From Nitrospirota bacterium (GTDB lineage Bacteria; Nitrospirota; Nitrospiria; JACQCE01), in contig JACQCE010000084.1 in NCBI GenBank assembly GCA_016201765.1, forward strand, positions 1-63,259: a DNA stretch of 63,259 nucleotides, written 5' to 3'. Made by a program: the position numbers and the translations under genes. The notes below the pieces were generated by a model. It was not told where the DNA came from. It saw nothing but the letters and a program-made list of their open reading frames with translations, and did not search any database. Shown piece after piece: positions 1 through 63,259 of the stretch. Numbering within the stretch: position 1 is the first letter of the stretch; the number at the start of each line of letters is the position of its first letter.

Positions 1-214
1 ACGCCGCCGTGGCGTCGCGATAATTGCCGGCCGCCCGGTGCTCCAGGCGGACCGACCGGTCGAACTCCAGGACCAGCGTCATGAGCAGCGCCACGACCAG
101 CAGCGCCAGGAGCAGCGCCGCGCCGCGTTCCGACCGCCCCGCCCGGCCCGTCCACTCGAACCGACGCCGCGCGCTTGTGGCGTCGACCGGCTCTTTGCTA
201 TACTGCGCCCGCAT
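1..214 (-). CDS. gspK: T2SS minor pseudopilin GspK, N-terminal fragment (gene runs off the left edge)
   Basis: Own translation of the minus strand from ATG 214: MRAQYSKEPVDATSARRRFEWTGRAGRSERGAALLLALLVVALLMTLVLEFDRSVRLEHRAAGNYRDATAA. It shows RG-x-ALL, a hydrophobic helix, then A-x-N-Y-RD, as in GspK N-termini. Absent from the ORF track because it is open at the window edge. Confidence 0.55.
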   Translation of the reverse strand, partial: MRAQYSKEPVDATSARRRFEWTGRAGRSERGAALLLALLVVALLMTLVLEFDRSVRLEHRAAGNYRDATAA

Positions 215-1113
215 GTCCGCGTCACGTTCTCGTGAACTCTCCGCCCGGCTCGGGGCCGTCCTCCTGTTGACGGCCGTGGCGCTCATGGCCGGTTGCGGCA
301 AGGGCGGCAAGGTGACGTTGCAGGCGCAGTTCGCCACCGGCACGAAGAATACGGCCGGCGACAACGGCGACGGCAGCGGTGACAGCTGGAACGACAACAA
401 ACTGACGCCGACCGGCTTCGCCATGGCCATTCAGAGCGCCACATTGACCGGCTCGGGCGTCAGCTTCACGATTTTCGATAAAGGCGATCCCGACGATGCA
501 CTCTTCATTCGACTGTATAACAGCCCCACCAAGATCACGGTTCCCCCCGACAATAATAATGATCTGGGCATCGGCACCTATGACACGCTCGAGCTGAAGG
601 TCGTTTTTTATGAAACGGCGATCGAGGTCGCTGATTCCACCGCCACCCATATCCGCCGGTTGCGGACCTATTTTCAAAATTATATCGAACCGCTCGCCAC
701 CAACAGCCCGACCGTCACGGCCCATGACCAGTTGATCAGTGACAGCGACATGACCGTGCCGCCGGAGACGGACGCCGATCCCACAGCGCTCGGCGCCGGC
801 GGTCGTGACCTGCGGTGGATCAACCCCGCCGACGGCAGTCGCTGCAGCACGCGGGCCGCCTGCGAAGACGCCGGCACTCCCTACCAGGTTGACATGACGC
901 ACTTTCCCACTGATCCCACTGACTACCCCACCGTGACGATCGGCATCCCGCACATCGTCGTCGATTCCAGCACGGATGCCAATTTCATCATCACGCTCAC
1001 AACCAAGATTCAAAATCTCTTTTTCTATGATGAAACCGATCCGGCCTCCCCCGCAGACACCCTGTTTTGGAATCGGTCCCCCCAACTTCTCCGCCACCGT
1101 CACCGAGCAGTAA
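213..1113 (+). CDS. putative secreted lipoprotein with an apparent +1 frameshift at the C6 run 1078-1083
   Basis: ATG 213. Signal peptide plus lipobox (LLLTAVALMAGC). Protein-like composition up to about residue 290. After the C6 run the +1 frame reads NFSATVTEQ-TAA (stop 1111-1113), 2 nt from the gspM stop. The in-frame continuation to 1814 is antisense to gspM and looks like junk. Confidence 0.5.
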
Positions 1114-1115
1114 CC

Positions 1116-1745
1116 CTACAACGGCCTGGGTTGACCGGGTTCCGCCGCCGGATTCGGCGCCGGAGCGTTCGGCTGGCCGGCCTTCAGTTGCCCTTCCTTC
1201 ATCTGCCCTTCCTTCATCTGATACACGGCCACGGTGATCGCGGCGTCAAGCAGATCGGGCTCGTTGAACCGGCTCTTGATCTCCAGCCGCTTGGTGCGCA
1301 ACCGCTCCGTCGGCTGCTCCAGCCCGGAAAGAAACGCCGTGATCTGTCCAAGCGTCACCTGTTCCAGCCGCACCTCCACGGCGAGTTCCTGATAGCGCTC
1401 AAAGGACGACTCCGGCTGCGGTTTGATCCCGGCCAGATGGGGTTTGCCGACTTTCTCCAGCACCGTCTTTTCCACAAAGGTCGAGAGGGAGAAATCGGCC
1501 GCCTGCGATCCCACGGCCCTGTCCACCTCCCCGCGGAGCCGGCCGTACTCCTCCTGCAATCGGGCCAGCTGCTCCAGCTCCTTCTGCTTCTGCGGGATCA
1601 ACCGGTCCAGCATGGCCATCTGCTGCAGCAGGGGATCGATCCCGAGCATATAGACCAGCAGGCCGGCCACGATCACCGCGCCCCAGCCGAGCACCAGCTG
1701 TTCCCGCCAGGAAAGCCGCCGCCACATTTCGCCGGCCGTCGTCAT
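1116..1745 (-). CDS. gspM: T2SS inner-membrane protein GspM-like
   Basis: About 200 aa with a single N-terminal TM (WGAVIVAGLLVYMLGI) and a coiled coil. Position directly after gspL with a 4-nt overlap. Tandem MKEGQ repeat near the C-terminus. Confidence 0.6.
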   Translation of the reverse strand: MTTAGEMWRRLSWREQLVLGWGAVIVAGLLVYMLGIDPLLQQMAMLDRLIPQKQKELEQLARLQEEYGRLRGEVDRAVGSQAADFSLSTFVEKTVLEKVGKPHLAGIKPQPESSFERYQELAVEVRLEQVTLGQITAFLSGLEQPTERLRTKRLEIKSRFNEPDLLDAAITVAVYQMKEGQMKEGQLKAGQPNAPAPNPAAEPGQPRPL

Positions 1746-3223
1746 CCGGTGTTCCCCGCCGGCGCGACCGGCGGCGCAAAGTTCAGTTCCACCTTGAAGC
1801 GCACGTGCTGCTGATCCGCGCTCATCCGCGCGTCGCTGATCGCCACCTGCGACGCCGACTCCACCTGCCGCAACAATTCCTTGACCCGGTCGACCGCCTC
1901 GAACGACCCGACCTCGCCTTCAAACCGGACGTCGGCGCCGGCGATCGTGATCCGGTCCACCTTCAACTCCGGCAGCGCCTGCAAGGCCTGCGTCAGGCGG
2001 TCCAGCACCAGCAAGGCGCCGGGCTCCCCTTCGCCGAGAAAGGCGGCGCGGCGGCTGAGCGTCTGCATCGCGCTCCTGGCCTGCTCCAGCTCATTGACCA
2101 CGCCCCGCACGTCCGTGAAGGTGCGGCTGAACAGCGCCCGCTGCTCCGCTTTGAGCGCGGAGTAGGCCCGCGCTTTCAGATAATAATGGGCGAATAGATC
2201 CGCGCCGGCCAGCAGGGCGAGCACCGTCAGCGCGGCGATCAGACCGACCGAGCGCCGACGGGCGCGACTGCGCTCCAGCGGCGACCGGAACTCCGCCTGG
2301 CGGAAATTGAATGATTCCTCCGGCGACCGCAGCGCCGCGCCGATCGCCTGGGCGAAAGGTCGCGCCGCGTCGCCCTCCCCCGCCGCATCCGTCGGGTGGA
2401 GCCAGGAGGGAATCTCTTCGATCAATGGCGCACCGAGCTCCCCGCTCAACCGGCCGGTCAGCCCGGAACCCTCGGCCTCACCGGCCCGGGCGCCGCAGAC
2501 GAGCAGCGCGGTCACCTCCGTCCGCTCCTCCAACGCGAAGAAATGCACGGCCCGTTTCAGTTCGACCAGCAATGCGTTGTCCCCGTCCGACGACCGGCCG
2601 GCCCGGCCGGACAAGGTGCGGGCATGCAGCAACCGCCCGCCGCGGCAGACGGCCAGTGTGGTCGATGCATCGCCCAGTTCGAGCACGGCGAGCGCGCTCC
2701 CCGATTCCGTGGTCGGTGGAACCACCGCGCGGGCCCAGCGGGCCAGGGCCGAGGGACCCACTTCCACGACCGCGGGATCGATCCCCGCTTCTTCGGCGAC
2801 CTCCAGCAGGCCGGTCAGCCGGTTTTTGGGCAGGACCACAGCCAGCACGCGGCTGCCGGTCGGCGTCATCTGCAGGGCCGCGGGGCTGATGACCACCTGG
2901 TCGAGGTCAAACGGCAGGAGCGATTCGATCTCGAAGGGCAGCACCTGGCTGACTTTCTGCGGATCTTGAAAGGGGACCGTCACGATCCGTGTGGTCACCT
3001 GATCGCCGGGGAGCGACAGGACGATCTGGTCGGCATGGAACCAACCCGCCGCCGCCAGCTCGCGCAGGGCCTGCACCACGGCCGACCGGTGATCGACCCG
3101 ATCGGGAGGGGGCAGCGGCCGCACCTGCCAGCCGTCGACCCTGGACTGGCGCAGGCCGCCGGTCACACGAACCAGCCGGATCGCCTCCGCGCCCATCTCC
3201 ACCCCGACGGTCCGGCGCGGCAT
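1742..3223 (-). CDS. gspL: T2SS protein GspL-like (PilM-like cytoplasmic domain, TM, PilN-like periplasmic domain)
   Basis: 493 aa. The N-terminal actin-like fold pattern (VGVEMGAEAIRLVRV...) is followed by a TM (VGLIAALTVLALLAGADLF) and a periplasmic domain. Synteny between gspJ and gspM. Confidence 0.65.
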   Translation of the reverse strand: MPRRTVGVEMGAEAIRLVRVTGGLRQSRVDGWQVRPLPPPDRVDHRSAVVQALRELAAAGWFHADQIVLSLPGDQVTTRIVTVPFQDPQKVSQVLPFEIESLLPFDLDQVVISPAALQMTPTGSRVLAVVLPKNRLTGLLEVAEEAGIDPAVVEVGPSALARWARAVVPPTTESGSALAVLELGDASTTLAVCRGGRLLHARTLSGRAGRSSDGDNALLVELKRAVHFFALEERTEVTALLVCGARAGEAEGSGLTGRLSGELGAPLIEEIPSWLHPTDAAGEGDAARPFAQAIGAALRSPEESFNFRQAEFRSPLERSRARRRSVGLIAALTVLALLAGADLFAHYYLKARAYSALKAEQRALFSRTFTDVRGVVNELEQARSAMQTLSRRAAFLGEGEPGALLVLDRLTQALQALPELKVDRITIAGADVRFEGEVGSFEAVDRVKELLRQVESASQVAISDARMSADQQHVRFKVELNFAPPVAPAGNTG

Positions 3224-3846
3224 CAGAATCCCTTGGTTGGAAGCGACACGAGGGTGCGAAACTCCTCCCGTGACCCTTCCGTCTCCGCAAATGTCAGCAC
3301 GAGTTCCACCAGATCAGGGAGGGCGTGCCGGTCGGTCGTGTTCCAGGCGGTCGCCCATTCTCCCTTGGCATAGAACCGGAATTCCACGCCGGCCAGCCCG
3401 TCGGCCATCATCACCCGCTCCAGTCCGCCGCTGAGCAAAAACGGATTCGATTGTTCCTCCCGCCACAATTGCACACCGTGCGGGCCCGACTCGGCCTGAT
3501 AGTTGATGACGGCCAGTTCGACGGCCGGCGGCTGCGTCGGATACCAGACGTGCGATCGGCTGGTGAACTGCAACCGCCCGATCGATCCCCCCCCCTGCTC
3601 CTCCGTCGCGCCCGTGAAGAAGGTTTCATCCCGTTGTTCATCCCATTCCGCGGCGGTCAATTCGTCGGACAGGCGCGACAGGACCACCCGGGCGGCCTGC
3701 GCGGAGGCGCCCCGCAGCGTCGCCCGATCGATGGCCGACGTGGTCGCCCGAAAGCTGGCGAAGACCGTGGCGGCCACCACGGCCAGCAGCGCCACGGCGA
3801 GCAACAGCTCCAACAGCGTAAAACCGTACGAAGATCCATTGCGCAT
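3223..3846 (-). CDS. gspJ: T2SS minor pseudopilin GspJ-like
   Basis: Prepilin N-terminal methylation motif YGFTLLELLLAVALL. About 200 aa. ATG 3846 is chosen over the longer ORF start 3945 because that would overlap gspI. Confidence 0.65.
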   Translation of the reverse strand: MRNGSSYGFTLLELLLAVALLAVVAATVFASFRATTSAIDRATLRGASAQAARVVLSRLSDELTAAEWDEQRDETFFTGATEEQGGGSIGRLQFTSRSHVWYPTQPPAVELAVINYQAESGPHGVQLWREEQSNPFLLSGGLERVMMADGLAGVEFRFYAKGEWATAWNTTDRHALPDLVELVLTFAETEGSREEFRTLVSLPTKGF

Positions 3847-3919
3847 CCGACGGAGGGATCGGGGGGGGATGAGGAGCTCGCCTCCCGATGGAGCGGGTGA
3901 TCGCGCAAACGCGGGCGGA

Positions 3920-4363
3920 TTACAGTGGCGTGGGTTCTTGCACATAGGTGACCAACGTGACCTGTTCCTGGCGGGCTCCCTCCGGCCAACTGACCGTCAC
4001 GGTCAACTGGGCCCAGTCGGACACCAGCGTGGGGTCCATCTGTTGATTCCAGGCGTAGCCCGGATAGTGCTCGCCGAAATCGCCTGATGATAGCTGGCGA
4101 TCCGCCTCGGCCACCCGGCTGAGCTCTTCAAGCTTCGCCTTGGCCAGCGACGTGGCGGTCACCAGATGGCGGGCATGCGCCTGCAAGGCGACATCGCGGT
4201 TGCGCAGCGTCAGCAATGCGATCAACGCCACGGCCAGCACGGCCACCGCCACCATGATCTCCAGCAGCGTAAAACCGGAGGAATGCCGGGAACTATGCTG
4301 TCCCACTTTCCACTTTCCACTTTCCACTCTCCACTCTCCACTTTCAACTTTCAACTTTCTCAC
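3920..4363 (-). CDS. gspI: T2SS minor pseudopilin GspI-like
   Basis: SGFTLLEIMVAVAVLAVALIAL prepilin motif and a GspI-sized body. GTG 4363 overlaps the gspH stop (GTGA). An alternative GTG at 4306 would give a normal 11-aa leader. Confidence 0.7.
   Translation of the reverse strand: MRKLKVESGEWRVESGKWKVGQHSSRHSSGFTLLEIMVAVAVLAVALIALLTLRNRDVALQAHARHLVTATSLAKAKLEELSRVAEADRQLSSGDFGEHYPGYAWNQQMDPTLVSDWAQLTVTVSWPEGARQEQVTLVTYVQEPTPL
4303..4358. repeat. tandem heptanucleotide repeat, 8 units (CCACTTT x3, CCACTCT x2, CCACTTT, CAACTTT x2)
   Basis: Read directly from the sequence. It lies in the 5' end or leader of gspI, immediately after the gspH stop. Confidence 0.9.
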
Positions 4364-4929
4364 GACCCGAACTCCACCTCCCCCGTGGACACCGTGACGC
4401 GCCCCGTCAGGGGATGGGGCACCACCGACAGCACGCCCTCCGACTGCATGCCGTTCCGTTGTTCCAGATGGAGGATCACGGCATCCAGCCGGCCGATGGG
4501 ATAGAAATAGAGCGCGGCCTCGCCGTCGGTGATCTTTTCCCGTTGCGCCGTGACCAGATCGTGAAACCGCACGCCGGCCGGCAGCGTTTCCGTGTCGTCA
4601 AGCGGCACGAAGACCATGGCGTTGTCGACCTGTTGCAGCACCTCCGGTTGGTATCGCTCGGTGCCGATGTCCACGCGAAGCCGGTAAATCTGACGGGTGA
4701 CCACGGCGCGCTCATACAGCCGTTCGATCTCGGCCGTCATCTGTCGGCCCGCTTTGCGCAATGAGCCCTCCGTCCAATGCTCCAGCACCGGATAGGCAAT
4801 CCCGACGAGCAGGACGATCAGCGCCATCACAACCACGAGCTCGATCAGCGTAAAGCCGGCTGGTCCGAAGACCCACTGGGGATAATTTCTCTTGTGCTTC
4901 ATTCGAAAATCGAAAATTCCCCTCTCCAT
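4360..4929 (-). CDS. gspH: T2SS minor pseudopilin GspH-like
   Basis: AGFTLIELVVVMALIVLLVGIA prepilin motif. Synteny after gspG. Alternative start at 4902 (MKHKR). Confidence 0.65.
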   Translation of the reverse strand: MERGIFDFRMKHKRNYPQWVFGPAGFTLIELVVVMALIVLLVGIAYPVLEHWTEGSLRKAGRQMTAEIERLYERAVVTRQIYRLRVDIGTERYQPEVLQQVDNAMVFVPLDDTETLPAGVRFHDLVTAQREKITDGEAALYFYPIGRLDAVILHLEQRNGMQSEGVLSVVPHPLTGRVTVSTGEVEFGS

Positions 4930-4930
4930 C

Positions 4931-5371
4931 TTAATCTAAATCCTGGCTGTTGAGATCCCGGCTCGTCCCCTCCCCGCCGGCTTCGCCGTCGGCGCCGTAG
5001 GACAGCAGGTCATACTCGGGGTTTCGAATGCCGGGGCTCAGGTAGATGTAGGGCCGCTTCCACGGATCGACCGGCACCTTGGGCAGGTAGCCGCCCTTTT
5101 TCCAGTTCATCGGCTGCGGCGTCGAGGTCGGCTCGGTCACCAGCGCCTCCAGCCCCTGTTCCGTGGTCGGATAGACGCCGTTGTCCAGCTTGTAGAGTTC
5201 CAGCGCGCTTTCGATGTTCTTCATCTGCGCCTTGGCCGCCGTCACTCTCGCCTCATCCGTGCGTCCGACCAGCTTGGGCGCAACGAGGGCGACCAGCAGC
5301 GCCAGAATGGTGATCACCACCATCAGCTCGATGAGCGTGAACCCGTCCTGACCTTTCCCGTCTTGCTTCAT
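4931..5371 (-). CDS. gspG: T2SS major pseudopilin GspG
   Basis: DGFTLIELMVVITILALLVALVAPKL. Also AKAQMKNIESALELYKLDNGVYPTTEQGLEALV and GGYLPKVPVDPWKRPYIY, which are canonical GspG motifs. Confidence 0.9.
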   Translation of the reverse strand: MKQDGKGQDGFTLIELMVVITILALLVALVAPKLVGRTDEARVTAAKAQMKNIESALELYKLDNGVYPTTEQGLEALVTEPTSTPQPMNWKKGGYLPKVPVDPWKRPYIYLSPGIRNPEYDLLSYGADGEAGGEGTSRDLNSQDLD

Positions 5372-5377
5372 GCGCGT

Positions 5378-6661
5378 CTACCTCACCGTTTGGCTCATAT
5401 CGAAAATCGGCAGCAACACCGACAGCACGATGATCATGACGATGCCCCCCATAAACAGGATCAACACCGGCGTGAGCAACGAGGTCAGCACCCCGACCGT
5501 CGTCTCCACCTGATGATCGTACGCGTCGGCGACTTTTTTGAGCATCTGGGTCAACTCGCCGCTCCGCTCGCCGACCGCGATCATTTGAATGACGAAACCG
5601 GGGAACAGGCCGCTGCGCTGCAAAGGGCCGGCAATGCTCTCGCCTTCCCGGATGTTGTGCGCCGCCTCCTCGATCGCCCCCTCCAGCACCATGTTGCCCA
5701 CCACGCCCTTGACGATGCCCAGCGCCCGGAGCAACGGGATGCCCGACGCCAGGAGCGTGCTCAGCGTCAGGGCAAACCGGGAGAGCGCCACCATGCCGGC
5801 CAGGCGGCCGAAGATCGGCAGCTTCAACAGCCACCGGTCGCGCCGCAAACGGCCTTCAGGCGACGACAGGGCGCGTTGGGCCCACATCAGCCCCCCGGCC
5901 AGAAGCAGCGCCAGCGCCCACCAATAGTCGCGAAGCCACTGACTGGTTCCCAACAGGATCTGCGTCGGCAGGGGCAGGGCCTGATGCACGTCGGTAAACA
6001 CCTGGGCGATCTGCGGCATGACAAACAGGATCAGAAAGAACAGAATCGACAGGCTCACGACCAGCAGCACGACCGGATAGGTGACGGCCGCAAGGATGCG
6101 GCTCCGCAACCGGGCCTGGTATTCGAGCATTTCGGCCAGCCGCAGCAACATCACCCCCAGCGTGCCGCTCTGCTCCCCGGAGCGGACCATGTTCAAATAG
6201 AGCGACGAAAAGACATCCGGATGGAGGCTCAACGCGTCGGCCAGCGACGCCCCTTCCTTGACCCCCTCCCGGACGCCGATCCAGATTTTGCGGGCCTGTT
6301 GCCGGTCGATCTGTTCGATGAGCGAGGTCAATCCGTCCATGAGCGGCAGGCCGGCGCCGATCATCGTGCTCAATTGCCGGGTCATCACCGACAGCTCCGG
6401 CAACGACAGATGCGACCGCCGCCAGCGCCCCCACCGTTCGAACAGGTGAACCGCCGGCTGCCGGCCCGCCTCGGTCAGCGGCGTTCCCTGCGCCCCCCGG
6501 CCGTCCGGCGCTGCGGCGGGCGCGTCGCTCTCCAAGACATCGGTGGGGAAAATGCCGGTCTTGCGCAATTTGGACCGGGCCAGCCGGGGGCTGTCCGCAT
6601 CGATGACGCCGCTGACGGCGCGCCCTTCGGGGGTCAGCCCTTTGTATTCGTACACGCTCAT
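5378..6661 (-). CDS. gspF: T2SS inner-membrane platform protein GspF
   Basis: 427 aa with two GspF repeats and 3 TM segments. Starts MSVYEYKGLTPEGRAVSGVIDA, a typical GspF N-terminus. Confidence 0.9.
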   Translation of the reverse strand: MSVYEYKGLTPEGRAVSGVIDADSPRLARSKLRKTGIFPTDVLESDAPAAAPDGRGAQGTPLTEAGRQPAVHLFERWGRWRRSHLSLPELSVMTRQLSTMIGAGLPLMDGLTSLIEQIDRQQARKIWIGVREGVKEGASLADALSLHPDVFSSLYLNMVRSGEQSGTLGVMLLRLAEMLEYQARLRSRILAAVTYPVVLLVVSLSILFFLILFVMPQIAQVFTDVHQALPLPTQILLGTSQWLRDYWWALALLLAGGLMWAQRALSSPEGRLRRDRWLLKLPIFGRLAGMVALSRFALTLSTLLASGIPLLRALGIVKGVVGNMVLEGAIEEAAHNIREGESIAGPLQRSGLFPGFVIQMIAVGERSGELTQMLKKVADAYDHQVETTVGVLTSLLTPVLILFMGGIVMIIVLSVLLPIFDMSQTVR

Positions 6662-6730
6662 TATATTATTTGGGAATCATCGGGTGAATCGTTGGACTGG
6701 CTCGTCTGCGACGAGAGCCAGACTGCCGCG

Positions 6731-8443
6731 TCAAACCACCTGCTGCTGCGTCACCCTCAACACCTCTTCGGCCGTGGTCACGCCCTGAAGCACCTTCTCC
6801 ATGCCGTCGGACCGCAACGTCCGCATCCCGGCCGCCACGGCGGCCTCGTTGATGGCCCCCGCATCCGCCTTGGCCATGATCAGCCGTCGGATCTGATCGT
6901 CCACCACGAGGATTTCATAAATCGCCACGCGGCCCCGGTAGCCGCTGCCGCCGCAGGTGGGGCAGCCCGCGCCGCGGGCCAGCGTGACCGGTCGTCCATC
7001 CGGACGGCCCAGCCCCAGACGGGCCAGCTCTTCGGGCGCCGGGGCATACGACTGCCGGCAGGCCGAGCAGATCGTCCGCACCAGCCGCTGGGCCACGATG
7101 GCGACCACCGACGAGGCGACCAGGAAGGGCTCGATCCCCATGTCGACCATCCGCGTCACCGCGCCGGCGGCGTCGTTGGTGTGCAGCGTGGAGAAGACCA
7201 GATGGCCGGTCAGCGCCGCGTGGATGGAGATCTCCGCCGTTTCCGCGTCGCGGATTTCGCCGACCAGAATCACGTCGGGGTCCTGGCGCAGAATCGACCG
7301 CAGGCTGCTGGCAAAGGTCAGGTTGATCTTGGGATTGATCTGCATCTGACCGATGCCCTTGAGCTGGTATTCAATCGGATCTTCGATGGTCAGGATGTTC
7401 TTGTCCGGCGAGTTGATCTGGCTCAACGCGGCGTAGAGCGTGGTCGTTTTGCCGCTGCCCGTCGGGCCCGTCACCAGCAGGATGCCGTGGGGCAGGCGGA
7501 TCAACTGATCAAACCGCGCCCGCTGCGCCGGCGGAAGACCCAGCAGGTTCAGATCGAGCAGCAAATGCTCCTTGTCCAGGAGCCGCAGCACCGCCCGTTC
7601 GCCGTTGGCGACCGGAATGATCGAGACGCGGATGTCCACCTCCCGGTCGCCGATTCGGATGCCGATCCGGCCGTCCTGCGGCGTCCGCCGTTCAGCGATG
7701 TCCAGTCCCGCCATGATTTTGACCCTGGAAATCAACGCGGCGTGCACCCGCTTGGGCGGCGTGAGCACGTTGTGCAGCACGCCGTCGATGCGGTAGCGCA
7801 CCACCACCTCCCGTTCGTACGGCTCGATGTGAATGTCGCTGGCCCGCTCCTTCACCGCCCTGAACATCAGCGAGTTGAGTAAACGGATGATCGGCGCGTC
7901 CTCCGTCGCGGTCAGGAGGTCGGTCGTCTCCTCGATCGATTCGGCGAGCTGGCTCAGGCGGGCGCTGTCGAAATCTTCGATGACGTCCTGGGCCGTTTCC
8001 TGGGCCTGTTCGTACAGGGCATGGAGGACGTCCGCGATCGCTTCCGATGAGGCCAGCACCGGCGTCACCGGCACGCCGGTCAGCAACCGGACGTCGTCGA
8101 TCACCTGCAGGTTGAGGGGATTGGCGATGGCCACCGGCACCTGACCGTGCTCTTCGACCAGCGGCACCAGCTCGTAGCGTTTGGCAAATGAGAGGGGAAT
8201 CTTGGCCAGCAGCGCGCTGTTGACCGACGCGCGGGGCAGCACGGGGAGCACGGGCAGGTCGAACTGACGCCCCAGCGCCTCCAAAAACTGTTCGCGGGTC
8301 GCGTAGCGCAGCTTGATCAGGATTTCCCCGATGGGGGCGCCGCTTTCGCGCTGCTGCGCGAGCGCGTGATCCAACTGGGCCTCCGTGACGCCGGCCATCT
8401 CCCGGAGCAGCTCACCCAGCCGTTTCTGCAACTCCACCGCCAT
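6731..8443 (-). CDS. gspE: T2SS ATPase GspE
   Basis: Walker A GPTGSGKTTTLYA, Asp box, Walker B and the tetracysteine CSACR...CPTCGGSGYRGR. Start taken at MAVELQKRL (8443), 4 nt after the gspD stop. Confidence 0.9.
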   Translation of the reverse strand: MAVELQKRLGELLREMAGVTEAQLDHALAQQRESGAPIGEILIKLRYATREQFLEALGRQFDLPVLPVLPRASVNSALLAKIPLSFAKRYELVPLVEEHGQVPVAIANPLNLQVIDDVRLLTGVPVTPVLASSEAIADVLHALYEQAQETAQDVIEDFDSARLSQLAESIEETTDLLTATEDAPIIRLLNSLMFRAVKERASDIHIEPYEREVVVRYRIDGVLHNVLTPPKRVHAALISRVKIMAGLDIAERRTPQDGRIGIRIGDREVDIRVSIIPVANGERAVLRLLDKEHLLLDLNLLGLPPAQRARFDQLIRLPHGILLVTGPTGSGKTTTLYAALSQINSPDKNILTIEDPIEYQLKGIGQMQINPKINLTFASSLRSILRQDPDVILVGEIRDAETAEISIHAALTGHLVFSTLHTNDAAGAVTRMVDMGIEPFLVASSVVAIVAQRLVRTICSACRQSYAPAPEELARLGLGRPDGRPVTLARGAGCPTCGGSGYRGRVAIYEILVVDDQIRRLIMAKADAGAINEAAVAAGMRTLRSDGMEKVLQGVTTAEEVLRVTQQQVV

Positions 8444-8447
8444 GCCG

Positions 8448-9902
8448 CTACCGCACGACGGAGTCGTTTCCGCCCTGCAACAGAATGGGATCATAGCGCT
8501 CGCGGTGTTCCACCTGCTCCTGCGTGAGGAAGTCGCCGGTTTCCCCCTGCTTCCGCTCCTTGATCGCCGTCAAGTCCGACTGGTCTTTGACGATGTAGGG
8601 CGTCAAAAAAATCATCAGGTTGGTTTTCAGGGTTCTGTTGGACCGGAACTTGAACAGCCACCCCAACACCGGAATGTCGCCGAGCAGCGGAATTTTCCGC
8701 TGCGAGATGAGCTGATCGTTTCGAATCAATCCGCCGATCACGACGGTCTGGCGGCTGTTCACGATGATGGTCGTCGTCGCGGAGCGCTTGGTGGTCGTCG
8801 GCCCGACGGCCAGCGTCCCCACCTGCTGGCTCACCGACTCCTGGACGGTCGAAATCTCCTGAAACAGATCCAGCTTGACGACCTCATCCACCATGATGTG
8901 CGGTGTCAGCCGCAGCGTCACGCCGACGTCCTTGCGCTCGATCTTGGTGAGCACGGTTCCCCCGCTCGTTTCGCTCTGGCCGCTGGGGAACGGGCGGTTC
9001 TCTCCGACGATGATTTCCGCCTCCTTGTTGTCGCTGGCCAGCAACTGGGGGGTGGAGAGGATATTGACGTCGGACATGGTCTGGAGCGCGTGGAGCGCAG
9101 CCCGAATATTAATCGGTTGAATCGAGATACCGGACGGCAGGTTGACCAGATTGAACAGATCCTCCGGGGGCTGGTTGGCTCCGCCGATGACCGTCAGATT
9201 GGAGGAGGCATCGGTGTAACCGAACAACGCGGTCACATCCATTCCCAATTCTTTCAACCGATCGAGGCCGACCTCCATGATCACGGCCTCCACGTAGACC
9301 TGCCGCCGCTTCACATCCAGCTGCCGGATGATCTTGGTCAGGGTGTCGTAATCGCTCTGAGACGCGGTGACGATCAGGGAATTGGTCGACTTGTCCGCGG
9401 CCACCTGGATGGGGCCCTCGAACCGGTTCCCCGTCGATGAGACGCGTTGCGTCACGCCGCCGGGGGGGCGGGGCGCCTGCTGCAGACCACCCAGCAGCTT
9501 GGCGACGTCCTCGGCCGTCGCGTTTTCCAACGCGTAGATGTAGAGATTGCGATCCGGCACGCTCTCGGCCGTCGGCACGATCTGGATGATCTCCCCGTTC
9601 GGGACGGCCCGGAACCCCTTCAATTCCAGCACCGCCTCAAACACATGGTAGGCCTTTTGCACGGAAATCTTCGCCGGCGAGTAAATGGTGACCTTGCCCT
9701 TGACTTTCTCATCGATGACGAAATTTTTTCCGATCAGTTCGCTGATGAATTTGACGAAGATGGGCAGCTCGACGTTGGTGAAATCGATCGTCACCCACTG
9801 GGCGGCCGGCGCCGTCCCTTCGGGCAGCGCGGCCAAGGCCGTCCGGCCCTGCCCCATTCCCCACACCAGCAGGACCGCCAGCAACAGTTTAGTGAATTTC
9901 AT
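8448..9902 (-). CDS. gspD: T2SS secretin GspD (short form)
   Basis: Signal peptide MKFTKLLLAVLLVWGMGQGRTALA, N0/N1-like domains and a secretin core (VVIGGLIRNDQLISQRKIPLLGDIPVLGWLFKFRS). Start 9902 overlaps the gspC end. Confidence 0.85.
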   Translation of the reverse strand: MKFTKLLLAVLLVWGMGQGRTALAALPEGTAPAAQWVTIDFTNVELPIFVKFISELIGKNFVIDEKVKGKVTIYSPAKISVQKAYHVFEAVLELKGFRAVPNGEIIQIVPTAESVPDRNLYIYALENATAEDVAKLLGGLQQAPRPPGGVTQRVSSTGNRFEGPIQVAADKSTNSLIVTASQSDYDTLTKIIRQLDVKRRQVYVEAVIMEVGLDRLKELGMDVTALFGYTDASSNLTVIGGANQPPEDLFNLVNLPSGISIQPINIRAALHALQTMSDVNILSTPQLLASDNKEAEIIVGENRPFPSGQSETSGGTVLTKIERKDVGVTLRLTPHIMVDEVVKLDLFQEISTVQESVSQQVGTLAVGPTTTKRSATTTIIVNSRQTVVIGGLIRNDQLISQRKIPLLGDIPVLGWLFKFRSNRTLKTNLMIFLTPYIVKDQSDLTAIKERKQGETGDFLTQEQVEHRERYDPILLQGGNDSVVR

Positions 9903-10758
9903 ACGCGAGCGTAACGGGCTGGGACCGCCGTTGCAGATCGACGTTGATGGCGGCTTCATTCCGGAGCTGTTCAAACGCTTTGAGCAGGTTTTGCGGATCA
10001 TTCACCTCGACGCCGTTAATCCGCTGGAGCACATCGCCTTCCTTGAGGCCGATCTCGGTGAAAAAGCTGCCGGGTTGCATGCTGAGCACCTGAAACCCGT
10101 TGGCCTTTCCGCCGATGAAATTCGGAATCAGACGGGCCTGGGTCAGCAGTTTCGGAAGATTGGCGAGCGCGGCTTCGATCTTGCCCCGGTCGATGAGCCA
10201 ATGATTCGCCGCCACTTCCCGCACCCCGCCCGCCGCCGCGGACGGGCCGCCGGCCGGCGCCGCCCCGGGCACCTCCTCCTGCACGGCGAGTTGCTGCAAC
10301 GCCCCGCCCACGCGGATCGTGATGGCATAGCGTTCGATGCCGACCAGTTGCGCGCCGCCGGGCAGCAGATCGCCGACGCGGTAGAGATTCTGGGCGCTGT
10401 TGCTTTTCTCCTCCAGCACGGCGAAGCCGAAGTCGCCTCCGCCCGTCACGGTGCCCACAAGGTGATGGGTCGCTTCAATCACCACCGGCGGCGCTGCGGC
10501 CGGCGAAACGGCCGTATTACCACGTTGATTGGGGTTGAACAGGTTGCCCCGCAGAATAGCGTCCACATCGGCCGTGGACGGCGGGATCGCCGCCGTTCTC
10601 GCGGACGGTCGCGACGGCGGCATGGAGGCTTCGATCGTCGCCCCCATCAAGAGATTGGCGGCGTCGGCGGCCAGATAGGCCGCGGCCGCCAGGACCCCGA
10701 CGGTCAGCAGGCGTTGCCGCCAATGCCACCAGACTATGTTCAGACGATGTGATGTCAT
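9889..10758 (-). CDS. gspC: T2SS protein GspC with C-terminal PDZ domain
   Basis: N-terminal TM (LLTVGVLAAAAYLAADAANLL), an HR-like region and PDZ (GFQVLSMQPGSFFTEIGLKEGDVLQRINGVEV). Confidence 0.7.
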   Translation of the reverse strand: MTSHRLNIVWWHWRQRLLTVGVLAAAAYLAADAANLLMGATIEASMPPSRPSARTAAIPPSTADVDAILRGNLFNPNQRGNTAVSPAAAPPVVIEATHHLVGTVTGGGDFGFAVLEEKSNSAQNLYRVGDLLPGGAQLVGIERYAITIRVGGALQQLAVQEEVPGAAPAGGPSAAAGGVREVAANHWLIDRGKIEAALANLPKLLTQARLIPNFIGGKANGFQVLSMQPGSFFTEIGLKEGDVLQRINGVEVNDPQNLLKAFEQLRNEAAINVDLQRRSQPVTLAYEIH

Positions 10759-10779
10759 TGGCGAGATTCCCCGATCCCC

Positions 10780-10808
10780 ATTATTCCTCGCTGTCGGATG
10801 AATGTCAA
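10780..10808 (-). promoter_or_regulatory. sigma70-type promoter upstream of gspC
   Basis: Minus strand reads TTGACA-17 nt-AATAAT, about 20 nt upstream of the gspC start. Confidence 0.5.
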
Positions 10809-10860
10809 GTCAACCAGGGGCGGGGAAAATCAACGAAAAGAACGGACGGCGGCGCGGCGG

Positions 10861-13188
10861 TCAGCCGGAAGTCGCTCCGCGCCTGGGCGCCGTTCCCACA
10901 CCGGTCTGTCCGGCGGACCGAGGCAGCCCGGGATCGGACAGAAAGAGGTGGGGAAAATCCGGGGGGGCCAGCACCTGCGAGATGAAGAGATCGATCAGCG
11001 GATCGGCCGGCGCGACGGTCAGGCCCCGTTGGGCGGCCAACTGCCGCAACGCCTGCTCCGTGTCCGGCCCCACCAGTCCGTCCACGCGCCCATGATAGAT
11101 GCGCCGCTCGCGCAACTGGCGCTGCAGCCACCGGACCACCGGGTCCTCCCCGTTGATCGGCCCCGGCCACCGCCAGCCGTTCAGCGGACGCCAGTAGAGC
11201 CGGACCACGCCCGTCAACTCCCGCTCGATCGTGTCGGCCGGTCGGGAGAGAAATCCCACCCCGGGGTCAAGCAGCACGACCCGGCCGGCGACGACCCGGC
11301 TGATCACGACGGGGCGCGGCGGTTCGCCCGGCGCGTCGCCCTTTCTCATGACGATCGCGGGATAATCCAGCTTCAGCAGCTCCTGGACGGTCAGCGGCGC
11401 CTGCAGCAATTCCAGCCGCCGCCCGCCGGCCAGCGCCTCCGGATCAAGACTCAACACGCCGCCCGGTTCCTTCGGCGGCCAGTCGGGCACCGCCCCCCAC
11501 TGGCGCAGCAGCATCAGCAGGGCCGCCCGCTCCATGAGTTCGGGCGAGCCGCTCTTCCCAACGCGAATCACCTCATCGTCATCCACAAACCATGCCCGTT
11601 CCGGCGCGGGGTCCGGAGCGGTCTCGGCGCGAAGCGCCGACGCCGTCTCCCGGCGCGCGTCGACGGTCCGCACATCGGCCGGGACCGAAGCCGCCTGGTC
11701 CGTCCGCACGTGATCCGCTTTCAATGCCACACGCAGCCGGTCGGCCGGGGACGTGTCCGACGCCTTCGGGATCTCAAGCGATGGCGCGCGCGGCGCGGCG
11801 ACCATCACTTCAGCCGGCAGCAGGGGAAGGCGGATCATCGATGTCAGGGAGGGAAGTGGGCGCATCGGACTGTCCGCCGTGGCGATGGGATCTGAAGGGG
11901 TGACGGCAGCCGGTGACGGCGGCTCGGGAAGCGCCGGGGAAAAACGTTCCGGCGCCGCGGGAGTCGGAGCAAGCGGCAGGGCTTCCTGCGAAGCTTCCTG
12001 CCGGGGTGATGGTGCCTGTCCGGTCAGGGGTTGCCGTAACCACGGGTCTTCGACGTCATCCGTCGAAGGAAGGAGGTTGAGTATTTGACCGGGCGCCTGC
12101 GTGGTCGTCTGTGTGGGCGGCGGAATCGGATGGGCGGCCAGGTCGCTGATGGACGGCAGCGGAGGGGCGAGGGGCAGGAGTGGCTCAGACTGTTCGCGGG
12201 CCATGAGTGCGGGCGGAAACCGCTGTTCGAGGGAACCCGTCTTCCACCACATGCCGCCCAATCCGGCCAGCAGCGAGACGAGTCCGATGACGGCCACGCG
12301 CAGCATCGGATCGGACCGGCGTCGAACGGGCTGGATCGGCGTCTCCTGCGTCAGGTAGGAAGGGGGCGGCTCCGTCACCGGCAGAATGGGCGTCAACTCG
12401 CCGACGGCCTGGCTCATCAGATAGCCGGAAATCAGCCGGGTGCCGCGCACGTACGCGGCCAGCAGCGCCCGGTCGCAGAGCGCATTGATCAGCCTGGGCA
12501 CCCCGCCGGAGTAACGATACACCAGCTCCAACGCGGCGGGCTCGAAGTGGACCGCTTCGCGGCCGCCGGCCCGCCACAACCGGTACTGGATGTAATCGGC
12601 CACCTCCTGCGACTCCAGCGGCGTCAAACGGGCGCGAACGACAATGCGCTGGTTGAGCTGGCGGAGCTGCGGCAGTTCCAGCTTGTCCAGCAGCTCCGGC
12701 TGGCCGACCAGCAGAATCTGCAGCAGTTTGGCCCGGGACGTTTCGAGGTTCGACAGCAGCCGGATCTCCTCCAGACACTCCACCGACAGCGTCTGCGCCT
12801 CATCAACGATCAGCGCGGCGTTGCCGCCCTGCATGAGCTGCTCGAGCAAGAACTGGTTGAGCCCGTCCGTCAGAATTTTTTTCGAATAACTCTGATCGCC
12901 CACGCCGAAATCATGGTTGATCGACTGGAGCAGTTCGACGGTCGTCAGGTTCGGGTTGAAGACCAGGGCGCTCTTGACGCGCGGCCCCAATTGCTCGATG
13001 AGCAGGCGGGAGAGGGTGGTCTTCCCCGTGCCGACCTCGCCGGTCAGCACCATGAAACCTTTGCGCTCCCTGACGGTGTAGAGCGCCTGGTTGAACGCCT
13101 CTTCGTGGCGGGTCGTGAAAAAAAAGAAGTGCGGGTCCGGGGTGGATTGAAACGGGAGGCGGCGAAACTGGAAAAACTGTTGATACAT
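10861..13188 (-). CDS. gspA: GspA/ExeA-like AAA+ ATPase with C-terminal peptidoglycan-binding domain
   Basis: MYQQFFQFRRLPFQSTPDPHFFF matches the ExeA N-terminus. Walker A GEVGTGKTT. A TM and Pro-rich spacer. C-terminal PG_binding_1-like RWLQRQLRERRIYHGRVDGLVGPDTEQALRQL. Start at the internal Met (13188) is preferred to the TTG at 13230. Confidence 0.8.
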   Translation of the reverse strand: MYQQFFQFRRLPFQSTPDPHFFFFTTRHEEAFNQALYTVRERKGFMVLTGEVGTGKTTLSRLLIEQLGPRVKSALVFNPNLTTVELLQSINHDFGVGDQSYSKKILTDGLNQFLLEQLMQGGNAALIVDEAQTLSVECLEEIRLLSNLETSRAKLLQILLVGQPELLDKLELPQLRQLNQRIVVRARLTPLESQEVADYIQYRLWRAGGREAVHFEPAALELVYRYSGGVPRLINALCDRALLAAYVRGTRLISGYLMSQAVGELTPILPVTEPPPSYLTQETPIQPVRRRSDPMLRVAVIGLVSLLAGLGGMWWKTGSLEQRFPPALMAREQSEPLLPLAPPLPSISDLAAHPIPPPTQTTTQAPGQILNLLPSTDDVEDPWLRQPLTGQAPSPRQEASQEALPLAPTPAAPERFSPALPEPPSPAAVTPSDPIATADSPMRPLPSLTSMIRLPLLPAEVMVAAPRAPSLEIPKASDTSPADRLRVALKADHVRTDQAASVPADVRTVDARRETASALRAETAPDPAPERAWFVDDDEVIRVGKSGSPELMERAALLMLLRQWGAVPDWPPKEPGGVLSLDPEALAGGRRLELLQAPLTVQELLKLDYPAIVMRKGDAPGEPPRPVVISRVVAGRVVLLDPGVGFLSRPADTIERELTGVVRLYWRPLNGWRWPGPINGEDPVVRWLQRQLRERRIYHGRVDGLVGPDTEQALRQLAAQRGLTVAPADPLIDLFISQVLAPPDFPHLFLSDPGLPRSAGQTGVGTAPRRGATSG

Positions 13189-13282
13189 GCCGGGTGGCGG
13201 TACTTTGTCATAGAACACCTGCCTTGTCAATAGATTTTGTGGTATAAAGGGGCGACCACCACAAAGGCTGGGGTATCGACTG

Positions 13283-13723
13283 ATGGCGAGATGGCTGTTA
13301 ATGGGGGTGTTGCTGCTGGCCGCGTTCGGGGCCGGCTACCTGGCCGGCGGCCGCGAACAGCGGAGCGTGCAGCAGAATCTGCAGCAGCTCAAGGATGAGA
13401 TGGCGCGGCGGACGGTGGAACTGGAACGGCACGTGACGGTCGCGCGCATGCGCGGCCACCTGCTCGAAATGCGCGACGCGCTGACGACCGCCCAGACCCA
13501 CATCGAACACCAGAATTTCGGCATGGCCCGCGAGGCGCTGGCCAGCGCGCAGCGCTCGTTTCAGTCGGCCCTTCAGCTGGATGAAAAAAATTCGCTGGCC
13601 CGTTTACGGCCGATCGAACGGGAGCTGGCGCGCTTGAAGGAGGCGCGCACGTTCGGTCCGTCGTCGATCGATACCATCGACCGGATCAAACAGCAAATCC
13701 GGGAGAACGGCGAATCACGGTAA
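13283..13723 (+). CDS. hypothetical membrane-anchored coiled-coil protein
   Basis: An N-terminal TM (WLLMGVLLLAAFGAGYLAG) followed by heptad-like charged sequence. No recognisable family. Confidence 0.4.
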   Translation: MARWLLMGVLLLAAFGAGYLAGGREQRSVQQNLQQLKDEMARRTVELERHVTVARMRGHLLEMRDALTTAQTHIEHQNFGMAREALASAQRSFQSALQLDEKNSLARLRPIERELARLKEARTFGPSSIDTIDRIKQQIRENGESR

Positions 13724-13727
13724 TCGA

Positions 13728-15911
13728 CTAGGAAGACCGCGCCAGTGCCGACGGGAGGTCGGCATAGAGCACCACGCGGTTGCGCCCCTGGGCCTTGGCG
13801 CCATAAAGCGCCTTGTCCGCCACGCTGACCAGTTGATCGGGACCGGCGGCATCGGTCGGCGCCGACGCAATCCCGATGCTCAGCGTCACCGGAATGGCCA
13901 CCCCTGCCAGGCCGAATCGTCCCCGTTCAATCACCTTCCGGATCCGCTCCGCCATCTTGGCCGCCTGCGCGGCGGAGGTCTTGGGCAGCAGCACGGCAAA
14001 TTCCTCCCCGCCGTAACGCCCCACCGTGTCCACCTTCCGCGCCAGTTGCTTGAGCAACGCGGCCACCTGCTTGAGGATGCGGTCCCCGGCCTGGTGGCCG
14101 TGGGTGTCGTTGATCCGCTTGAAGTGATCCAGATCGATCATCATCAACGCGAGGGATTCGCCGTGGCGCTGCGCCTGCTCCCACTCATAATGCAGCCGGC
14201 CGTGGAAGGCCCGGTGATTCAGAATGGCCGTCAACCCGTCGATGGAGGCCAGCCGCTCCACCTCTTCATGGAGCTGGGCGTCGGTGATCGCCTGGGCGGC
14301 CTGGTTGCAGAGAATCGACAGCAGATGCTGGTGGGTGGCGGTAAAGGCCGACGGCACATCGGACAGACACAAGAGCAGGCCGATCACGCGATCCTGCGCG
14401 ATCAGCGGAAGACCGAGGAACGATCGCGCGGGCAGCCGAAGCTTCGATTTCGACGGGAAAAACCGGGTCGGCTGCTCATCCGACAGGTGCGACAGCAGGA
14501 CCGGCTGGCGGTTTTTCACCACCAGACTGACCAGGCCGTCCGTCAGGGCGAAGGTTTGATTGAGGGCGCGTTCCTTGTGCTGGCCCTCGGCCACGCGAAC
14601 CTCCGCGCGCCGCTCCCCCTCGTCAAGCAGACAGAGGATGCTCGTATCCGCCTGGACGAGCTTTTGGGTCAACCCGGTCATCGTTTCGAGACGATGCTGC
14701 AGATCGAGCCGCGAGTTGAGCAGCTGGCTCGCCTCCAGCAGCCGGGAAATTTCGCCCCCTTTCTCCGCCATGCGCCGCTGCTGCCGCAAATCCTCCAGTT
14801 GGGCCCGCAGGCAGCCGGCCGTCTGGAGCAGGAGTTGCTCCTCCCGGTCGCCCAACACCCCCGTGCGCTGGCTGTCGACACAGAGCACGCCTTCCAACCG
14901 GCCCTCCGCCATCATCGGCATCACCAGCAGCGACCGGACGGCGGCCGGGATACGATAGTAGTCCGGCAATTGCCGGGTCGGATCCAGCCGGCCGTAGAGG
15001 CAGGGTTTGCGCTCCTTGGCGGCCCATCCGATCGGCCCATGACCCACGGCCACGGACCATTCGTCGCGATAGTCCTTCGCAGCCCCCCCCACGCACAGTT
15101 CCAGGTGCAGCCGGTCGTCGCCGGGCTGATAGAGAAACAGCACGCAGCTGCGCGCCTGCGGGATGGCCTGCTTGAGCAGGCCCAGCAATTGGCGCCCCCG
15201 CTCCCGAAAGCGGACCCGCAGCCACGCGGCCTGCTCCTCCTGAGGGGTTTGAAACAGCAGCGGCGGCGCCTGCGCGGGATCGAAGAACCGCTCCCGTTGT
15301 TGCTGCTCCTCCAAGACGGAGGCCGCGCGCGCCGTCTGCCGGCGCAGCGACTCCAGCCTCCGCCAGACGATCAAGGGCACGCCCTGCGTGAGCCCGATCA
15401 ACAACACCCCCTGCCAGATTGGAAACGCGGTCCAGCCGTGCACGTTCAGCAACCACAGGAAGGCGGCACAGAGCGCCGCCGCCACGACCACCTGAAACCA
15501 GCGAAGGGGCAGCACCAGCGACGCCCCCAGGGTCAGCAACGGATAGATGATCAGGGCCGGGGTCGTGCCGTCAGCGGAGGCCCAGCGAAACAACCACTCC
15601 TGCACCATCGGCAGGGCCATCAGGAAGAGCGCGCCGCGCCGCCTTGGAGAAAAATAGCCCCGTTGAAGCCCCCGCCACACCAGCCATCCAGCGGCGGCAA
15701 ACCAGAGCAGGCCCATCACGACGGCCAGCGCGGTTGACGGAGGACCGTTCCGCCAGATCATGAACTGGCCAAGCACAAGGGCAACGGCCACCGCCATCAC
15801 GGCGGAACCGAATACGATCACCCCCATCGGCCGTCCGCCATCCCGACCGCCATCCCGGCTGCCAACACGGCTCAATGCCCGGCCGCGTCCATGCGATTTC
15901 AGATCCGCCAC
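13728..15911 (-). CDS. membrane-bound GAF-GAF-GGDEF diguanylate cyclase
   Basis: About 6 TM segments in the N-terminal region and two GAF-like regions. The GGDEF domain has LTAILNHRAF, DLDHFKRINDTHGH, an RKVD I-site 5 residues before the active site, and GGEEF. Confidence 0.85.
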   Translation of the reverse strand: MADLKSHGRGRALSRVGSRDGGRDGGRPMGVIVFGSAVMAVAVALVLGQFMIWRNGPPSTALAVVMGLLWFAAAGWLVWRGLQRGYFSPRRRGALFLMALPMVQEWLFRWASADGTTPALIIYPLLTLGASLVLPLRWFQVVVAAALCAAFLWLLNVHGWTAFPIWQGVLLIGLTQGVPLIVWRRLESLRRQTARAASVLEEQQQRERFFDPAQAPPLLFQTPQEEQAAWLRVRFRERGRQLLGLLKQAIPQARSCVLFLYQPGDDRLHLELCVGGAAKDYRDEWSVAVGHGPIGWAAKERKPCLYGRLDPTRQLPDYYRIPAAVRSLLVMPMMAEGRLEGVLCVDSQRTGVLGDREEQLLLQTAGCLRAQLEDLRQQRRMAEKGGEISRLLEASQLLNSRLDLQHRLETMTGLTQKLVQADTSILCLLDEGERRAEVRVAEGQHKERALNQTFALTDGLVSLVVKNRQPVLLSHLSDEQPTRFFPSKSKLRLPARSFLGLPLIAQDRVIGLLLCLSDVPSAFTATHQHLLSILCNQAAQAITDAQLHEEVERLASIDGLTAILNHRAFHGRLHYEWEQAQRHGESLALMMIDLDHFKRINDTHGHQAGDRILKQVAALLKQLARKVDTVGRYGGEEFAVLLPKTSAAQAAKMAERIRKVIERGRFGLAGVAIPVTLSIGIASAPTDAAGPDQLVSVADKALYGAKAQGRNRVVLYADLPSALARSS

Positions 15912-15929
15912 AACCGGTCCGTCCTCTTA

Positions 15930-16151
15930 TTACTTTCCCTCCGGCGCCTCCGGTGGAGCCGCCTGGGCCTTCTGACTGGCCGGCGGCCCCCCGGACGGTG
16001 ATGGCCGCGCGCGCCGGAGCTTTCGTTGCAACCGGCGCTGCCGCTTATGCATCAGACGGAAAACGGCCCCGTCACCGCCGCCCGCAGGCGCGGCGGTCAG
16101 TTTTCGGGTCAGGCGATTCAGGCGTTGCTCCAATTGCTGAACGGTCGGCAT
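15930..16151 (-). CDS. small Arg/Lys-rich hypothetical protein (73 aa)
   Basis: ATG 16151 is preceded by GGAGGAG with 6-nt spacing. Sits between the pseudopilin and the cyclase on the same strand. Sequence MPTVQQLEQRLNRLTRKL...HKRQRRLQRKLRRAR. Confidence 0.4.
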   Translation of the reverse strand: MPTVQQLEQRLNRLTRKLTAAPAGGGDGAVFRLMHKRQRRLQRKLRRARPSPSGGPPASQKAQAAPPEAPEGK

Positions 16152-16183
16152 GGTGCTCTCCTCCTCTGTGTGGCAGGGGCCGA

Positions 16184-16780
16184 TCACCACGTTCGATACG
16201 GGGTGTCGTCCAATGCCGTGTCTTCGCTGGTGGTATGAAGGTCATAGACATCATCCCCGCACCAGGATGCCGCATCGGGGTCGTCACGATAGCAGCGCAG
16301 TCCCCACTCGCGCGTTTGCGTTATGGGATCGATGGGAATGGCCCGCAGATAGCGCCTGATGTCGAGGCCGTTTACGGTGGCCTGTTCTCCGGACAATTTG
16401 ACTTCCAGCAGCGTCTCAAGCGTTTTAGGGTAGCCAAAATCGCTGCTGACATCCTTGCAGGTCAATTGGTTGACCTTGCACAACTCCCCCAACAGCTGGT
16501 TGCCGGCCCGGTTCCAATCGAGGTGAAACTGGTCGATGGCTTGACGGACGGTGCGCAGGTCCTGGCGCAATTCGAGTTCGCGCACCCGCTTGGTGTTCAT
16601 TTTGACCAACGGCATGGCAACGGTGGCCAGCACCAGTAGAATCGCCAGCGTCACCATCAGCTCAAGGAGGGTCACGCCCCGGGCGCCCGCAATGAGCCGG
16701 ACGACCAATCGACGACCGGGGGAACAGGAGGGGAGGATTCCCTGCACGGAATTCCAGCGTTGCCGTCGCCGGCCGATCAT
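16184..16780 (-). CDS. GspG-like pseudopilin paralogue (orphan)
   Basis: GVTLLELMVTLAILLVLATVAMP prepilin motif. QAIDQFHLD and RRYLRAIPIDP correspond to GspG motifs. The start is uncertain: ATG 16780, or an in-frame TTG nearer the cleavage site. Confidence 0.75.
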   Translation of the reverse strand: MIGRRRQRWNSVQGILPSCSPGRRLVVRLIAGARGVTLLELMVTLAILLVLATVAMPLVKMNTKRVRELELRQDLRTVRQAIDQFHLDWNRAGNQLLGELCKVNQLTCKDVSSDFGYPKTLETLLEVKLSGEQATVNGLDIRRYLRAIPIDPITQTREWGLRCYRDDPDAASWCGDDVYDLHTTSEDTALDDTPYRTW

Positions 16781-16878
16781 TGCGCTCCGCAAGGACAACG
16801 TCCGCTTAGTGTGCGCGGGCGGCACGGTCGGCCACCGATCGGCGGACCGCAATTCCCACGACAGGGCTGCTCACACAC

Positions 16879-19329
16879 CTACCGAACAACGACGACTCCG
16901 CGGCGGGCCGTCACCGACACCGGCGCATGATCGGGGCCGGTGAACGCGCCCGGCTCCACCGTGACCGATGACGCACCCGAGGCCTTGCTTCGAAACACCA
17001 GGGTGCAGAGCACGCCCGAGCCTTGCGCGCCGCGCACGTCCGACAGACGGGTGATGCGCAGATCAATTTGGCCGGGTTCGGACGAGGGAATCGCGGAAAA
17101 CGACGTGGCCCACCCCTGCTGGCTCAACAACCCGCCTTCAACCGCATGATCAAATTCCAGCACGGCGGGATCGTAGGTCACGACAAACTCGGCCTCGGAC
17201 AAGCCCGACACCGCATCCGCCCGGATGATCATGTTCGCCTGCTGGCCTTCGGCCACCGAGAGTTGCTCCGGCGCCACGCGGATCATCGCGCTCGGAGCGG
17301 GCGGCGACAGACCAGGCAGATAGGCGCCCGAGGGAAAGGGCGGCGGCGTTCGAACAGGAGGCGGAGGCATCGGAGGCACCGGCACCTCCTGCTGGACAGG
17401 CGGTTCCGGCATCGGCGGCGGTTCGAACATCGGCGGCGGCTGGACAAACTCGCCCGAATCCCCGCCCGAACCGCCCCCACCACCCGATGCCCCGCCGAAC
17501 GACAGCCCGGAGAAGAGCGGGGCGGTCGAATAGGCCTCTTCCGTCCCCGACCAGAAGGCCAGCAGATCGTCGCCGGGCGGTTCCAGTCGTCGGACCACGT
17601 GCGGCGTGATGGTCATGATCAGATCGGTTTTCACCTTTTGCTGCTGGGTATGAGAAAACAATTTGCCAAGGAACGGAAGATCACCCAGCACGGGGATCTT
17701 GTTGGCCGATGTCCGATCCTGATCACCGATCAAGCCACCGATGACCACCGTCTCCCCGTCGTGCACATTGAGGGTCGTCTCAGCCGTCCGGTTGCCAAAT
17801 TTGAACTGTTTGGTTTCCGGAACCAAGTCGCCCAGCGTCGTCACATCAAGGCTGAGTTTCATCCGCACGTCATTGTTCAGATAAATGATCGGCTCAATGC
17901 TCACCTTGATGCCGGTGTCCTTGTACTCCGTCGACGTCGTGACCGTGGTGCCCCCCACCGTCGTCGCCGTGCCGCTGTTGGAGCTGGACGTGCTGAGCAG
18001 AATCGGCACCTTGTCGCCGACGTTGATTTTTGCCGTGCCGCCGTTGAGCACCCGCAACCGTGGATTGACCAGGGTCTGGGCGTCGGAATCCTGCTTGATC
18101 AGATCCACCACCACCGTGGGCAGCGTCAGGAAGACGTTGCTGTTGGTCAACTTGGTGAGCTGGTTCAACGTCATGGTCCCGCCGGGAGCCGTGGCCCCAG
18201 GCGGCCCGATGCCGCCCGAGACCGTATTGCTCGGCACCAACTGCCACCCGTACGTGAGCAGTTTCGTCCGATCCACCTCGATGACTTCCACATCGAACAT
18301 CACCTCGGCCACCGCCCGGTCGTTCGCCGCGATGATCTTGGCCGCCAGGTCGAGCTTGTCGGTCGAGTCCCGCATGACGATGGCGTTCAAATCGTTGTTG
18401 ACGAACACGCGCCGCGTGTCCAGCATCGTCCGCAGCAGGTTGACCATCTCCTTGGCCGGCACCACCGACATGTAAAAGGTGCGGATCTGCAGATCTTCGT
18501 ACTGGTTCGCCTTGGCCTTGGTCTTGGGCGCGATCAGAATCGTTTTCTCATTGATCCGCTTCATGAACAGATTGTTGGTGGCCAGGATCAGGTTCACCGC
18601 CTGGGGAAACGAGGCGTCCTTGAGGAAGACGGTGACCGGATCGTCGCGCACGTCCCGATCGAATAAGATATTGATGCCGTAACTCTTGGAGAGCAACTCG
18701 AACACTTCCTTCAGGCGGGCGCCCTGGAATTTGATCGTGATCGGTTCCTTCGAGCTCAGGGCCAGCCCCTCTGCCGAGTTGGCCGTCCGCTTTCGTTCGG
18801 TCAGCTGCATGACCGCCTGCTGGGCGTCGACCAGCGACGGGTTTTTCTCCAACGCTGATTCGAATTCGGCCAGCGCCTCGTCCAGCCGGCCGGCCTTCAT
18901 CAACTGGCGGCCGGCGGCCACGCTGACATCGGCCTGCCGGGCCTGCACCGCCTCGTCAAACGCGGCACGGTGCTCCGGCTTGGCGGGGTCATACGCAATC
19001 GCCCGCTTGAACTCATCGAGCGCCGGCTCGATCTGGTGGTCTTTCAGGAGCGTCCGGCCCCGTTCGTAATGGATGGTGGCGGCCTTGAGCCGGGCCTGGT
19101 CCAACTGCCGGCGCAATGCGGGGTCATCAGGAGAGCCCTTGACGGCTTGCTCGTACAGGACGACGGCGCCGTCCCAATTACCGGCCGCGCCGAGCTGGTC
19201 GGCCAGCCGTGTCTCCCGGTTGGCCAGGCAGCCGGCGACCATGAGGGCCGCGACGCCGCACACAAACAGCGACCGCCCCCGCCGCAGGCCACGCCACAGG
19301 ATGGATCGTCGAGCCATCGACGACATCAT
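16879..19329 (-). CDS. lipoprotein secretin with N-terminal TPR region and a C-terminal Pro-rich linker plus cohesin-like domain
   Basis: Lipobox LMVAGC and TPR-like repeats. STN/Secretin_N modules (ITIKFQGARLKEVFELL..., LQIRTFYMSVVPAKEMVNLL...). Secretin core (VVIGGLIGDQDRTSANKIPVLGDLPFLGKLFS). Then a G/P-rich linker and a 135-aa beta-rich domain (FVVTYDPAVLEFDHAV...GVLCTLVFRSKASG). Confidence 0.8.
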   Translation of the reverse strand: MMSSMARRSILWRGLRRGRSLFVCGVAALMVAGCLANRETRLADQLGAAGNWDGAVVLYEQAVKGSPDDPALRRQLDQARLKAATIHYERGRTLLKDHQIEPALDEFKRAIAYDPAKPEHRAAFDEAVQARQADVSVAAGRQLMKAGRLDEALAEFESALEKNPSLVDAQQAVMQLTERKRTANSAEGLALSSKEPITIKFQGARLKEVFELLSKSYGINILFDRDVRDDPVTVFLKDASFPQAVNLILATNNLFMKRINEKTILIAPKTKAKANQYEDLQIRTFYMSVVPAKEMVNLLRTMLDTRRVFVNNDLNAIVMRDSTDKLDLAAKIIAANDRAVAEVMFDVEVIEVDRTKLLTYGWQLVPSNTVSGGIGPPGATAPGGTMTLNQLTKLTNSNVFLTLPTVVVDLIKQDSDAQTLVNPRLRVLNGGTAKINVGDKVPILLSTSSSNSGTATTVGGTTVTTSTEYKDTGIKVSIEPIIYLNNDVRMKLSLDVTTLGDLVPETKQFKFGNRTAETTLNVHDGETVVIGGLIGDQDRTSANKIPVLGDLPFLGKLFSHTQQQKVKTDLIMTITPHVVRRLEPPGDDLLAFWSGTEEAYSTAPLFSGLSFGGASGGGGGSGGDSGEFVQPPPMFEPPPMPEPPVQQEVPVPPMPPPPVRTPPPFPSGAYLPGLSPPAPSAMIRVAPEQLSVAEGQQANMIIRADAVSGLSEAEFVVTYDPAVLEFDHAVEGGLLSQQGWATSFSAIPSSEPGQIDLRITRLSDVRGAQGSGVLCTLVFRSKASGASSVTVEPGAFTGPDHAPVSVTARRGVVVVR

Positions 19330-19368
19330 ACCACGCCCCTCCGGCCTGTCAAGGCAGGCCGCCGTGCG

Positions 19369-20292
19369 TTACTGCAGGAATTGCCTGAAGTAATCGGCCG
19401 TGCGCCGCAGCCCCTCTTCCAACGTCACCCTGGGCGCCCAGTCCGTCGCTTTGCGCAGTCGAGACGCGTCCAGACAGCTGCGGGCGACCTCGCCGGAGAT
19501 CTCCGGCCCGTGCTGCTCGCGCACATCGGCACCCACCGCCCGCTTGAGCAGGGCACAGAGGTCGTTGACCGACGTTTCCTGCCCCGTCCCGACGTTGAAC
19601 ACCCCCTCCTGCCCGCTGTGCAGGACAGCCATGTTGGCGTCCACGATATCATCGACAAAAATGAAATCGCGCGTCTGCCGGCCGGTGCCGTTGATCAACG
19701 GCGGCTCGCCGCGCAGCAGTTTTTGCGTGAACACCGCCACGACGCCGGCCTCCCCGAAGGGATCCTGCCGAGGGCCGTAGACATTGCTGTACCGAAGACA
19801 GGCCGTCGCCAGCCCCGAACTTTGCCGGAAATAGTAGAGAAAATGCTCGCCGGCCAGCTTGCTCACCCCGTACGGGTTCAACGGATGGGCGGGATGCTCT
19901 TCCGTGGCGGGAAAGGTTTGCTGTTCGCCGTAGACGGCCCCGCCGGAGGAGGCGAAGACCACGCGCCGGACGCCGTATTTGACCGACAATTGCAGGACGT
20001 TGAGCAGTCCGAGAATGTTCACCTGGGCGTCGAACAGCGGATCCTTGACCGACCGGCGGACATTGATCTGGGCCGCATGATGGCTGATGATTTCCGGCCG
20101 TTCCTTTTTGAAGACCCGTTCCAGTTTCGTGCTGAGAATGTCGGCTTTGTAAAAATGCGCCTTCGGATTGACCCGTTTGCGCTTGCCGGTGGACAGATCG
20201 TCCACCACCGACACCTCGTAATTCTCCTCCACCAGCCGGTCCACCAAATGAGACCCGATAAAACCCGCGCCACCCGTCACCAACACCCTCAC
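19369..20292 (-). CDS. NAD-dependent epimerase/dehydratase (UDP-glucose 4-epimerase-like)
   Basis: VLVTGGAGFIGSHLVDRL Rossmann motif and YGVSKLAGE catalytic YxxxK. GTG 20292 overlaps the tlyA stop (GTGA). Confidence 0.85.
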   Translation of the reverse strand: MRVLVTGGAGFIGSHLVDRLVEENYEVSVVDDLSTGKRKRVNPKAHFYKADILSTKLERVFKKERPEIISHHAAQINVRRSVKDPLFDAQVNILGLLNVLQLSVKYGVRRVVFASSGGAVYGEQQTFPATEEHPAHPLNPYGVSKLAGEHFLYYFRQSSGLATACLRYSNVYGPRQDPFGEAGVVAVFTQKLLRGEPPLINGTGRQTRDFIFVDDIVDANMAVLHSGQEGVFNVGTGQETSVNDLCALLKRAVGADVREQHGPEISGEVARSCLDASRLRKATDWAPRVTLEEGLRRTADYFRQFLQ

Positions 20293-21152
20293 GATTCCAC
20301 TCCTCCCGCCTGCGATCCGCCGGCCTGACTCTCCCATTGCAGCCACAAAAAACATTCCTGATTCCCCTTCGGACCCGGCAGGACGCTCGGCGCGCTCGCC
20401 GCCACGCGATAGCCCGCCTCCACCGCGGCGGCGGCCACCTGCCGGAGGGCCGACTCACGCAACGCCGGATCGCGCACGACCCCGCCCCGGCCCACCTGAC
20501 CGCGTCCGACTTCAAACTGCGGCTTGACCAGCACCAGCAGATCGGCCGCATCGGCCAGCCACGCCCGCAGCACGGGCAGCACCAGCCGGAGCGAGATGAA
20601 CGACACGTCCGCCGTCACCAACCCCACCCGCTCCGGCACAACGCCCGGCGCCCCCGTCGCCCCCGGCTCCATTGTCCGGATATTCGTCCGTTCGATGACC
20701 ACGACGCGGGGATCCTGCCGGAGCGACCAGGCCAGCTGGCCGTAGCCGACATCCACCGCATAGACCCGCCCCGCCCCGTGCTGGAGCAAACAATCCGTAA
20801 AGCCGCCCGTCGAGGCGCCCACATCCATCGCCACCCGACCGGCCACGGACAGGCCGAACGCGGCCAGCGCACCCTCCAGTTTGACCCCGCCCCGGCTGAC
20901 ATACCGCGGCCCGCCGTCCACCGTCACATCCGCATCGGTCGCCACGCGGGCGCCCGGTTTGTCGATCACACGGTCGGCCACCCGCACCGAGCCGCCCATG
21001 ACCAGACGCCGGGCCTGCTCCCGGCTGGTCGCGCAGCCCCGTTCCACCAGCAACTGATCGAGCCGCATCATCGACAAACCAGCCGCCCGACCACCACCCG
21101 GCGCCGCACCCAGCACGGCGATCGCCCCCGACCCGGACGGCTTACGCCTCAC
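20289..21152 (-). CDS. tlyA: TlyA-family rRNA 2'-O-methyltransferase
   Basis: S4 domain MRLDQLLVERGCATSREQARRLV, YVSRGGVKLEGAL and the SAM motif MDVGASTGGFTDCLL. The start may be the internal MM at 21071. Confidence 0.85.
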   Translation of the reverse strand: MRRKPSGSGAIAVLGAAPGGGRAAGLSMMRLDQLLVERGCATSREQARRLVMGGSVRVADRVIDKPGARVATDADVTVDGGPRYVSRGGVKLEGALAAFGLSVAGRVAMDVGASTGGFTDCLLQHGAGRVYAVDVGYGQLAWSLRQDPRVVVIERTNIRTMEPGATGAPGVVPERVGLVTADVSFISLRLVLPVLRAWLADAADLLVLVKPQFEVGRGQVGRGGVVRDPALRESALRQVAAAAVEAGYRVAASAPSVLPGPKGNQECFLWLQWESQAGGSQAGGVES

Positions 21153-21532
21153 TGTTTCCTCCGGTCGCCGACGGTGTCCCCATCGGAGTCGTCCTCATCG
21201 TCCACTCCGTCGGTCTCGTCCTCATCGTCATCGCCGCCCGAGTCTTCCTCGTCGTCCTCGTCGTCGTCCTCGTCACCCTCAAAACCGTCACCGGGACGGC
21301 CCCGCCCCGGGCGATCCGAGAAGGGCTGCAGCCGTTTCTTGCCGTCCTTGTCCGTCACCAGGATTTCGACCTTGCGTTCGGCCTCCTCCAGCATTTTCAT
21401 GCACTGTTTGGACAGTCTGATTCCCTCTTCAAACCGTTTGAGGGAGTCCTCCAGCGACAGGTCGCCCTGTTCCAGCGCCCGGACGATGCCTTCCAACCGG
21501 CCCAGCGCTTCTTCGAATTTTCCCGCGGCCAT
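21149..21532 (-). CDS. xseB: exodeoxyribonuclease VII small subunit with a long acidic C-terminal tail
   Basis: FEEALGRLEGIVRALEQGDLSLEDSLKRFEEGIRLSKQC is the canonical XseB core. ATG 21532. The tail GDEDDDEDDEEDSGGDDDEDETDGVDDEDDSDGD is unusual. Confidence 0.85.
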   Translation of the reverse strand: MAAGKFEEALGRLEGIVRALEQGDLSLEDSLKRFEEGIRLSKQCMKMLEEAERKVEILVTDKDGKKRLQPFSDRPGRGRPGDGFEGDEDDDEDDEEDSGGDDDEDETDGVDDEDDSDGDTVGDRRKQ

Positions 21533-21579
21533 AAGTCCTCCATTATACCTGATGAAACCGGAACCCGACACACACGGCA

Positions 21580-22986
21580 CTAGGCCGATTCGGTCGCCGG
21601 CCAGGAACGCCGGCGGCGGACCTCTTCCACGTTCGCAAGCAATTCCCCTTCGTGCAACAGAATGGTGAGGCGCTCGCCCGGCGCCACGGACCCGGCCGAC
21701 CGGAGAATCCGGCCGTCGGAGAGCCGCCGGGCAATACTGTAGCCGCGGCCCAGAATCGCCAGGGGGCTCAGTCCGTGCAACTGCGCCAGCCGGTGCTCCA
21801 CCTGGGTGCGGCGCGCCTGTTCCTGCCGGCGCATCTGCCCCGTCAACCACTCCTGCAACTGACCAAGACGCCCCAGCGTCGCGCGAATCGAGTCCAGCGG
21901 CAAGCGGGCCTGAAGGCGGAGGGTCACCGCCGTCAGGCGTTCCCCCTGCCGGTTCAACACGCGGGGCAGGACAACCCGGAGCCGTTCGCCCAACTCATCC
22001 GCCCGCAGGAGCGCGGCTTCAATCGCGCGCTGCGGATCGATCAGCGCCCGGCGCTCGTGGCGGACATGCTCGCGCCGCCGTTCGATCAACAACCGACACG
22101 AGCGGACCACTTCCTGCCGGAGCTGGCTCACCCGGTCGGTCAGTTCCGCCTTGGTCCGCACGACCAGTTCCGCGGCCGCGGAGGGCGTCGGGGCGCGAAG
22201 GTCGGCCACAAAATCGGCGATGGTCACATCGGTCTCATGCCCGACCGCCGAGATGACCGGGACCGTGGAGCGGGCGATGGCGCGGGCCACCGCCTCCTCA
22301 TTGAACGCCCAGAGATCCTCCAGCGAGCCGCCGCCCCGGCCGACGATGATCACATCGGCCAGCCCCAATGCGTTCAATTCGTCGATCGCGCCGGCGATCC
22401 GGTCGGCCGCGCCCTCCCCCTGGACGGGCACGGGATTGATCACCACCTGCACGTTGGCGAAGCGGCGGGCCAGCACCGTCAGCATGTCCCGGATCACCGC
22501 GCCGGTCGGCGACGTCACGATCCCCACCCGTCGGGGCAGCGCCGGCAGCGGCCGTTTGCGCGCGGCATCGAACAACCCTTCGGCGGCCAGCCGTTCCTTG
22601 AGTTGCTCGAAGGCGGCCTGCAGCGCCCCCACTCCGACCGGCTCCAGATAATCAACGATCAGCTGATAGTCGCCGCGCGGTTCATACACGGTCAGGTGGC
22701 CCCGCGCCAGGACGGCCCGGCCATCGGCCGGCACAAACTTCAGCCGGCGGCCGCCGGTGCGAAAGAGCACCGCACGCAACTGTCCGGTGCGGTCTTTGAG
22801 CGAAAAATAGAGATGGCCGGAGGGCGGGCAACGGAGGTTGGAGACCTCCCCCTCCACCCAGACGTCGCCGAACGTGGTCTCCAGTTGGACTTTGACCAGC
22901 GCCGTCAGTTCCGACACGGTCAAAATGCGCCGGCCCTGAGGCATCAGCCGTTCCTGTTGTTCCCGTGTCATGGTCGCGCGCAGCAT
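21580..22986 (-). CDS. xseA: exodeoxyribonuclease VII large subunit
   Basis: OB fold (LTVSELTALVKVQLETTFGDVWVEGEVSNL...GHLYFSLKD) and the catalytic region GIVTSPTGAVIRD. Start at ATG 22986 or 22971. Confidence 0.85.
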   Translation of the reverse strand: MLRATMTREQQERLMPQGRRILTVSELTALVKVQLETTFGDVWVEGEVSNLRCPPSGHLYFSLKDRTGQLRAVLFRTGGRRLKFVPADGRAVLARGHLTVYEPRGDYQLIVDYLEPVGVGALQAAFEQLKERLAAEGLFDAARKRPLPALPRRVGIVTSPTGAVIRDMLTVLARRFANVQVVINPVPVQGEGAADRIAGAIDELNALGLADVIIVGRGGGSLEDLWAFNEEAVARAIARSTVPVISAVGHETDVTIADFVADLRAPTPSAAAELVVRTKAELTDRVSQLRQEVVRSCRLLIERRREHVRHERRALIDPQRAIEAALLRADELGERLRVVLPRVLNRQGERLTAVTLRLQARLPLDSIRATLGRLGQLQEWLTGQMRRQEQARRTQVEHRLAQLHGLSPLAILGRGYSIARRLSDGRILRSAGSVAPGERLTILLHEGELLANVEEVRRRRSWPATESA

Positions 22987-22989
22987 GGG

Positions 22990-23048
22990 GAAATTGGGAC
23001 GTGTCCCTATTCTTGCCACGGGTGAATCCATTCAACGGACCCACTACC
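22990..23048. repeat. half copy (right arm) of the GGGACACGTCCC palindromic repeat element
   Basis: GAAATTGGGACGTGTCCCTATTCTTGCCACGGGTGAATCCATTCAACGGACCCACTACC aligns with the right half of the full copy at 45419-45557. Confidence 0.8.
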
Positions 23049-23115
23049 TGATTGCCGTATTCTCAACTACCATTTTCGACTGGGACGTGTTAGAACTACC
23101 TGACGACCGCTCCCC

Positions 23116-24858
23116 ATGGCCCGCCCGTTGCCTCAAATTTCCCGCCTGCTCGCCTTTATCCGTCCCTACCTCGCCTCGATGGCGATTGCGGCCGTGTTGC
23201 TGATGGGGGTGGCCGGGTTGAATCTGGCCATGCTCTGGATGACGCGTGACGTCATCAATTCGCTTTCCGGTCACGCGCCGATTCCCCGGCTGAACACGGC
23301 CATCGTCGCCATTGTCCTGCTGTTGGCCGTGCACTCCGTGCTTACGATGGGCCACAGTTACCTGGTCGCGGCGATCGGGCAGCGGGTGGTCAGGGATTTT
23401 CGGGTTCATCTGTTCACCCATCTGGCGGGGCTGTCGATCAGTTTTTTCAACCGGCGCCGGACCGGCGAGCTCATCTCCCGGCTGACCAACGATGTGCAGG
23501 TGATCCAGCGTTTTACGACCGAGGTCCCCATCAATCTGGCCAAGCAGGTCGTCACACTCGTCGGCGGCCTGGGGATGCTCTTCTACATCAACTGGCGCCT
23601 CTGTTTGTTGATCCTGGGCGTGCTGCCCCTGATCGCGCTGACCGGCCTGTTGTTCGGCCGCCGCCTCAAAAAACTCTCCACCGTCATCCAGGACCGTACG
23701 GCTGAAACCACCACTGTCCTGGAAGAGGCGCTCTCCGGCATCCGCGTGGTCAAATCATTCGTCGCCGAAGCCCATGAAGCCGGGCGGTTCGGCCACCAGG
23801 TGGAGCAGACGACCCGCGCCGCGCTGAGTCGGGCCGCCGTCCTGTCGATCTTCATTCCCATCATCACATTTTGCACCTTCGGGTCGGGCGCGGCCATTCT
23901 CTGGTACGGCGCCCGGCAGGTGCAGGCCAATGTGTTGACGCCGGGCGATTTGATCGTCTTTTTGCTGACGATGGGCATTCTGATCGGCCCCTTTGGCGCC
24001 TTCGCCCACCTTTTTTCGCAGATCAAAGAGATGCAGGGCGCCACCCAGCGGGTCTTTGAGATTCTGGACCTGGCTCCGGAGGTCATCGACCAGCCCGGCG
24101 CCAATCCGCTGCCGCCGATCGAGGGGCGGGTCGTGTTCGACCGCGTCAGCTTTCAGTACACGTCGGACGCCCCGGTCCTGGAGGAGATCGCCTTCGAGGC
24201 CAGACCCGGCGAGCTGGTCGCGCTGGTCGGCCCCAGCGGCGCGGGGAAAAGCACGCTCATCCAGTTGCTGCACCGTTTCTATGATCCGACCAAGGGACGC
24301 ATCGAGATCGACGGCCATGACATCCGCGCGGTCCAACTGGCGTCGCTGTACCGGCAAATCGGCCTCGTCCCCCAGGAAACGCACCTGTTCGGCGGCACGA
24401 TCCGCGAGAACATTCTGTACGGCCGGCTGACCGCCACGGAAGAGGAGATGATCGCCGCCGCGCGTGCGGCCAACATCCACACCTTCATCGCCGATCTGCC
24501 GAAGGGGTACGACACGATCGTCGGGGAGAAGGGGCTGATGCTGTCGGCGGGACAACGGCAGCGGGTGTCGATCGCGCGGGCCATTTTGAAAAACCCCCGT
24601 CTCCTGCTGCTGGACGAGGCGACGTCGTCGCTCGACAACGAGTCCGAAGCGCTCATCCAGGAGGCGCTGGAACGGCTCATGAAGGGGCGGACCACCTTCG
24701 CCATCGCGCATCGGCTGACGACCATCCAGAACGCCCACCGCATCCTGGTGATTGAAAAGGGGCGGCTGGTGGAGCAGGGCACGCACCAGGAACTGCTGGC
24801 CCGCAAGGGCCTCTATCATCATTTGTACACGATGCGGCTGGCCGGCGTGGAGTTGTAA
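23116..24858 (+). CDS. ABC exporter, fused permease/ATPase (MsbA-like)
   Basis: Six-TM domain followed by Walker A GPSGAGKST, signature LSAGQRQRVSIARA and Walker B LLLLDEATSSLD. Confidence 0.9.
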   Translation: MARPLPQISRLLAFIRPYLASMAIAAVLLMGVAGLNLAMLWMTRDVINSLSGHAPIPRLNTAIVAIVLLLAVHSVLTMGHSYLVAAIGQRVVRDFRVHLFTHLAGLSISFFNRRRTGELISRLTNDVQVIQRFTTEVPINLAKQVVTLVGGLGMLFYINWRLCLLILGVLPLIALTGLLFGRRLKKLSTVIQDRTAETTTVLEEALSGIRVVKSFVAEAHEAGRFGHQVEQTTRAALSRAAVLSIFIPIITFCTFGSGAAILWYGARQVQANVLTPGDLIVFLLTMGILIGPFGAFAHLFSQIKEMQGATQRVFEILDLAPEVIDQPGANPLPPIEGRVVFDRVSFQYTSDAPVLEEIAFEARPGELVALVGPSGAGKSTLIQLLHRFYDPTKGRIEIDGHDIRAVQLASLYRQIGLVPQETHLFGGTIRENILYGRLTATEEEMIAAARAANIHTFIADLPKGYDTIVGEKGLMLSAGQRQRVSIARAILKNPRLLLLDEATSSLDNESEALIQEALERLMKGRTTFAIAHRLTTIQNAHRILVIEKGRLVEQGTHQELLARKGLYHHLYTMRLAGVEL

Positions 24859-24864
24859 ACCCCA

Positions 24865-26082
24865 ATGGAAGATCGATTCACACCCCTGTTCTCGGTCGCG
24901 TGCGGCCTGTGGCTGGTGGGCGCCGCCGGCTGCACGAGACCGCCCGCCGATGAAGGGCCGCCGATCTTTCAGGCGCCGGTGCACTATCATGTCGGGCTGA
25001 ATCCCATATCGATTCTGACAGCCGATCTGAACGGCGACGGCCGGCCGGATCTGATCACCACCAATCTCAACAGCAACAACGTGTCGGTCCTGCTGGGGCG
25101 GCCGGTCCCGCCCGCCCGGCAAACCAGCCAGGAGGGGGAAGCCGGGCTCCTGTTCAATGAGCACGTCATGTACGATGTGGGGGCGCGGCCGCGGACGGCG
25201 GCGTTGGGCGACTTTAATCGCGACGGCCGCCTGGATCTGGCGGTGGCCAACAATCAAAGCGACGATCTGTCGATTCTGCTGGGCAGGGGCGACGGCACGT
25301 TCGGAAGCGCCACCACGCTCCCCGCCGGACGGTCGCCCCTGGCGATCGAGGCGGGTGATTTAAACCACGACGGGGTCGCCGACCTGGTCGTGGCGCTGCG
25401 CTTTGATCATTTGCTGGTCTATCTCGGACGGGGTGATGGCAGCTTCGCGCCGCCGGTCAATTACGATCCCGGCGACACGCCCACGGCCGTGCTGTTGAGC
25501 GACCTCAACGGGGACGGCCACTTGGACGTCGTCGTCTCCAACAACGGCCCGATGACCAGCAGCGTCGCCCTCTTCTGGGGCTCGGCCACCGGCGCGCTGG
25601 AAGCGGGACCGCGCTACGCTGCGAAGAAGCAGCCGCTTTTTTCCGCTGTGGGGCGCTTGAACGACGACACCCATCCGGATCTGATCGCGGTGACACCCTT
25701 TGCCAATAGCCTGATGGTGTTTTTCGGCGACGGCCGGGGACCGTTTGCGGAACCGCCGACCCAGCTCAGCACCGATGTCGAGCCGGTCGCCGTCGCGATC
25801 GGCGATTTCAACGGGGACGGCCACGGTGACCTGGCGGTCACGAATTCGGGCAGCAGCGCCATTTCCATCCTGCTGGGTGACGGCAACGGCCACTTCCGGA
25901 AACCCCAGTTGTATCGGGCCGACAGCCGGCCGATGGGGCTGGTTGCGCTGGATCTGGACGGCAACGGGTTGACCGACTTGGCGATTGTGAACAACTTTTC
26001 GAACAACGTCTCGGTGCTGATGGCCCTCCCGCCCCAGGCCGCTCCACGGCCGGCGGCAACGGCGCCACCGGTATCACCGTAA
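24865..26082 (+). CDS. FG-GAP/VCBS repeat lipoprotein (beta-propeller)
   Basis: Lipobox LVGAAGC. About seven repeats of DLNGDGxxDLxxxN....vSvLLGxGdGtF. Confidence 0.75.
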   Translation: MEDRFTPLFSVACGLWLVGAAGCTRPPADEGPPIFQAPVHYHVGLNPISILTADLNGDGRPDLITTNLNSNNVSVLLGRPVPPARQTSQEGEAGLLFNEHVMYDVGARPRTAALGDFNRDGRLDLAVANNQSDDLSILLGRGDGTFGSATTLPAGRSPLAIEAGDLNHDGVADLVVALRFDHLLVYLGRGDGSFAPPVNYDPGDTPTAVLLSDLNGDGHLDVVVSNNGPMTSSVALFWGSATGALEAGPRYAAKKQPLFSAVGRLNDDTHPDLIAVTPFANSLMVFFGDGRGPFAEPPTQLSTDVEPVAVAIGDFNGDGHGDLAVTNSGSSAISILLGDGNGHFRKPQLYRADSRPMGLVALDLDGNGLTDLAIVNNFSNNVSVLMALPPQAAPRPAATAPPVSP

Positions 26083-26083
26083 A

Positions 26084-26140
26084 GGGTCAAGGGGCAGGGG
26101 TCAAGGAAAAGAGTTGGAAGCAACCCTCACTTATCGCCGG
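26084..26140. repeat. heptanucleotide-periodic low-complexity tract
   Basis: GGGTCAA GGGGCAG GGGTCAA GGAAAAG AGTTGGA AGCAACC CTCACTT. It shares GTAAAGGGTCA(A)GGGG and CCCTCACTT strings with the tract at the right window edge. Confidence 0.6.
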
Positions 26141-26207
26141 GTCAAGAGAATGGTGATTCTCTGATCTGGAGTCGGTTTATTCGTCGCGCCCGCCGGCGCT
26201 CGCTCAA

Positions 26208-26237
26208 GTCAGGGGGAGTCACCGCCCTCCCCCTGAC
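26208..26237. terminator. GC-rich hairpin between convergent genes (bidirectional terminator candidate)
   Basis: GTCAGGGGGAG-8 nt-CTCCCCCTGAC, an 11-bp perfect stem. No clear U tract. Confidence 0.45.
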
Positions 26238-26251
26238 AACCCCCAGCGGCC

Positions 26252-27040
26252 TTATGAATCGGTTTCCTTTATTTGCAGTCGCTCGATTGCCGTCGCCCGG
26301 CCGGTGGATGGATCGACCGTGACCACCGCGCCCTGCAGAATCGCCGGCCCGTCGGCCGTTTCGAACCGCGTGGGCATCTGGGTGAGGAATTTCCGGATCG
26401 CCGATCCGGGTGTGATCCCGATCACCGACCCCAGCGGGCCGGTCATCCCGACGTCGGTCAGATACGCCGTCCCCTGGGGCAGGATCTCCTCGTCGGCGGT
26501 CTGCACATGCGTATGGGTGCCCAGCACCGCCGTGACCTGACCGTCCAGATGCCAGCCCATGGCGCGTTTCTCCGAGGTCGCCTCCGCGTGCATGTCGACG
26601 ATGATGATCTTGGTCGTCGCGCGCAGCCACTCCAGCTCCCGCCGCGCGGCCTGAAAGGGACAGTCGGTCATCGGCATGAAGACGCGGCCCATCAACTGCA
26701 GCACGCCGATCCTGTGGCCTGAGTCCAGTTCGGCGACGTAGCGGCCCAAGCCCGGCGCCTGCTCCGGATAATTGGCCGGTCGAAGGATCCGCCGCTCCTT
26801 GGCGAGATAGTCGAGCGCCTCCTTCTTGTCCCAGACGTGATTGCCGGTCGTCAGGACGTCGATCCCCATGGCGAACAATTCATCGGCGATCTTGGGCGTG
26901 ATGCCGAAACCTCCGGCGGCGTTCTCGGCGTTGCCGATCACCAGGTCGACGCCATGCTCGGCCTTGACCTCCGCCAGCCGATGCGCGATCACGCGCCGTC
27001 CTGGATCACCGACGATATCGCCTATCAACAACACTTTCAT
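26252..27040 (-). CDS. ymdB: YmdB-like metallophosphoesterase (2',3'-cyclic nucleotide phosphodiesterase family)
   Basis: MKVLLIGDIVGDPGR...VIGNAENAAGGFGIT...TTGNHVWDKKE motifs. Conserved pairing downstream of rny. Confidence 0.85.
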   Translation of the reverse strand: MKVLLIGDIVGDPGRRVIAHRLAEVKAEHGVDLVIGNAENAAGGFGITPKIADELFAMGIDVLTTGNHVWDKKEALDYLAKERRILRPANYPEQAPGLGRYVAELDSGHRIGVLQLMGRVFMPMTDCPFQAARRELEWLRATTKIIIVDMHAEATSEKRAMGWHLDGQVTAVLGTHTHVQTADEEILPQGTAYLTDVGMTGPLGSVIGITPGSAIRKFLTQMPTRFETADGPAILQGAVVTVDPSTGRATAIERLQIKETDS

Positions 27041-27060
27041 GCCGTTTCTCTCCTTGCTCT

Positions 27061-28626
27061 TTATTTGGCTGTTTCCACGTACCGGCTTTCCCGGATCACC
27101 GTGACCTTGATCTGGCCGGGATAGGTCATTTCCTTTTCAATCCGGTGGGCCAGATCCCGCGCGATGTGCGCCGCCTGGGCGTCCGACAGCTCCTCGTGGC
27201 GCAGAATCACCCGCACTTCACGGCCGGCGCGGATGGCATAGGCCTTGTCCACGCCGGTGTAGGAGACGGCCAGCCCTTCCAGTTGCTGCAGCCGCTTGAT
27301 GTACGAGGCATGCTGCTCCCGCCGGGCGCCGGGTCGGGCCGCCGACAGCCCTTCGGCAATGGCCACCAAGGCCGATTCGGGACAGATGAATTCGATATCG
27401 CCGTGATGGCCCGCAATCGCGTTGACCACTTTGGGCGACTCCCCGTAGCGGCGGGCCAGATCGGCCCCGAGATTGGGGTGCGTCCCCTCCTCTTCGTGGC
27501 TGAGCGCCTTGCCGATGTCGTGCAGCAACGCCGCCCGACGGGCCAGCTTCACATCCAGCCCCAGTTCGTGGGCCATCATGCTGCATAGATAGGCCGCCTC
27601 CCGCGCGTGGAAGAGGTTGTTCTGGCCATAGCTGGTCCGGAAGCGCAACCGGCCCAGCGTCTTGACCAGTTCCGGGTGCAGCCCCTGAATCTCCAGTTCC
27701 AGCAGCACCTTTTGCGCCTCCGACACCATGTACTCGTCCATTTCCTTCTTGACCTTTTCAACAATCTCTTCGATCCGGGCCGGATGGATGCGGCCGTCGC
27801 CCATCAATCGTTCCAGGGCGACGCGGGCGATTTCCCGGCGCAGCGGGTCGAACCCGGAGATGACGACCGCCTCCGGCGTATCGTCCACAATGATGTCCAC
27901 GCCCGTGGCCGCCTCGAGGGCGCGGATGTTGCGCCCTTCCTTGCCGATGATCCGCCCCTTCATCTCGTCATTGGGCAGTTGCACCACGGAGACCGTCGCC
28001 TCCGCCACGCAGTCGCCGGTGACCCGTTGCATGGCGTCAACGATCACCTCGCGCGCCCGCCGTTCGGCCGTCTCCTTGATCTCTTCGTCGATCTGGCGAA
28101 GCCGCTTGGCCGCCGCGAGCCGCGCGTCCTCTTCCATCATCGTCATGAGCCGCCTGGTCGCCTCCTCGGCGTTCATCCCGGCCAGTTGCTCCAGGCCGCG
28201 CTGCTGCTCCTTGATCAGCCGGTCGTACTGCTCTTCCCTCTCAGTCGCGCTCTTTTCCCGCCCGGTCACCGTCCGCTCGCGATGATGCAGATCCGATTCA
28301 CGGCGATCAGTCGATGAGACCCGGCGTTCCAATTGCGCCTCGCGCTGCTGAAGCCGCTGTTCCCGTTCGTTCGCCTCGGCCCGCCGCTGCCCCAGGGCGG
28401 TTTCGGCCGATGATTGCGCCTGCAGCAGGAGTTCCTTCGCCGCCAGCTCCGCATCCTTCCGCCGGGCGGCGGCGTCGCGCGCCGCTTCGTCCAACAGGCG
28501 CTGCGCCTGCTGCTGCGCATCGGTCAATCGCTGCTGATCACGCCGTCGTCCCTGACGATCCGCCGCCAGCCACCCCGCCAGGCCGCCGATCATCAGCCCC
28601 ACCACACCCAGCATCCATGGTGTCAT
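27061..28626 (-). CDS. rny: ribonuclease Y
   Basis: N-terminal TM, long coiled coil, KH domain (GRIIGKEGRNIRALEAATGVDIIVDD) and HD domain (LLHDIGKA). AAGGAG Shine-Dalgarno 7 nt upstream of the ATG. Confidence 0.9.
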   Translation of the reverse strand: MTPWMLGVVGLMIGGLAGWLAADRQGRRRDQQRLTDAQQQAQRLLDEAARDAAARRKDAELAAKELLLQAQSSAETALGQRRAEANEREQRLQQREAQLERRVSSTDRRESDLHHRERTVTGREKSATEREEQYDRLIKEQQRGLEQLAGMNAEEATRRLMTMMEEDARLAAAKRLRQIDEEIKETAERRAREVIVDAMQRVTGDCVAEATVSVVQLPNDEMKGRIIGKEGRNIRALEAATGVDIIVDDTPEAVVISGFDPLRREIARVALERLMGDGRIHPARIEEIVEKVKKEMDEYMVSEAQKVLLELEIQGLHPELVKTLGRLRFRTSYGQNNLFHAREAAYLCSMMAHELGLDVKLARRAALLHDIGKALSHEEEGTHPNLGADLARRYGESPKVVNAIAGHHGDIEFICPESALVAIAEGLSAARPGARREQHASYIKRLQQLEGLAVSYTGVDKAYAIRAGREVRVILRHEELSDAQAAHIARDLAHRIEKEMTYPGQIKVTVIRESRYVETAK

Positions 28627-28742
28627 TTGTCGCTCCTTTGGTCGTCAGCGTTCAACGTCCGCCCGCGCGGCCCTGCGCGCTTCGTCACAGGACGGAATGG
28701 ACATGACACACACTGCACATACACGACTGGATGGAAGAAGCA

Positions 28743-28761
28743 GCCCGGCAGACTGCCGGGC
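28743..28761 (-). terminator. hairpin terminator candidate ending the zapA-side transcript
   Basis: GCCCGGCA-GAC-TGCCGGGC, followed on the minus strand by UGCUUCUUCC. Confidence 0.4.
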
Positions 28762-29154
28762 GCGGGATCGATCGGTCAGACCGGATCAGTCAGAAACAGA
28801 CAGGAGACGCAAGCGAGGGGCACCACGATTCACCCGGCCAATGGTCTTCCGCTCATCATGGCGCCCCTGATGGGGAGGGATGCCGCGGATCGGGCGACCG
28901 GCGTCAGGGTTGAAGGGGGTTGCACCACCTGAAAGAAACCAGCTCACGCTCTTGATCTCGTTGAATGCTCTGCTCATGTCGCGCCCGAACGGCGCTTTCT
29001 GAAGATCACAATGGTCGCTACCGATCACATCCCGCCTCTTCCAGCCCCGCCTGCCCCGCGTCATCAACCGACCGACAGGCACGGCGGTTCATCACTGACA
29101 TAACGAGGCCACCTTAGCAAAGCCCCGGGGGAAAAGCAAGGCGGGCAAAATCGG

Positions 29155-29267
29155 GGTAGTGGGTCAGTTTCACCGTGACCTGTCTCAAAAATAGGGACAC
29201 GTCCCAATTTCCTCATGCGGCGCGCGGCAATCAACGAAATTGGGACGTGTCCCTATTTTGGCCACGG
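29155..29267. repeat. truncated copy of the GGGACACGTCCC palindromic repeat element (right terminal repeat missing)
   Basis: About 90% identical to 45419-45531. It ends exactly at the zapA stop codon. Confidence 0.85.
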
Positions 29268-29579
29268 TTAATGCAAATGAAGATCGTCGAATTCCTCTTC
29301 AATGCTCTCGATCAAATCCCGCGTTTTGCGGCCGATCTGCCGGATCGCCATCTGATGGTGCTGCTGTTCATCGGCCAGCCTCCGGTAGTCGTGCGCGATG
29401 TTGATCGCCGACAGGACCGCCAGCCGGCGCAGATCGTTGGTTTTCGTCTTGGCCGCGACTTCCCGGATTTTTTTGTCCACGTACCGGGCCAACTCCCGGA
29501 CGTAGGGCTCGTCGGCGTCGCCGCGCAGGGTGTATTGCTGGCCGAAAATTTCGACCACCACCGGCTTGGACGTCTTCAT
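29268..29579 (-). CDS. zapA: cell division protein ZapA
   Basis: 103 aa. VVVEIFGQQYTLRGDADEPYVRELARYVDKKIREV...LRRLAVLSAINIAHDY is the ZapA signature. ATGA overlap with the upstream gene. Confidence 0.85.
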   Translation of the reverse strand: MKTSKPVVVEIFGQQYTLRGDADEPYVRELARYVDKKIREVAAKTKTNDLRRLAVLSAINIAHDYRRLADEQQHHQMAIRQIGRKTRDLIESIEEEFDDLHLH

Positions 29580-30940
29580 GGTCGTTCCTCCCCAGCCCGC
29601 TGCGCCACCGCCCCCATGAGCTGCCCCATTTCCTTCAGCAACTCCACGAGCTGGACGCTCCACGTTTCGGCATCCGGATGCTCGATCACCAGCACCCCGT
29701 CCCCCTGCGTGCCCAGATCGAAGGGGAGATAGAGCAGCTTCTGCGGCTCCTGGACCAGCAGGAGCGGCTCCAGGGAGGCGGCCGTCAGCATGACGGTCCC
29801 CCGCCAGGGATGCTCGGTCGGCGCCCACGACGCCCGCGAGGTCGGCGCCGATGCACAGGCCACCCACCCGCTCGCGCGGGGTCCCCGTCGATACAAACGG
29901 CAGGAGGCGGCGGACAATTGATCGGCAATCATCTCGACGCCCAACCGGCACGCCTCGCCGGCCGGCAACTCCCGTCCGATGACCTCTTTAATCCCGCGCC
30001 GGATCCGATCGCGCACCCCGGATTCGCGGGCCCATTCCAGCTGCATGCCCCGGCACAAGGCCCCCGCCAGGCGGATCGCCAGCCATGAGAGCGCAAATTG
30101 ATCCGACGGACTTGGCGCCGGCTCTTCCAGGGACGGACGGGCCAGAACCATCACGCCGACCGGACGCTCCTCCAGGACCATCGGCACCGCGGTCAGCGTT
30201 TCCCTCCGACCGGTGTCATCACGCTGCACGCAATGAACCATGCGTTGACGATCGACCGCCTGCTGTGCGAGACCGGCATAGAACAACCGCTCCCCCCCGG
30301 AGGCCGCCAGGCCCCGCGCCCGTTCCAGCAACAGGCGCCGGCCCCAACCGCGATGGACAAAGAGCGCGCAGGCTGACGAACCGGAAAGCCATTGCATCCA
30401 CCACGTCATCCGTTCCAACAGCAACGGCCAGGGCGCGCCACCGGTCAGTCGTTCCAGGAATAATTCAAATTGGTCAATGCCGCCCCGGGCCGGTTCGCCG
30501 TTGTCCCCTTCCTCGTCGGCCCCCTCCTGATCCCCCACATCTTCCAATGACGCGGAGGAAGACAGCGGGCGAGCCACGGAGGAGGCATTCGCCTGCACCT
30601 GCAGGGCGGCGCGCAGGCGCCGGCAGATGGCGAGATCTTCAGGTCGAAGCAACAACGCGGTGGAGGGAAGCATGGCCTGGACGCGCCGCAACAGGGCGTC
30701 ATCCTGAATCGAGGCGATCACCAGATCGGGCGGCTCCAGCTCCGCCAGCGCCTCAACCGAGTCACGGATAAGCGGCGGACCGCCGGAGTCCGACCAGCGA
30801 AACCCCAGCGTCTCAACCTGGTAGATCAGCGCCCGCCGGTCGGGTTCGATCACCAGCAGGACGCGCGTTGACGGATCGGCATTCAGCCACGACAACAGGT
30901 GCAGGCCGGGCTCACCGCCGCCGATCAGGACCGCCTTCAT
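29576..30940 (-). CDS. hypothetical protein, Rossmann-like N-terminal region plus two GAF-like domains
   Basis: MKAVLIGGGEPGLHLL... at the N-terminus. Two segments with a GAF-like pattern (…PVGVMVLARPS…, …DGVLVIEHPD…). Translationally coupled to both flanking genes. Confidence 0.55.
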   Translation of the reverse strand: MKAVLIGGGEPGLHLLSWLNADPSTRVLLVIEPDRRALIYQVETLGFRWSDSGGPPLIRDSVEALAELEPPDLVIASIQDDALLRRVQAMLPSTALLLRPEDLAICRRLRAALQVQANASSVARPLSSSASLEDVGDQEGADEEGDNGEPARGGIDQFELFLERLTGGAPWPLLLERMTWWMQWLSGSSACALFVHRGWGRRLLLERARGLAASGGERLFYAGLAQQAVDRQRMVHCVQRDDTGRRETLTAVPMVLEERPVGVMVLARPSLEEPAPSPSDQFALSWLAIRLAGALCRGMQLEWARESGVRDRIRRGIKEVIGRELPAGEACRLGVEMIADQLSAASCRLYRRGPRASGWVACASAPTSRASWAPTEHPWRGTVMLTAASLEPLLLVQEPQKLLYLPFDLGTQGDGVLVIEHPDAETWSVQLVELLKEMGQLMGAVAQRAGEERP

Positions 30941-31506
30941 CAGGACCGTCGTTCCACGGAGCCGTTGCCCGGCTTCTCCCGTCTGGTCAGCAGCCCGCTC
31001 TCGATCAATTCCTCGATGACCGCCCGCGTGCGGCCGGGCAGCATGGCGGCCACCGCGCCCTTGCCTCCGCCGGATTCCGCGGCAGGCTGCGCGAATGAGT
31101 CCGACGGGCCGGTGGTCGCCGCTTCGGGCGCGATCATCCGCCCAATCGATTCGATCAATTGTTCAAACGGGAAGGGACGGACGAGCCATTCAATCGGGCC
31201 GTGATCGCCCCGCTGGATCGACAGGGGCGGGGCGGCCTGGTCGGTCAGAAAAAGAATCGGCGTGGCCGCCACGGCCGCCACTTTTTGCAGGCGGCGCGCC
31301 AGCTCAAGACCGTGGCTCCGGCCCAACAACCATTCCGCGATCAACAACCGGGGTCGGTGCACGATCGCCGCCACCACGGCCTCCTCAATATCCGAGGCGA
31401 CCTCGACCCGGTAACCGTGCTCGCGCAATCGATGGGCGTACAGTTGCTGAAGCTTGGGATGATCGGCCAGAATAACGAGTTGTGCGGATGCGGCCACTGC
31501 CCTCAC
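30940..31506 (-). CDS. atypical (pseudo-)receiver domain protein
   Basis: Aligns with CheY-like receivers, but the acidic pair is AD, the phospho-acceptor position is Glu (LLIAEWLL), Thr is kept (LFLTD) and Lys is replaced by Arg (LVRPF). Confidence 0.6.
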   Translation of the reverse strand: MRAVAASAQLVILADHPKLQQLYAHRLREHGYRVEVASDIEEAVVAAIVHRPRLLIAEWLLGRSHGLELARRLQKVAAVAATPILFLTDQAAPPLSIQRGDHGPIEWLVRPFPFEQLIESIGRMIAPEAATTGPSDSFAQPAAESGGGKGAVAAMLPGRTRAVIEELIESGLLTRREKPGNGSVERRS

Positions 31507-31532
31507 GCGCAGGTAAGATCTACGTTGCGGCC

Positions 31533-31561
31533 ACTATACAATGCGGCCATTTGAGTGTCAA
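31533..31561 (-). promoter_or_regulatory. sigma70 consensus promoter for the receiver-GAF-zapA operon
   Basis: Minus strand reads TTGACA-17 nt-TATAGT. Confidence 0.6.
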
Positions 31562-31587
31562 GCATACGATGTAGCACACGATGCCAT

Positions 31588-32505
31588 TCAGATGACATTG
31601 ACCGCGACGCCATTTAACACATAGGTAAAACTGATGGTCAGATCCCACTGCGAGCGATGCCAGCTTTTGGGCAGCGGCTGGTACGGGGCCAACCGTTTCA
31701 CCGCCCGGAGCGCCTCACCATCGAGCAGTGCAAAGCCGGAGCTTTGCATCAACTCCGCCGCCTTCAGCGTCCCATCCTCCAGGATGGTAATTTTGAGGAC
31801 CGTCTGCCCTTGCTGGCCCCGATCCCCGGCCTCTTTGGGATATTTCCAGATCAACTCCAATGTCCGGGCGATCTGGGCGATGTAGGAAAGATACTGCAGA
31901 TCCTCCGTATTGACCTCATACGGCGCCTTCGATTTCGGTTGATCGGTAAAGAGTCTGGCCAGCCGGTCGATCTCCTCCCGGCTGACAAACGGCAGCCCCT
32001 GCGGGGGGGCGGCGTTCCCGGGCTGCTCCGCGGCCGAAGGTGGCACCGGCGGCGCCCCGGCGCCTGTTGAAGGTTCATGGCCCGCGGTCGGCGGCAGGAT
32101 CATGGCCGGATCGCCCAGGACCATTGTGTCACGGCCGGCGTCGCGCCCCCGCGCGTTCCGTTCGGCCCGGGTCGACGGCGCGGACCGGACGGCCGGCGCC
32201 GACCCTGCACGACCGAGCGGCGCCGGCTTCAGATTGTTGGGCCGCGAAGGCAGATGGGTCGTCGGACCGATCGGCAGCTCGTTGACCACGTCGGGATCGA
32301 GCAGCGTGACCGTCAACGGGGGAGTGAGATCATCGCGGTGGGAGGCGCTGACCCATGCGGGCAATCCCCTCACCAGAAACCACGCCAGGATCAGATGCAG
32401 AAGGATCGAGCCGACCACGAACCGGCTGCGCAATCGCCCATCCCGATCCGCCCACCAGAGGGGCTCCCACTCCGTCCGTTGGATCGCCTCCGCCATGATG
32501 ATCAT
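31588..32505 (-). CDS. TonB-family protein
   Basis: N-terminal TM, a Pro/Ala-rich spacer and a TonB_C-like end (GQTVLKITILEDGTLKAAELMQSSGFALLDGEALRAVKRLAPYQPLP). Confidence 0.65.
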   Translation of the reverse strand: MIIMAEAIQRTEWEPLWWADRDGRLRSRFVVGSILLHLILAWFLVRGLPAWVSASHRDDLTPPLTVTLLDPDVVNELPIGPTTHLPSRPNNLKPAPLGRAGSAPAVRSAPSTRAERNARGRDAGRDTMVLGDPAMILPPTAGHEPSTGAGAPPVPPSAAEQPGNAAPPQGLPFVSREEIDRLARLFTDQPKSKAPYEVNTEDLQYLSYIAQIARTLELIWKYPKEAGDRGQQGQTVLKITILEDGTLKAAELMQSSGFALLDGEALRAVKRLAPYQPLPKSWHRSQWDLTISFTYVLNGVAVNVI

Positions 32506-32764
32506 TATATGTCCGCTCCCCGAAAAGGGTCAATGGAGTGTCACGTGTCCGGACAACAGGAGCGCTGCGCGGCCAATGAAATCAAAAGACGGCTTGGGGC
32601 GTGGGGGCATTGGAGGGCGCACGCTGCGACGGGGAAGGAGCAGCGAGTCTGTGCGCGCCGCCGAGTCGGTGAGGCGGCCGGATTCCGACAGTTCGCCCGC
32701 ACAGGCCCCCACATCTAATCATCGGTTGCAGCGTCGAGGAGCGCTATGATAGCGTGCAGTTCAT

Positions 32765-33862
32765 ATGCCCATTGAATTGACCAACTTGGCCGCCCTGTCG
32801 AAGGCCGAATTGCAACGGCTGACCGCCCGGTGGGGTTGGTCGCGCTACCGGACCGCCCAGGTGTGGGAGTGGCTCTATCGCCGCCGGGCCGTCTCATTTG
32901 AATCGATGACGAACCTGAGCGTCCAGATGCGGACCGAGCTGGCGCAACGGGCCTGCATCCGCTGGCCCGTGGCGGTCGAGCGGCGGATCGCCGCCGATGG
33001 CACGCGCAAGCTGCTGATCGGGCTGGAGGACGGCCGCCGGATTGAATCGGTGCTGATCCCCGATGACCGCCGGTTGACGCTCTGCCTCTCCACGCAGGTC
33101 GGCTGCACGCTCGATTGCGGCTTTTGTCTGACGGGCACAATGGGGCTGACTCGCAACCTGAAGGCCTACGAAATCGTCGGGCAGTGGGTCGTCGCGCAGC
33201 AGGAGCTTGACGAGCGGCCTGAAGGGCTTCCCCGTCGCCTGACCAATTTGGTTTTCATGGGGATGGGCGAGCCGCTCGCCAACCTGCCGGCGCTGACCGA
33301 TGCGCTGACCCGGCTGACCGATCCGCACGGCGTTGCCTTTCCGCCGCGCCGGATCACCGTCTCCACCGCCGGGCTGGCGCCGCAGATCGCCGAATTGGGC
33401 CGGTTTCAACCGGCCGTCAATCTGGCCGTGTCGCTCAACGCCACGGATGACGCCACGCGGGCGAAGATCATGCCGCTCGCCGCCCGCTATTCGATCGAGG
33501 AGCTCATGGCCGCCTGCCGGGCCTACCCCCTGGGCCCCCGCCGGTTCATCACGTTTGAGTATGTGCTGCTGGACCGGGTCAACGATTCGGACGACGATGC
33601 CCGCCGGCTGGTGCGGTTACTGCGGGGCATGCGGGCGAAGGTCAATCTCATCCCCTGGAATCCCTATCCGGGCACGCCCTTTCGGCGGCCGGCCGATGAG
33701 CGGATCGCCCGTTTTCAAACCATCCTGCTCGACGCCCGCGTCCCGACCTATATCCGCAAGAGCAAGGGGCAGGAGATTCTGGCCGCCTGCGGGCAATTGC
33801 ACAGCGCAGAGGGGGAAAAGACCCCGCAATCCGTTCAACCACTGCACCCGGCCTGGTCCTGA
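32765..33862 (+). CDS. rlmN: 23S rRNA/tRNA A2503-C2 methyltransferase RlmN (radical SAM)
   Basis: YRTAQVWEWLY, the CxxxCxxC cluster STQVGCTLDCGFCLTG, and GMGEPLAN. Confidence 0.9.
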   Translation: MPIELTNLAALSKAELQRLTARWGWSRYRTAQVWEWLYRRRAVSFESMTNLSVQMRTELAQRACIRWPVAVERRIAADGTRKLLIGLEDGRRIESVLIPDDRRLTLCLSTQVGCTLDCGFCLTGTMGLTRNLKAYEIVGQWVVAQQELDERPEGLPRRLTNLVFMGMGEPLANLPALTDALTRLTDPHGVAFPPRRITVSTAGLAPQIAELGRFQPAVNLAVSLNATDDATRAKIMPLAARYSIEELMAACRAYPLGPRRFITFEYVLLDRVNDSDDDARRLVRLLRGMRAKVNLIPWNPYPGTPFRRPADERIARFQTILLDARVPTYIRKSKGQEILAACGQLHSAEGEKTPQSVQPLHPAWS

Positions 33863-33889
33863 TCGCCCACCCGTGTCTTCGACCGTTCG

Positions 33890-33919
33890 TTGACATCACT
33901 TTTTTCCATCTGATACGAT
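33890..33919 (+). promoter_or_regulatory. sigma70-type promoter upstream of the M16 peptidase operon
   Basis: TTGACA-18 nt-TACGAT, followed by GAGGAGG 6 nt before the TTG at 33944. Confidence 0.45.
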
Positions 33920-33943
33920 GGCCGTCGTTTGAGGAGGCGTTAT

Positions 33944-35296
33944 TTGAATCGGCCATCCGTTCTTCCGTTCCGATTTGTCGTATGGTTCTGGTTGCTGCTT
34001 CTACCGGCCGCCGCGGCCGCCGCTCCGCCCTTTTCCGCCACGCTTGAGAACGGCCTGACCGTCTATATCCTGGAAGAGCCGAAGGCGCCGGTCGCCACGA
34101 TCCAGGTCTGGTATCACGTCGGCGGCCGGAACGAGCTGAGCGGCCGGACCGGTCTCGCGCACCTGCTGGAACACATGATGTTCAAGGGCACCACCAACCA
34201 CGGCAAGGGCGAATATTCCCGGCTGATCGCCAAAAACGGCGGGACGGAAAACGCGTTTACGGCCAACGACGAAACGGTCTATTTCAGCAATCTGGCCAGC
34301 GACCGGACGGAACTGGGGCTGGAACTGGAGGCCGACCGGATGGCCAATCTGCTGCTCGATCCGAAGGAGGCCATGCTCGAACGCGACGTGGTCAAGGAAG
34401 AGCGGCGGATGCGGACGGATGACGATCCCCAATCGCTGCTCGTCGAAACAGGCTACGCGCTGGCCTTCCTGGCCCACCCCTACGGCCGGCCGGTCATCGG
34501 CTGGATGGAGGACATCAGCCGCCTGACGCGCGACGACATGGCCGCCTTCTACCACCGCTATTACACGCCCAACAACGCGACGCTGGTCGTCGTGGGCGAT
34601 GTGTCGGCCAAACGACTGATGCCGGTCATCCAACGGACGTTCGGCTCGATCCCGTCCCGCCCGGTCGCATTTGATCCGATCACGCCGGAGCAGCCGCAAC
34701 TGGGCGAGCGCCGCTTCGTACTGAAGCGTGAAGCGCAACTGCCCGTCGTCTTCATGGGCTACCACGTGCCGAACTACAGCGGCGCCGATGCCGCCGCGCT
34801 CGAAGTGCTCGGCACGATTCTCTCCTCGGGCAAGAGTTCCCGTCTCTACCGGAATCTGGTGTATCAACAGCGCGTCGCGCTCAGCGCCGACGGCGGCTAC
34901 GATCCGCTGTCGATCGATCCCGACCTCTTTTACTTCTACGGCATGGCCCAACCGGGCCATACGCACGAAGAGCTGGAGGCCTCGCTCGATCAGGAGATCG
35001 CAAAACTTCAGAATGAACTGGTCGGCGACCGGGAGCTGCAAAAGGCGAAAAACGGCCTGCTGGCCGGCTACATCTTCGGGCAGGACTCGAACTTTTTCCG
35101 CGCCATGCAGATCGGCCGGACGGTCAACGTCGGCGCCGGCGTCGGCTACATCGACAGCTACGTGCCGCGCATTCAGGCCGTCACCAGGGAGGCGGTCCGG
35201 CGGGCCGCGCAACAGTATCTCGTCAAGGATCACCGGACGGTCGGCTATCTCGTCCCGCTCCCGCCCTCTTCGACACCGGGGACGCCAGCGCCATGA
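33944..35296 (+). CDS. M16-family zinc peptidase (active subunit)
   Basis: Signal peptide and the HxxEH motif GLAHLLEHMMFKGT. TTG 33944 is preferred because the GAGGAGG Shine-Dalgarno lies inside the longer ORF call (33929). Confidence 0.85.
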   Translation: MNRPSVLPFRFVVWFWLLLLPAAAAAAPPFSATLENGLTVYILEEPKAPVATIQVWYHVGGRNELSGRTGLAHLLEHMMFKGTTNHGKGEYSRLIAKNGGTENAFTANDETVYFSNLASDRTELGLELEADRMANLLLDPKEAMLERDVVKEERRMRTDDDPQSLLVETGYALAFLAHPYGRPVIGWMEDISRLTRDDMAAFYHRYYTPNNATLVVVGDVSAKRLMPVIQRTFGSIPSRPVAFDPITPEQPQLGERRFVLKREAQLPVVFMGYHVPNYSGADAAALEVLGTILSSGKSSRLYRNLVYQQRVALSADGGYDPLSIDPDLFYFYGMAQPGHTHEELEASLDQEIAKLQNELVGDRELQKAKNGLLAGYIFGQDSNFFRAMQIGRTVNVGAGVGYIDSYVPRIQAVTREAVRRAAQQYLVKDHRTVGYLVPLPPSSTPGTPAP

Positions 35297-36696
35297 TCCC
35301 ACGGCGCCTCCGCCGCCCGCACCACCCATCCCGCCGCAGACGGATGAGCGGCGCAATGGCCTTGCTTGCGGCGCTGGGGCTGGCCCTGCTCGTGGTCGCC
35401 CCTCCATCGGCGCAGGCCGCGGCCATCAAACCCGTCCGCTGGGTCACCAAATCGGGCATCGATGTGCTCTTTGTCGAACGTCACTCGCTGCCCACGGTGC
35501 ATCTGCAATTGCTGATCAAGGCCGGCGGGGCGCTTGATCCGAAGGGCCGGGAAGGCACCGCCAACCTGGCGGCCTCACTGCTCGATGAGGGCACCGACAG
35601 CCGCTCCTCCCAGCAGATCGCCGAGGCGGTTGATTTCATCGGCGCGTCGCTGTCGGCCAGCGCCAGCCCCGAATCCACCGTGATTTCGCTGAACGTGCTG
35701 AAAAAAGATCTCAAGGCCGGCATGGAGCTCTTCAGCGACGTGCTGCTGCACCCCGCCTTTCCCGAGGAGGAATTGAAGCGGGTGCGTCAGCAGATCATCG
35801 GCGGCCTGATCGCGGAGGAGGATGAGCCCGAAGCCGTCGCCCACAAGGCCTGGCAGGAGCTGGTCTACGGCACGCATCCCTTTCATCATCCAACCGAAGG
35901 CTATCGCGAATCGCTCCCCGCGATCACGCGCGAGGAGCTGATCGCGTTCCATCACCGCTACTATCAGCCCCGGCTGGCGATCGTGGCCGTGGTCGGCGAC
36001 CTGACGCGGAAAGAGGTGGAACGGCTGCTGGCCGATCATCTGGGCCAGTGGAAGAACAGCGATCAGCAGGCGCCCCCGACGGTGCCCGCACCGAACCCGA
36101 CGGCGCCGCAGACCAAACTGATCGACAAGGAGCTGACCCAGTCGACGATCATCCTGGGCCACCTGGGCCTCTCCCGCAACCACCCGGACTATTACGCCGT
36201 CAGCGTGATGAATTACATCCTGGGCGGCGGGGGCTTTTCCTCGCGTTTGATGAAGCAGATCCGGGACAATCAGGGGCTGGTCTACGGCCTCTCCAGCGGC
36301 TTTCACGCCATGAAGGCGGGCGGCAGCTTCTCAATCGACCTGCAGACGAAGAATGCCACGGCCAATCAGGCGCTCGCCGAAACGATGAAGGTGATCGGAC
36401 AGTTTCAGGCCGACGGCGCGACCCAGCAGGAGCTGGACGAGGCCAAGGCCTACCTGATCGGCAGTTTTCCGCTGCGAATGGACACCAATGCCAAGCTGGT
36501 CGGGCTGCTGACCAGTCTGGAATTTTACAATCTCGGCCTGGGCTATCTGAACGACTATCCCAAGAAGATCGCCGCCGTCACGCTGGCGGACGTCAAACGC
36601 GTCGCCGCGCGCTACATCCGCCCGGATCAGATGACAATGGTCGTGGTCGCCAAACAGTCGGAGGCCAAGATCGCCTCGCCCAAGGGGGGATCATGA
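35293..36696 (+). CDS. M16-family peptidase (non-catalytic partner subunit)
   Basis: M16 fold pattern without HxxEH. ATGA overlap with the preceding gene. Signal peptide ALLAALGLALLVVAPPSAQA. Confidence 0.8.
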   Translation: MIPRRLRRPHHPSRRRRMSGAMALLAALGLALLVVAPPSAQAAAIKPVRWVTKSGIDVLFVERHSLPTVHLQLLIKAGGALDPKGREGTANLAASLLDEGTDSRSSQQIAEAVDFIGASLSASASPESTVISLNVLKKDLKAGMELFSDVLLHPAFPEEELKRVRQQIIGGLIAEEDEPEAVAHKAWQELVYGTHPFHHPTEGYRESLPAITREELIAFHHRYYQPRLAIVAVVGDLTRKEVERLLADHLGQWKNSDQQAPPTVPAPNPTAPQTKLIDKELTQSTIILGHLGLSRNHPDYYAVSVMNYILGGGGFSSRLMKQIRDNQGLVYGLSSGFHAMKAGGSFSIDLQTKNATANQALAETMKVIGQFQADGATQQELDEAKAYLIGSFPLRMDTNAKLVGLLTSLEFYNLGLGYLNDYPKKIAAVTLADVKRVAARYIRPDQMTMVVVAKQSEAKIASPKGGS

Positions 36697-37517
36697 TCAC
36701 CCTGTCACAGGAACGTTCGGAGAGTCCGGCCTATCAGAGACTGCTGGCGCAGCTGCGCGAGTTCGATTCGGTCCTCGTCGCCTTCTCCGGCGGCGTGGAC
36801 AGCGCGCTGCTGCTGCGCGTGGCCCATGACCTGCTGGGCGACCGGGCCGCCGCGGCCACCGCCACGTCGCCCACCTATCCGGCCGAACAACTGGCGCGCG
36901 CCACGGCGCTGGCCGCCGGGATCGGGAGCCGTCACATTGTGTTCGCCTCCCGCCAGATGGAGCGCGCGCCGTTCGTTGACAACCATCGTGATCGTTGCTT
37001 CCATTGCAAGGACGAGCTGTACGAACAACTGGCCCGCGTGGCGGCCGACGAGGGCTATGCCGTCGTAATCGACGGCACCAACTCGGATGATCTCGGCGAT
37101 GTCCGGCCGGGCATCGCCGCGGCCCGCCGCTGGGGCGTGAAGAGCCCGCTGGCGGAAGCGGGGCTGACCAAGCAGGCCATTCGCGCGCTGAGCCGGTCCC
37201 TCCAGCTCCCCACGTGGGACCAGCCCGCCTCCCCCTGTCTCTCCTCGCGGTTTCCCTATGGAACGACGATCACCCCCGAGCGGCTGCGCCGGGTGGAAGA
37301 GGCCGAGGAACGGCTGCACGCGCACGGCCTCCGGGAAGTGCGCGTCCGCTACCACGGCGACATCGCCCGGATCGAGATGGCCGCGGAGGACTGGGCCCGT
37401 TTCACCGAAACCCCGGAGCTGCGCCGTCGCATTGCCGACGCCCTGCACGACGCGGGATTTCGGTACGCCACCATCGATCTGGATGGCTATCGACAAGGAG
37501 AGTTCAATGCGCGCTGA
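36693..37517 (+). CDS. larE: LarE-like ATP-dependent sulfur transferase (PP-loop ATP pyrophosphatase)
   Basis: PP-loop VAFSGGVDSALLL, plus DGTNSDD and PCLSSRFPYG motifs. ATGA overlap with the upstream stop. Confidence 0.75.
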   Translation: MITLSQERSESPAYQRLLAQLREFDSVLVAFSGGVDSALLLRVAHDLLGDRAAAATATSPTYPAEQLARATALAAGIGSRHIVFASRQMERAPFVDNHRDRCFHCKDELYEQLARVAADEGYAVVIDGTNSDDLGDVRPGIAAARRWGVKSPLAEAGLTKQAIRALSRSLQLPTWDQPASPCLSSRFPYGTTITPERLRRVEEAEERLHAHGLREVRVRYHGDIARIEMAAEDWARFTETPELRRRIADALHDAGFRYATIDLDGYRQGEFNAR

Positions 37518-38328
37518 ATCGTCCACCATGTCCGCCGGCGCCCCGTTCCTCCGTGCGCTGGGGCTGACCGCCGCTCTCGGCCTTTCGCTGCCGGCATTCG
37601 TATGTGCCGCCCCGCCCCCGCCCGCCGGGCCCGCACCAGGAAAAGACGCCAAGACCGAAGCGCCGCCCGACAAGCCCGCTCCATCATCCGAACCGGCCGC
37701 GCCGGCGCCGTCCGACAAGCCGCTGCCGGCCTTCCCTGATCTGACCGGGGCCTTTACCTCCAAGTCGATCCTGAGGTCAGTCGTACAAAATTTCACCGGC
37801 ACACTCAAACGGCACGGACGGAAGATTTATCTGGAGGAGGAATCGACCTCCAGCGGACCGGTCGGCTATAACGAATACTTCGTCTATGATCTGGACAAGA
37901 ACATGCTGTACCGGCTCCTGAGGGACGAGCAGATCTACTTTGAAACGCCGCTGTCGATCGAGCAGCGGGTGGAGGCGATCCGCAAGGGGTGGGTGCCGGC
38001 CGAGGGGCCGTTTACGTTCGGCAACGTCACGGTCACCCTTTCATCCCGGGACATTCCCCTGCGACCCGACACCATTGATAAACGGAACGTCGAACTCCGG
38101 CTCAGGGAAATCACAGCCGAGATTCCGGCCATCGGCACCGTGCCGGCCCGAACCGTCAGGTACTATACGTTTGTCTGGTTGGATCCGGCGCTGACCCTGC
38201 CGGTGAGGATTTCCTACGGCGCCAACAACACCCATTCAATCGTGGAATACCGGGACATTGCGACCCAGTCGGTTGATGCGTCGCTCTTCGACATTCCGAA
38301 AAACTACGTCAACCTGACGCCCTATTAA
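37507..38328 (+). CDS. secreted hypothetical protein (Pro/Ala-rich linker plus beta-rich domain)
   Basis: Signal peptide FLRALGLTAALGLSLPAFVCA and a low-complexity PAPxxP stretch, then a globular domain. No family recognised. Confidence 0.55.
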   Translation: MRAESSTMSAGAPFLRALGLTAALGLSLPAFVCAAPPPPAGPAPGKDAKTEAPPDKPAPSSEPAAPAPSDKPLPAFPDLTGAFTSKSILRSVVQNFTGTLKRHGRKIYLEEESTSSGPVGYNEYFVYDLDKNMLYRLLRDEQIYFETPLSIEQRVEAIRKGWVPAEGPFTFGNVTVTLSSRDIPLRPDTIDKRNVELRLREITAEIPAIGTVPARTVRYYTFVWLDPALTLPVRISYGANNTHSIVEYRDIATQSVDASLFDIPKNYVNLTPY

Positions 38329-38368
38329 TGCACCGAAGCCGATCGATGCATCGATCGGCTTCGGTGCA
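38329..38368. terminator. 40-nt perfect palindrome (bidirectional terminator candidate)
   Basis: TGCACCGAAGCCGATCGATGCATCGATCGGCTTCGGTGCA begins at the third base of the stop codon of the 37507-38328 gene. Confidence 0.6.
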
Positions 38369-38439
38369 ATCTGCGGTCTGAACGTTCAATGGCCGCAGTG
38401 TATCAGGCGGTGGGTCAAAACCCGGCGGGAGCGCCGGGC

Positions 38440-38952
38440 TTACTGCCGTCTGGACCACCCCGACTGCGCGGCCGCCAGCGCCTCTTCGATCAACCGTTTG
38501 TCGTCCTCAGCCGTCAGCCGGCGGGACAAAATCTGCTCCGCCACCGCCATGACCAGGTCGACGGTTTCAGCCCGAAGCTCATCGCGCAGCCGGCCCCGTT
38601 CGCGCGCCATTTCCTCCTGCGCGTCCCGCACCATCGCCGTCGCCTGCTGCTCGGCCCGTTTCTGACTTTCATCCGCCTGGCGCTGCGCCTGGCGCCGGGC
38701 TTCCTCCAAAATCGCCTGGGCCTCGGCCTGGGCCTGCTTGAGCCGCCGCTCATAATCGGCCAACCGGGCCTCGGAATCGCGCCGCGCCTGCTCCGCCCGG
38801 TCCAGATCCTCCTTGATCTTCCGTTCCCGCTGCGCGAGCATGTCAAGAATCGGCGGCAACCCGAATTTGTACAACCCCGCCATCAGAATGGTGAAGGAAA
38901 TCACGCTCCAGAAGGTCAGCGAGACGAAAAAACTGGTGTCGAACTGCGGCAT
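38440..38952 (-). CDS. atpF: F-type ATP synthase subunit b-like protein (orphan)
   Basis: N-terminal TM and LPPILDMLAQRERKIKEDLDRAEQ followed by a long charged helix, the subunit b architecture. No other atp genes in the window. Confidence 0.7.
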   Translation of the reverse strand: MPQFDTSFFVSLTFWSVISFTILMAGLYKFGLPPILDMLAQRERKIKEDLDRAEQARRDSEARLADYERRLKQAQAEAQAILEEARRQAQRQADESQKRAEQQATAMVRDAQEEMARERGRLRDELRAETVDLVMAVAEQILSRRLTAEDDKRLIEEALAAAQSGWSRRQ

Positions 38953-39033
38953 GGCCCTGCTCCCCTATTCCTTGGTGATCAAGATCAAAAAAACCGGCGG
39001 CATCTAATCAAATCGGGGCCGGCTTGTCAAGCT

Positions 39034-39115
39034 ATAAAGGGGACAGGCTACTTTTTAGCTCGCTGCGATTGAAGTGTTATGCCACCTACTCGAAAAAGTA
39101 GCCTGTCCCCTTTAT
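39034..39115. repeat. 23-bp perfect inverted repeat with 36-nt spacer
   Basis: ATAAAGGGGACAGGCTACTTTTT (39034-39056) and AAAAAGTAGCCTGTCCCCTTTAT (39093-39115). The right arm contains the stop codon of the upstream gene. Confidence 0.85.
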
Positions 39116-41994
39116 TCCCAGGCCTCATCGATGAGCTGCGCCACATGCTTGACCTCGGCCCGCCCCTTCAGGCCGGTGGCCAGCTGCATCATGCAGGCGG
39201 GACAACTGGTCGCCACGACCGACGCCCCGCTTTGCTCGACCGCCTCCGCCTTGCGCGAAAAGATCCGGCGGGCCATTGACGCCTGTTTGACCAAAAACGT
39301 CCCGGCGCCGCCGGCGCACCGGTCGGCATCGGCCATTTCCACGTACCGGGCGCCCGGCAACCGGCGCAGCAGTGTGCGCGGCGCCTCGCCGGCGCCGGCC
39401 GCCCGCAAATGGCAGGAAGCGTGGTAGGTCACCACCCGTTCCGATCCGCCGGACGCAGCCGGCCTGGCCGTCAGGGGCAGCGGCCCGTGTGCGGCCTGAT
39501 GCTCGGCGAGATACTCGCTGATATGGCGCACACGCCGGCTCAAATGAGCCGCCCGCTCCCGCCACGCCGGATCGTCAAACAGCCCGGCATAATCCTTGAG
39601 CTTGAACGTGCAGGAGGCGCAGCCGGTGACCACCGTTTCGAATCGGAGCAGGGATTCCAAATTTTCCTGGGCATAGCGGCGGACCAACTCCCGGTGGCCG
39701 TAGGTTTCAATCGGCGTGCCGGAACAGCGCTGTCGTGGCAGGACGACCGTGGCGCTTGTCCGGCGCAGCAGCCGGATCACCGCGTCGCCGACGCCATCCT
39801 GAAAATAATTGGCCGCGCAGCCGTGAAAGTAAGCGACGGCGCCCTTGCCCGGTCCCACCCCGCCTTCCTCGGTCAGAGCGCGATGCCGTTCCCGGAGTAA
39901 ACGCCGGGCAAATCGTGGCAGGGCGATCGCTGGTGAGAGGCGCGCCTCCGGCCCCAACCCGCGCAGCCACGGCCGCGTCAGTCTGTCGATCACCCATCGA
40001 CCCGGTGGATGATCCCATAACGGCTGGCTCCAGCCGAGCAGCTTGATCGCCGGTTCGAACAACTCCGGCCGATCCAGCCACCGGAAGATTTGGCCGGCCC
40101 TTGGATTGGGCCGTTCCGAGCGCCGCTGCAGGACCACTTCCGAGACGTCGATGCCGGCCGGGCAGACGGTCCGGCACGATTTGCAATTCAGGCAGGCGTC
40201 CACCACCCGCTGCGCCGTTTCATACCGATAGTCCGGCGCCGTGAGAATGTGATACCAGCCGCGCGCCGCGTTCGATTCCTCGCGCTCGACGTCATACACC
40301 GGGCAGACGGCATTGCACTTGCCGCAGGTGGCGCACGGCTTGGCAAACCGCGCGGCATCGAGATGGGCCGTCAACGGAGCCTCACTCAATTTTACGCCGG
40401 GATTGAGCAGCCCCGTCGGATCGATCAGCCGCTTGATCTCGGTGAACAACCGATAGAGCTCCTCCCCATAGTACGCGCGAACGAACCCCGCCCGGACCCG
40501 GCCGTCGCCGTGCTCGCCGCAGATCGACCCGCCGAACCGTTCGATCACGGTCGTATGAATCTCCTTCGCCAGCCGGACCATCGTCTCCACATCGGCCGGC
40601 GCGTTCAGATCGAGGAGCGGATTGACGTGGGCGTTGCCGTTGCCGATGTGGCCGTAGATCGCCACCGCCACGCCGCGCTCATCGAACAACCGGCGCAGAT
40701 AGCCGATCAGTTCCGGCAGCCGGTCGGGCGCGACGACCACGTCATCGGCGAAGTTGATCGGCTTTTTCTTCGCGTCGTACCGGTAGAGCGTCGGATAGAT
40801 CGCCTTTCTCGCCGCCCAGAGCGCGGCCTGTGCGTCCGGCTCCGTGGCAATTCGCGGCGGCTCGCTCAATCGATACCGGCCGGCGACGGCCAAAAGCGCG
40901 GCCGGACGCGCAGCCAGTTCCCCATCATCAAACTCCACAAGGAGCATCGCCTGCGAGCCGGCCGGGACCTGATAGTGGGCGCGGCCGATCAGATCGAGCG
41001 TATAACCGTCCAGCATCTCCAGCGCCGAAGGGCCGAGCGCCAGCAGGTCATTGACCGCATGGCCGACCTCGTCCAGTCGCTCGAAGAACAACAGCGCCGT
41101 CACCGTCCGTTCGGGGCGCGGCACCAGTTGCAGCGTCGCCTCCAGCGTCACGCCCAGCGTGCCCTCGCTGCCGATGAAGAGCTGGTGCAGATCCAAGCGC
41201 CCGTGCGCCAGGCCGTCGGCCAACGCAAACAGATTGTAGCCGGTTGAGTTTTTGCTGACCGTCGGCCGTTTGGAGTTGATCAGATCGCGGTGCTCGCGCA
41301 CCAGCCGAATCAATTCGGCCACCCACGGCTGCGCCTCGATCAGACGGGCCAGCTCGATCCCGTCGAGTTGGTAACTCTTGGCCGTCAATCGGCCGCCGTC
41401 GGCCAGGATCACCTGCATCGCGATGGTATTGTCTTTGACGGCGCCGTATTTGAGCGTGTGAGGTCCCGCGGAATTGTTCGCCAGCATCCCGCCGAGTTTG
41501 CACATCTCGCCGCTGGACGGATCGGGCGCAAACCAGAGACCGGAGGCGGCCAGGTGCCGGTTCAACTCGGCATAGACCATCCCCGGCTCGACCCTGACCC
41601 GGCGCCGTTCGGCATCAATCTCCAGCAGCCGCCGCATCCGCGAAGTATCGAGAATGATCCCCTCGCCGATCGCGCTACCTGTCAGATTCGTCCCGCCGCT
41701 CCGCGCCGTCACCGAAACCCCGTGCTCGCGCGCCGCGGCCAGAATCGCCGCCACATCCTCGGCTGACTCGGGGAGCGTAATGACACACGGCGTCAGCTTA
41801 TAAATGCTCGCATCAATTGAATAGGCCGTCCGGGCGGGCTCATCATCCAGCACCTTGGCGGCGCCGAGACGAGAACGCAGAGTGTCGATCAACAGGCGGT
41901 CGGTTTGGAGCGGAGTGCTGGAGGGGGCCGTCACAATGCGGCCATTATAGCAGCCGGTTCCCATCCGCTCAATGCGCGGTTGCCTCTCCCCCAA
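39112..41994 (-). CDS. FAD-binding oxidase fused to 4Fe-4S and CCG (cysteine-rich) domains (YdiJ/GlcD-GlcF-like)
   Basis: FAD_binding_4 pattern (RSGGTNLTGSAIGEGIILD), ferredoxin motifs CATCGKCNAVCP and CLNCKSCRTVCP, and two CCG-like repeats at the C-terminus. Confidence 0.8.
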   Translation of the reverse strand: MGERQPRIERMGTGCYNGRIVTAPSSTPLQTDRLLIDTLRSRLGAAKVLDDEPARTAYSIDASIYKLTPCVITLPESAEDVAAILAAAREHGVSVTARSGGTNLTGSAIGEGIILDTSRMRRLLEIDAERRRVRVEPGMVYAELNRHLAASGLWFAPDPSSGEMCKLGGMLANNSAGPHTLKYGAVKDNTIAMQVILADGGRLTAKSYQLDGIELARLIEAQPWVAELIRLVREHRDLINSKRPTVSKNSTGYNLFALADGLAHGRLDLHQLFIGSEGTLGVTLEATLQLVPRPERTVTALLFFERLDEVGHAVNDLLALGPSALEMLDGYTLDLIGRAHYQVPAGSQAMLLVEFDDGELAARPAALLAVAGRYRLSEPPRIATEPDAQAALWAARKAIYPTLYRYDAKKKPINFADDVVVAPDRLPELIGYLRRLFDERGVAVAIYGHIGNGNAHVNPLLDLNAPADVETMVRLAKEIHTTVIERFGGSICGEHGDGRVRAGFVRAYYGEELYRLFTEIKRLIDPTGLLNPGVKLSEAPLTAHLDAARFAKPCATCGKCNAVCPVYDVEREESNAARGWYHILTAPDYRYETAQRVVDACLNCKSCRTVCPAGIDVSEVVLQRRSERPNPRAGQIFRWLDRPELFEPAIKLLGWSQPLWDHPPGRWVIDRLTRPWLRGLGPEARLSPAIALPRFARRLLRERHRALTEEGGVGPGKGAVAYFHGCAANYFQDGVGDAVIRLLRRTSATVVLPRQRCSGTPIETYGHRELVRRYAQENLESLLRFETVVTGCASCTFKLKDYAGLFDDPAWRERAAHLSRRVRHISEYLAEHQAAHGPLPLTARPAASGGSERVVTYHASCHLRAAGAGEAPRTLLRRLPGARYVEMADADRCAGGAGTFLVKQASMARRIFSRKAEAVEQSGASVVATSCPACMMQLATGLKGRAEVKHVAQLIDEAWE

Positions 41995-42064
41995 AAGAGA
42001 ATTGACTCTTCACCGCCGGATGCGATAACGTTTTTGAATCGAGGGGAGAAAAGGGGTTATCGCG

Positions 42065-43237
42065 ATGAAAGTGAGAACACCGTGGTTGAGCGTCGTGGTT
42101 GTTGCATTTTCTTTGCTGCTGATCTGGGGCTGCGGCAGCGGGGGCACGGGAACATTGAGCGTCTCCATGACCGATGCCAGCCCCTGCGGCTTTGATCAGG
42201 TCAACGTGACCGTGTCCAGTGTTCGTGTTCATGAAAGTGCCACGGCAAATGAGAACGATGCGGGCTGGAGTGAGATCACGTTGTCCCCTCCTCAAAAGAT
42301 CAATCTGACCGCCCTGACGAACGGGGTATTGGCAGAGCTCGGGCAGACCGCCCTGCCGGCCGGCCATTACACCCAGCTCCGGCTGGTGCTGGTCCCCAAC
42401 AGTCCAAGTGAGCCGCTGAACAACTCCGTCGTGCCGACAGGGGGCTCCGAGGTTCCCCTTGAGACGCCCAGCGCCGTGCAGAGCGGAGTGAAACTCATTC
42501 ATGAATTTGATGTCGCCGCCGACACGCTGGTAGATCTGGTGCTGGATTTTGACGCCTGCCGGTCCATCGTCGCAAAGGGCAATGGCGGGTATCTCCTCAA
42601 ACCGGTCATTTCGGTCATCCCGACCATCGTCAGCGGCCAGATCGCCGGTGTGGTGGATCCGGCGCTATCCGGCTCAAATCCGGTGGTCTATGCCGAGCAG
42701 GACGGGCACGTGGTCAAATCCACCATCCCCGATGAGAACGGGAACTTCGTGCTGTCTCCCCTTCAAGAGAGCTCCACGGCCGGGGATTACGACGTCGTGA
42801 TCACCGCCGATGCCCACGTCACGGCGGCGATTCACTCGGTCCCTGTGACAGCCCAAGCCGCCACCACGGTCAGCACCAGCGGCGCACCGATCCAGTTGGA
42901 CGGGTCGACCACCCACTCCGTGAGCGGGACCGTCTTGCCCGTGAGTGCAGAAGCCTTGCTGCGCGCAACGCAGACCTTCTCGTCGGGCCCCGCCATCGAG
43001 GTTCGATCCGTTTCGGCCACTCTTTCGGACGGCTCCTATGTGATGACCCTGCCGACGGGCGACCCGTTGCTGGGAGACTTTGGCGGTGGAAGTCTGCCGA
43101 TTACGCTGACCGCCGATTCATCGATTGCCGGAAAATATGATTTGGAAGCTTCAGCCGTGGGATATCAGACCCAGAGCGTGCCGATTGACATCAGCAGCGG
43201 TGATATAACCAACCAGAATTTTACCCTAACACCGTAA
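42065..43237 (+). CDS. DUF4382-like lipoprotein with Ig/carboxypeptidase-regulatory-like repeats
   Basis: Signal peptide ending in a Cys (LLIWGCGSGG). LSVSMTDASP...VNVTVSSVRVH...LPAGHYTQLRLVL pattern. Confidence 0.6.
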   Translation: MKVRTPWLSVVVVAFSLLLIWGCGSGGTGTLSVSMTDASPCGFDQVNVTVSSVRVHESATANENDAGWSEITLSPPQKINLTALTNGVLAELGQTALPAGHYTQLRLVLVPNSPSEPLNNSVVPTGGSEVPLETPSAVQSGVKLIHEFDVAADTLVDLVLDFDACRSIVAKGNGGYLLKPVISVIPTIVSGQIAGVVDPALSGSNPVVYAEQDGHVVKSTIPDENGNFVLSPLQESSTAGDYDVVITADAHVTAAIHSVPVTAQAATTVSTSGAPIQLDGSTTHSVSGTVLPVSAEALLRATQTFSSGPAIEVRSVSATLSDGSYVMTLPTGDPLLGDFGGGSLPITLTADSSIAGKYDLEASAVGYQTQSVPIDISSGDITNQNFTLTP

Positions 43238-43258
43238 CAACCCTATAAGCTGTCTATA

Positions 43259-43292
43259 GATGACCCCGGGCGCAAGCCCGGGGTCATCTTCT
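43259..43292 (+). terminator. rho-independent terminator
   Basis: GATGACCCCGGGC-GCAA-GCCCGGGGTCATC followed by TTCT. Confidence 0.7.
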
Positions 43293-43416
43293 GGCCCTTA
43301 CTGGCAGGCGCACCTATAGTAGAATAGTAGAAACCCACGGGCAGAGCCGTCGAAGCGGAAACGCCAGCCGACACACCACAAACAACTTAAAATATTACAG
43401 GCTTTCATGGGGAAGA

Positions 43417-43491
43417 TGGTGGGCGATGCTGGTATCGAACCAGCGACCTCTTGCGTGTGAAGCAAGCGCTCTACCACTGAGCTAATCGCCC
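43417..43491 (-). tRNA. tRNA-Val (anticodon CAC), CCA encoded
   Basis: Manual cloverleaf: GGGCGAT TA GCTC AGTGGTA GAGC G CTTGC TTCACAC GCAAG AGGTC GCTGG TTCGATA CCAGC ATCGCCC A CCA. Confidence 0.9.
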
Positions 43492-43512
43492 GATCAGAAA
43501 CGTGACCGGGGC

Positions 43513-43541
43513 AGTATACCGCGCGTGGAATCTCTCGTCAA
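43513..43541 (-). promoter_or_regulatory. sigma70 consensus promoter of tRNA-Val
   Basis: Minus strand reads TTGACG-17 nt-TATACT, 21 nt upstream of the tRNA 5' end. Confidence 0.6.
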
Positions 43542-43548
43542 CGCATGC

Positions 43549-45240
43549 TCAGTGTGATCTGCTATAGAGGCTGCCGTCTTTTTCCAACGGATGGCGATCG
43601 AGTTTAGACTCCATAGCCTTGGAGATATCCAGCGTCATAAGAAAATCTGTTAGTTTATCCAGTGACGCGGAGTCCAGTTTGCTGATGAAGTCAGGCATCA
43701 AGCTCTTTCCCCCCGGTGACATCGGCTCGAATCCCTGCACAATAAACGCACTGGGAACCATAATCGACTCCATGATGTACTCCCTTGGTGTCTTTGCATG
43801 GGCTTTGCCGGCTTTCACAACCGCCTGATACTCCGGAGAGGCAATCCGCTGAGCAGCGCTCGTACCGCTCACCAATAACGGGCCGATTGCACCCATCCTG
43901 GCAAAGCTTACCTCTGGTATTTTATGACACGCAGCACATCCTAGCTTTGTAATGATCTGAACAGCCGAATCATCTGGTCCTATCGTCAGGTTTTTATCTT
44001 GCCGGGCCTGGTTCGTTAGAGGTAGATACACCCGTTCGGCCGGTAGAATAAACTTCTCATAGGCGGCCTGCATGACGCGAATGGGCGGCGGCTGTTGCCC
44101 ATCGTAAACATATAACCATCTGTTTACCAAAATCATTTCGCTGATCGTCAAGCTGATCGGGGGCCTATTAATTGTCGCGTAGGGACTTTCCCGATCATTG
44201 GTGCCTTTCACACCGAATCCCGGCACCACATAGCACGACGTGCAGACATTCGATTCCGCCAAATACTCCATGGCTGTCGTGGCCCGGCCGCTGCCCTGAA
44301 ACGCCTCGGTCTGTATGGTATCGGGATGCAGATACCCCGGTTCTTTAATCCGCGTGGCTGCCCGCTTGATGATGCCAGACAAATTTGGCGCCCGGTCACC
44401 GATATCAGTCGGTTTGAAGGTATGACAAAGAGGACATTGCCCTTTGCCAATCCCCCGTCCCGCTAAACCGGCTGACCCAAAAATAAGATACTCACCGGCT
44501 TTGACCAACTCCGCTTCTGACATTGATTCAAGTTTTGTCATCATCAAATCGGCATCGCCACCAACAGAGGCGGCACGATCAAGCTCATAAGAGTCTTTTA
44601 TCTCATTTGTTCTATCGACGATTTGAAGCAATGATTGTTCAGCTCCCAGACGAACACTGATGTCATCATCTTTTAGTGCGGAGACGAGTGGTCGGATTCG
44701 AGGGTCTCTCAACTGCCCCAGCGCTTCGGCAGCATGTAGGCGAACACCAACTGAGTAATCAGACAGCATGCCGATGATCAAATTGATCACGCGGTAATCA
44801 TCAAACCAAACCAACGCATCAATGGCTTCCCGACGAACAGCTGAGTCCTCGTCCTTTAAAACCAACATCAAGGGATCGATGGCCTGCTCCTTCTTGATCC
44901 GACCCAATGCCCGAGCAGCCAGCAAACGGACCCGAGAATCCCTGTCCTTCAGTGCATGGATGAGCAGTTTCACCGTTCGATCATCCGGCATTTCGGTCAA
45001 CGCGGCCACGGCAGTGGTTGCGACATCCGAATTCCCATCTTTGAGGGTGGCAATCAGCGGCTTTACAGCACGCGGATCCTTTAACTGATATAGCGTGACA
45101 ACAGCGAGGCGACGAGTTTCAGGATTGGCACTCTTTAAGTCAGACAACGCCGATTGAAGATCTCCCGCAACACCTTCAGCGGTACCGCCCAGACCACCAA
45201 CCAGTATGAGACACAATCCAACCAGGTAGCGGATTTTCAT
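43549..45240 (-). CDS. HEAT-repeat protein fused to a di-haem c-type cytochrome domain (secreted)
   Basis: Signal peptide. About six PBS-lyase/HEAT repeats (DPRAVKPLIATLKD..., RVRLLAARALGRI...). Two CxxCH motifs (CPLCH, CAACH). GAGGTGA Shine-Dalgarno 5 nt before the ATG. G+C is visibly lower than in the flanks. Confidence 0.75.
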   Translation of the reverse strand: MKIRYLVGLCLILVGGLGGTAEGVAGDLQSALSDLKSANPETRRLAVVTLYQLKDPRAVKPLIATLKDGNSDVATTAVAALTEMPDDRTVKLLIHALKDRDSRVRLLAARALGRIKKEQAIDPLMLVLKDEDSAVRREAIDALVWFDDYRVINLIIGMLSDYSVGVRLHAAEALGQLRDPRIRPLVSALKDDDISVRLGAEQSLLQIVDRTNEIKDSYELDRAASVGGDADLMMTKLESMSEAELVKAGEYLIFGSAGLAGRGIGKGQCPLCHTFKPTDIGDRAPNLSGIIKRAATRIKEPGYLHPDTIQTEAFQGSGRATTAMEYLAESNVCTSCYVVPGFGVKGTNDRESPYATINRPPISLTISEMILVNRWLYVYDGQQPPPIRVMQAAYEKFILPAERVYLPLTNQARQDKNLTIGPDDSAVQIITKLGCAACHKIPEVSFARMGAIGPLLVSGTSAAQRIASPEYQAVVKAGKAHAKTPREYIMESIMVPSAFIVQGFEPMSPGGKSLMPDFISKLDSASLDKLTDFLMTLDISKAMESKLDRHPLEKDGSLYSRSH

Positions 45241-45271
45241 GGCATCACCTCGATACAGGGGAGAAGAACAT

Positions 45272-45349
45272 CAGCGACCTCTTGCGTGTGAAGCAAGCGC
45301 TCTACCCTTCGTGGGAGGCCTCAGGGCAAGCCACTGAGCTAATCGCCCG
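45272..45349 (-). pseudogene. truncated tRNA-Val copy (positions 1 to about 52) with a 26-nt insertion in the D-loop and no T-arm
   Basis: CAGCGACCTCTTGCGTGTGAAGCAAGCGCTCTACC and ACTGAGCTAATCGCCCG are identical to 43441-43475 and 43476-43492 respectively. CTTCGTGGGAGGCCTCAGGGCAAGCC is inserted between them. Confidence 0.75.
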
Positions 45350-45374
45350 TCTTGATGGCTTGATTGGAGCGGTC

Positions 45375-45403
45375 ATTGTAATGAATGGCCGGAACGGTGT
45401 CAA
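45375..45403 (-). promoter_or_regulatory. sigma70 consensus promoter upstream of the broken tRNA-Val copy (now facing the cytochrome gene)
   Basis: Minus strand reads TTGACA-17 nt-TACAAT. Like the intact tRNA promoter, it is preceded by a GCATGCG string. Confidence 0.55.
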
Positions 45404-45418
45404 TCGCATGCCGTTGGC

Positions 45419-45557
45419 GGTAGTGGGTCAGTTTCACCGCAACCGGCTCAAAAATAGGGACACGTCCCAATTTCCTCGTGCGACGCACGGCACGCAACGA
45501 AATTGGGACGTGTCCCTATTTTTGCCACGGTGGAATCCAGCAAACTGACCCACTACC
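45419..45557. repeat. complete 139-bp palindromic repeat element (MITE/REP-like)
   Basis: 16-bp perfect terminal inverted repeats GGTAGTGGGTCAGTTT / AAACTGACCCACTACC. The inner 26-bp inverted repeat CAAAAATAGGGACACGTCCCAATTTC is itself centred on a near-palindrome. Confidence 0.85.
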
Positions 45558-45743
45558 CCGTTGGCACATTCAAAGCTGATCGGGGCCGTCTCTGGTCGTT
45601 CAAAAATGTGCGCCATGGAGCAAAACTGCCTATTTCAAATCGATGAAGGTCATGGTGACAACCTGAATGAACAGGAATTCAACCCATTGATTTTCCATTG
45701 CTTGAATACCCTCAAGCCATTCGGGTCCGCCAGGGCATGGTAC

Positions 45744-45759
45744 TGGCACATCCCTTGCT
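45744..45759 (+). promoter_or_regulatory. sigma54 (-24/-12)-type promoter candidate
   Basis: TGGCAC-ATCCC-TTGCT has exact consensus GG/GC spacing. It lies about 90 nt upstream of the riboswitch. Confidence 0.4.
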
Positions 45760-45847
45760 TCATTTCTATACCCGTGTGTGGTTTGCCTCTGCACACAGAG
45801 GATAGACAGCCGGTCCGCTCCCCCCGGAATCCGGGCCGGCTCATGAG

Positions 45848-45945
45848 ACACGCCACCGAAAGAGCAAACCCGTCGTAAGGCGGGGACGCAGAGCCACCGG
45901 TCCCGGACCGCCCTCACGGGATCGAGGAGCCGCCGAAGTGGATGT
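45848..45945 (+). promoter_or_regulatory. c-di-GMP-I (GEMM-I) riboswitch
   Basis: GCAAACC-CGTC-GTAA-GGCGG-GGACGCAGAGCCACCGG...GCCG compares with the Vc2 core GGCAAACC-hairpin(GAAA)-GGGACGCAAAGCCUCCGG. The P2 stem CCCGTC/GGCGGG is capped by a GNRA loop and a P3 stem follows. Confidence 0.75.
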
Positions 45946-45948
45946 GGG

Positions 45949-45991
45949 GAAAGCCCATTCGCCTCTGGTGAATGGGCTTTCCTTCTGTCTG
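45949..45991 (+). terminator. riboswitch expression-platform terminator
   Basis: 12-bp perfect stem GAAAGCCCATTC-9 nt-GAATGGGCTTTC followed by CTTCTGTCT. Confidence 0.6.
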
Positions 45992-46037
45992 AAATTGAAC
46001 ACGGGCACACCCTCAGAGCAGACCCCAAAAACACACA

Positions 46038-47591
46038 ATGCCACGACCGACCTCCGTGCAGCCCCATCCGGACGCCACCCTCCTGATTGTCGATGACGAT
46101 CCGGGCGTGCAACAGTCCTGCCGTCTCCTCCTCCGCCGGCAGGGTTACCGCACGCTCGAAGCGCAGGACGGCGCCACGGCGCTGTGCATGGTCAAAACGC
46201 ACCCGATCGATGTCTGCCTGATCGACCTGACGCTCCCCGACGGCCACGGGCTCGACCTGCTCGAACGGCTGCGCGAACTGCAACCGCAGGCGCTGGCCAT
46301 TGTGATCACGGGCGATCAGGAGCGCGCGCCTTTACTTCGCTCGCTGCAACTGGGCGTGAAAAATTACCTCCACAAACCGTTTGCCGCGGAACAACTGGTC
46401 CATATGGTCGATCACGCCATCGAGGAGGACCGGCAGGCGAAAAACCGCATCCGCGCGAATATCGTCGGCCCGCTGTTCGAACTGAGCGAACGGTTTCTCT
46501 CCGACATCGATTTGCACGCAACGTTCCAGGGCCTCGTCCAGATGGCCGCGCAGCAGACGGACGCGGACACGGCCTCGCTCATGGTGCTCGACGACTCGAC
46601 GCAGACGCTCGCGATCGAGGCGGCCGTCGGCCTGCCGGCGGACATTGTCGCCGCGGCGCGCCTCCGGCTGGGCGAGGGGATCGCCGGCTGGGTCGCCGCG
46701 ACGGGGGAACCGCTGATCCTGATTCCCGGCGTCTGCGCGCACGCGGATGTGCGGGGACGCCTGCTGCGCCGGGAGTTGACCGCAACGCTCTGCGTGCCCC
46801 TGCTGCGCAAGGACCGGGTGGTGGGAGTGCTCAACGTGGGCAAACACCGTCCCGGCGCCTCGTTCACACAGGGCGACATCGAGATGGTCTCGGTGCTCTG
46901 CCGGCAGGCGGCCGTGCTGGTCGACAACGTCCGGCTGTTCAACGAGGTGTCGGCAAAGGTCGGCGAGCTGGAAACCGCGCATTTCGACACGATCAAGGCG
47001 CTCGCCGGCGCGCTGGAGAGCAAGGATTTCTACACGCGCCACCACAGCGACCGCACCGTGGTCCACGCCGAACTGACCGGACAACGACTCGGTCTGTCGA
47101 TCGAGGAGCGGCTGCACCTGCGCTACGCCGCGATCCTGCACGACATCGGCAAGATCGGCATCCCGGAGACCATCCTCAACAAGCCGGCCCGTCTGACGGA
47201 GGAGGAATACGCGCTCATGAAGCGCCACCCGCTCATCGGCGCGGCCATCGTGGAGCACGTCGCCTTTTTACGCCCCGTGCTGCCGCTGATCCGCCACGAT
47301 CACGAACGGTGGGACGGCCTCGGCTATCCCGACGGGCTCCAGGGGGAGGCGATTCCCATCGGTGCGCGGATCATCGCCGTGGTGGACGCCTATGACGCCA
47401 TGGCGGTCGACCGGATCTATCGCAAAGCGCCGGGCCACGAGTTCGCGCTGTGTGAACTCCGCCGCTGCGCCGGCACACAGTTCGATCCCGCGGTGGTCGA
47501 GGCGTTTTTATCGATTGTCATGCACCCCGGTTCCGGGCCGCCGGCGACCGATCACGAACGCGGCGGCACGGGGGTGTTTTACCCCAACTGA
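46038..47591 (+). CDS. response regulator with REC-GAF-HD-GYP domains (c-di-GMP phosphodiesterase)
   Basis: REC (LLIVDDD..., CLIDLTLPDG, KPF), a GAF region, and HD-GYP (HHSDRT, LHDIGKIGIP, HHERWDGLGYPDGL). Confidence 0.85.
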   Translation: MPRPTSVQPHPDATLLIVDDDPGVQQSCRLLLRRQGYRTLEAQDGATALCMVKTHPIDVCLIDLTLPDGHGLDLLERLRELQPQALAIVITGDQERAPLLRSLQLGVKNYLHKPFAAEQLVHMVDHAIEEDRQAKNRIRANIVGPLFELSERFLSDIDLHATFQGLVQMAAQQTDADTASLMVLDDSTQTLAIEAAVGLPADIVAAARLRLGEGIAGWVAATGEPLILIPGVCAHADVRGRLLRRELTATLCVPLLRKDRVVGVLNVGKHRPGASFTQGDIEMVSVLCRQAAVLVDNVRLFNEVSAKVGELETAHFDTIKALAGALESKDFYTRHHSDRTVVHAELTGQRLGLSIEERLHLRYAAILHDIGKIGIPETILNKPARLTEEEYALMKRHPLIGAAIVEHVAFLRPVLPLIRHDHERWDGLGYPDGLQGEAIPIGARIIAVVDAYDAMAVDRIYRKAPGHEFALCELRRCAGTQFDPAVVEAFLSIVMHPGSGPPATDHERGGTGVFYPN

Positions 47592-48775
47592 ATCACCGCG
47601 CACTTCAAGTAATCCGTCTCGGGCACGGCCAGCAGCACCGGATGATCGACGCCCTGCCCCCGCCAGGCCAGCAACCGGGCCGGCCGACCCACATCCACCG
47701 CCGCCTCCAGCAGTAACGCGCGGAATAATTCCGGCTGCAGATGATAGGAGCAGGAGCAGGTCAGCAGAAAGCCGCCGGGCCGCAACAACTTCATCGCCCG
47801 CAGATTGATCTCCTTGTAGCCGCGCAGCGCGTCGGCCACCCGTGTCCGGCTTCTCACAAAAGAGGGCGGATCGAGGATCACCAGATCGAACCGCTCTTCG
47901 TCGTCGCTGCGCCGTTTCAGCTCATCAAAGAGATTGCCCGCGACGAACCGGCAGCGATCGGCCAGGCCGTTGGCGGCCGCGTGCGCCCGGGCCGCCGCCA
48001 CCGCATCCTCGGACAGATCGATGCCGACCACCTCGGCGGCGCCGGCGCGCGCCGCGTGCAAACTCCACAAGCCGGTATAGCAGGCGCCGTCCAGGACGCG
48101 ACCACCAGCCGCCAATCGATCAACCAGCGCGTAGTTGTCGGCCTGATCAAGATAAAGTCCCGTCTTCTGGCCGTTCAAACAATCCACCTGCACATCAAAA
48201 CCGAAGAGACGGAGCGAGACGACACCATCGTGCGCGCCGGCAAGCCATCGTTTCTCCTGCGGCAACCCCTCCTGCTTCCGGGCGTTGACCTCGTGGCGGG
48301 CCAGCATGGCGGCAGACCGGCAGAGCGATTGAAGAATCGGCGTGATCACCGGCAGCACGCGGTCGATGCCGGCGGTGAGCGCCTGCACGACCAGCAATTC
48401 GCCGTACCGGTCGACGATCAAACCCGGCAATCCATCCCCCTCGCTAAAGATGAGCCGGCAGGCGGGCGCATCCGGTTTCAATCGGGCGCGCAAGTCGATC
48501 GCCCGACGGATCCGGCCGGTCCACCACGCTTCGTCGATCGGTTCGTCCCGCCAGGTGAGCAATCGAACGAGAATGACCGAGGCCGGATTGGCGTAGCCGC
48601 GCCCGACGAAGCGGCCGCGATGATCGACCACGTCAACCAGGGCGCCGGGCTCCAGATCGGCCGGCACGGCAGCCACTTCGTTACGGTAGATCCAGGGATG
48701 GCCCGACAGCGGCCGGTCCGCCTCACCGGACTTGAGCGTCAGCGTGATGGTATGAGCACGCGCGGCGCGACTCAT
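47579..48775 (-). CDS. rlmI: class I SAM-dependent rRNA m5C methyltransferase (RlmI-like)
   Basis: PUA-like N-terminus (HPWIYRNEV), a SAM-binding region (VLDGACYTGLWSLHAA) and DLVILDPPSF. ATG 48775 follows the stop of the upstream gene. Confidence 0.75.
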   Translation of the reverse strand: MSRAARAHTITLTLKSGEADRPLSGHPWIYRNEVAAVPADLEPGALVDVVDHRGRFVGRGYANPASVILVRLLTWRDEPIDEAWWTGRIRRAIDLRARLKPDAPACRLIFSEGDGLPGLIVDRYGELLVVQALTAGIDRVLPVITPILQSLCRSAAMLARHEVNARKQEGLPQEKRWLAGAHDGVVSLRLFGFDVQVDCLNGQKTGLYLDQADNYALVDRLAAGGRVLDGACYTGLWSLHAARAGAAEVVGIDLSEDAVAAARAHAAANGLADRCRFVAGNLFDELKRRSDDEERFDLVILDPPSFVRSRTRVADALRGYKEINLRAMKLLRPGGFLLTCSCSYHLQPELFRALLLEAAVDVGRPARLLAWRGQGVDHPVLLAVPETDYLKCAVIQLG

Positions 48776-49662
48776 CCCGCCACCGTCAATACCACGCCCA
48801 GCAGCATGACCAGCGCGCCGGCCAGGCGTTGCACGATTCGAGGTTCGCCGAACCACCAGGCGCCGTAGGCCATGCCGAAGAGCATGCTCGTCCGCTTGAT
48901 CGCGATCATATAGGCCACGTTGGCCTGAACGATCGCCAGCACGTGCGCCACGATCGAGACGGCGTCAAACCCGCCGATCGCCATCAAGTCCCGGCGCCAC
49001 ACGGACGAGAGACCGCGCCATCCGATCGCAACGACGACCACCGGCAGAAACGCCAGCGCCAACGCCAGAAAATAGACGGCCGCAAAAAAGATCGGCCCGG
49101 AATGCAGGATCGCCTGCTTGCCAAGATTCGACGTCACGCTGTAAATCGCGGCCGCGGCCATCATGTAGCGGGAGCCCCGTTCCCGCCAGAGCAGCCGGAA
49201 CGGCTGCCACACCCCCTCGCGCCACGTGTGGCCGTGGAGCAGAAATGCGCCCAGCACAATGCACCCGATCCCCGCACCACCCACCATCGACGGGATTTCA
49301 CCCAGCATAACGGCCGAAGTGCCGAGCAGGAAGACCGGCGTCAGGGAGAGCAACGGCAGCGTGAGCGAGAGCGGCGACGCCTGCAATGCCTTCACATAGA
49401 AGACCAGCGCCAGCAACTCCAGCGGAATCATCACGACGAGCAGCCGCCAGAAGGTCCGATCGACCGGGGGGATTTCGATCAGCAACAACAGCGCCACCAG
49501 CCATGGCGCGGCGTAGAGCAAACGCGCCCACGCGGCCAGGTACGGCAGGGCCGCCGCATCGTGCGTCGTCGGCTCGCCATGCCGGCTGAAAAATTTTTTG
49601 ATCAGCGCGTCGGCCGTCGCCAGAGCAAATGCCGATAACAACGCATATCCGACCCATGCCAT
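48772..49662 (-). CDS. EamA/DMT-family transporter
   Basis: About 10 predicted TM helices arranged as two EamA-like halves. Confidence 0.75.
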   Translation of the reverse strand: MAWVGYALLSAFALATADALIKKFFSRHGEPTTHDAAALPYLAAWARLLYAAPWLVALLLLIEIPPVDRTFWRLLVVMIPLELLALVFYVKALQASPLSLTLPLLSLTPVFLLGTSAVMLGEIPSMVGGAGIGCIVLGAFLLHGHTWREGVWQPFRLLWRERGSRYMMAAAAIYSVTSNLGKQAILHSGPIFFAAVYFLALALAFLPVVVVAIGWRGLSSVWRRDLMAIGGFDAVSIVAHVLAIVQANVAYMIAIKRTSMLFGMAYGAWWFGEPRIVQRLAGALVMLLGVVLTVAG

Positions 49663-49700
49663 GGCGGGGGATCATAGCATGAATGGCGTTCGATTTCCCC

Positions 49701-49729
49701 TTGCAGCGGCGGAACAATCCCTCTATAAT
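49701..49729 (+). promoter_or_regulatory. sigma70 consensus promoter
   Basis: TTGCAG-17 nt-TATAAT. An in-frame GTG lies 7 nt after the -10 element. Confidence 0.55.
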
Positions 49730-49735
49730 GGCCCC

Positions 49736-49963
49736 GTGTCTGGTCGTGCCAAGCGTCGTCCCACGCGTCGAGCCAAACGGTCCGCACCGTCCTCCGCCGG
49801 CCGTTCCCATTCCTTTTTGACCAATTCAGAAGGCCAGCGGCGCGCCATCATTCTGGATATGAATTACTACCTGAAGCTCCTCGCGGAACTGCACACGCTG
49901 CGGGCGCAGTCCAAACAACGCGGCGCCGGCCCTTCACGGGGCGGGCGCCGGTCGTCCCGCTGA
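49736..49963 (+). CDS. small basic hypothetical protein, possibly translated from a leaderless mRNA
   Basis: GTG 49736 sits at the expected transcription start. VSGRAKRRPTRRAKR...QRRAIILDMNYYLKLLAEL faintly resembles a Phd/YefM antitoxin C-terminal region. Weak call. Confidence 0.3.
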   Translation: MSGRAKRRPTRRAKRSAPSSAGRSHSFLTNSEGQRRAIILDMNYYLKLLAELHTLRAQSKQRGAGPSRGGRRSSR

Positions 49964-49993
49964 ACCGTCGCCATTGATCGGAACGCTTTTCTT

Positions 49994-50929
49994 GTGAATA
50001 TTTTGGTGTTCGGTTATCAGACGATCGGCTGCGCCTGTCTGGAGGTGTTGTTGGAGGCCGGCGTGACCGTGGCCGGCGTGGTCACGGCGCCGGGTGAGCC
50101 CCCCTCCGACAAATGGTTTCGATCGATGCAGGAGCTGGCCCGCGCCCGGTCGCTTCGGTGTCTCATGCCGGAAAAGATCAATGACCCGGACGTGATCACA
50201 TCAATCCGGTCGCTCCGGTCCGATGCCTTCTTCCTGTTTGACTATCCGCAGCATGTCAACCCGGACCTGCTCGCACTGCCGCCGCGGGGCGCGATCAATC
50301 TGTACGCCACCCGGCTTCCCGAGTTTCCGGGCCATGCGCCGCACGTCCGGGCCGTCATGCACGGCGCCGCCGCCACGGGCGTCACGCTGCATGACATTGC
50401 GCCGGCCACGGCCGGGCTGATCGCCCGGCAGACGGTGCCGATCGGCTGGACCGACTCGGCCTATGAGGTCTACATCAAACAGGTCGCCGCGGCCGTGGAG
50501 CTGCTGCAACGCATGCTGCCCGATCTGCTCTCCGGCCAGGCCGTGCGGACGCCGTTGCCACCCGCGTCGACTCCGTCCTTCGGCCCGCTGAAACCGGAGG
50601 AGTGCCTGATCGATTGGAATCGGCCCGGAACAACGCTGTACAATCTGATTCGCGCCGTTACCCGCCCCTATCCGGGGGCCGTCACCGGCTTTCGTGGGCG
50701 GCGTTGCACGATCTGGAAGGCCGACGTCCGGCCCGCGCCGCAGACCGGCCGGCGGGCTTCGCCCGGACGCATCATGAAATTGGTGCCGTTCCAGGTCGAC
50801 ACCGGCGACGGCCTGCTGCGGCTTCGTGAGCTGCAACTGGAGGGAGAGCCGGCGATGACGAGCGACGCCTTTATCGAACAACATCAGGTCGCGGTCGGCG
50901 ACTCGTTTACAACGGAGGCATCCGTATGA
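49994..50929 (+). CDS. formyltransferase-fold protein (Fmt/ArnA-N-like), catalytic residues substituted
   Basis: Fmt-like N- and C-domains. The SLLP motif region reads INLYATRLPEFPG (His replaced by Tyr). The LDTG Asp position reads ATAG. Confidence 0.7.
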   Translation: MNILVFGYQTIGCACLEVLLEAGVTVAGVVTAPGEPPSDKWFRSMQELARARSLRCLMPEKINDPDVITSIRSLRSDAFFLFDYPQHVNPDLLALPPRGAINLYATRLPEFPGHAPHVRAVMHGAAATGVTLHDIAPATAGLIARQTVPIGWTDSAYEVYIKQVAAAVELLQRMLPDLLSGQAVRTPLPPASTPSFGPLKPEECLIDWNRPGTTLYNLIRAVTRPYPGAVTGFRGRRCTIWKADVRPAPQTGRRASPGRIMKLVPFQVDTGDGLLRLRELQLEGEPAMTSDAFIEQHQVAVGDSFTTEASV

Positions 50930-51198
50930 CTGTTGATTTCTGGTTGCTGATCGGCCTGGCCGGCCAGGGGCTCTTCTTCATGCGCTTCATCGTCCAGTGG
51001 ATTGTGTCCGAGCGACGGAAGGCCAGCGTCATCCCGGTGTCATTCTGGTACTGGAGCATCGGCGGCAGCCTGGTGTTGTTGTTCTACGCCGTCCACCAGC
51101 GCGATCCGGTCTTCATTCTCGGGCAATCGCTCGGCAGCGTCATTTATGTCCGCAACCTCATGCTGATCGGTCGACAGAATGCGCAACGGCCGGTTTGA
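50926..51198 (+). CDS. lipid-A-disaccharide synthase N-terminal domain (LAB_N) membrane protein
   Basis: 90 aa, 3 TM. FFMRFIVQWIVSERRKASVIPVSFWYWSIGGSLVLLFYAVHQRDPVFILGQ is the LAB_N pattern. Confidence 0.7.
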   Translation: MTVDFWLLIGLAGQGLFFMRFIVQWIVSERRKASVIPVSFWYWSIGGSLVLLFYAVHQRDPVFILGQSLGSVIYVRNLMLIGRQNAQRPV

Positions 51199-52849
51199 TG
51201 TCACGCCGCCGGCGGCTCACCGCCGGACGCTCATCGGCCTGTCGCTCTTTCTGTTGTTCCTCGGGCTGGTGCCGCGCGAACTATGGGGGGTTGATGAGCC
51301 GCTGGTCGGCACCATCATCCGCGAAATGCTGGTCGACGGCCAGTGGCTGGTTCCCCATCTGAACGGCGAGCTCTATGCCGAAAAACCGCCGCTCTATTTC
51401 TGGCTCTCCGCCCTGCCGGCCCTTCTGACCGGCACGTTGATCCCGTTGTGGATGCGGCTGCCTTCCACGCTCGCGGCGATCGGCTGTCTCTGGCTCACCT
51501 ATCGCATGGGCGTCCGGCTGTTCAACGCCCGAACCGGCCTGCTGGCCGCCGGGATCCTGGCCACCAGCCTGCTCTTCGCCCTGTCATCCCAGATCGCCCG
51601 GATGGACATGCCGCTCGTCTGGTGCATCATGGCCATTCTCTATTGTTTCATCCGGTTCATGCAGGAGGAGTCACCCGCCGCGGCGGATCGCTGGGCCCTG
51701 GCCATCTACCCGCTGGTCGGCCTGTCCTTTCTCACGAAGGGGCCGATCGGACCGGTGGTGCCGGCGTTCGTGATCGGCAGCGTGCTCCTCTGGCAGCGCG
51801 ACTGGCGGGGGGTGCTGCGTCTCCGCCCGATCGTCGGCCCCCTGCTGGCCTGCGCCGTCGTCCTCGTCTGGCTGATTCCGGCCGTGCGTCAGGAGGGCAT
51901 CGACTACGCCAAAATTCTGATTCTGCAGCAAAGCATCGGACGCGCCATCAGTTCGTTCTCACATGACCGGCCGTTTTATTATTACCTCTACACGTTCCCC
52001 GTCACGTTTCTGCCGTGGCTGCTGTTCCTCCCGGGCGCCTTCTGGTGGCTGTGGCGCCAACGCGACTCGCTCGGATGGCGCGGGGCCTATCTGGTCAGCT
52101 GGACAGTGGGGCTGTTTCTCTTCTTCACCGTCATGAGCGGCAAGCTGGTCATCTATCTGCTGCCGCTCTTTCCCGGCCTGGCGCTGATCATCGCCGCCTG
52201 GTGGGATTCATTTCTCGCCTCTCCCGACGCCGCAGGTGACGCCGCCGGAACAACCCCCGGGGAGACCCCAAAGAAAATCAACGACCCCCGGTGGCTGACT
52301 TGGCTCACCATCGCGTCCGTGGCGATCTTTCCGGTGGCCGCGATCGTGACCACCATCGGTCGATTTACCCCGCCTGAGATTCCATTCTGGCTGCCGTTGG
52401 TCACGGCCGGGGCAACCGTGCTGGCGGCCGTCATGGTGTTCCGTCGCTTCCGACAGCCGTTTCCCCTCCGGTTATTTGCCGCCTTGCTGATCGCGACCGG
52501 TCTGGCCCTGGGCGTGACGAGGGTCGCCATCATGTCGCTCGATGACGTGCAGTCCCCCACGCGACTGGGATTATTTCTGCGGGAGTACAAGAATGACGTG
52601 GAGGCGATGGCCATTTACAAAGTGCGGGCCGGCATGCTCAACTTTTACGCCGAACACCGGTTTGACCAGCTGGCCGAACCGGCCGACGTCCAGCGCTATC
52701 TGAACCGGCCGACGCCGGCGCTGTGCGTCATCGACTACCGGTCGCTGCCCAAGATCTGGACGGAGTTGCCGCCGGATCTGCGCGTGCTCAAGGAGGAGAA
52801 GATGGGCCGGCTGCGCCTGCTGGTCATCGCCAACGCCGCAGTGCGGTAA
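51179..52849 (+). CDS. GT39/GT83-family glycosyltransferase (ArnT/PMT-like)
   Basis: Polytopic membrane protein. DEPLVGTIIREM and YAEKPPLYFWL match ArnT/PMT family loop-1 motifs. Confidence 0.75.
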   Translation: MRNGRFDVTPPAAHRRTLIGLSLFLLFLGLVPRELWGVDEPLVGTIIREMLVDGQWLVPHLNGELYAEKPPLYFWLSALPALLTGTLIPLWMRLPSTLAAIGCLWLTYRMGVRLFNARTGLLAAGILATSLLFALSSQIARMDMPLVWCIMAILYCFIRFMQEESPAAADRWALAIYPLVGLSFLTKGPIGPVVPAFVIGSVLLWQRDWRGVLRLRPIVGPLLACAVVLVWLIPAVRQEGIDYAKILILQQSIGRAISSFSHDRPFYYYLYTFPVTFLPWLLFLPGAFWWLWRQRDSLGWRGAYLVSWTVGLFLFFTVMSGKLVIYLLPLFPGLALIIAAWWDSFLASPDAAGDAAGTTPGETPKKINDPRWLTWLTIASVAIFPVAAIVTTIGRFTPPEIPFWLPLVTAGATVLAAVMVFRRFRQPFPLRLFAALLIATGLALGVTRVAIMSLDDVQSPTRLGLFLREYKNDVEAMAIYKVRAGMLNFYAEHRFDQLAEPADVQRYLNRPTPALCVIDYRSLPKIWTELPPDLRVLKEEKMGRLRLLVIANAAVR

Positions 52850-52934
52850 CGCCGCGCTGGGCGCTTAGCCCCTATCAGGGTGCCGTGGGCCGGTGGGTTA
52901 TGAACGGTAGCTCAGGGCGTGGGGGCATTGCCAA

Positions 52935-52955
52935 CTCAAAAGCAGGGCTTTTGAG
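52935..52955. terminator. short hairpin between convergent genes
   Basis: CTCAAAAGC-AGG-GCTTTTGAG. Confidence 0.3.
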
Positions 52956-53015
52956 GAATTCAGCCGATGACACTTCCCTGCCCCTGCCGTACAGGCCCCC
53001 ACATTCAATGACCTG

Positions 53016-53837
53016 CTATTGCGCCAGATCGTGGTGCTCCCGTCTCAGCCAAAAGAGCACCAGGGGGAAATAACCGGCGTAGAGCAACAGCTCCAGCAGC
53101 GAGGGATGGGAGCGGTAGCCGAACAGACCGGCCACCAATGAGCCGAACAGGCTGCGCTCGCTCAAGAGCCAGGAGCTGTCCCAAAACGGTTCGATGAGCG
53201 GCGGCAGCAAACCGGCGGCAATCAACCGCCCGCCGGCCGAAGAGAGCATGCCCGCCGCAATGAACAGCAGCAGCACGCCCGTGACTTTGAAAAACAACCG
53301 GAGATCCAAATGGCCGAACCCCTTGAAAAAGAGCCAGGCCATCACAATCCCGACAGCCACCCCCACCAGGCCGCCAATTACCTGAAGTGAGATATCAGCC
53401 ACCGGACCCGCCTGCAGGACCAATCCCCAGAGAAACAGGACCGTCTCCACCCCCTCACGGAACACCCCGACAAACGCCAGCGTTCCCAACGCCCAGAGCT
53501 GATGGCGCGCCAGTGCTTGATCCGCCTTGCTGAGGAGTTCTCCCTTGATTTCCCTGGCATTATGGTGCATCCAGACCACCATGTAGGTCAGCACCGCCAC
53601 GGCCGCCAGGAGAATCAACGCATCGAGCAGATCCTCCCCGATGCCCTCGACAAATCTCGTCGCCAGGCTGGATGCCCCGGCAAAGAGGCCGCTGGCCAGG
53701 ACGGCCAGCAGCGCGCCGCCAAGAATGTATCGAAACTCGTGTTGATGCCCGATTTTCCTCAGATAAGCCAGTAAAATCCCGACGATCAACGCCGCTTCAA
53801 TCGTTTCCCGCCACGTAATGACAAATGTTGCCAGCAT
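53016..53837 (-). CDS. FTR1/EfeU-family high-affinity iron permease
   Basis: Two REXXE motifs (WRETIEAAL, FREGVETVLF) and 7 TM. Confidence 0.85.
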   Translation of the reverse strand: MLATFVITWRETIEAALIVGILLAYLRKIGHQHEFRYILGGALLAVLASGLFAGASSLATRFVEGIGEDLLDALILLAAVAVLTYMVVWMHHNAREIKGELLSKADQALARHQLWALGTLAFVGVFREGVETVLFLWGLVLQAGPVADISLQVIGGLVGVAVGIVMAWLFFKGFGHLDLRLFFKVTGVLLLFIAAGMLSSAGGRLIAAGLLPPLIEPFWDSSWLLSERSLFGSLVAGLFGYRSHPSLLELLLYAGYFPLVLFWLRREHHDLAQ

Positions 53838-53861
53838 ATCAGGGTATCCGTTCTGTTAAGG

Positions 53862-54209
53862 TTATTCGATGACCAGACGTCCAGTGGCCGTCTTGGGATT
53901 GAATTCTCCAAAAAACTCATAGACGCCCGGTTTCAATGCCGGCAACCGGATGGTGATGGTGCCTCCCCCCCGGACCAGCTTTTCCCGATTCAGCGCCGTG
54001 CTTTCAAACTCCTCAGGTGTGGCATCCGCGTTGGTCACCTTCAACACAATCGGGCTTCCCGCCTTTGCCCGCACTTCAGTCGGCTCGAAACGATGCCCAC
54101 GGATCGTCAGCGCCAGTTCCTGATCGGCCCAAACCGGCGCCGCAGCCGCCATGCCAACACAGATTGCGACCGCCCCGCCCCACCACGCCATCCGCCCCGC
54201 ACGCGTCAT
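53862..54209 (-). CDS. periplasmic cupredoxin-like protein
   Basis: Signal peptide AICVGMAAAAPVWA, then LTIRGHRFEPTEVRAKAGSPIVLKVTNADATPEEF...GVYEFFGEF. Start chosen after the fur stop. Confidence 0.6.
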   Translation of the reverse strand: MTRAGRMAWWGGAVAICVGMAAAAPVWADQELALTIRGHRFEPTEVRAKAGSPIVLKVTNADATPEEFESTALNREKLVRGGGTITIRLPALKPGVYEFFGEFNPKTATGRLVIE

Positions 54210-54213
54210 CCCG

Positions 54214-54681
54214 TCACCCCCGTTTGCCCGATCCATGGTCATGACAATCCGCGCACAGGCCGTACAACTCCAACTTGTGCCGCCGGATCACAAAACGGTG
54301 GCGGCGGGCGACCTGTTCCTGCAACCGTTCGATATGCTGGTTCTCAAACTCGGTGATCTCCCCGCACTGGGTGCAGATCAGGTGATCATGGTGGTGCTTG
54401 TCGTAGACGGGATCATACCGGGTGTGGCCGTCGCCGAATTGGCGCGCTTCGGCCAGCCCGAAGCGGCAGAACAACCCCAGCGTCCGGTAAATGGTCGACA
54501 ACCCGATCCGGCTCTCCTTTTTCAACACTTCCCGATAGATTTCCTCCGCCGTGACATGGCGGGCCATGCCGACAAACACCTTGAAAATCTCCTGCCGTTG
54601 CCGTGTAAACCGCAGATGATTCCTGGTGATCTGGGTCTTGAGCAGCGTGGGCTGGACCGGGGCGCGCATGTTGATTCGCAT
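54214..54681 (-). CDS. fur: Fur-family transcriptional regulator
   Basis: Winged helix (RFTRQRQEIFKVF...HVTAEEIY..., STIYRTLGLF). Metal sites HHHDHLICTQCGEITEF and CADC. Confidence 0.85.
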   Translation of the reverse strand: MRINMRAPVQPTLLKTQITRNHLRFTRQRQEIFKVFVGMARHVTAEEIYREVLKKESRIGLSTIYRTLGLFCRFGLAEARQFGDGHTRYDPVYDKHHHDHLICTQCGEITEFENQHIERLQEQVARRHRFVIRRHKLELYGLCADCHDHGSGKRG

Positions 54682-54690
54682 GTTTATTAT

Positions 54691-54717
54691 TGAAAACGAT
54701 TTCTATTATCGTTTTCA
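54691..54717. promoter_or_regulatory. Fur-family operator-like palindrome
   Basis: TGAAAACGAT-7 nt-ATCGTTTTCA. The minus strand reads ...GAAAACGATAATAGAAATCGTTTTC with a GATAAT hexamer. It sits directly downstream of the fur -10 element. Confidence 0.55.
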
Positions 54718-54745
54718 TTTTATCGGCTCCATCGTCCCCTGTCAA
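54717..54745 (-). promoter_or_regulatory. sigma70 consensus promoter of the fur-cupredoxin-FTR1 operon
   Basis: Minus strand reads TTGACA-17 nt-TAAAAT. Confidence 0.6.
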
Positions 54746-55044
54746 GCCCGGCCCGCCTGCTGTAATCCCAAAATAGAAATGTCCGCTTTTGCCACGATAG
54801 AAATGTCCTCATTAGCCCTCAGACAACCGTCCCTCCAGAGAATGGTAGGGTTTGAGGGTAGAGGGATCAGATCAATCTCTGGGGGCAAGATCGAGAGGAA
54901 AACGGACCTCAGATAACGCTTGGTAGAATTTTATATCCTGGAAAAGAATGGACCGTCGCTTACGATAGATTAAAAACCGGACATTTCTACTTTGGGAGGA
55001 ACAGGACATTTCTAATTTGGTAGTACAAGCCCGGCCCGCCTGCT
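54743..55044. mobile_element. 264-bp non-autonomous insertion (54762-55025) flanked by 19-bp direct repeats
   Basis: Direct repeats CAAGCCCGGCCCGCCTGCT at 54743-54761 and 55026-55044. Terminal inverted repeats CCAAAATAGAAATGTCC / GGACATTTCTAATTTGG. TAGAAATGTCC occurs twice at each end (54774, 54798; complement at 54979, 55004). Low G+C and no credible ORF. Confidence 0.7.
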
Positions 55045-55072
55045 TGACACCCGAAACAATCCTCGCTACTAT
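55044..55072 (+). promoter_or_regulatory. sigma70 consensus promoter of ispB (very short leader)
   Basis: TTGACA-17 nt-TACTAT. The ATG at 55082 lies 10 nt after the -10 element. Confidence 0.6.
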
Positions 55073-55081
55073 GGAACGCCC

Positions 55082-56116
55082 ATGACGCCCCCGTTTGCCG
55101 ATTCGCCCCGGCTTGCCCCCTCCACCGCCGGCTTTGCCAACATCGATCAGGTCTGGGAGGCGTGCCGGGAGGATTTACAGGCGCTGGAGGGCCGGATCCG
55201 CTGCGCCATCGATTCCAACGCGCCGATCATCAACCACGCCGCGAGCTACCTCTTTTGCAGCGGCGGCAAACGCATCCGGCCGCTGCTGCTGATCCTGTCC
55301 GCGCGGTTGTGCAACGAGCGGGAGCGCCAGGACCGTCTCCTGCTGCTGGCCAGCGCGGTCGAGTACATTCACACGGCCGCCCTGTTGCACGACGACGTCC
55401 TGGACGACGCCGCCATGCGCCGGGGCCGCGAGACGGCCCGGCTCCTCTGGGGGAACAAGGCCAGCATCCTGGTCGGCGATTATCTCTATGCCCATGCCCT
55501 TGACCAGGTCATCGCGCTGGGCAACACCGCCATTCAGGCGGCGCTGGCCGAAACCTGCCGGAGCATGGTCGAGGGCGAAGTGCTGCAGCTCTCCCAGCGC
55601 CGCAACGTCAACATCAGCGCCGGCGATTACGTGAAGATCATCGACCACAAGACCGCCTGTCTCATTTCGACGACCTGCATGCTGGGCGCCCTGCTCGACA
55701 GCGCGGCTCCCGCCAAAAAAGCGGCGCTGGCGCAATTCGGCCGCCACCTGGGCATCGCCTTTCAACTGTCGGACGACGCCCTTGATTACAGCGCCAGCCA
55801 GCACAAGCTTGGGAAGGCGCTCGGCCAGGATCTCTACGAGGGCAAGATCACGCTGCCGCTGTTGCACCTCCTCTCGGCCTGCACCCGCGAGGAACGGACC
55901 GTGGTGGAACAGATCATCGAGCGGGGCGAGACCCCCGCCCATGATCTCGATACGATCCTGCGCCTGATGGAGCGCTATCAATCGGTGGCCTATACGCTTG
56001 AGGAGTCCCGCCGATTTATCGCCCTGGCGATCGAAGAGCTCCGAGCCTTCCCGCCCTCCCCCTACCGGGACGCCCTCGAAATCGTCGCCGACTACGTGGT
56101 TTCCCGTGACCATTAA
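55082..56116 (+). CDS. ispB: polyprenyl (octaprenyl/heptaprenyl) diphosphate synthase
   Basis: First DDxxD LLHDDVLDD and second FQLSDDALDY. GKRIRPLLL. Confidence 0.85.
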   Translation: MTPPFADSPRLAPSTAGFANIDQVWEACREDLQALEGRIRCAIDSNAPIINHAASYLFCSGGKRIRPLLLILSARLCNERERQDRLLLLASAVEYIHTAALLHDDVLDDAAMRRGRETARLLWGNKASILVGDYLYAHALDQVIALGNTAIQAALAETCRSMVEGEVLQLSQRRNVNISAGDYVKIIDHKTACLISTTCMLGALLDSAAPAKKAALAQFGRHLGIAFQLSDDALDYSASQHKLGKALGQDLYEGKITLPLLHLLSACTREERTVVEQIIERGETPAHDLDTILRLMERYQSVAYTLEESRRFIALAIEELRAFPPSPYRDALEIVADYVVSRDH

Positions 56117-56156
56117 CCGCTCCGCCGGCCGCGCCGCGACCGTCTGAATCCGACCC

Positions 56157-57503
56157 ATGCCGCTGATCCGCCCGTTCCGCGCCATCCGCTATAATCCTGC
56201 GCGGTTTCCCGATCTGACGCCCCTGCTGACACCGCCGTATGACATCATTTCTCCGGACGAGCAGGAGGGCTACTACACGCGCCACCCGCACAACATGATC
56301 CGGATCGACCTGAACCGGGTCCGGCCGGCCGATTCCGAGACGGACAACCGGTACCTGCGGGCCGCCCGCCACTTTGCCGACTGGCGGCACGATCAGACCT
56401 TCATCCAGGACGAGACCCCCTCGTTCTATCCGGCCTCAATCCGCTATGCCCCGGCGAAGGGCGAGACGAAAACCCTGCTGGGGTTTTTCGCGCTCGTCCG
56501 GGCGGAGCCGTTCGAATCGGGCCAGATTCTTCCACACGAACTGACCTTCGCCTCGGCGAAGCAGGATCGCCTGCAACTGCTGCGCCACTGCCGGGCCCAT
56601 TTCAGCCCGATTCTGCTGCTGGCCCCGGATCCAACGGGACGGCTCCGCCCCCTCCTGGAACGGGCGATTGCCGCCTCCGTGCCGGCCGGCCGGGCCGTGG
56701 TGGACGCCGCCACGGTGCAGGAGGCGTGGCGACTGACCGATCCCCCGCTCATCAGCGAACTGGGCGGGCTCATCGCCCAGGCCCCCCTCATGATTGCGGA
56801 CGGTCATCACCGGTACGAGACCGCGCTCAACTACCGCAAGGAAATCGCCGCCGATGCCCAGGCCCGGCAGGCGCTCGGTCCGGCCGCCGAGTTTTGCCTC
56901 GCCTTTATCACGGCCAGCCATGATCCCGGCTTGTCCATTTTGCCGACGCATCGCGTGCTGGCCCGATTGCCCGGGTTTGATGCCGGCCGGTTGCTCGATC
57001 GATTGAAAGAGCGCTTTTCCATCCTGCCGCTGGCCGTCGATCCAGCCTCGCCCGATGCCATGCCGGCGCTCACGGCCGCCATGCAACAGCATGGCCGGAC
57101 GCAGCCGACCTTCGGACTGGTTGTGGGAGCACGGGAGGATGGATCGCCCGCGCGACTCTGGGTGCTCACGGCCAACGAGCCCGTGGCGGCGCAGTTGGAC
57201 GTCCGCATTCTTCAATCGGAAATTTTTGAGACGTTGTTGCACCTGCAGGAGGAGTCGGCGGTCGCCGACGGCCAGCTTCGGTACGTCAAGGATGCGACCC
57301 AGGCGGCCCGCCAGGTTCTGAGCAGCGAAGCCCAACTCGCCTGTTTGCTGAATCCCACACCGATTGATGCCATAGAAACGATCGCCAGAACCGGCGGCCG
57401 GATGCCGAGAAAGACCACCTATTTTCTGCCCAAACCGCTGACCGGATTCGTCCTCTACCCCGTCGACCCCGCCGCACTGCCCGATCCACCTACCCGCCCT
57501 TGA
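56157..57503 (+). CDS. DUF1015 family protein
   Basis: MPLIRPFRAIRYNP...LTPPYDIIS...IADGHHRYETAL is the conserved DUF1015 pattern. Confidence 0.75.
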   Translation: MPLIRPFRAIRYNPARFPDLTPLLTPPYDIISPDEQEGYYTRHPHNMIRIDLNRVRPADSETDNRYLRAARHFADWRHDQTFIQDETPSFYPASIRYAPAKGETKTLLGFFALVRAEPFESGQILPHELTFASAKQDRLQLLRHCRAHFSPILLLAPDPTGRLRPLLERAIAASVPAGRAVVDAATVQEAWRLTDPPLISELGGLIAQAPLMIADGHHRYETALNYRKEIAADAQARQALGPAAEFCLAFITASHDPGLSILPTHRVLARLPGFDAGRLLDRLKERFSILPLAVDPASPDAMPALTAAMQQHGRTQPTFGLVVGAREDGSPARLWVLTANEPVAAQLDVRILQSEIFETLLHLQEESAVADGQLRYVKDATQAARQVLSSEAQLACLLNPTPIDAIETIARTGGRMPRKTTYFLPKPLTGFVLYPVDPAALPDPPTRP

Positions 57504-57534
57504 CAGGGCGCCGGGGCAGCCAGTAGGTTATGCC

Positions 57535-58227
57535 ATGGTTGCCGTACGACCGCTGATCTCCATCATCGTGCCCGTGCTGGATGAGTCGGCCACACTCGCC
57601 GCCACCTTGCACCCGCTGGTCGGCGTCCCGGACAGCGAATTGATCATCGTGGACGGTGGAAGCCGGGACGGGACGGTCACTGTGGCCGGCCAATTCACCG
57701 GAGAAGTCTTTCAAGGCGCGCGGGGACGGGCCAACCAGATGAATTTCGGCGCCCTGCAGGCCAAGGGGGAGATCCTGCTCTTCCTGCACGGCGACACCGC
57801 ACTGCCCTCGTCGGCACTGGACATGGTCCGCCGCACATTGGACGATCAGACGGTCGCCGGCGGGGCCTTTCGGCTCCGGATCGCGTCGCCGTGCCGCGTC
57901 TTGAAAATTATTGCCTGGGGCGCCAATCTCCGGAGCCGCTATTTCGGGCTGCCCTACGGGGATCAGGCCTTGTTCGTGCGTCGGACGGTCTTTGAGACCA
58001 TCGGCGGCTTTGCGCCCTGGCCGTTGATGGAAGACGTCGATCTGGTTCGACGGATCAAACGGGTCGGACGGGTGGCGCTCCTGCCGGACGCCGTGACCAC
58101 ATCGGCCCGCCGTTGGGAACGGGAGGGCGTGCTCTGGACAACGGCCCGAAACAGTTTGCTCCTGGCCGGCTTTTGGCTGGGGATTCCTCCCGCCTGGCTG
58201 GCGCAATGGTATCGCGTGATCCGCTAG
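57535..58227 (+). CDS. family 2 glycosyltransferase (TIGR04283-like)
   Basis: ISIIVPVLDE...LIIVDGGSRDGT...LFLHGDT...YGDQALFVRR. Confidence 0.75.
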   Translation: MVAVRPLISIIVPVLDESATLAATLHPLVGVPDSELIIVDGGSRDGTVTVAGQFTGEVFQGARGRANQMNFGALQAKGEILLFLHGDTALPSSALDMVRRTLDDQTVAGGAFRLRIASPCRVLKIIAWGANLRSRYFGLPYGDQALFVRRTVFETIGGFAPWPLMEDVDLVRRIKRVGRVALLPDAVTTSARRWEREGVLWTTARNSLLLAGFWLGIPPAWLAQWYRVIR

Positions 58228-58272
58228 AATATGGGCCGTAGCCCGTCATCTCATCAACAGAAAGGAACAGAT

Positions 58273-58668
58273 ATGGCATCGTCGGGATTGGGTCTTGCCA
58301 AGACAACCGATCTAGATTATGAGCAGGCGATCGCCAAAGTCATTGATGAACTGAAGAAGGAAGGGTTCGGCGTCCTGACCGAGATCGACGTCAAAGAGAC
58401 GCTCAAAAAGAAGCTGGGCATTGAATTCCGCCCCTACAAAATTCTCGGCGCCTGCAATCCGACACTGGCCCACCAAGCGCTGCAGAAAGAGGTTGAATTG
58501 GGCATGTTTTTACCCTGCAACGTCATCGTCTACCGGGCGGACGACGGCCGGACGGTCGTCAGCGCCGTCGATCCGAAGATCGCCCTCGGCCGCTTGAACC
58601 GGCCCCAGTTGGAACCGATCGCCGATGAAGTCGCCGCCCGGCTGAAACGGGTCATCGCCGCCGTCTGA
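58273..58668 (+). CDS. DUF302 domain protein
   Basis: EGFGVLTEIDVKETLKKKLG...YKILGACNP...LPCNVIVY. ATG 58273 is preceded by AAAGGAACAG. Confidence 0.75.
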   Translation: MASSGLGLAKTTDLDYEQAIAKVIDELKKEGFGVLTEIDVKETLKKKLGIEFRPYKILGACNPTLAHQALQKEVELGMFLPCNVIVYRADDGRTVVSAVDPKIALGRLNRPQLEPIADEVAARLKRVIAAV

Positions 58669-58676
58669 CGCCGCGC

Positions 58677-59216
58677 ATGGCTTCCGAGATCATCCTGTTG
58701 CCCGACAATTTTCGGATCGACCCGTCCGCCTTCATCGCCCCAAACGCCACGTTGCTGGGGCAGGTGACCGTCGGTCCGGAGGCCAGCGTCTGGTTCGGCG
58801 TGGTCATCAGGGCCGATCTGGCGCCAATCACGCTCGGCCGGGCGACCAACATTCAGGATAATTCCGTCCTGCACGTGGACGCCGGCAAGCCCGTCATCCT
58901 GGGCGACCACGTCACGGTCGGCCACCGGGCGATCGTCCACGGGGCCACGGTGGAATCCCGGGCCCTGATCGGCATGGGGTCCATTATCCTGAACGGGGCG
59001 GTGATCGGGGCCGAATCGGTCATCGGGGCCGGGGCCCTCGTCACGGAACGAGCCGTCATCCCGCCCCGGTCGCTGGTCCTGGGCGTCCCGGGCAAAGTGG
59101 TCCGGTCCGTCACGGAAAAAGAGCTGGCCTATATCGCCCACGCCTGGTCGGCCTATGTCGAGTACGCCCGGCGGTACCGCGCCGAGGGGCGCCGGCCTTA
59201 TGCACCACCCCCTTAA
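58677..59216 (+). CDS. gamma-class carbonic anhydrase-like hexapeptide-repeat protein
   Basis: Left-handed beta-helix repeats. VWFGVVIRADLAPITLGRATNIQDNSVLHVD and GHRAIVHG (His ligands). Confidence 0.8.
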   Translation: MASEIILLPDNFRIDPSAFIAPNATLLGQVTVGPEASVWFGVVIRADLAPITLGRATNIQDNSVLHVDAGKPVILGDHVTVGHRAIVHGATVESRALIGMGSIILNGAVIGAESVIGAGALVTERAVIPPRSLVLGVPGKVVRSVTEKELAYIAHAWSAYVEYARRYRAEGRRPYAPPP

Positions 59217-59233
59217 CCAGCCACCAATAGGAC

Positions 59234-59263
59234 TTGACGACCCTATTTTGATCATGGTATAGT
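59234..59263 (+). promoter_or_regulatory. sigma70 promoter with extended -10, upstream of cspA
   Basis: TTGACG-18 nt-(TGg)TATAGT. Confidence 0.55.
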
Positions 59264-59308
59264 GATATTGCTTAGCAGGACGACAGAGTACGTGATCGAT
59301 CAGAGACG

Positions 59309-59345
59309 CCGCAGCCGAGAAGTCCCACGCAGCTGCGGTTTTTTT
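59309..59345 (+). terminator. intrinsic terminator-like hairpin plus U7 inside the csp 5' leader
   Basis: CCGCAGC-16 nt-GCTGCGG followed by TTTTTTT, about 115 nt upstream of the csp ATG. Confidence 0.5.
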
Positions 59346-59461
59346 GTGTGCTCGCTGTCAGACCGCACGCTGTTCGACCCGCAGGCACCCACAATCAGCA
59401 GGTTCGGCACCGTTTCCCATGACGGGAAGCCCTGCGGCCGGACAGAGAGGTGAAGTAGAAC

Positions 59462-59662
59462 ATGGCACGAGGCACAGTCAAATGGTTCAACGCCACGAAG
59501 GGCTACGGCTTTATCGCCCAGGACAGCGGCAAGGACGTATTTGTGCACTATTCGGCGATTCAAGGCGACGGGTACAAAACCCTCGAAGAGGGACAGACCG
59601 TCGAGTTTGAAATCACCGAAGGCCCCAAGGGCCCGCAAGCCAGCAACGTGACGAAGGTCTAA
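59462..59662 (+). CDS. cspA: cold-shock protein (CspA family)
   Basis: [15 protein letters not shown] (RNP1) and VFVHYSAI (RNP2). 66 aa. Confidence 0.95.
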
Positions 59663-59683
59663 ACCCCTTCCATCGCATGTGAC

Positions 59684-59730
59684 ACCAACGCCCCATTCCG
59701 GGTCACCGGGATGGGGCGTTGGTCTTTCAG
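59684..59730. terminator. terminator hairpin between convergent csp and comF
   Basis: ACCAACGCCCCAT-14 nt-ATGGGGCGTTGGT followed by CTTTC. Confidence 0.65.
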
Positions 59731-60497
59731 GCGGAGCCGGGCCGGATCTGCCGGGCGACGGTCAGCGCCTGCACCGGGCCAGCGCCGGCCCGCGTCAACA
59801 CCCGTGCGCACTCGTGCACGGTGGAGCCCGTCGTCATCACGTCATCGATCAGCAGAATCCTCCTGCCCTCCACCGGTTCAACGTCCCGAACGAGGAACGC
59901 CTGCCTGACGTTGCGACGCCGTTCGGCCGCATCCAGGCCGACCTGCGCCTGCGTCGGCCGCGTCCGTTCGAGCAGATTCCACCAGAGCGGCCACCCCGTC
60001 TCCCGGCAGACGACCTGCGCCAGCGCCAGCGCCTGATTGAACTCCCGTTCGCGCAGCCGTTGCACATGCAGCGGCACGGGGACGACGCCGTCGACCGGCC
60101 CCAATTCCTCCAGCAGCGGCAGCAGCAAGGCGCCCAACGACCGGGCCAGCAGCCGCCGGCGCTGATATTTCATCAGATGAATGGCCGAGGCGGCGACCCC
60201 GTCATAGGCCACGGCCGAGCGGGCGCGCTCAAACGGCGGCTCCCGGTCGCGACAGGCCGAGCACAGGTGCGTCGGACTGTAAAGCAGCGCGGCGGATGAC
60301 GCAAACGGCAGTCCGCAGCGCGGACACCAGGGCCGGGACAGGTGGGGCATCGTCCGCCAGCACTGGGCGCAAAAATAGGGATTGTCAGGCATCGACGGTT
60401 GCGCCCGGCAGACCGTGCAGACCGACGGCCACAACCACTGGAACAACCGCCTGGCCCCCCCGATAATGTGATCTCGCGTTCTGCGGCCGGTCATCAA
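59727..60497 (-). CDS. comF: ComF-family protein (phosphoribosyltransferase domain with N-terminal zinc ribbon)
   Basis: CxxC pairs (CTVCR, CAQCW, CPRCG, CSAC) and the PRT motif ILLIDDVMTTGST. Confidence 0.8.
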   Translation of the reverse strand: MMTGRRTRDHIIGGARRLFQWLWPSVCTVCRAQPSMPDNPYFCAQCWRTMPHLSRPWCPRCGLPFASSAALLYSPTHLCSACRDREPPFERARSAVAYDGVAASAIHLMKYQRRRLLARSLGALLLPLLEELGPVDGVVPVPLHVQRLREREFNQALALAQVVCRETGWPLWWNLLERTRPTQAQVGLDAAERRRNVRQAFLVRDVEPVEGRRILLIDDVMTTGSTVHECARVLTRAGAGPVQALTVARQIRPGSA

Positions 60498-60575
60498 TGA
60501 GCACTACAGGTCGTCACAGTGGAAACTCGGACCCCAGCCGGAATTTAAGAGGGTGTTGAGGAGTGTGTCCTATGG

Positions 60576-60777
60576 GCAGGCCGGTCAAAAAGTTCCACGA
60601 CCCGCTTGCGCGGGTGCCCCGAGGCCGCAGGGAGCGAGAAACCGGAGTCCGACCATCTCGCAGAGCGGTGGTCGGATGAGGATTTCCGACGGGGCACCCA
60701 TTGCGGCGCAGCCATTGCCTCGCCGTTATGACGATAGACCGTGAGAACGCAGCAGGTGAACTTTTTCAACGGCCTGC
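60576..60777 (-). ncRNA. candidate structured RNA or palindromic element (about 200 nt, nested helices)
   Basis: Outer arms GCAGGCCGGTCAAAAAGTTCCAC / GTGAACTTTTTCAACGGCCTGC. Inner helices GGGTGCCCCG/CGGGGCACCC and CCGACCA/TGGTCGG. On the minus strand there is a CCCGC-GCAA-GCGGG GNRA hairpin. No credible ORF. Confidence 0.35.
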
Positions 60778-62168
60778 TAGGTGGACAGGGAACGGAACGA
60801 AACGCCCGACGCCTCACCCGCGGGATAGACGGACGGCTCGGACGGCGGAGCGGCTTTCATCCGCGGCGTGATGATCGGCGTCGCCAGGAAGCTGTTCCAC
60901 TGTTCGCAGCGGGGACAGCGGCCCGACCATTCGGTCGTGTGATAATCACAATGAGGACAGTAGTAGGGAACCAGGACCCGTTTCTTCAAATCGAGCGCCT
61001 TTTTGAATTCCTCAACGGCCGCCGGCCGGTCGCCACGGCGCAGATAGAGATTGCCCAACACCTTGTGCAGGTCCGGAAACCGGGTGTTGGACGTGTCGAT
61101 CGCGGCCAGCAACTCCAGCGCCTCATCGATCATTTCCAGCCGGTAATAGAGTTTGCCCAGATAAAACTGGAGCACGGGATTGCCGGGATCGCGCGCCATC
61201 GCCTGCCGGTAGAAATCAATCACCCCGGCCGGATCGCCCGCGTCCAGGAGCAGATCCTCCAGACGGTGCAGCAGCACCAGGCTGGACGTCGTCCAGTAGG
61301 CCTTGCGCCACACCTCAACGGCCTGGTCCGGTTTGCCCTCGCCGATCAGCAGCCGCCCCAGGCCGATATAGGCGGGCACAAAATTCCGATCGAGCTTGAT
61401 CGCGCTCCGAAAATGGCGCCGGGCGGCATCCGGAGAGTCCTGCAGCATCGCCTGCTGGCCGGCTTCGTATTTGATACCCAACAGGCGGGCGCGTTCCTGC
61501 GGCTCCTCCTCGCCGGCCATCTCCTTGAGAAAGCGCTCCTGCAACCCGTGCGCCTCCTCCCACTGGTGCAACTCCATGCACAGATCGCGCAGGCGGATCA
61601 TCGCCGCGCGATTGTCCTTGTCGTGGGCCAACGCCTCACGCAACACCAGCGCCGCTTCATCGTGACGGCGGATCGCCTCCAGGTCATCGACCAGCGCCAG
61701 CACCGCCTCCATGTCCCGGTCGCCCAGGCTCTTCGCCTTCCGGTGCAACCGCAGCGCCTCCTGAAACACCCCCTGGGCCCGTTGCAGCGCGCCCAAACGG
61801 ATCAGGGCGGTCCGATGATTGGGATCCAGCGACAGGATCTTCTCAAACCACCCGATCGCCTCCTTCCGTTTCCCGGAGGCTTCCGCGTTGATCGCCAGAA
61901 CCAGCCATTCCTTCACCCGCTGCTCGGCCCGATGGCGACGCGCCTCCCTCCAGCTCCGGAGCAGGCGGCGGAATTCGCGAATGCCCCCCATCCCCAGCAC
62001 GACCAGACCGCCGAGGACAAACGCGGTCAAACCGAACTGGATTAGCGAGAGTTCGTAGCTGCGCGCGTCCGACAACCGCACCTGGACGCTGCCCGGATTG
62101 AGCCAGTCAAGATAGGCCACGACGCCGAGAAACGTGAAGAGCAACGCAATGCCGAACAGGGTTTTCAT
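60777..62168 (-). CDS. lapB: LapB/YciM-like TPR plus rubredoxin-type zinc protein with a LapA-like (DUF1049) two-TM N-terminus
   Basis: Two N-terminal TMs with the LNPGSVQV...YELSL pattern, about 8 TPRs, and C-terminal CPHCDYHTTEWSGRCPRCEQW. Confidence 0.75.
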   Translation of the reverse strand: MKTLFGIALLFTFLGVVAYLDWLNPGSVQVRLSDARSYELSLIQFGLTAFVLGGLVVLGMGGIREFRRLLRSWREARRHRAEQRVKEWLVLAINAEASGKRKEAIGWFEKILSLDPNHRTALIRLGALQRAQGVFQEALRLHRKAKSLGDRDMEAVLALVDDLEAIRRHDEAALVLREALAHDKDNRAAMIRLRDLCMELHQWEEAHGLQERFLKEMAGEEEPQERARLLGIKYEAGQQAMLQDSPDAARRHFRSAIKLDRNFVPAYIGLGRLLIGEGKPDQAVEVWRKAYWTTSSLVLLHRLEDLLLDAGDPAGVIDFYRQAMARDPGNPVLQFYLGKLYYRLEMIDEALELLAAIDTSNTRFPDLHKVLGNLYLRRGDRPAAVEEFKKALDLKKRVLVPYYCPHCDYHTTEWSGRCPRCEQWNSFLATPIITPRMKAAPPSEPSVYPAGEASGVSFRSLST

Positions 62169-62503
62169 TTCTCACCCGCCCCGGTCGAGGGACCGCCCAA
62201 TGGCTTAACAGACCGCCGGCGGCCGGCAGGGGGCTGGGTCGGCGGCTTGAGCGTCAACCGGTCGAGCTGCGCGCCCGTCACCTTCACCTTCTTCGCATCC
62301 CCCCAGAGCTGGTCCAAGCCGTAGAACTCCCGCATCTCGGTCTGGAAGATATGGACGATGACGTCGGTATAGTCCATGAGAATCCAGTTGGCATGCCCCG
62401 CGCCCTCCACGCTCAACGGGGCGCAACCGGCCTCGGCCAGCGTCTTGTCGACCGCCTCGGCCACGGCCTGCACCTGCCGGTGGGACGCCCCCGAACAGAG
62501 CAC
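62165..62503 (-). CDS. rsfS: ribosomal silencing factor RsfS, N-terminally truncated
   Basis: LCSGASHRQVQAVAEAV...WILMDYTDVIVHIFQTEMREFYGLDQLWG is the RsfS core. The in-frame upstream sequence reads TAG-NVSALTSLAEYFV, so the first roughly 20-25 residues of the family are absent. Confidence 0.65.
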   Translation of the reverse strand: MLCSGASHRQVQAVAEAVDKTLAEAGCAPLSVEGAGHANWILMDYTDVIVHIFQTEMREFYGLDQLWGDAKKVKVTGAQLDRLTLKPPTQPPAGRRRSVKPLGGPSTGAGEK

Positions 62504-62539
62504 GAAGTACTCGGCGAGGCTGGTCAGGGCGGAAACGTT

Positions 62540-63077
62540 CTATGAAGCCACCGACTCAGGCAAGAGCGCCTCCACCGGGCGCCCGGCGTGAATCGCCTCC
62601 CGGATCGCCGTGGAGGAGACCGGACAGGGCGGCAGGTGGACGAGCCAGATTCTCCCTCCGGCCGACAGCGATATCCGCTCCTGCGTCAACTCCCCCCGAT
62701 CCAGCGCCTCCAACCGTCCCACCTCCTCCTGAGCCAGCAACGGCAACTGGTGAAGCGAGAGAAACGACCGGTTGGGCCGGGAGATGACGATAAATTCGCA
62801 GAGTGAAATCAGCCGCCGATAGTCGCGCCAGCTAAGAATGTCGGCAAACGCATCGGCCCCGACCAGGAAAAAGAGCGCGTCCTCCGGGTGCTCATGACGC
62901 AACGCCGCGACCGTGGCGATCCGCCGCCGGCGCCAGCGCCGAGGCCTTGAACGGCGGAGTGCCCGCGGGAATGAAGATGATTCGATCCAGCGCCATGAGC
63001 TGCCGGACCTGGTCGGCCACGGTCAGATGGCAGGTGTGAATGGGGTTAAACGTCCCGCCGAAGAGGCCGATGTTCAT
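62540..63077 (-). pseudogene. nadD: nicotinate-nucleotide adenylyltransferase NadD, disrupted by an internal deletion or frameshift
   Basis: N-terminal fragment MNIGLFGGTFNPIHTCHL...IPAGTPPFK...AADR is in one frame (63077-62892). The remainder IATVAALRHEHPEDALFFLVGADAF...SSTAIREAI is in another (62902-62540). The segment between the two (about 25-30 aa in family members) is missing. Confidence 0.65.
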
Positions 63078-63081
63078 GAGG

Positions 63082-63259
63082 GCAGTAGCCAGTAGACGGT
63101 AGGCAGTAGACAGGAAATATAAAGCAGTAGGCAGGAATCAGTAGGCGGTAGCCAGGGAACAACTTCATTTGCCATATTTAATCTCTTCCTGTCTACCGTC
63201 TACTGCCTACTCTCTCTGCTATCCCCTGACCCTTTACTCCCTCACTTGCCCCTCACCCA
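63082..63259. repeat. heptanucleotide-periodic repeat region forming an imperfect inverted repeat
   Basis: Left arm: GCAGTAG CCAGTAG ACGGTAG GCAGTAG ... GCAGTAG GCAGGAA TCAGTAG GCGGTAG. Right arm: TCTACCG TCTACTG CCTACTC TCTCTGC ... The two arms surround an AT-rich core. Confidence 0.75.

Follow-up and report, generated by a model that had tools for sequence, protein, structure and literature searches.

The window analysed in this work, that is, the whole stretch of 63,259 nucleotides, belongs to an uncultured groundwater bacterium whose nearest named IspB homologues are from Nitrospirota and share about 50% identity with its own. Two genes, coding for a regulator of the Fur family and for an IspB-like polyprenyl (octaprenyl) diphosphate synthase, are transcribed away from each other, and the spacer between them embeds an insert flanked by the two promoters (Table 1). 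A consensus promoter scan retrieved two sites, versus 0.4 expected. The scan and the relatives both agree with the earlier note on this DNA, which had described a divergent pair of consensus -35 hexamers 15 bp apart, each with a 17-nt spacer and a good -10. As the note had also stated, the duplication that flanks the insert preserves both -35 boxes, and both -35/-10 pairs are intact in the window: the fur -35 shares its last base with the first base of the left duplication copy, a 1-nt overlap, and the ispB -35 begins directly after the right copy.

Table 1. Features of the fur-ispB region, with positions given in the window.
Feature	Position	Strand	Remark
fur-family regulator gene (PF01475)	54214..54681	-	
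Fur-box-like palindrome TGAAAACGAT-N7-ATCGTTTTCA	54691..54717	.	conserved in L122-L125
fur promoter TTGACA-17-TAAAAT	54717..54745	-	consensus scan; conserved in relatives
Left 16-bp target-site duplication copy AGCCCGGCCCGCCTGC	54745..54760	.	single copy in L122
Non-autonomous miniature element, TGT...ACA, 267 bp	54761..55027	+	without transposase gene
Tips of the element, TGTAATCC / TGTACTAC			
Left terminal inverted repeat, IRL type, TGTAATCCCAAAATAGAAATGTCC	54761..54784	+	faces fur
Two presumed transposase-binding motifs TAGAAATGTCC, left end	54774-84, 54798-808	+	24 nt start to start
Two presumed transposase-binding motifs TAGAAATGTCC, right end	54979-89, 55004-14	-	25 nt start to start
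Right terminal inverted repeat, IRR type, TGTACTACCAAATTAGAAATGTCC on minus strand	55004..55027	-	faces ispB
Right 16-bp target-site duplication copy AGCCCGGCCCGCCTGC	55028..55043	.	
ispB promoter TTGACA-17-TACTAT	55044..55072	+	consensus scan; conserved in relatives
ispB-like polyprenyl (octaprenyl) diphosphate synthase gene (PF00348)	55082..56116	+	

The Fur-box-like palindrome abuts the fur -10 hexamer with a 1-nt overlap and lies in the native region, outside the element; its conservation at this position suggests that fur may be autoregulated. Downstream, and overlapped by fur, there is a cupredoxin gene, followed by an FTR1 iron-permease gene (53016-54242). At the start of fur, a 12-bp tandem duplication (CGCATGTTGATT / CGCATGTTTATT, 54665-54688), absent in L122-L125, creates an additional ATG upstream in the same frame, so that the N-terminus reads MRIN-MRAP... 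rather than MRA... On the opposite side, the ispB ATG (55082) lies only 9 nt past the -10 hexamer, as it does in the relatives (region 55067-55084); this, in turn, would imply an ispB mRNA that is leaderless or nearly so.

An exact 19-bp direct repeat, CAAGCCCGGCCCGCCTGCT, occurs at 54743-54761 and at 55026-55044, with no third match in the 63-kb window, even when up to three mismatches are allowed. Furthermore, the motif TAGAAATGTCC has exactly four matches in the 63 kb, two per end of the insert and in inverted orientation; the expectation from shuffled sequences is 0.27, and four matches were reached in none of 100 shuffles. These four copies, about 24-25 bp apart at each end, had been recognized in the earlier note and are confirmed by the window scan, as is the AT-richness of the insert, with a GC content of 0.41-0.52 inside versus 0.6-0.7 in the flanking genes. 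The terminal inverted repeats, previously given as 17 bp, are present but extend over 24 nt, with a complementarity of 88%.

The exact limits of the element follow from its tips. The first tip is TGT (54761-63) and the last is ACA (55025-27), and in both cases 13 nt separate the extremity from the outer TAGAAATGTCC; since the tip of the whole family is a TGT placed 13 nt before the outer motif, the element spans 54761-55027, i.e., 267 bp rather than the 264 bp first proposed, and the duplication is 16 bp long. The repeat reads 19 bp as the CA (left) and the T (right) of the target equal the terminal CA and the first T of the element; the three extra repeated bases are a chance identity with the element tips. 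Thus, the exact 19-bp repeat does exist, but the duplication made by the insertion, as read also from the empty site of L122 described below, is of 16 bp.

A metagenome collection was scanned for the reconstructed empty site, the 27-mer TGTCAAGCCCGGCCCGCCTGCTTGACA, and a single exact match was retrieved, on the metagenome contig L122. This contig shares 94.4% identity over 1385 columns with the window deprived of positions 54761-55043, and harbors, besides both promoters and the same Fur-box-like palindrome, the 5' part of fur as well as ispB, whose product is 96% identical to the window IspB (P0001). Four more relatives, L123, L124, L125, and L126, whose IspB sequences are 91%, 88%, 65%, and 67% identical to that of the window, respectively, have an annotated gap upstream of ispB of 118, 79, 117, and 133 bp, versus 400 bp for the window spacer. 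Of the gene preceding ispB in L124, the contig end leaves only a fragment of 37 residues; the gap is 117-133 bp where fur is complete. The back-to-back hexamers TGTCAAG-N-CTTGACA are kept in L123-L125, and in L126 the hexamers are further apart.

The empty site, together with the short spacers of the relatives, implies that the compact promoter pair is ancestral and the insert lineage-specific; judged from these comparisons, the window spacer carries an insertion that occurred in this lineage. The long spacer is therefore not shared by the relatives (the spacers of L122-L126 are all short), and the claim that removal of the element restores the ancestral promoter pair finds its match in the exact empty site of L122. 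A matching empty site was found for the window element only, and none was seen in the contigs of four groundwater metagenome runs holding the strain, where rare variants may be missed.

A scan of a genome collection for two TAGAAATGTCC motifs 11-16 nt apart retrieved at least 120 loci (L001-L120). Those listed come from Acidobacteriota, Nitrospirota, Planctomycetota, Gemmatimonadota, Patescibacteria, Legionella, Acinetobacter, and others, and many lie at contig ends, as expected of repeated mobile DNA. Elements delimited by paired inverted ends measure 1.4-1.7 kb and contain one gene each, of 420-470 codons, whose products match the NCBIfam transposase model NF033594 (ISNCY) with E values from 1e-94 to 1e-135 and show a weaker similarity to IS481 transposases; a PDB sequence search with a related transposase gave no match. 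At every end of the full-length elements, TGT lies exactly 13 nt before the outer motif, and the motif spacing across 147 ends, among the matches listed, is 24-26 nt. Setting the limits at TGT/ACA, and with element termini extrapolated from BLAST, the duplications measure 15 bp in L041, L076, L100, and L030, and 16 bp in L065, L002, and L051. The left end of the window element is of the IRL type of the closest full-length relatives (L002, L007, and L046), and the right end is of the IRR type.

These features correspond to those of the IS1202 family, ISTde1 subgroup, formerly ISNCY/IS1202 group (Siguier et al., bioRxiv 10.1101/2022.12.17.520857; Harmer and Hall 2023, PMC10132070). Members of the family have TGT/ACA tips and, near each end, an extra internal binding site in a Tn7-like fashion (PMC10132070); they fall into three subgroups separated by duplication length, ISTde1 being the one with 15-17 bp (bioRxiv 10.1101/2022.12.17.520857; PMC10132070), and the ISTde1 hosts include Nitrospira, Acidobacteria, Gemmatimonadetes, and others (PMC10132070; bioRxiv 10.1101/2022.12.17.520857). 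The window element shares with this subgroup the TGT/ACA tips, the imperfect repeats of about 24 nt (about 24-26 bp are expected, which the 24 nt fit), the second internal motif, the 16-bp duplication, and the host range; it differs in that ISTde1 members encode an IS1202-group DDE transposase, whereas it is only 267 bp long and has no transposase gene. The placement in ISTde1 is based on duplication length and end architecture.

Its ends, regarded in the earlier note as typical of multi-site transposase binding, do match the internal and terminal sites of IS1202-family ends (PMC10132070). The unusual transposition or site-specific mechanism that the note had considered for the long duplication is instead not needed: 15-17 bp is the published hallmark of ISTde1, reproduced here on full-length copies, and a duplication length that is a known family signature requires no new transposition chemistry. 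The element is thus a further member of a known family.

No transposase homologue was found in the element or elsewhere in the 63-kb window, nor was a second copy of the element found in the window. A search for other copies, proposed in the earlier note, found the interior (54811-54969) at this locus only, at a depth equal to that of the flanks, in the four metagenome runs holding the strain. Probing the 120 listed loci with the element by blastn matched only its ends of about 50 nt and never the interior; this interior, of about 160 bp, shows a weak similarity, up to about position 110, to the subterminal parts of full-length copies, the likeness being faint past the first 55 nt or so of each end. 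As to an autonomous partner, full-length transposase-encoding relatives do exist in many phyla, but none of them can be assigned to the same genome; the same metagenomes contain abundant contigs with related ends, including one of 1568 nt with both ends 1333 nt apart.

We infer that the element descends from a full-length IS by a simple internal deletion and is a non-autonomous, apparently single-copy derivative. As the element lacks a transposase gene, the transposase of a full-length relative would have mobilized it in trans. The label "MITE-like" is partly justified: the element resembles bacterial MITEs in being small, non-coding, and intergenic, with terminal inverted repeats and the duplication of its parent family, but only one copy is detectable in the four runs, and MITE families usually have multiple dispersed copies. 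The word MITE is absent from the text of bioRxiv 10.1101/2022.12.17.520857 searched by term. Ends of this kind also delimit another short element, of about 258 bp, at 5398-5655 of L075, from an Acidobacteriaceae MAG; this element has a single motif at the right end, and its duplication is not detectable.

According to these data, the insert is very probably a MITE-like derivative of the ISTde1 subgroup that entered by cuts staggered by 16 bp between the two -35 hexamers. In the scenario that we depict, an internally deleted IS would have kept both 24-nt repeats and both TAGAAATGTCC pairs and lost its transposase gene, and would have been mobilized by the DDE transposase (NF033594) of a full-length relative. 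The staggered cuts would have fallen in the 15-bp gap between the divergent fur and ispB -35 hexamers, and repair would have duplicated AGCCCGGCCCGCCTGC. The fur core promoter (-35, spacer, and -10) is retained with 15 bp of native DNA upstream of it, and the ispB core promoter with 16 bp, and the two promoters now lie 283 bp further apart; what is lost is their proximity and the joint palindrome TGTCAAGC-N11-GCTTGACA. The position of the insertion is probably not random, a statement that we make with less confidence than the classification, since the duplications of many members of the group adjoin the upstream edge of a sigma70-type -35 hexamer, and here such a hexamer lies on both sides.

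This pattern emerged when the flanks (70 nt) of 144-145 independent ends, from the 120 loci listed plus the window, were read outward. Among the matches listed, 23 ends have a TTGAC whose first base is at outward position 17, and in 35 ends it falls at positions 15-18; these four positions account for 35 of the 51 TTGAC occurrences in the 70-nt flanks, the other positions averaging 0.24, and no position exceeded 3 in 1000 shuffles. The inverse orientation of TTGAC gave no peak in the same flanks. Overall, a TTGACA-like hexamer is located 14-18 nt (mode 16) from the tip, directly past the duplication, in 42 of the 145 ends listed (about 29%), examples being L008, L023, L058, L074, L103, and L116. 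In the window, the IRR side has the modal register (16 nt, then TTGACA), and on the IRL side the hexamer is 15 nt away.

When these 42 ends were aligned on the -35 hexamer alone, an unselected TAnnnT appeared exactly 17 nt downstream (T in 29, A in 32, and T in 33 of the 42). Moreover, a -10-like hexamer follows 21 of 33 IS-adjacent TTGAC, versus 6.4% of the 1469 TTGAC in the same loci (p ~1e-17). The outward full promoter-like pattern is in register at 30 of 141 ends, versus 0.22 per position elsewhere, and 28 of these 30 have an outward ORF start within 200 nt. The preference is mostly on the IRR side (11/32 IRR ends versus 2/19 IRL ends) and is independent of a TGTCAA element tip (22/73 versus 20/72); the idea that a target TTGACA acts as a pseudo-end, mimicking the IRR tip ...TTGACA, is weakened accordingly, as elements with other tips behave equally.

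L010 (1209-2778) and L053, from two Acidobacteriota, share similar promoters (TTGACA-17-TAGCCT, then atag.cgtggtc), into which the insertions occurred in the same register with opposite element ends; the orientation is thus not strict. L043 (1137-4374) harbors a tandem of two distinct full-length elements, 1608 and 1613 bp long, with one and the same 17-bp target, CCCGGCCGCTGGTGAAG, on both outer sides and in between; this indicates that a regenerated target was hit more than once. L093 carries two copies of one element.

We consider it somewhat more probable than the contrary that ISTde1 ISs, including the miniature copy, select sigma70-type promoters, with one cut at the upstream edge of the -35. 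If so, the element would land over the UP-element region, leaving the core promoter intact, and the selection could be directed by promoter-bound RNA polymerase or sigma, in analogy with XerC-bound dif; alternatively, the transposase itself could read the -35 hexamer. Residues 15-52 of the L046 transposase, an N-terminal HTH, show a sub-threshold match to sigma-70/ECF region 4 (E 9e-4, 18.9 bits versus a cut-off of 42.9). Sigma region 4 is the -35-binding domain, and these HTH families are all related; the match probably reflects a generic HTH similarity and represents only a lead on -35 reading.

The comparison with dif concerns the ISAba32/ISAjo2 subgroup of the same IS1202 family, which shares the end motif (TAGAAATGTCC ends are present in L029 and in the viral L133, L134, L138, L140, and L142) and likewise places its insertions at a constant distance from DNA sites bound by protein, dif and pdif. 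The differences are that its duplication is of 5-6 bp, placed 5 bp from the XerC arm, versus 16 bp beside a promoter for the window element, and that no dif-like site is present at the latter. In L133, L134, L138, L140, L142, and L029, 5 nt separate ISAba32-type ends (TGTAACTCC / TGTTATTCC) from dif-like sites (..TTCGCATAATGTG..ATTATGTTA..), which reproduces the published XerC-side targeting. The viral contigs, a small independent set, served as a positive control in which the outward reading used above recovered the published dif-site targeting of ISAba32-type ends; in the same set, 4 of about 8 other ends have a -35 hexamer at positions 17-18.

The same IS1202-family derivative might instead have been inserted without any targeting, with only those copies persisting that spare genes and core promoters. 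We regard this as unlikely, though far from negligible. About 70% of the ends listed lack an adjoining -35 hexamer at the duplication, as do the verified full-length insertions L065, L030, and L076, so that what we describe is a preference and not a rule; purifying selection, moreover, would enrich intergenic sites. No target is reported in the searchable papers on the long-duplication IS1202 groups, which do not mention promoters as targets, and Harmer and Hall (PMC10132070) found none for the long-duplication group, whereas here the duplication adjoins a sigma70 -35 at about 29% of the related ends listed. Survivorship could enrich real promoters over stray hexamers, but it cannot explain the phasing: the peak at a single nucleotide position, the unselected TAnnnT at exactly 17 nt from the hexamer, and the tandem of two different ISs on one regenerated target in L043 are left unaccounted for.

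A miniature Tn7-like or Mu-like element, or a derivative of a casposon, appears very improbable. Tn7 and its TnsB share with the window element the TGT/ACA tips and an 8-bp terminal segment followed by several repeated transposase-binding sites; casposons also make long duplications, of about 14-15 bp. However, Tn7 and Mu make duplications of 5 bp versus 16 bp here, Tn7 relies on a multi-protein machinery with dedicated target selectors, and the full-length relatives of the window element are single-gene ISs of about 1.5 kb, without tnsA/C or cas1. In favor of the Tn7-like reading, the IS1202-family transposase has been modelled on TnsB (PMC10132070).

It is even less credible that the 19-bp repeat is an att core and the insert the remnant of a tyrosine or serine recombinase element, with TAGAAATGTCC as arm-type sites. 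The exact flanking repeat and the motifs repeated on both arms would fit, but the insert has true terminal inverted repeats with TGT/ACA tips matching the ends of DDE-transposase ISs, and no recombinase gene is located nearby in the window. In addition, the flanking repeats of the other copies differ in sequence at every site, and are therefore target duplications rather than a conserved core. The att-site, casposon, and Tn7-like models were all rejected on the structure of the ends, the genes present, and the length of the duplication. Finally, that the 400-bp spacer and its repeats are ancestral, with no insertion at all, is hardly conceivable: no evidence for it was found apart from the four metagenome runs holding the strain, which show the occupied site only, and it is refuted by the empty site of L122 and the short spacers of four relatives.

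As to the consequences of the promoter-adjacent insertion, fur, the iron regulator, and ispB, an essential isoprenoid gene, are uncoupled from a compact shared control region while their core promoters are kept, and the locus represents a clean natural case for the contribution of the DNA upstream of the -35. The family-wide promoter-adjacent pattern, unreported in the searchable literature, could matter more than the element itself. If homing to the upstream edge of the -35 is real, it would tell us what the long-duplication IS1202 groups target, would reveal a safe-haven strategy of bacterial transposons that is directed at promoters, and would provide a system in which one protein suffices to insert DNA at a constant distance from promoters.

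No RNA family was retrieved within the element when the region and the entire window were scanned with Rfam. Elsewhere in the window, a c-di-GMP-I riboswitch is located at 45853-45937 (+), with 45.6 bits versus a gathering score of 35, and a tRNA-Val(CAC) gene at 43417-43491 (-).
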